Below are positions 1 through 12,160 of a DNA stretch of 12,160 nucleotides, piece by piece. The stretch is from an uncultured bacterium. GTDB lineage: Bacteria; Muiribacteriota; Ozemobacteria; Ozemobacterales; Ozemobacteraceae. The stretch is from assembly GCA_937949615.1 (NCBI GenBank), contig CALEDQ010000018.1:1-12160 (forward strand), in the 5' to 3' direction. Made by a program: the position numbers and the translations under genes. How positions within the stretch are numbered: the stretch's first letter is position 1; every line of letters begins with the position of its first letter. The notes beneath the pieces are model-generated. The model made no database searches. It worked only from the letters and a program-made list of their open reading frames with translations, and was not told the origin of the DNA.

Positions 1-487
1 GCAGGACTTCGCCAGTGGCCGGATTGATAATTGCAACGGTCTGGCCGCAGTAATCAACGAACATTTTGTCGCCGGCCTTATGGATCTGGCGCATGCTGAT
101 ATCGACAGTTCCACTGAATTTTCGATACAGGTCGCAGAAATACGGGTAGCTCAGGCCGTCTGGCTCAGAGGCTTTGTATTCTTCCCAGAGAACCTGAAGA
201 GTGACACGATCTTTTCTATGTTCAAGATGGATCGTTTTCCAGTCGGGTATTGGGCGGCCTGCAGAAGCTCCGGGAGATTTGAAAAGCCTGTTTTCAAGAT
301 CGTCTTCAGTGATAGATTCTGCGATTTCAAGTGTGATGCCGGCATCTTTGGCTCGGGAGAGATATTCCTGAACAGTCGTGCGTCCTATCTTTAGAATACC
401 GGCTATGGCACGTGGGCTTAAGCCCTTGGACTGGCTTAAGCGAAGGACTTCTTTGATTTTTCTCATGCTGATATGCTTTCTGGACAT
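1..487 (-). CDS. istA: IS21-family transposase IstA, N-terminal ~162 aa only; the gene continues beyond the left edge of the window, so it is absent from the supplied ORF track (no stop in window)
   Basis: Manual translation of the minus strand from the ATG at 487 gives MSRKHISMRKIKEVLRLSQSKGLSPRAIAGILKIGRTTVQEYLSRAKDAGI... (HTH), then ...LWEEYKASEPDGLSYPYFCDLYRKF...MRQIHKAGDKMFVDYCGQTVAIINPATGEV. This matches the conserved IS21 IstA N-terminal HTH and the 'MRQ.H.AG.K.FVDY.GQT' block. An AAGGAGA RBS lies about 12 nt upstream of the ATG. The frame is open to position 1. Confidence 0.85.
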   Translation of the reverse strand, partial: MSRKHISMRKIKEVLRLSQSKGLSPRAIAGILKIGRTTVQEYLSRAKDAGITLEIAESITEDDLENRLFKSPGASAGRPIPDWKTIHLEHRKDRVTLQVLWEEYKASEPDGLSYPYFCDLYRKFSGTVDISMRQIHKAGDKMFVDYCGQTVAIINPATGEVL

Positions 488-540
488 TATTCCGGCAGTC
501 TCCTTGATCAGATAACTGATATGTCGGAATAAAGTGCCTG

Positions 541-728
541 TTACGGTTGTAATTCAGTCCAGTAAAGCGTTCTGATGAATCCGGCCACCCATTCTTGTCA
601 TTCCGGCCATCTATTCTGATAAACGGCCACCTGGTGGCCGGATTATTTCAGAAAAGGGTGCCGGATTAAATCAGAACAGGTGGCCGCTTAATTTCAGAAT
701 GAGGGGCCGGATATTTCAAGAATTCACA
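541..728. repeat. IS21-like end region with subterminal repeat array and interrupted palindrome
   Basis: Motif TTCTGA-N4-6-(A)TCCGGCC occurs in plus orientation at 570-587 and 614-631, and in minus orientation at 636-655, 658-678 and 703-722. An interrupted palindrome cggccacc-t-ggtggccg (8+1+8) lies at 624-640. The terminal 24 bp at 705-728 are repeated elsewhere in the window (3001-3043, 4087-4195). Confidence 0.55.
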
Positions 729-751
729 TTCTTCAGTGGCGAGCATGGGAT

Positions 752-2197
752 TTGCTGGTAAAAGGGAAGGAAACTGAAGCCGTCGATGCAATGTTTGATC
801 TCTGGAAAATGGGTCAGAGCCTCGATTCTGGCTATTCGCCTGTTTATCTGAATATTAGCTGTAATATTCGTCAATCGGTTCTTGATACTTTGAGTGATGC
901 GATTGATCTGGAGGGCATGGATGAGGCGGTGATTCGCAAGATTCATGACCATTTCAAAAATGTAGATATAGATGTCTTTGATCGCGGCCGATGGATGCGT
1001 CAGGTAATTCGTGGTCATCTTTATCAGTTGCGTTGCCAAATCGATTATTTGAAAAAACTGCCCGAAGCTGAGAGAAAAGAAAAAGTCGCAAAAGAACTTA
1101 AAGACTGGCTAGATCTTGCGGAATCCGAGGAAGAGAAAGCTACAACCAGAAAAGTATTCAATCGAAAGCTGGATTTCCTGCTCAGTAAAGATTCTGACAA
1201 ACGTATTTTACAGCTCAAAAAAACTTTGGAAAAAGCAGCTGATTTATTCGATCTGGAATTTAAGCTTTCCGAAAAACTTCCTGCTCTCTGGGGTGAAGAT
1301 AATGACTATTATCCATTTCATATCGAAGTATTGGGAAGCGAATTATTTAAGAATAACAATTACTCTGCATCAATAGCTCGTAGCTTTCTTGTCTTCCTGA
1401 AATGGGATTGGGAAAAGCTTCTGGAAAGTATAAAGTTGAATCATGAGTGGCAAAACTGGCAAAAGAATGTTCTCGAAGGAAAAGATTTAAGCCCTGCCGA
1501 AAAGCTTCTTAGACAATGGGCGGGGGGAGATAAAAAAGCCTTCAAAGAGCTTGAGAAGCTTGCCGGGAAAAACGACCGAGACGCCACGGAGATTCTTGCG
1601 ACCCTGTATTGGGAGGGCAAAAAGGTGCCAGAAGACTTGCAAAAGGCATTAGCTCTGTTTAAAGAGACAGCCGCATCGGGAAGTGTTTATTCTCAAATTA
1701 AAGCGGGAGATATCATAGCCAGAGAACCAGAGGCAATGGAAGAGGCCATGAAATACTATAAGTTGGCATCTTTGAAAGACCCGGTTATCTGTGACCAGGT
1801 TTTGAAGTATTTCTTGAAAAATGATCCAGAAGATAAGTCTGGAAAAGCTTTGGAATTGGCTAAAAAAGCATCTCTTTTTGGCTGGAAACTTCCTCAAATG
1901 ATTCTTGGATGCGCTCTTGCGGAAGGCAAGGGTATCTCAAAAGACCAGGTTGAGGCAATGAAATGGTTTATTTCATGTGAAAGCTTTGCCAAAATGGAAA
2001 AAGGATATTACCCGGATTTTTTGTATGAAAAGTGGGATAAGCTCACAGAAGAATTACTGATGAATATGTCGAAAAAAGATCTACTTGAAGCCCGCCGCAG
2101 GGAATACGCCTTTGAGAAAGCTAAAACTGGTGTTGGCATCAATGATGGTAGTATGCAAAGGTATTACAGAATTCTTCTGGTAGGGACTATAAAGTAG
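752..2197 (+). CDS. Hypothetical protein: ~260-aa unrecognised alpha-helical N-terminal domain plus C-terminal Sel1-like (TPR-family) repeats. Start uncertain (TTG 752 or ATG 791); may be 5'-truncated by the IS insertion.
   Basis: Long ORF of 481 aa. The C-terminal third shows Sel1-like repeat signatures (…DATEILATLYWEGKKVPEDLQKALALFKETAASG…, …AMEEAMKYYKLASLKDP…, …GKALELAKKASLFGWKLPQMILGCALAEGKGISKDQVEAMKWFISCE…). The frame is open back to 692 and abuts the IS end at 728. There is no convincing RBS before either candidate start. Confidence 0.6.
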   Translation: MLVKGKETEAVDAMFDLWKMGQSLDSGYSPVYLNISCNIRQSVLDTLSDAIDLEGMDEAVIRKIHDHFKNVDIDVFDRGRWMRQVIRGHLYQLRCQIDYLKKLPEAERKEKVAKELKDWLDLAESEEEKATTRKVFNRKLDFLLSKDSDKRILQLKKTLEKAADLFDLEFKLSEKLPALWGEDNDYYPFHIEVLGSELFKNNNYSASIARSFLVFLKWDWEKLLESIKLNHEWQNWQKNVLEGKDLSPAEKLLRQWAGGDKKAFKELEKLAGKNDRDATEILATLYWEGKKVPEDLQKALALFKETAASGSVYSQIKAGDIIAREPEAMEEAMKYYKLASLKDPVICDQVLKYFLKNDPEDKSGKALELAKKASLFGWKLPQMILGCALAEGKGISKDQVEAMKWFISCESFAKMEKGYYPDFLYEKWDKLTEELLMNMSKKDLLEARRREYAFEKAKTGVGINDGSMQRYYRILLVGTIK

Positions 2198-2302
2198 CAT
2201 TCCAGGTATTAACGACCCCTCAAAATCTGAGTCTGGTTTTGAGAGGGAGCTAAAAACCGGACGTGGATACGTTCCATGTTGGGCCGCCTCCACGGTTTGA
2301 AA

Positions 2303-2345
2303 ACTCGTCCGCTTTGCAAAAAAAGCGGGCGAGTTTTCTGCTTTT
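2303..2345 (+). terminator. Rho-independent terminator downstream of the 752-2197 gene
   Basis: A 10-bp stem (actcgtccgc / gcgggcgagt, one G-U pair) flanks a 12-nt A-rich loop, followed by TTTTCTGCTTTT. Confidence 0.5.
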
Positions 2346-2376
2346 AGAGGTGATTTGATAGAATATAGCTGAAGTT

Positions 2377-3000
2377 GTGGGAAAAGTGATGACAGAAACG
2401 ATTCGGAAAAACAGCAACCGGTTGCAGGGTTACGATTATTCGCAACCCGGTGCCTATTTTGCGACCATATGTGCCTGCAATCGGCAGAATCTGTTCGGAG
2501 AAGTCGTCAACGACCGAATGGAATTGAACGCTGCCGGCATTTTCGCCAGGCAATGCTGGCAGGAAATTCCGCAACATTTTCCCGGCGTTGTATTGGATGA
2601 ATTTGTGATAATGCCGAACCATGTTCACGGGATAATCATTATAAATAACGATAAAAATGGATCCGTAGGGGTTCAGCATGTTGAACCCCTACATGAATCC
2701 CCACATGAAACCCTGCGGTTAAATGGGTTTCAATCGATTGTTTGCGGTTCGCTGGGTTCAATCATTCGCGGTTTCAAATCGGCCGTCACCAGATGGTTTC
2801 ATGCCAACACCCAGATCAAAACCGTCTGGCAGCGCAATTTTTATGATCACGTTGTGCGCGATGAATCAGAAATGAATCGCATCAGAATGTACATCCGGCA
2901 AAATCCGATCAATTGGGAACATGACCGTCAGAATCAGCAATTCATCGGCAGGGTCACTGACCCTGTGGCATTATACAGTTTCGAAACCTGGATGATTTAA
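2377..3000 (+). CDS. IS200/IS605-like Y1 HUH transposase, RAYT-like (PF01797-type). Stand-alone, with no tnpB partner; probable ATG start at 2389.
   Basis: HUH motif in ...FVIMPNHVHGIII... and catalytic-Tyr block ...WQRNFYDHVVRDESEMNRIRMYIRQNPINW... The N-terminal ...RLQGYDYSQPGAYFATIC... is typical of the REP-associated tyrosine transposase / IS200-like family. The protein is 204-207 aa, longer than a canonical IS200 TnpA. Confidence 0.8.
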   Translation: MGKVMTETIRKNSNRLQGYDYSQPGAYFATICACNRQNLFGEVVNDRMELNAAGIFARQCWQEIPQHFPGVVLDEFVIMPNHVHGIIIINNDKNGSVGVQHVEPLHESPHETLRLNGFQSIVCGSLGSIIRGFKSAVTRWFHANTQIKTVWQRNFYDHVVRDESEMNRIRMYIRQNPINWEHDRQNQQFIGRVTDPVALYSFETWMI

Positions 3001-3043
3001 TGAGTATTCTTGAAAATCCGGCCACTTTAAGAAGTTCTTGGCA
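3001..3043 (+). repeat. Solo copy of the IS21-like terminus (TGAGTATTCTTGAAAATCCGGCCACTTTAAGAA), inverted relative to the 705-728 copy
   Basis: Matches the reverse complement of 705-728 (ttcttgaaatatccggcc) and 4087-4140. Starts immediately after the stop codon of the Y1 transposase gene. Looks like the 4087-4140 copy with an internal deletion. Confidence 0.45.
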
Positions 3044-3292
3044 TCAAACCACCAAAATCGTTACAATAGCCTTGGTAATTTAGGGTTCAAGATAAGACCC
3101 TTTGTGCCAGAAATTGAGAAGATTTGCAAAAATATGAAGATAAGAGCCTGACGCTTTTTGGCAGCGCTCTTACCGAAGAATTCAACCCGGACAGCAGCGA
3201 TCTTGAAGTGCTAGCCGAAGCCATCGCCGGGCAGAATTTCTCTGAACTCGACTCAAATAAAACGATCCAGCAGAAACTTCGCTATTGTTAAA

Positions 3293-4054
3293 TTAATCCC
3301 TTGTTGAAGAGATCAGAAGATAGGTTATCCAGATCAGAAAGCCGATCATTACGGCCCATTTGAGAATCTCAAAAGCCAAAACCGGTGCCGGAGATTCAAT
3401 ATAGTCTTCTCTGATACGGGTCTGCCTTATTTCATCAGAGATATTGAGCCAGCAATCAAGTTCTCTGGCGGCTTTAAACGCTGCATCGGCATTGTCCTGG
3501 CCGTTTTCAAAGTGCGACAGATAGATCAGATCACCATTGGTCAGAGTCGCAACCAGAGCCGTGTCTTCAGAGGTTTTTGCCGATTGCTTTCTGCCCAGGA
3601 ACCCGGATATCCAGGAGGTAAACAGCAGGTCAAATATCTCTCTGGACGTGACCTCTGCGTTTCTGGTTTTAACCGAAACACCGATTATCAGCTTCAGGTC
3701 CACTATTTGAATGTCTCTGAAGATATTTTCCAGAAACTGGTGTCGAAGAAGAACAAGACTTTTGCGCTTATCCAGAATATAAGAACTTTTAAAGTTGTTT
3801 CTCAGCCAGTTTGATCCGAATAGAAGCAGTGATCCAATAAGTGCCATGATGATTGATGTGAAAGCGCTTATTTCCGGAGGCGGGGCTCCAATAGAACTCC
3901 CCAGGCCGGTATTACTCGCAAAGACCATAAAAAGCATAACAGTGCCGATAACTATTCCCACCCCAAAAACCGAGTGAATGCCAGTGAGTGCTGGGATCAC
4001 AACTGTCTGCGAATCCGGTTTTATGAGGCAGATCGTTACCTTCTTAACAAGCAT
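3293..4054 (-). CDS. Hypothetical membrane protein (two N-terminal TM helices, ~135-aa soluble middle domain, one C-terminal TM helix)
   Basis: 253-aa ORF. Hydrophobic segments are ...VVIPALTGIHSVFGVGIVIGTVMLFMVFA..., ...ISAFTSIIMALIGSLLLFGSNWL... and, C-terminally, ...APVLAFEILKWAVMIGFLIWITYLLIS. No recognisable catalytic motif. The real start could be an internal Met. Confidence 0.5.
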   Translation of the reverse strand: MLVKKVTICLIKPDSQTVVIPALTGIHSVFGVGIVIGTVMLFMVFASNTGLGSSIGAPPPEISAFTSIIMALIGSLLLFGSNWLRNNFKSSYILDKRKSLVLLRHQFLENIFRDIQIVDLKLIIGVSVKTRNAEVTSREIFDLLFTSWISGFLGRKQSAKTSEDTALVATLTNGDLIYLSHFENGQDNADAAFKAARELDCWLNISDEIRQTRIREDYIESPAPVLAFEILKWAVMIGFLIWITYLLISSTRD

Positions 4055-4086
4055 AGGCTGGTTTCCCGGGCAAAAATATAAATAAC

Positions 4087-4195
4087 TGCGTATTCTTAAA
4101 ATCCGGCCGGTCGTTCTGATTTAATCCAGCCACTTTACAAAACGAAATCACGTGCACAGTAAAATTTTACCACAGGTGGCCAGATCAGGTCTCAG
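4087..4195 (+). repeat. Second solo copy of the IS21-like end (terminus plus subterminal repeats), inverted relative to 541-728
   Basis: TGCGTATTCTTAAAATCCGGCCGGTCGTTCTGATTTAATCCAGCCAC aligns with the reverse complement of 658-728 (ttcttgaaatatccggcccctcattctgaaattaagcggccac). ccacaggtggccagatcagg at 4171-4190 resembles the ccacctggtggccggatt palindrome block. No transposase gene lies to its right. Confidence 0.5.
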
Positions 4196-4667
4196 TCTTG
4201 TTTATTCTTTTCTTTCTCATCGAATCTCCCCTTAAATTCAGTCGCCTCGATATTGCAGGAGTGAAAAAACGATTCAAAAACACGGCCGCGGATATGTTCC
4301 TGTTTGAGCCGCTTCCAATGCACAAGTCCTCGCCTAAAACGGAAATTCCTTGATCTTATCAGGCTTTCAGCAGATTTTTATTGATGAATTCTTGTATAAT
4401 TCGTGTTCATCGGCAACTTTGCCAAGAGTGACAAGAAAGATGCTCTGGTGATAATATTTTGCTTACAAAACATCACTGGCAACAACGTCAACAATATATT
4501 TATCGGCAGATAATGATGAACATGCAGGAGAGTCACATTAATTCAGGGAGCACGCCATCCTGAAATTTCAAGAGGCTTTTAAATTCGCGCTTACGATTAG
4601 TAATTTCTTATTGGCCGCTTGATTAAAATCCTGCCGCAATGCGAAATAATGGAGGCTCAGATTGAAT

Positions 4668-5312
4668 ATGAATAGACACTATTATCTAAAAACCTTCCCG
4701 GGCTGGCTGAAAGCCACAGCTGTTCTGGTGATTCTGCTGACATTCACAGCCGCAGCCAGATCCCAGTCGCTTCCTCAGAAGCCATCCGAAGGCTTGTCAC
4801 TGCCTATTGTCGCCCGTGAGGCCTGGCAAAGTGTTCCGGCAGTAACAGATCGAATGTCTGTCCAGGGTAAAATCAAGGGTATCGTCATTCATCACACAGC
4901 GGGAAGAGCCCCTGTTGAAAAGGATGAAGCCATGATTCTTCAAAACATTCAGAGCTTTCATATGACTGACAAAAAATGGGGAGATATTGCTTACCATTAT
5001 CTGATCGCTCCCTCTGGAAAAATATATGAAGGCCGCAATCCATTGTATCTCGGTGATTCTGGAACCAGATATGATACCAACGGCTACCTGATGATTTGCT
5101 TTCTGGGCACTTACGACAAGCATTTACCCAGTCCACAGGCCAGGTATTCGCTGAAAAAAATCATCAAAAACAAGCTGGCAGAATATTCTCTTGTTGCAGA
5201 TAATGTCTGCTGCCATCGGGATCTGGCGCAAACAGACTGTCCGGGCAATGCGCTTTATGCCTGGGCAAAGTTACAGCGGTGGTCTGAGAAAATTGGTCAA
5301 GCTGATAAGTGA
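4668..5312 (+). CDS. Secreted N-acetylmuramoyl-L-alanine amidase, Amidase_2 / PGRP family
   Basis: GGAGG RBS 9 nt upstream of the ATG at 4668 (the track's TTG at 4662 is in frame just upstream). Signal peptide MNRHYYLKTFPGWLKATAVLVILLTFTAAA. Amidase_2 signatures are ...GIVIHHTAG..., ...KKWGDIAYHYLIAPSGKIYEGR... and the C-terminal ...CCHRDLAQTDCPGNALY (Zn-ligand His/His/Cys pattern). Confidence 0.8.
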   Translation: MNRHYYLKTFPGWLKATAVLVILLTFTAAARSQSLPQKPSEGLSLPIVAREAWQSVPAVTDRMSVQGKIKGIVIHHTAGRAPVEKDEAMILQNIQSFHMTDKKWGDIAYHYLIAPSGKIYEGRNPLYLGDSGTRYDTNGYLMICFLGTYDKHLPSPQARYSLKKIIKNKLAEYSLVADNVCCHRDLAQTDCPGNALYAWAKLQRWSEKIGQADK

Positions 5313-5448
5313 TGCAGGAATTGAATCGGCGGCCAAAAAGTCTCAACCGGTTTTGCTGTGAGCAGTTGAATCTTGCCAAGATCAAATGAAAGCCCGGCTG
5401 AATCGGACGGGAAAATAACCCGAAATGGGCCGCCGTTACCAATGCGCA

Positions 5449-5473
5449 AATCCTTGTCTGATACAGGGATTTC
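5449..5473. terminator. Possible hairpin terminator shared by the convergent amidase gene (+) and the 5473-5853 gene (-)
   Basis: aaatccttgtc-tga-tacagggattt is an 8-bp stem with one G-U pair. It lies immediately after the minus-strand gene's stop and is followed on the plus strand by the T-rich ttctaatcgctattt. Weak. Confidence 0.3.
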
Positions 5474-5853
5474 TAATCGCTATTTGTCTTTATGTACTGA
5501 GGGTAAAAAAATCCAGCTTCATCAATTCTTTTTGCGAGTTCTGGGTATTTCTGTTCCAGAAAAGCATATCTTCCTTTTTTGTAAGGCCTGAGCTGGGCAA
5601 CTTCAAAAACCAGAGCCGCATGCTGAGAAACCTTGGGATATTTGCTGGTACATAAGGTTTTAAGTCTCACTGTATCTTTATGTGAGACGCGCGTCTGCAT
5701 GAAAATTTTAAAAATTTCATCTAATTGATCACGCTCTTCAGTTCTTTGATTAGGTAAGACGTTACATTTTTTGCAAGTGTGCAAAGAGTGGCTTTTTTCA
5801 GTAAAAGCCGACTCTGGTCTTGGTTGGCTGCAAATTCTACAGATGTATTCCAT
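5473..5853 (-). CDS. Hypothetical zinc-ribbon protein (C-x2-C-x18-C-x2-C at the N-terminus)
   Basis: 126-aa ORF MEYICRICSQPRPESAFTEKSHSLHTCKKCN... There is an AGGA ~12 nt upstream of the ATG. It is transcribed divergently from the 6079 gene. Confidence 0.5.
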   Translation of the reverse strand: MEYICRICSQPRPESAFTEKSHSLHTCKKCNVLPNQRTEERDQLDEIFKIFMQTRVSHKDTVRLKTLCTSKYPKVSQHAALVFEVAQLRPYKKGRYAFLEQKYPELAKRIDEAGFFYPQYIKTNSD

Positions 5854-6033
5854 TGCTTAAATTCCTGTTTTTATTACTCGCGGGACATTTGATTCCTGCT
5901 GCAAGCGGAATCATTTTTACAAGCCGCAAAAAATTGCTGTGCAGCTGGTAATATAGATATGTTTAGACTTATAGACAACAAAAACGTTTTATGACCACTT
6001 TTATGGCCAGCGTAACTGCAAATGAAGGTTTTC

Positions 6034-6042
6034 TGGTATGAT
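6034..6042 (+). promoter_or_regulatory. Candidate extended -10 element (TGgTATGAT) for the 6079-6579 gene
   Basis: TGGTATGAT lies 37 nt upstream of the ATG at 6079, with an AGAGGG RBS in between. The -35 is poor (ctgcaa). Confidence 0.25.
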
Positions 6043-6078
6043 GAAAAAATCGTCCGATTTTGGAAAGAGGGCTTGAGC

Positions 6079-6579
6079 ATGAAAATTCGAGTGTTCTCAC
6101 TGGTTTTGACGCTATGTTTCCTGGTAACCGCAGCCTGGGCAAGCTTCTGTTCGAATTGCGGGGAAAAAGCCCGTGAAAGCGACAAGTTCTGCGCGCAGTG
6201 CGGCAAAAAGCTCGTCTCCGAAGCAACTGTCCCGACGAAGGTTCAACCACTTCCTCCTCAAGCGAAGATCAGCAAGATTCCCGTCATAGTTCCGGCCACC
6301 CGAAGGGGAACCAGGGCCAGCCCATTCATCGTACGAACAAAATACCTGAGCATCAACGGCCGGCTTGTTTTCCAGGGCCATGTTTTTTTCATTGCCGACA
6401 TTGTTGGTGAACAAGCCCGCATCTGGTCATGTGACGGCCCGTTTCGCCCCGAACTTCTGATGGGTTGGGTCACCCTCGATGAACTCGAGAAACGATCGAC
6501 CTTCCGGCGGTCTGGAACGGTCTATACCATTGAGCCCTCAATACAATCGAATCCGAAACATAAACCGCATCATCACTGA
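6079..6579 (+). CDS. Secreted/membrane-anchored zinc-ribbon protein (signal peptide, then C-x2-C-x10-C-x2-C, a Pro-rich linker and an unknown C-terminal domain)
   Basis: AGAGGG RBS precedes MKIRVFSLVLTLCFLVTAAWA (AxA cleavage-like site), then SFCSNCGEKARESDKFCAQCGKKL, then ...TVPTKVQPLPPQ... The track's longer ORF (from 6022) adds 19 aa before the hydrophobic segment and has no RBS. Confidence 0.55.
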   Translation: MKIRVFSLVLTLCFLVTAAWASFCSNCGEKARESDKFCAQCGKKLVSEATVPTKVQPLPPQAKISKIPVIVPATRRGTRASPFIVRTKYLSINGRLVFQGHVFFIADIVGEQARIWSCDGPFRPELLMGWVTLDELEKRSTFRRSGTVYTIEPSIQSNPKHKPHHH

Positions 6580-6602
6580 GGTGAGCTTCAAGATTCAACA
6601 AT

Positions 6603-6611
6603 CCCCCCCCC
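6603..6611. repeat. Homopolymeric C9 tract in the intergenic region between convergent genes
   Basis: atccccccccccgaatt; 24 nt downstream of the 6079-6579 stop. Confidence 0.6.
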
Positions 6612-6693
6612 GAATTGTCTGCTTTCCTGATCCAACAAAGCTGGCTGTTATTCCAGAAAATTGCCCTGTTCGAACTGGATATATTCAAAAAGC

Positions 6694-8613
6694 TCAATCG
6701 CCGGCAGGGCCTTTATAGTCTCTTACAAAGTCTTCGACCATATCGGAAGATTCACTGCGCAGGCCGATGCGTTCTTCAATACCTTTCTGAACAGTTTCGA
6801 GCGCAACCCGGGTGACCTCTTCGGCGGCAAAATTATAGCCTCTGGCTACGTCTTCTTCGATCTTTTTAAGTTTCTCCTGGTAAGCTTCAACGCGTTTTTT
6901 CGTCTCTTCGCCAACAAGCGAGTCGACGATTTCTTTACCGGAAACCTTGAGTTCGAGCTCAACCCGTTCTCGAATTGAATCTTTCAGGCGTTCTTCAAGC
7001 TGGGCTGGATTCTGGATCAGTTTGTGAGCCTGTTCGAAGGCGCTGAAAGCCTTTTTCAATTCTGGCTGCGAGTCGATAAAACGCATGGCCTGTTCAAACC
7101 CGTGCTGAGCGACGAGATCGCGAATATTAGAACTGCGCGCGGTATTGATAAGGTCAACAGCCTGCTCGACCCGCAACTTCACATCGGCCGGCAGATTTTC
7201 GACTACGACTTCTTTGAGAATATCCTGACGATTTACGTTCTCGCCATTGATAAGTCTTTTAACCAGCGGGTTCTCACGCACCTTTTCCGGCAGCAGTTTT
7301 TCGGCCAGACGAGAGTTGAGACTTCGGCCCGTTGTCTCTTCAAGCAGATAATTGACGGCATTATACGGATTCGAATTGTTTTTTACGATATCGACGAGCT
7401 TTTTGACCCTCTCGAATTTTTCTGTCACTTCGTTGACTTTTTCGATGGCGCTGCTGATCCACTTAATTGCTTTAATGAAGCCGGAGTCCTCTTTGGGGAG
7501 CTCGGTAAGAAAATCATGGTAGATAAACTGCTCGAGTTCTTTGCGACGGGCTTCAAGAGCCGCCAGCTTCTCGTCTTTAAGGCCGGCTTCTTCCTGAAGT
7601 TTGAGAATCTCGACATTCAGATTCTGCATCTGCAAGCGCAGCTCTTTGCGGTTTCCCCAGTCTTCGGCGGTATATTTATCACGCATAGCTGCGATTTCTG
7701 AAGTGGCATCTGCAATAACTTTTTTGCATTCAGCGATAGTCGGCAGACCATAACGGAATCCATACTTGTGCTGGAAACTGCCATCAGCAACGGCCTTTTG
7801 GATTTTGCCAATCATTTCGTTGCTGTATTTTATATTTTCACGAAACGAACTGGTATTGACCCAGTTGAATGCCCTCGAAGTGTATGTACCTTCAGCAATT
7901 TTCGTGCGCATTTCAGCTATGGTTTTCTGCCATGAAGCAACTGCGTCTTCAGCATTTTTCACATCTGACTCTGTTGCTTTTCCAGATGCCAGTCTGCCTT
8001 TAATGGCTGCTGTTTCTTCAATCTGTTTCTGCAAAGATTTTTCTGCATTTGCCAGCTCCCCGGCATGTTCGGCAGAAAGTCGCTCAAGGTCTTTTTGCCA
8101 GCCGGCAACAGCTTCTTCTGTTCTTTTGATTTCGGCGGCAGCGAATTCGTGAATGCTCTTCAAATGACTTTCCCATTCTTTAATGAATTCGCGTTTCTTC
8201 TGAATCTGAATAAAACAGTCCCATTTGTTTTCTTCAAGCTGCAGCTCTAAAAGCCGCTTTTGCGATTTCTTTTCTTCAATACGGCGAAGCAAGGCAACCC
8301 TCTGTTCCTCGTTCAAATCAGGTGTGTTTTCACTCTGAATTTTTGCAATAGAGCTCTCGGTAAGCGTCAACAAGTCGTTTGCCCAGCTCTTTTTCTGATT
8401 TACGAGTTCTTTAATTTCAGCCGACAGGCGCTGCACTTCTTCTTCATTACCGGTCTTTCGTGCAGCCTGCATTTTCTGCAATGCGGTGCGTTCGGCAATA
8501 TAAACTGAACTTATAATGCCTTCCTGGGCAAAGATTTGAGAGGCGTGAGACACCATTACAAGTAAAATTCCAAGGAATAGAACCGATTTGACAATGCTAC
8601 GGCTGTGCAACAT
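6694..8613 (-). CDS. Secreted 639-aa coiled-coil protein (hypothetical)
   Basis: AGGAGA RBS 7 nt upstream of the ATG at 8613. N-terminal signal peptide MLHSRSIVKSVLFLGILLVMVSHASQIFAQE. The remainder is extremely rich in E/K/L/Q/A with heptad-like periodicity (…EEVQRLSAEIKELVNQKK…, …LELQLEENK…, …EILKLQEEAGLKDEKLAALEARRKELEQ…). Confidence 0.6.
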   Translation of the reverse strand: MLHSRSIVKSVLFLGILLVMVSHASQIFAQEGIISSVYIAERTALQKMQAARKTGNEEEVQRLSAEIKELVNQKKSWANDLLTLTESSIAKIQSENTPDLNEEQRVALLRRIEEKKSQKRLLELQLEENKWDCFIQIQKKREFIKEWESHLKSIHEFAAAEIKRTEEAVAGWQKDLERLSAEHAGELANAEKSLQKQIEETAAIKGRLASGKATESDVKNAEDAVASWQKTIAEMRTKIAEGTYTSRAFNWVNTSSFRENIKYSNEMIGKIQKAVADGSFQHKYGFRYGLPTIAECKKVIADATSEIAAMRDKYTAEDWGNRKELRLQMQNLNVEILKLQEEAGLKDEKLAALEARRKELEQFIYHDFLTELPKEDSGFIKAIKWISSAIEKVNEVTEKFERVKKLVDIVKNNSNPYNAVNYLLEETTGRSLNSRLAEKLLPEKVRENPLVKRLINGENVNRQDILKEVVVENLPADVKLRVEQAVDLINTARSSNIRDLVAQHGFEQAMRFIDSQPELKKAFSAFEQAHKLIQNPAQLEERLKDSIRERVELELKVSGKEIVDSLVGEETKKRVEAYQEKLKKIEEDVARGYNFAAEEVTRVALETVQKGIEERIGLRSESSDMVEDFVRDYKGPAGD

Positions 8614-8896
8614 GCTATTTCTCCTGTTTTTTTTGAGATTGCTGCTGTTTTAATCATTTTATTTTTAATATATTCCAATTACCTGCAGAATTTCACGGTA
8701 TAAAATCAATGGCTGCTTCCTCGCGCCAGAGAACTTCAGTAATGAAGCCGGAATTCAATGAAAAATTAAAAAATATTTATTTTGTCTTCTGAATCTGGCG
8801 AAGAAATCAGGCAGCTTGAATAACCGGCTGAATGGCCGGATTTACATGATGACAAACGCCGAAAATTGTATGATATAGACACGGAAGGAAAATAAA

Positions 8897-9181
8897 ATGA
8901 ATACAAAAATTCGTCATGATCTGACAGATTTGCCCAATATTGGCCGAGAAGTGGCGCGCCTTCTTGCGCTTGCCGGCATCAATACGCCTGAAGAACTGGT
9001 GCGCACCGGTGCAGTGGAAGCGGCCATCAAAATAAAAAACATTCGACCGGATGACCCGCCATGCCGCAGCATGCTTGCCGGGCTGCATGGCGCAATACTC
9101 GGAGTGCGCTGGCACACGATACCAAAACAGGAACGGGAAAAAATCTGGCTGGAATATCTTGCTCAAACTGGCAGTTCATGA
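8897..9181 (+). CDS. TfoX/Sxy C-terminal-domain protein (stand-alone TfoX_C)
   Basis: AAGGAAAA RBS. MNTKIRHDLTDLPNIGREVARLLALAGINTPEELVRTGAVEAAIKIK...CRSMLAGLHGAILGVRWHTIPKQEREKIWLEY matches the TfoX_C pattern (L..LPNIG....L...GI.T...L...GA........S.L..L.GAI.G..W..). Confidence 0.75.
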   Translation: MNTKIRHDLTDLPNIGREVARLLALAGINTPEELVRTGAVEAAIKIKNIRPDDPPCRSMLAGLHGAILGVRWHTIPKQEREKIWLEYLAQTGSS

Positions 9182-9405
9182 TCAGATATGAGCGAAGAAT
9201 TCTGAGAGCCTGCCCTCATGCAGCTTAACAGCTATTCAACCGGCCCCCAAAATATCACTTGCGTTCGTGTTTTTTTTGGATACATTCATTATAGCTGGCA
9301 CCACTTTTCTTTCGGGCGCTTTCGCGTTTGGGTTCTTGTCTGACTCTCAGGTGATGAATCTCTCCGGTTGTGTGTGGTGCCAGCTTTTTATTTCCGGCAA
9401 TTGTT

Positions 9406-9438
9406 GAAAATCCCCGGCCATCACGTGGCCGGGGATTT
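9406..9438. terminator. Bidirectional rho-independent terminator between the TfoX_C gene and the convergent 9481-9945 gene
   Basis: Perfect 14-bp GC-rich stem aaaatccccggcca / tggccggggatttt with a 5-nt loop. A-run upstream and T-run downstream (gatttttctgtttc). Confidence 0.7.
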
Positions 9439-9480
9439 TTCTGTTTCGGCAGACTTTCAGACGCCAGGCAGCGAGGCCTG

Positions 9481-9945
9481 TCAATTTTCGTTGAGCGCAA
9501 AGGTCGCGCGGCGGGCTTCCCCGATCGAGTAAACGACAACTCTGCCATTTTCGATGTCGACGACCTTGAATTTGCCGTTCACAACCTGGCCGGGTCTGAC
9601 AATGTGCTCATCATTTTCGAACTGAACGACGGCCTCTCTGACGCTGTCATTACCGCAGATGCCGGTAACTGTGAGTTTTAGAGGCGGGATCGCTTTCTTA
9701 ATTTCTTTTTGTGGAACGGGTTCGGGCTGCCGCTCGATTTTAACCGGCTCGATAACCTTTTTGGTGATAAGCGGCCTGAATGGGTCGTGGTCGGCGTTTT
9801 CGCTCTGAAATGCGAAATTCTGACAGAGCTGATCGATAACCGCGATTTCGTCGTTCTGGCTTTCTTCAGCCATAAGAGCGGTCATGGCGCAAAAAATTAC
9901 AGCTACAGCAACAGATAACTTCAGGGCCCTGGCAAGCTTTTTCAT
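9481..9945 (-). CDS. Secreted protein with PilP-like features (tentative: type IV pilus / T2SS inner-membrane assembly lipoprotein-like)
   Basis: Strong RBS GAGGAGG 7 nt before the ATG at 9945, so the track's longer ORF from 9993 is probably not the start. Signal peptide MKKLARALKLSVAVAVIFCAMTALMA. A DPFRP motif is followed by a beta-rich C-terminus ...LKLTVTGICGNDSVREAVVQFENDEHIVRPGQVVNGKFKVVDIENGRVVVYSI..., which resembles the PilP pattern (RDPF ... L.GI....A.L......V..GD.I.....V..I....V.L). Confidence 0.45.
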   Translation of the reverse strand: MKKLARALKLSVAVAVIFCAMTALMAEESQNDEIAVIDQLCQNFAFQSENADHDPFRPLITKKVIEPVKIERQPEPVPQKEIKKAIPPLKLTVTGICGNDSVREAVVQFENDEHIVRPGQVVNGKFKVVDIENGRVVVYSIGEARRATFALNEN

Positions 9946-10168
9946 GATCGACCTCCTCGCTGGTGTTCTGGAAATTAGAACGCGAGGCGGCACAACCGGG
10001 TTTAGATTTTTTTACCGGCGCCGGAATATGGCCAGGATAGCTGAATTTACAGATATGAAAGCAGAGATGGCTGCCATGATAATAATGGCCGGCTTTGAAT
10101 TGCCGGTTAAAACTGGTAGACTGACCCGACAGGATAAAAAATGCCGGCTGATTTAAACCCGGCTGCAG

Positions 10169-11254
10169 ATGCCGGTGAACCGGGAGAAAGATATGCAAGC
10201 AGACGAACAGAACAGGCCAGCGGGCCGCGAAATCATCGATATGGCCGGCCGTCGGGTTACCCTGCCCGCAGTCATAAAAACCGTTTATTCGGCTTCTCCG
10301 TATGGGTTTACCGCTCTCTGCAGCATAGCATCAGAGATGCTGCCGGGGCTGATTCAGCCGCTGACGGGCGAAAGCCTGAAGTATCTTCCCGCCTGCCTTC
10401 ATCAGCTGCCGGTAATCGGCATGCTGCCCGACACCGACGGTCTGGCCAAGGCCCGGCCCGATCTGGTGGTCGTCTGGGCCGAGACAAAAAAGCCGTTCCA
10501 TAAAAAATCAGAAGATGCTCTCAATGCTCTCAATCTGCCGTTTGCGTATGTAACCATGGGCGATCTTGTCGATCTGGCCGACTACCCGGCGGCTTACGAT
10601 TTTCTTGGCGATCTGCTCAATCAGAAAGAGCGAACCGACAGGCTGGCTTCATACTGCCGGCAGACGCTGAGCGAAGTCGAGGCGGTTCTGCAGCAGGTTC
10701 CGGCCGACAGTCGCCCGCGGGTTTATTATGCAGAAGGCCGCGATGGCCTGGCGACGGAATTTGATGATTCACTGCACGCGCATCTTCTCAAACTGGCCGG
10801 CGACGTAAACATTCACCGTGGCAACATCAAGACGCATGCGGGTATGGAAAGGGTCAGCATCGAGCAGGTTGCCGCTGCCGGGCCCGATATCATTATCGCT
10901 CTCGAACGGGCTTTTTTCGCCGATGTCTTCAGGAACCCTGAGTGGCAGCAGGTAAAGGCGGTAAGAGACCGGCGCGTCTTTCTGATTCCGTCGCTGCCTT
11001 TCAACTGGTTCGACCGTCCGCCTTCCTTCATGCGCTTTATCGGGCTGAAATGGCTGATGAAATGCCTTTATCCCGAGCATTACCAGATCGACCTGATCGC
11101 TGAAGTCAGGCATTTTTTCAGTCTTTTTCTGGGCATCACGGTTTCGGCTGCCGAGGCTGCCGAACTTATAAACCAGCCGGTCAGGCATCAGACAAAAGGC
11201 CTGGCACCGCATCGTTACCCCGATTCTCTCAAGCCAACGGGCAAAGCGGGCTGA
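10169..11254 (+). CDS. ABC transporter substrate-binding protein, Peripla_BP_2 (FecB/BtuF, iron-siderophore/cobalamin) family. No N-terminal signal peptide visible; possible starts at 10169, 10193 or 10241.
   Basis: Class III PBP architecture: ...IIDMAGRRVTLPAVIKTVYSASPYGFTALCSIA... LPVIGMLPDTDGLAKARPDLVVVW ... ALNALNLPFAYVTMGDL ... LGDLLNQKERTDRLASYCRQTLSEVEAVLQQVPADSRPRVYYAEG ... LLKLAGDVNI ... VSIEQVAAAGPDIIIAL ... PEWQQVKAVRDRRVFLIP. GC is about 60 percent. Confidence 0.7.
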   Translation: MPVNREKDMQADEQNRPAGREIIDMAGRRVTLPAVIKTVYSASPYGFTALCSIASEMLPGLIQPLTGESLKYLPACLHQLPVIGMLPDTDGLAKARPDLVVVWAETKKPFHKKSEDALNALNLPFAYVTMGDLVDLADYPAAYDFLGDLLNQKERTDRLASYCRQTLSEVEAVLQQVPADSRPRVYYAEGRDGLATEFDDSLHAHLLKLAGDVNIHRGNIKTHAGMERVSIEQVAAAGPDIIIALERAFFADVFRNPEWQQVKAVRDRRVFLIPSLPFNWFDRPPSFMRFIGLKWLMKCLYPEHYQIDLIAEVRHFFSLFLGITVSAAEAAELINQPVRHQTKGLAPHRYPDSLKPTGKAG

Positions 11255-11356
11255 GCCGGTGAGCGCAAATAATTTCTTTTAAAATTGCAGATTTACGAAG
11301 TCATAGCAGCTTAAACAGTCGATTCAATCCAGACACTACAGAACAGGTGAGCAAAA

Positions 11357-12160
11357 ATGAGTCTTTCAGCCGAAGAACTTAAAAATCTATTGAAACAGCA
11401 CAATACCGCAGGCATCAGCATCGCGGTTCTGCGCGATTTTCATCTGGCTTATACGCAATGTGAAGGCGTTATCAGTGAAGAATCGCGCGAACCTCTCTGG
11501 CCTGACACGGTTTTTCAGGCGGCGTCGATCAGCAAGGTCATTTCTGCGGTTTTAACCATGATTCTGGTTGAAAAAGGCAGACTGGACCTCGACAAACCGG
11601 TAAATAAATATCTGAAGTCATGGAAACTGCCTGAAAACGACTTCACCAGCAAGACTCCGGTAACCATCAGACGGATGCTCAGTCATTTTTCCGGTATCAA
11701 TGTGCCGAGTTACCGAGGTTTTGCAAAAAAAGGCCCGATACCCTCATTGTCAGACGTATTGAAAGGAACCAACCCATCTGACGCGCCGGCGGTACTTGTT
11801 GAAAACCCGGTTGACGGGCAATTCGCTTATTCTACCGGCTCTTTTGCGGTTCTACAGACGATTTTACAGGATGTTACCGGCGAAAATTTTGAAGCGCTGG
11901 TGCAGCGCGAACTGCTGCAGCCGTTGAACATGTACAGAAGTTTCTTTGCGCAGCCACTCAGCGGGCATTTGAGCAAAAATGCAGCCTGCGGCCACAGCAC
12001 TGACGGCGAACCGGTAGAAGGCAACTGGTTTGTCTACCCGACTCAGGCAGGCAGTGGCATCTGGACAACCCCCACCGACCTGGCCAGACTTGCCCTGCAT
12101 CTACAGAAAATACTGCAGGGCAACACTTCAGGTCTGCTGCAGCCACAGTCGCTGAAAACG
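11357..12160 (+). CDS. Serine hydrolase, class C beta-lactamase/esterase family (PF00144-like), 5' portion; it continues beyond the right edge, so it is absent from the ORF track
   Basis: Manual translation from the ATG at 11357 (AGGTGAG upstream) gives MSLSAEELKNLLKQHNTAGISIAVLRDFHLAY...PLWPDTVFQAASISKVISAVLTMILVEKGRLDLDKPVNKYL... with the S-x-x-K active-site motif (ASISK) and ...GQFAYSTGSFAVLQTILQDVTGENFEALVQRELLQPL... (Y-S-x block). The frame is open to position 12160. Confidence 0.75.
   Translation, partial: MSLSAEELKNLLKQHNTAGISIAVLRDFHLAYTQCEGVISEESREPLWPDTVFQAASISKVISAVLTMILVEKGRLDLDKPVNKYLKSWKLPENDFTSKTPVTIRRMLSHFSGINVPSYRGFAKKGPIPSLSDVLKGTNPSDAPAVLVENPVDGQFAYSTGSFAVLQTILQDVTGENFEALVQRELLQPLNMYRSFFAQPLSGHLSKNAACGHSTDGEPVEGNWFVYPTQAGSGIWTTPTDLARLALHLQKILQGNTSGLLQPQSLKT

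Follow-up and report, generated by a model that had tools for sequence, protein, structure and literature searches.

In the IS21 family of insertion sequences (IS), IstA binds repeated 22-23-nt units of both terminal regions and IstB is an AAA+ ATPase that captures the target. Integration duplicates 6-7 bp, and target-site duplications across the family measure 4-8 bp. Structural work has described each IS21 end as being made of two repeats (PMC10122671). The 12,160-nt stretch of DNA from an uncultured Rifleibacterium-like bacterium analyzed here (hereafter, the window) contains three IS21-type termini, at 705-728, 3001-3023 and 4087-4109, which we designate A, B and C, with the tip at 728 facing right and those at 3001 and 4087 facing left. 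The reading that we consider highly likely is that this locus combines a recent IS copy (A) with two old right-end stubs (B and C) in a variable island adjacent to ssrA, the modules of which are bounded by ssrA-like repeats and are not IS cargo.

The terminus pattern GGCCGGAT N0-1 TTT N0-1 AAGAAT matches the window three times (705-723 on the plus strand; 3006-3023 and 4092-4108 on the minus strand), whereas none of 200 dinucleotide-preserving shuffles of the window produced a match, indicating that none is expected by chance. Database matches are few, with 6 stretches across 596 Gb of genome sequence and 15 in the JGI metagenomes, most of them full copies or stubs of the IS21-family element. 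The case that the sequence-only reading of this DNA had named against itself, a genome-wide REP-like repeat unrelated to the IS, is contradicted by these few, mostly IS-derived matches and by the continuation of C into istB sequence. That reading had quoted the three terminal strings and their orientations correctly, but its extents for the downstream ends (3001-3043 and 4087-4195) have to be revised to 3001-3033 and 4087-4241. It was also right in assigning all three to the same IS21-family element and in describing the downstream ends as solo, since both B and C are remnants without a transposase gene, but C is the opposite (istB-distal, right) end with respect to A and not another instance of the same terminus.

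Comparison with a complete IS copy, as the earlier reading had proposed, was carried out on a 2630-bp copy (L014) that matches the window at 1-728 with 93.1% identity and at 4087-4241 with 93.6% identity; further complete copies (L018-L021) match the same two regions. In the complete copies istA (522 aa) is overlapped by istB (247-260 aa), which lies downstream of it, and the products of both genes pass their family models, with the L018 IstA scoring 289.5 bits on NF033546 (cut-off 160) and IstB scoring 249.9 (L018) and 250.4 bits (L014) on NF038214 (cut-off 200). The ends of the element are, as in IS21, 5'-TG..CA-3' inverted repeats assembled from multiple repeated units, and its insertion generates target duplications of 6 bp (TTCTTC, copy A) and 7 bp (GCTAAAG, L018); no target duplication was found at the flanks of the L036 copy. 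This element is an IS21-family insertion sequence, constituting an unnamed addition to a known family.

Copy A enters the window from the left. The first 162 codons of its istA, encoding the N-terminal part of the IS21-family DDE transposase, occupy positions 1-487 of the minus strand, from an ATG at 487 to the point where the gene runs off the window. The 162-aa product scores 80.4 bits on NF033546. Over this segment the DNA shares 93-98% identity with the full copies L014, L018 and L024, and one set of comparisons with full copies gave 96-98%. The left terminal region (L-TIR) follows at 488-728 on the minus strand, with its outer tip TG at 728, and contains 22-23-nt repeats spanning 570-722 (repeat families D1, D2 and D5), of which four are direct 23-nt repeats (636-722) and about three are inverted (570-633). 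Comparison of the junctions with the empty site identified the right copy of the target duplication, TTCTTC, at 729-734: the left junction, located in L055, which also carries istB of this genome's own IS copy, reads ..AGACTTCTTC|TGTGTATTC, the right junction, in the window, reads ..TTCACA|TTCTTCAGTGG, and the empty site (L016/L056) reads ..AGACTTCTTCAGTGG. Homology of both empty-site alleles to the window begins exactly at 729, with 99.9% identity over 729-2313.

The gene split by this insertion encodes a secreted Sel1-repeat protein (Pfam Sel1), with its 3' part at 729-2197 of the plus strand and its 5' 438 bp on the other side of the IS, in L055. Two intact versions of the gene product (P0092 and P0325), 632 aa long, are 100% identical over the window open reading frame. 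The full extent of A was assembled from the window and L055, which belong to two different assemblies, and short-read contigs end at window positions 674-678, inside the IS end, revealing that the IS is repeated in the genome. A interrupts the 632-aa Sel1-repeat gene as a simple insertion flanked by the 6-bp duplication. Its polymorphism among alleles that are 99.9% identical identifies it as recent, and its jump into the Sel1-repeat gene split the latter after about codon 146. Given that A is a simple insertion with an empty site, position 729 does not represent a cargo boundary. The suggested check for target duplications thus recovered TTCTTC for A, but none was seen flanking B or C.

Of the IS right end, C retains 155 bp (4087-4241, plus strand), which align with positions 1-156 of L014 and share 93.7% identity with the corresponding end of the genome's own copy, located in L055. 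It comprises R1 (4087-4109), R2 (4110-4133) and an inverted unit at about 4173-4195; on its minus strand, the istB stop codon (4185-4187) and last 18 codons (4188-4241) are all of istB that the window contains. C is present at an identical flank and site in three related contigs (L030, L035 and L037), and alignment of its orthologs yielded lengths of 155, 157 or 189 bp depending on the lineage. The IS-free relatives (L042-L049) contain no IS sequence, and their homology to the window is lost at 4086|4087, exactly at the tip of C, and resumes with the final 3 amidase codons, a pattern that requires an extra replacement or deletion step. The 189-bp breakpoint is common to L012 and L035, where it is fused to similar ssrA-like sequence within different outer flanks; this sharing is not predicted by random decay. 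At most, C might still bind IstA supplied by A, through an R1 and R2 that are mutated in this strain.

B is a shorter right-end stub of 33 nt (3001-3033, plus strand), with its tip at 3001 and its interior to the right. It matches the right-end tip of L018-L021 at 23/23 positions, and window positions 3015-3033 match L014 38-56 at 18/19. B therefore consists of the R1 tip plus 10 nt beyond R2, the 23-nt R1/R2 repeat having collapsed. Positions 3034-3043 are non-IS sequence, so that B is IS-derived only over 3001-3033. L030 and L035 both carry an ortholog of B next to identical flanking sequence, and no intact Y1 gene without B was found among the relatives, which leaves B without a clean empty site.

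B and C appear to be old, decaying remnants of the same element. No second junction or target duplication is recoverable for either, and no IS similarity was seen downstream of them. That L030, L035 and L037 all have C at one common site indicates that it predates A, as judged from sequence comparison, and B, shared by L030 and L035, probably does as well. In the membrane-protein region, the IS-bearing lineages are ~96% identical to each other and 93-94% identical to the IS-free lineage. Judging only from their exact tip boundaries, B and C may have begun as full copies inserted in place. They would then be the leftovers of two insertions that this element lineage made much earlier, of which only the right end would survive (155 bp in C and 33 bp in B), with the remainder presumably lost by later deletions or replacements. 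Without a partner end or a transposase gene, neither stub is able to move anything.

The left 5.4 kb of the window are non-core and vary among close relatives, and the synteny comparison in this respect bears out the non-core content predicted for this region. Following the Sel1-repeat gene, a degenerate tmRNA (ssrA) 3' end with its terminator hairpin, resembling an att module boundary, was detected with an nhmmer family at 2259-2343 (plus strand); it aligns with the 3' ends of the genuine ssrA genes in L042 and L037, and Logan contigs break within it. The next module starts with a full-length gene for a Y1 (HUH) transposase-like protein of 203 aa (2389-3000, plus strand; Pfam Y1_Tnp, 24.7 bits) that resembles REP-associated tyrosine transposases, with a score on NCBIfam REP_Tyr_transpos (54.6 bits) under the cut-off of 80. 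Homologs of similar lengths align to residues 6 to about 185 of this protein, showing that it is not truncated. The module also contains a decayed pseudogene of an MNT-type nucleotidyltransferase (antitoxin) at 3085-3291 (plus strand), which has a weak Pfam NTP_transf_2 match and is 89% identical to the 5' part of an intact 99-aa MNT gene in L052, but has lost its start codon and acquired an in-frame stop. On the minus strand, at 3293-4054, lies a gene for a 253-aa membrane protein that matches no family and is conserved in module-bearing relatives (L030, L035, L037 and L042-L049).

A partial, degenerate ssrA-3'-end-like (att-like) repeat follows at 4284-4337 (plus strand; nhmmer E = 1.8e-06), scoring 41 against real ssrA, with a shuffle maximum of 29; its ortholog in L051 still reads GGGTTCGATTCCC..CCTCCA. 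The third module consists of an Amidase_2 (N-acetylmuramoyl-L-alanine amidase) gene identified with Pfam (4662-5312, plus strand), absent from L035, L037 and L042-L049 and present in L050-L054, and a third, very degenerate ssrA-3'-end-like repeat is located at 5395-5440 (plus strand; score 30, shuffle maximum 23). Repeats of this type hence flank each of the modules, and the relatives L042 (ARAGORN) and L037 (Rfam, 51.7 bits) have a genuine ssrA gene at a distance of a few kb. In the window itself, neither tRNA nor tmRNA genes were detected, Rfam gave no match, and no integrase family was matched among the open reading frames scanned with Pfam or NCBIfam. By sequence similarity, the variable modules are bounded by degenerate ssrA 3' ends and not by IS ends. 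All three IS ends would sit in dispensable DNA, consisting of island remnants beside a tmRNA gene, in which modules separated by degenerate ssrA 3' ends are shuffled or lost between close relatives. The clustering of IS ends may reflect permissive, non-essential DNA rather than end-targeting.

The sequence-only reading had instead taken the segments 729-3000 and 3044-4086 for cargo lying between the three ends and mobilized as, or trapped in, a composite IS21 structure. The presence of three related ends within 4.3 kb and the accessory nature of the intervening DNA, which differs among relatives, agree with this proposal, which we nonetheless regard as exceedingly improbable. The ends do not delimit cargo segments, since A is a separate insertion with its own target duplication and has uninterrupted alleles (L016 and L056), the empty site lying in a gene that continues past the IS. 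The ages of the ends also differ, with C common to three diverged contigs, B common to two and A polymorphic at 99.9% identity. Furthermore, A and B/C have their tips directed toward one another, placing the DNA between them outside every element, where no pair of outer ends could move it, and the module boundaries coincide with the ssrA-like repeats. The segments had been characterized as low in GC, but GC shows no step at the IS ends, with values of 0.430 and 0.445 in the two segments, 0.452 in 4242-9200 and 0.401 in the 5' part of the Sel1 gene, outside the bracket. The suggested targeting of IS21 elements near their own ends found no support in the literature consulted, which instead mentions possible IstB-mediated target immunity (PMC11208146). 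A composite transposon was rejected as a candidate given the own duplication and empty site of A and the nature of C, a 155-bp stub with its tip facing that of A.

Two further explanations concern the stubs. That B and C are non-autonomous, MITE-like IS derivatives mobilized in trans, as also suggested from the sequence, is very unlikely. In its favor, metagenome contigs commonly contain solo tips and short stubs of an end (L027, L028, L029, L031, L040 and L041), L011 contains a left tip and a right tip fused into 43 bp, and the 189-bp unit occurs in L012 and L035 at different outer flanks. B and C, however, each lack a second inverted end, with all 3 tip matches in the window accounted for, and no flanking duplications of either were seen. 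C extends into the coding part of istB, where its inner limit is arbitrary and varies among its orthologs, and B retains one repeat, whereas an IS21 end is described as having two. Slightly less improbable, but still very unlikely, is that the stubs are not passive debris but products of, or substrates for, specific recombination with the att repeats of the tmRNA island. The agent may be an island integrase acting at a secondary site in istB, or IstA cutting orphan right-end tips, leading to deletions and module loss. The joining of the 189-bp breakpoint to similar ssrA-like sequence at two loci, the location of an ssrA-like repeat ~40 nt after the stub in the window and L037 and directly after it in L035 and L012, and the exact coincidence, in the IS-free relatives, of the endpoint of the deletion or replacement with the tip of the stub fit this explanation. 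Against it, the breakpoint is common to only two loci and flanks could be moved by homologous exchange between copies of the IS, the IS-free lineage, being the outgroup by identity, may never have had the IS, the window lacks an integrase gene, and no similarity of the att core to istB around position 189 was noticed by eye.

Under the favored reading of a recent insertion and two old stubs, the locus is ordinary mobile-element debris; its ends package no cargo and it involves no new mechanism. Its main value lies in annotation: it documents an unnamed, currently active IS21-family element of Riflebacteria-like bacteria from digesters and sludge, which in a fraction of the population inactivates the gene for a secreted Sel1-repeat protein, and it presents the neighboring accessory genes as an eroded, tmRNA-linked island array and not as cargo carried by an IS. 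In general terms, a cluster of IS ends can be a sign of tolerant DNA rather than of a transposon.

Among known systems, the element resembles the IS21 family (IS21, IS5376) in the overlap of its istA and istB genes, the products of which pass the family models, in its 5'-TG..CA-3' ends made of repeated units similar to IstA sites (L1.., R1/R2; PMC10122671), in its target duplications (6-7 bp, within the family range) and in its length of ~2.6 kb. Its nearest named relatives in plasmid annotation are the ISIde2 and ISPre4 families, and with IstA only ~49-51% identical to the nearest annotated plasmid copies the element remains unnamed; it differs from the family in the unusually many repeats of its left end (four direct and about three inverted) and in its host, an uncultured Riflebacteria-like lineage. 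Like composite transposons (IS-cargo-IS), the locus has related IS sequences on either side of accessory genes, but it lacks a second complete IS, an outward-facing pair of ends or a shared duplication, and its flanking insertions differ greatly in age. B and C resemble the solo IS ends and truncated IS remnants of genomic islands, in that one end is kept while the remainder is deleted, orthologous positions have the remnant fixed, and its decay proceeds unequally among sister lineages; here, however, both stubs are right ends in the same orientation, and the 189-bp breakpoint recurs at a second locus. Finally, the locus shares with tandem arrays of ssrA-targeting integrative elements the degenerate direct repeats, derived from the 3' end of ssrA with its terminator, that separate variable modules; in relatives, an intact ssrA lies at one side. 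It differs from such arrays in that no intact ssrA was recovered for this genome, the window has no integrase gene, and the small modules (1-2 kb) have the appearance of eroded remnants.

The terminus pattern GGCCGGAT N0-1 TTT N0-1 AAGAAT matched the window at 705-723 on the plus strand and at 3006-3023 and 4092-4108 on the minus strand, with no match in any of 200 shuffles of the window, and the strings quoted in the sequence-only reading are present where it placed them. Scanned against 596 Gb of genomes, this tip pattern matched six stretches. The 2630-bp contig L014 is bounded by both tips and hence represents a complete element, with the right-end tip at 1, istB at 100-882 and istA at 821-2389, both on the minus strand, and the left-end tip at 2630. 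Full copies of this element pass the family models for IstA (289.5 bits, cut-off 160) and IstB (249.9 bits, cut-off 200). Window 1-728, hereafter copy A, is 93.1% identical to L014 1903-2630, and window 4087-4241, hereafter remnant C, is 93.6% identical to L014 1-156, which establishes C as the opposite end of the same element. The terminus reported to occupy 4087-4195 therefore starts at the expected nucleotide but extends to 4241, and includes the istB stop codon (4185-4187) and the last 18 istB codons. The third terminus, B (3001-3033), matches the right-end tip of IS copies L018-L021 at 23 of 23 positions, and window 3015-3033 matches L014 38-56 at 18 of 19, identifying B as a right-end stub of 33 nt that has undergone collapse of its second 23-nt repeat. 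Neither B nor C is followed by further similarity to the IS.

In copy A, positions 570-722 are composed of 22-23-nt repeats (four direct and about three inverted), and a minus-strand ORF starting at 487 encodes the N-terminus of an IS21-family IstA, a 162-aa fragment scoring 80.4 bits on NF033546. A homologue search with this fragment yielded only short matches of at most 57% identity and missed the true full-length protein; full-length IstA homologues were retrieved with the complete L014 IstA as query. The closest DNA match to copy A (97.8% to window 1-731) is a recurrent remnant in L024-L026 and L034, comprising the left 1150 bp of the IS, with istA cut to 308 aa, beside a 396-aa gene. A full 2630-bp copy in L036 (536-3165) shows no target-site duplication at its flanks (..ggaaagaa before and tcttcaag.. 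after the element), for which chimerism of the contig or recombination between IS copies may account.

Comparison with uninterrupted alleles demonstrates that copy A is a recent, simple and normal insertion that disrupts a Sel1-repeat gene. The Sel1 ORF begins 24 nt from the A tip, and a 632-aa full-length form (P0092, P0325) is encoded in Logan contigs; contigs L016 and L056, with 99.9% identity to window 729-2313, run on upstream without interruption. Contig L055 carries the other junction, with the 5' part of Sel1, the right end, istB and part of istA, and the truncated protein spanning the actual Sel1-IS junction (P0324) was found through cluster members. The left junction in L055 (..AGACTTCTTC / TGTGTATTC..), the right junction in the window (..TTCACA / TTCTTCAGTGG) and the empty site in L016 and L056 (..AGACTTCTTCAGTGG) together define a 6-bp duplication, TTCTTC. 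A 7-bp duplication had been considered for A and was rejected, since the junction in P0324 shows 6 bp; the IS copy in L018, inside a resolvase gene, is flanked by a 7-bp duplication. Short-read contigs from the same strain end at window 674-678, within the IS end, as expected of a repeated element. These junctions and empty alleles place position 729 in the middle of a gene, and not at the edge of a cargo segment.

B and C are old, with orthologues in related genomes, which were obtained through the metagenome scan with the tip pattern. Names carried by members of the 90%-identity protein clusters place the organism in a Candidatus Rifleibacterium / Ozemobacteraceae lineage. The order Y1 transposase-like gene, B, membrane-protein gene, C is shared by the window with relatives L030 and L035; L037 has the membrane-protein gene and C and lacks Y1 and B. 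Wherever the remnants are present their outer flanks are identical (..gatgatttaa / TGAG for B and ..aaatataaataac / TGCG for C). In contrast, no IS sequence was found in L042-L049 (eight places shown from 24 contigs read), which align to window 3224-4086 and break between 4086 and 4087, at the C tip to the nucleotide. Identity over the membrane-protein region is ~96% among the three IS-bearing lineages and 93-94% between these and the IS-free lineage, a pattern that fits a single insertion after the two groups split. Window 2964-3072, spanning B, has no mismatches to L030 against a background divergence of ~4%, as estimated from the listed mismatches; selection on B was considered as an explanation and dropped, this being a mild and unconvincing excess.

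The inner boundary of C varies among these relatives. C measures 155 bp in the window as against 157 bp in L037, the two sharing an inner junction, and 189 bp in L035. The window copy shows additional changes, namely the loss of one G in the first 23-nt repeat unit (R1), CCGGCC to CCAGCC in the second (R2) and GGCCGG to GGCCAG in the inverted unit, and differs by ~6% from the right end of the active copy in its own genome (L055). A search of 4242-4661 for a degenerate left-end remnant, which would mark C as a deletion derivative, gave nothing above noise. IS-free relatives regain homology at window 5265, in the final three amidase codons, the 205-aa amidase variants terminating in LQKW and a stop. 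In L042 (reverse complement, 7794-7800) the sequence ..AAATAAC is joined to ACCAG and then to these three codons. Had the IS never been present in the IS-free lineage, the lineage of the window and L037 must later have swapped the IS body from bp 155 onward for a block of 41 nt, an att-like repeat and the amidase gene, with the right crossover in homologous DNA. Right-end remnants in L012 (98-286) and L035 (1420-1608) are cut at the identical 189-bp position with different outer flanks, and in both the breakpoint is followed by ~28 nt of similar sequence resembling the 3' end of ssrA. L011 carries a 43-bp left-tip/right-tip fusion of the IS (3036-3078) and a separate 71-nt right-end stub (1787-1857), each followed 35-75 nt downstream by a CRISPR-like repeat (GTTTCAATCCACGCGCCCGCACGGAGCGCGAC).

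The boundaries of the accessory DNA are instead marked by an ~80-nt repeat ending in a terminator hairpin, found at several places in the window (2259-2343; partial at 4284-4337; very degenerate at ~5395-5440) and in relatives (L016 1-79; L056 2-47, 3587-3669 and 5715-5768; L052 374-453 and 1893-1949; also L012, L030 and L037), and preceding the Sel1 gene in L016, L055 and L056. These dispersed repeats align to the 3' end and terminator of genuine ssrA, best for the L051 copy orthologous to window 4284-4337 (score 92, against a shuffle maximum of 30). Genuine ssrA sequences are located nearby in relatives: ARAGORN identified a tmRNA gene in L042 (9776-10135), and Rfam a tmRNA 3' end in L037 (8870-8926, 51.7 bits). 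Rfam returned no match in the window at either threshold, its repeats being too short or degenerate, so that their identity rests on the alignments to real ssrA. A reading of the repeat as a REP element associated with Y1 was abandoned once the real tmRNA gene was found in relatives. Logan contigs break inside the repeat.

The ssrA-like repeats bound every variable module: Sel1; Y1, B, an MNT pseudogene, the membrane-protein gene and C; and the amidase. Relative to the window, Sel1 is missing ahead of Y1 in L030, L035 is without the amidase and Zn-ribbon genes, and Sel1, Y1, B, the amidase and the 639-aa gene are all missing from L037; in L052, MNT, HepT and a 198-aa gene replace the block from Y1 to C. 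The amidase (4662-5312), Zn-ribbon (6022-6579) and 639-aa (6694-8613) genes are each absent from at least one close relative (L035, L037 and the L042 group), and the variable zone thus reaches far past the IS ends on the right. The proposal of accessory content stands: modules do differ between relatives, but they belong to an eroded, ssrA-linked island array. Nor is there a step in GC content at the IS ends (0.430 in 729-3000, 0.445 in 3044-4086, 0.452 in 4242-9200), the Sel1 5' part outside the bracket being at 0.401 and the DNA from 9200 to the end at 0.521. Within the array, 3085-3291 is a decayed MNT-type nucleotidyltransferase antitoxin gene that has lost its start and carries an in-frame stop, the MNT-HepT pair being intact at the corresponding place in L052. 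The interval separating the MNT gene from the att-like hairpin (2345-3045) is ~700 bp longer in the window than in L052; the extra DNA comprises a full-length Y1 (HUH) transposase-like gene, of a very large family (27,609 representative clusters at E ≤ 0.001), and stub B, and is of a size like that of an IS200-like unit. Farther right, a perfect GC-rich hairpin at 9407-9439 (ccccggccatcacgtggccgggg), followed by a T run and kept in relatives, looks like a terminator between convergent genes.

The observation of IS21 termini is thus confirmed, whereas its interpretation is only partly supported. The view that the three ends form a composite transposon or bracket for cargo is contradicted by the duplication and empty site of A, by the different ages of the insertions and by their geometry: the A and C tips point toward one another over a distance of 3.36 kb, leaving the intervening DNA outside both elements and not carriable by either. 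The suggestion that B and C are MITE-like is very improbable, as both lack a second end, their orthologues vary in length and C extends into the coding part of istB. The idea that the motif is a REP-like repeat unrelated to the IS is not borne out, only 21 stretches matching across both collections and most of these being the IS or its stubs. Matches in L010, L013, L015, L032 and L038 share nothing with the IS apart from the pattern, and that in L033 is limited to the 23-nt tip (91%). We assign a small probability to specific recombination between orphan ends and island att repeats, in view of the breakpoint shared by L012 and L035, the resumption of homology at 5265 in IS-free relatives and the fusion in L011.

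In the IS21 family, IstA tetramers synapse two ends, each described as having two repeats, and use the 3'-OH of the terminal CA, and IstB shapes and delivers the target (PMC10122671, PMC11208146). B, with a single repeat, and C, with its partner end missing, are accordingly predicted from their sequences to be inert for transposition; at most, C might still serve as a binding site for the IstA of copy A, which could then promote deletions or rearrangements. No support was found for the premise that IS21 elements target their own ends, possible target immunity being mentioned instead in a 2024 paper (PMC11208146), and a literature search on IS21 end-targeting or MITEs returned nothing useful. 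Clustering of the ends may rather reflect tolerance of insertions in dispensable island DNA. The element itself is a new, as yet unnamed member of the IS21 family with ordinary remnants beside it, and its IstA is only ~49-51% identical to those of its nearest annotated plasmid relatives, in the ISIde2 and ISPre4 families.
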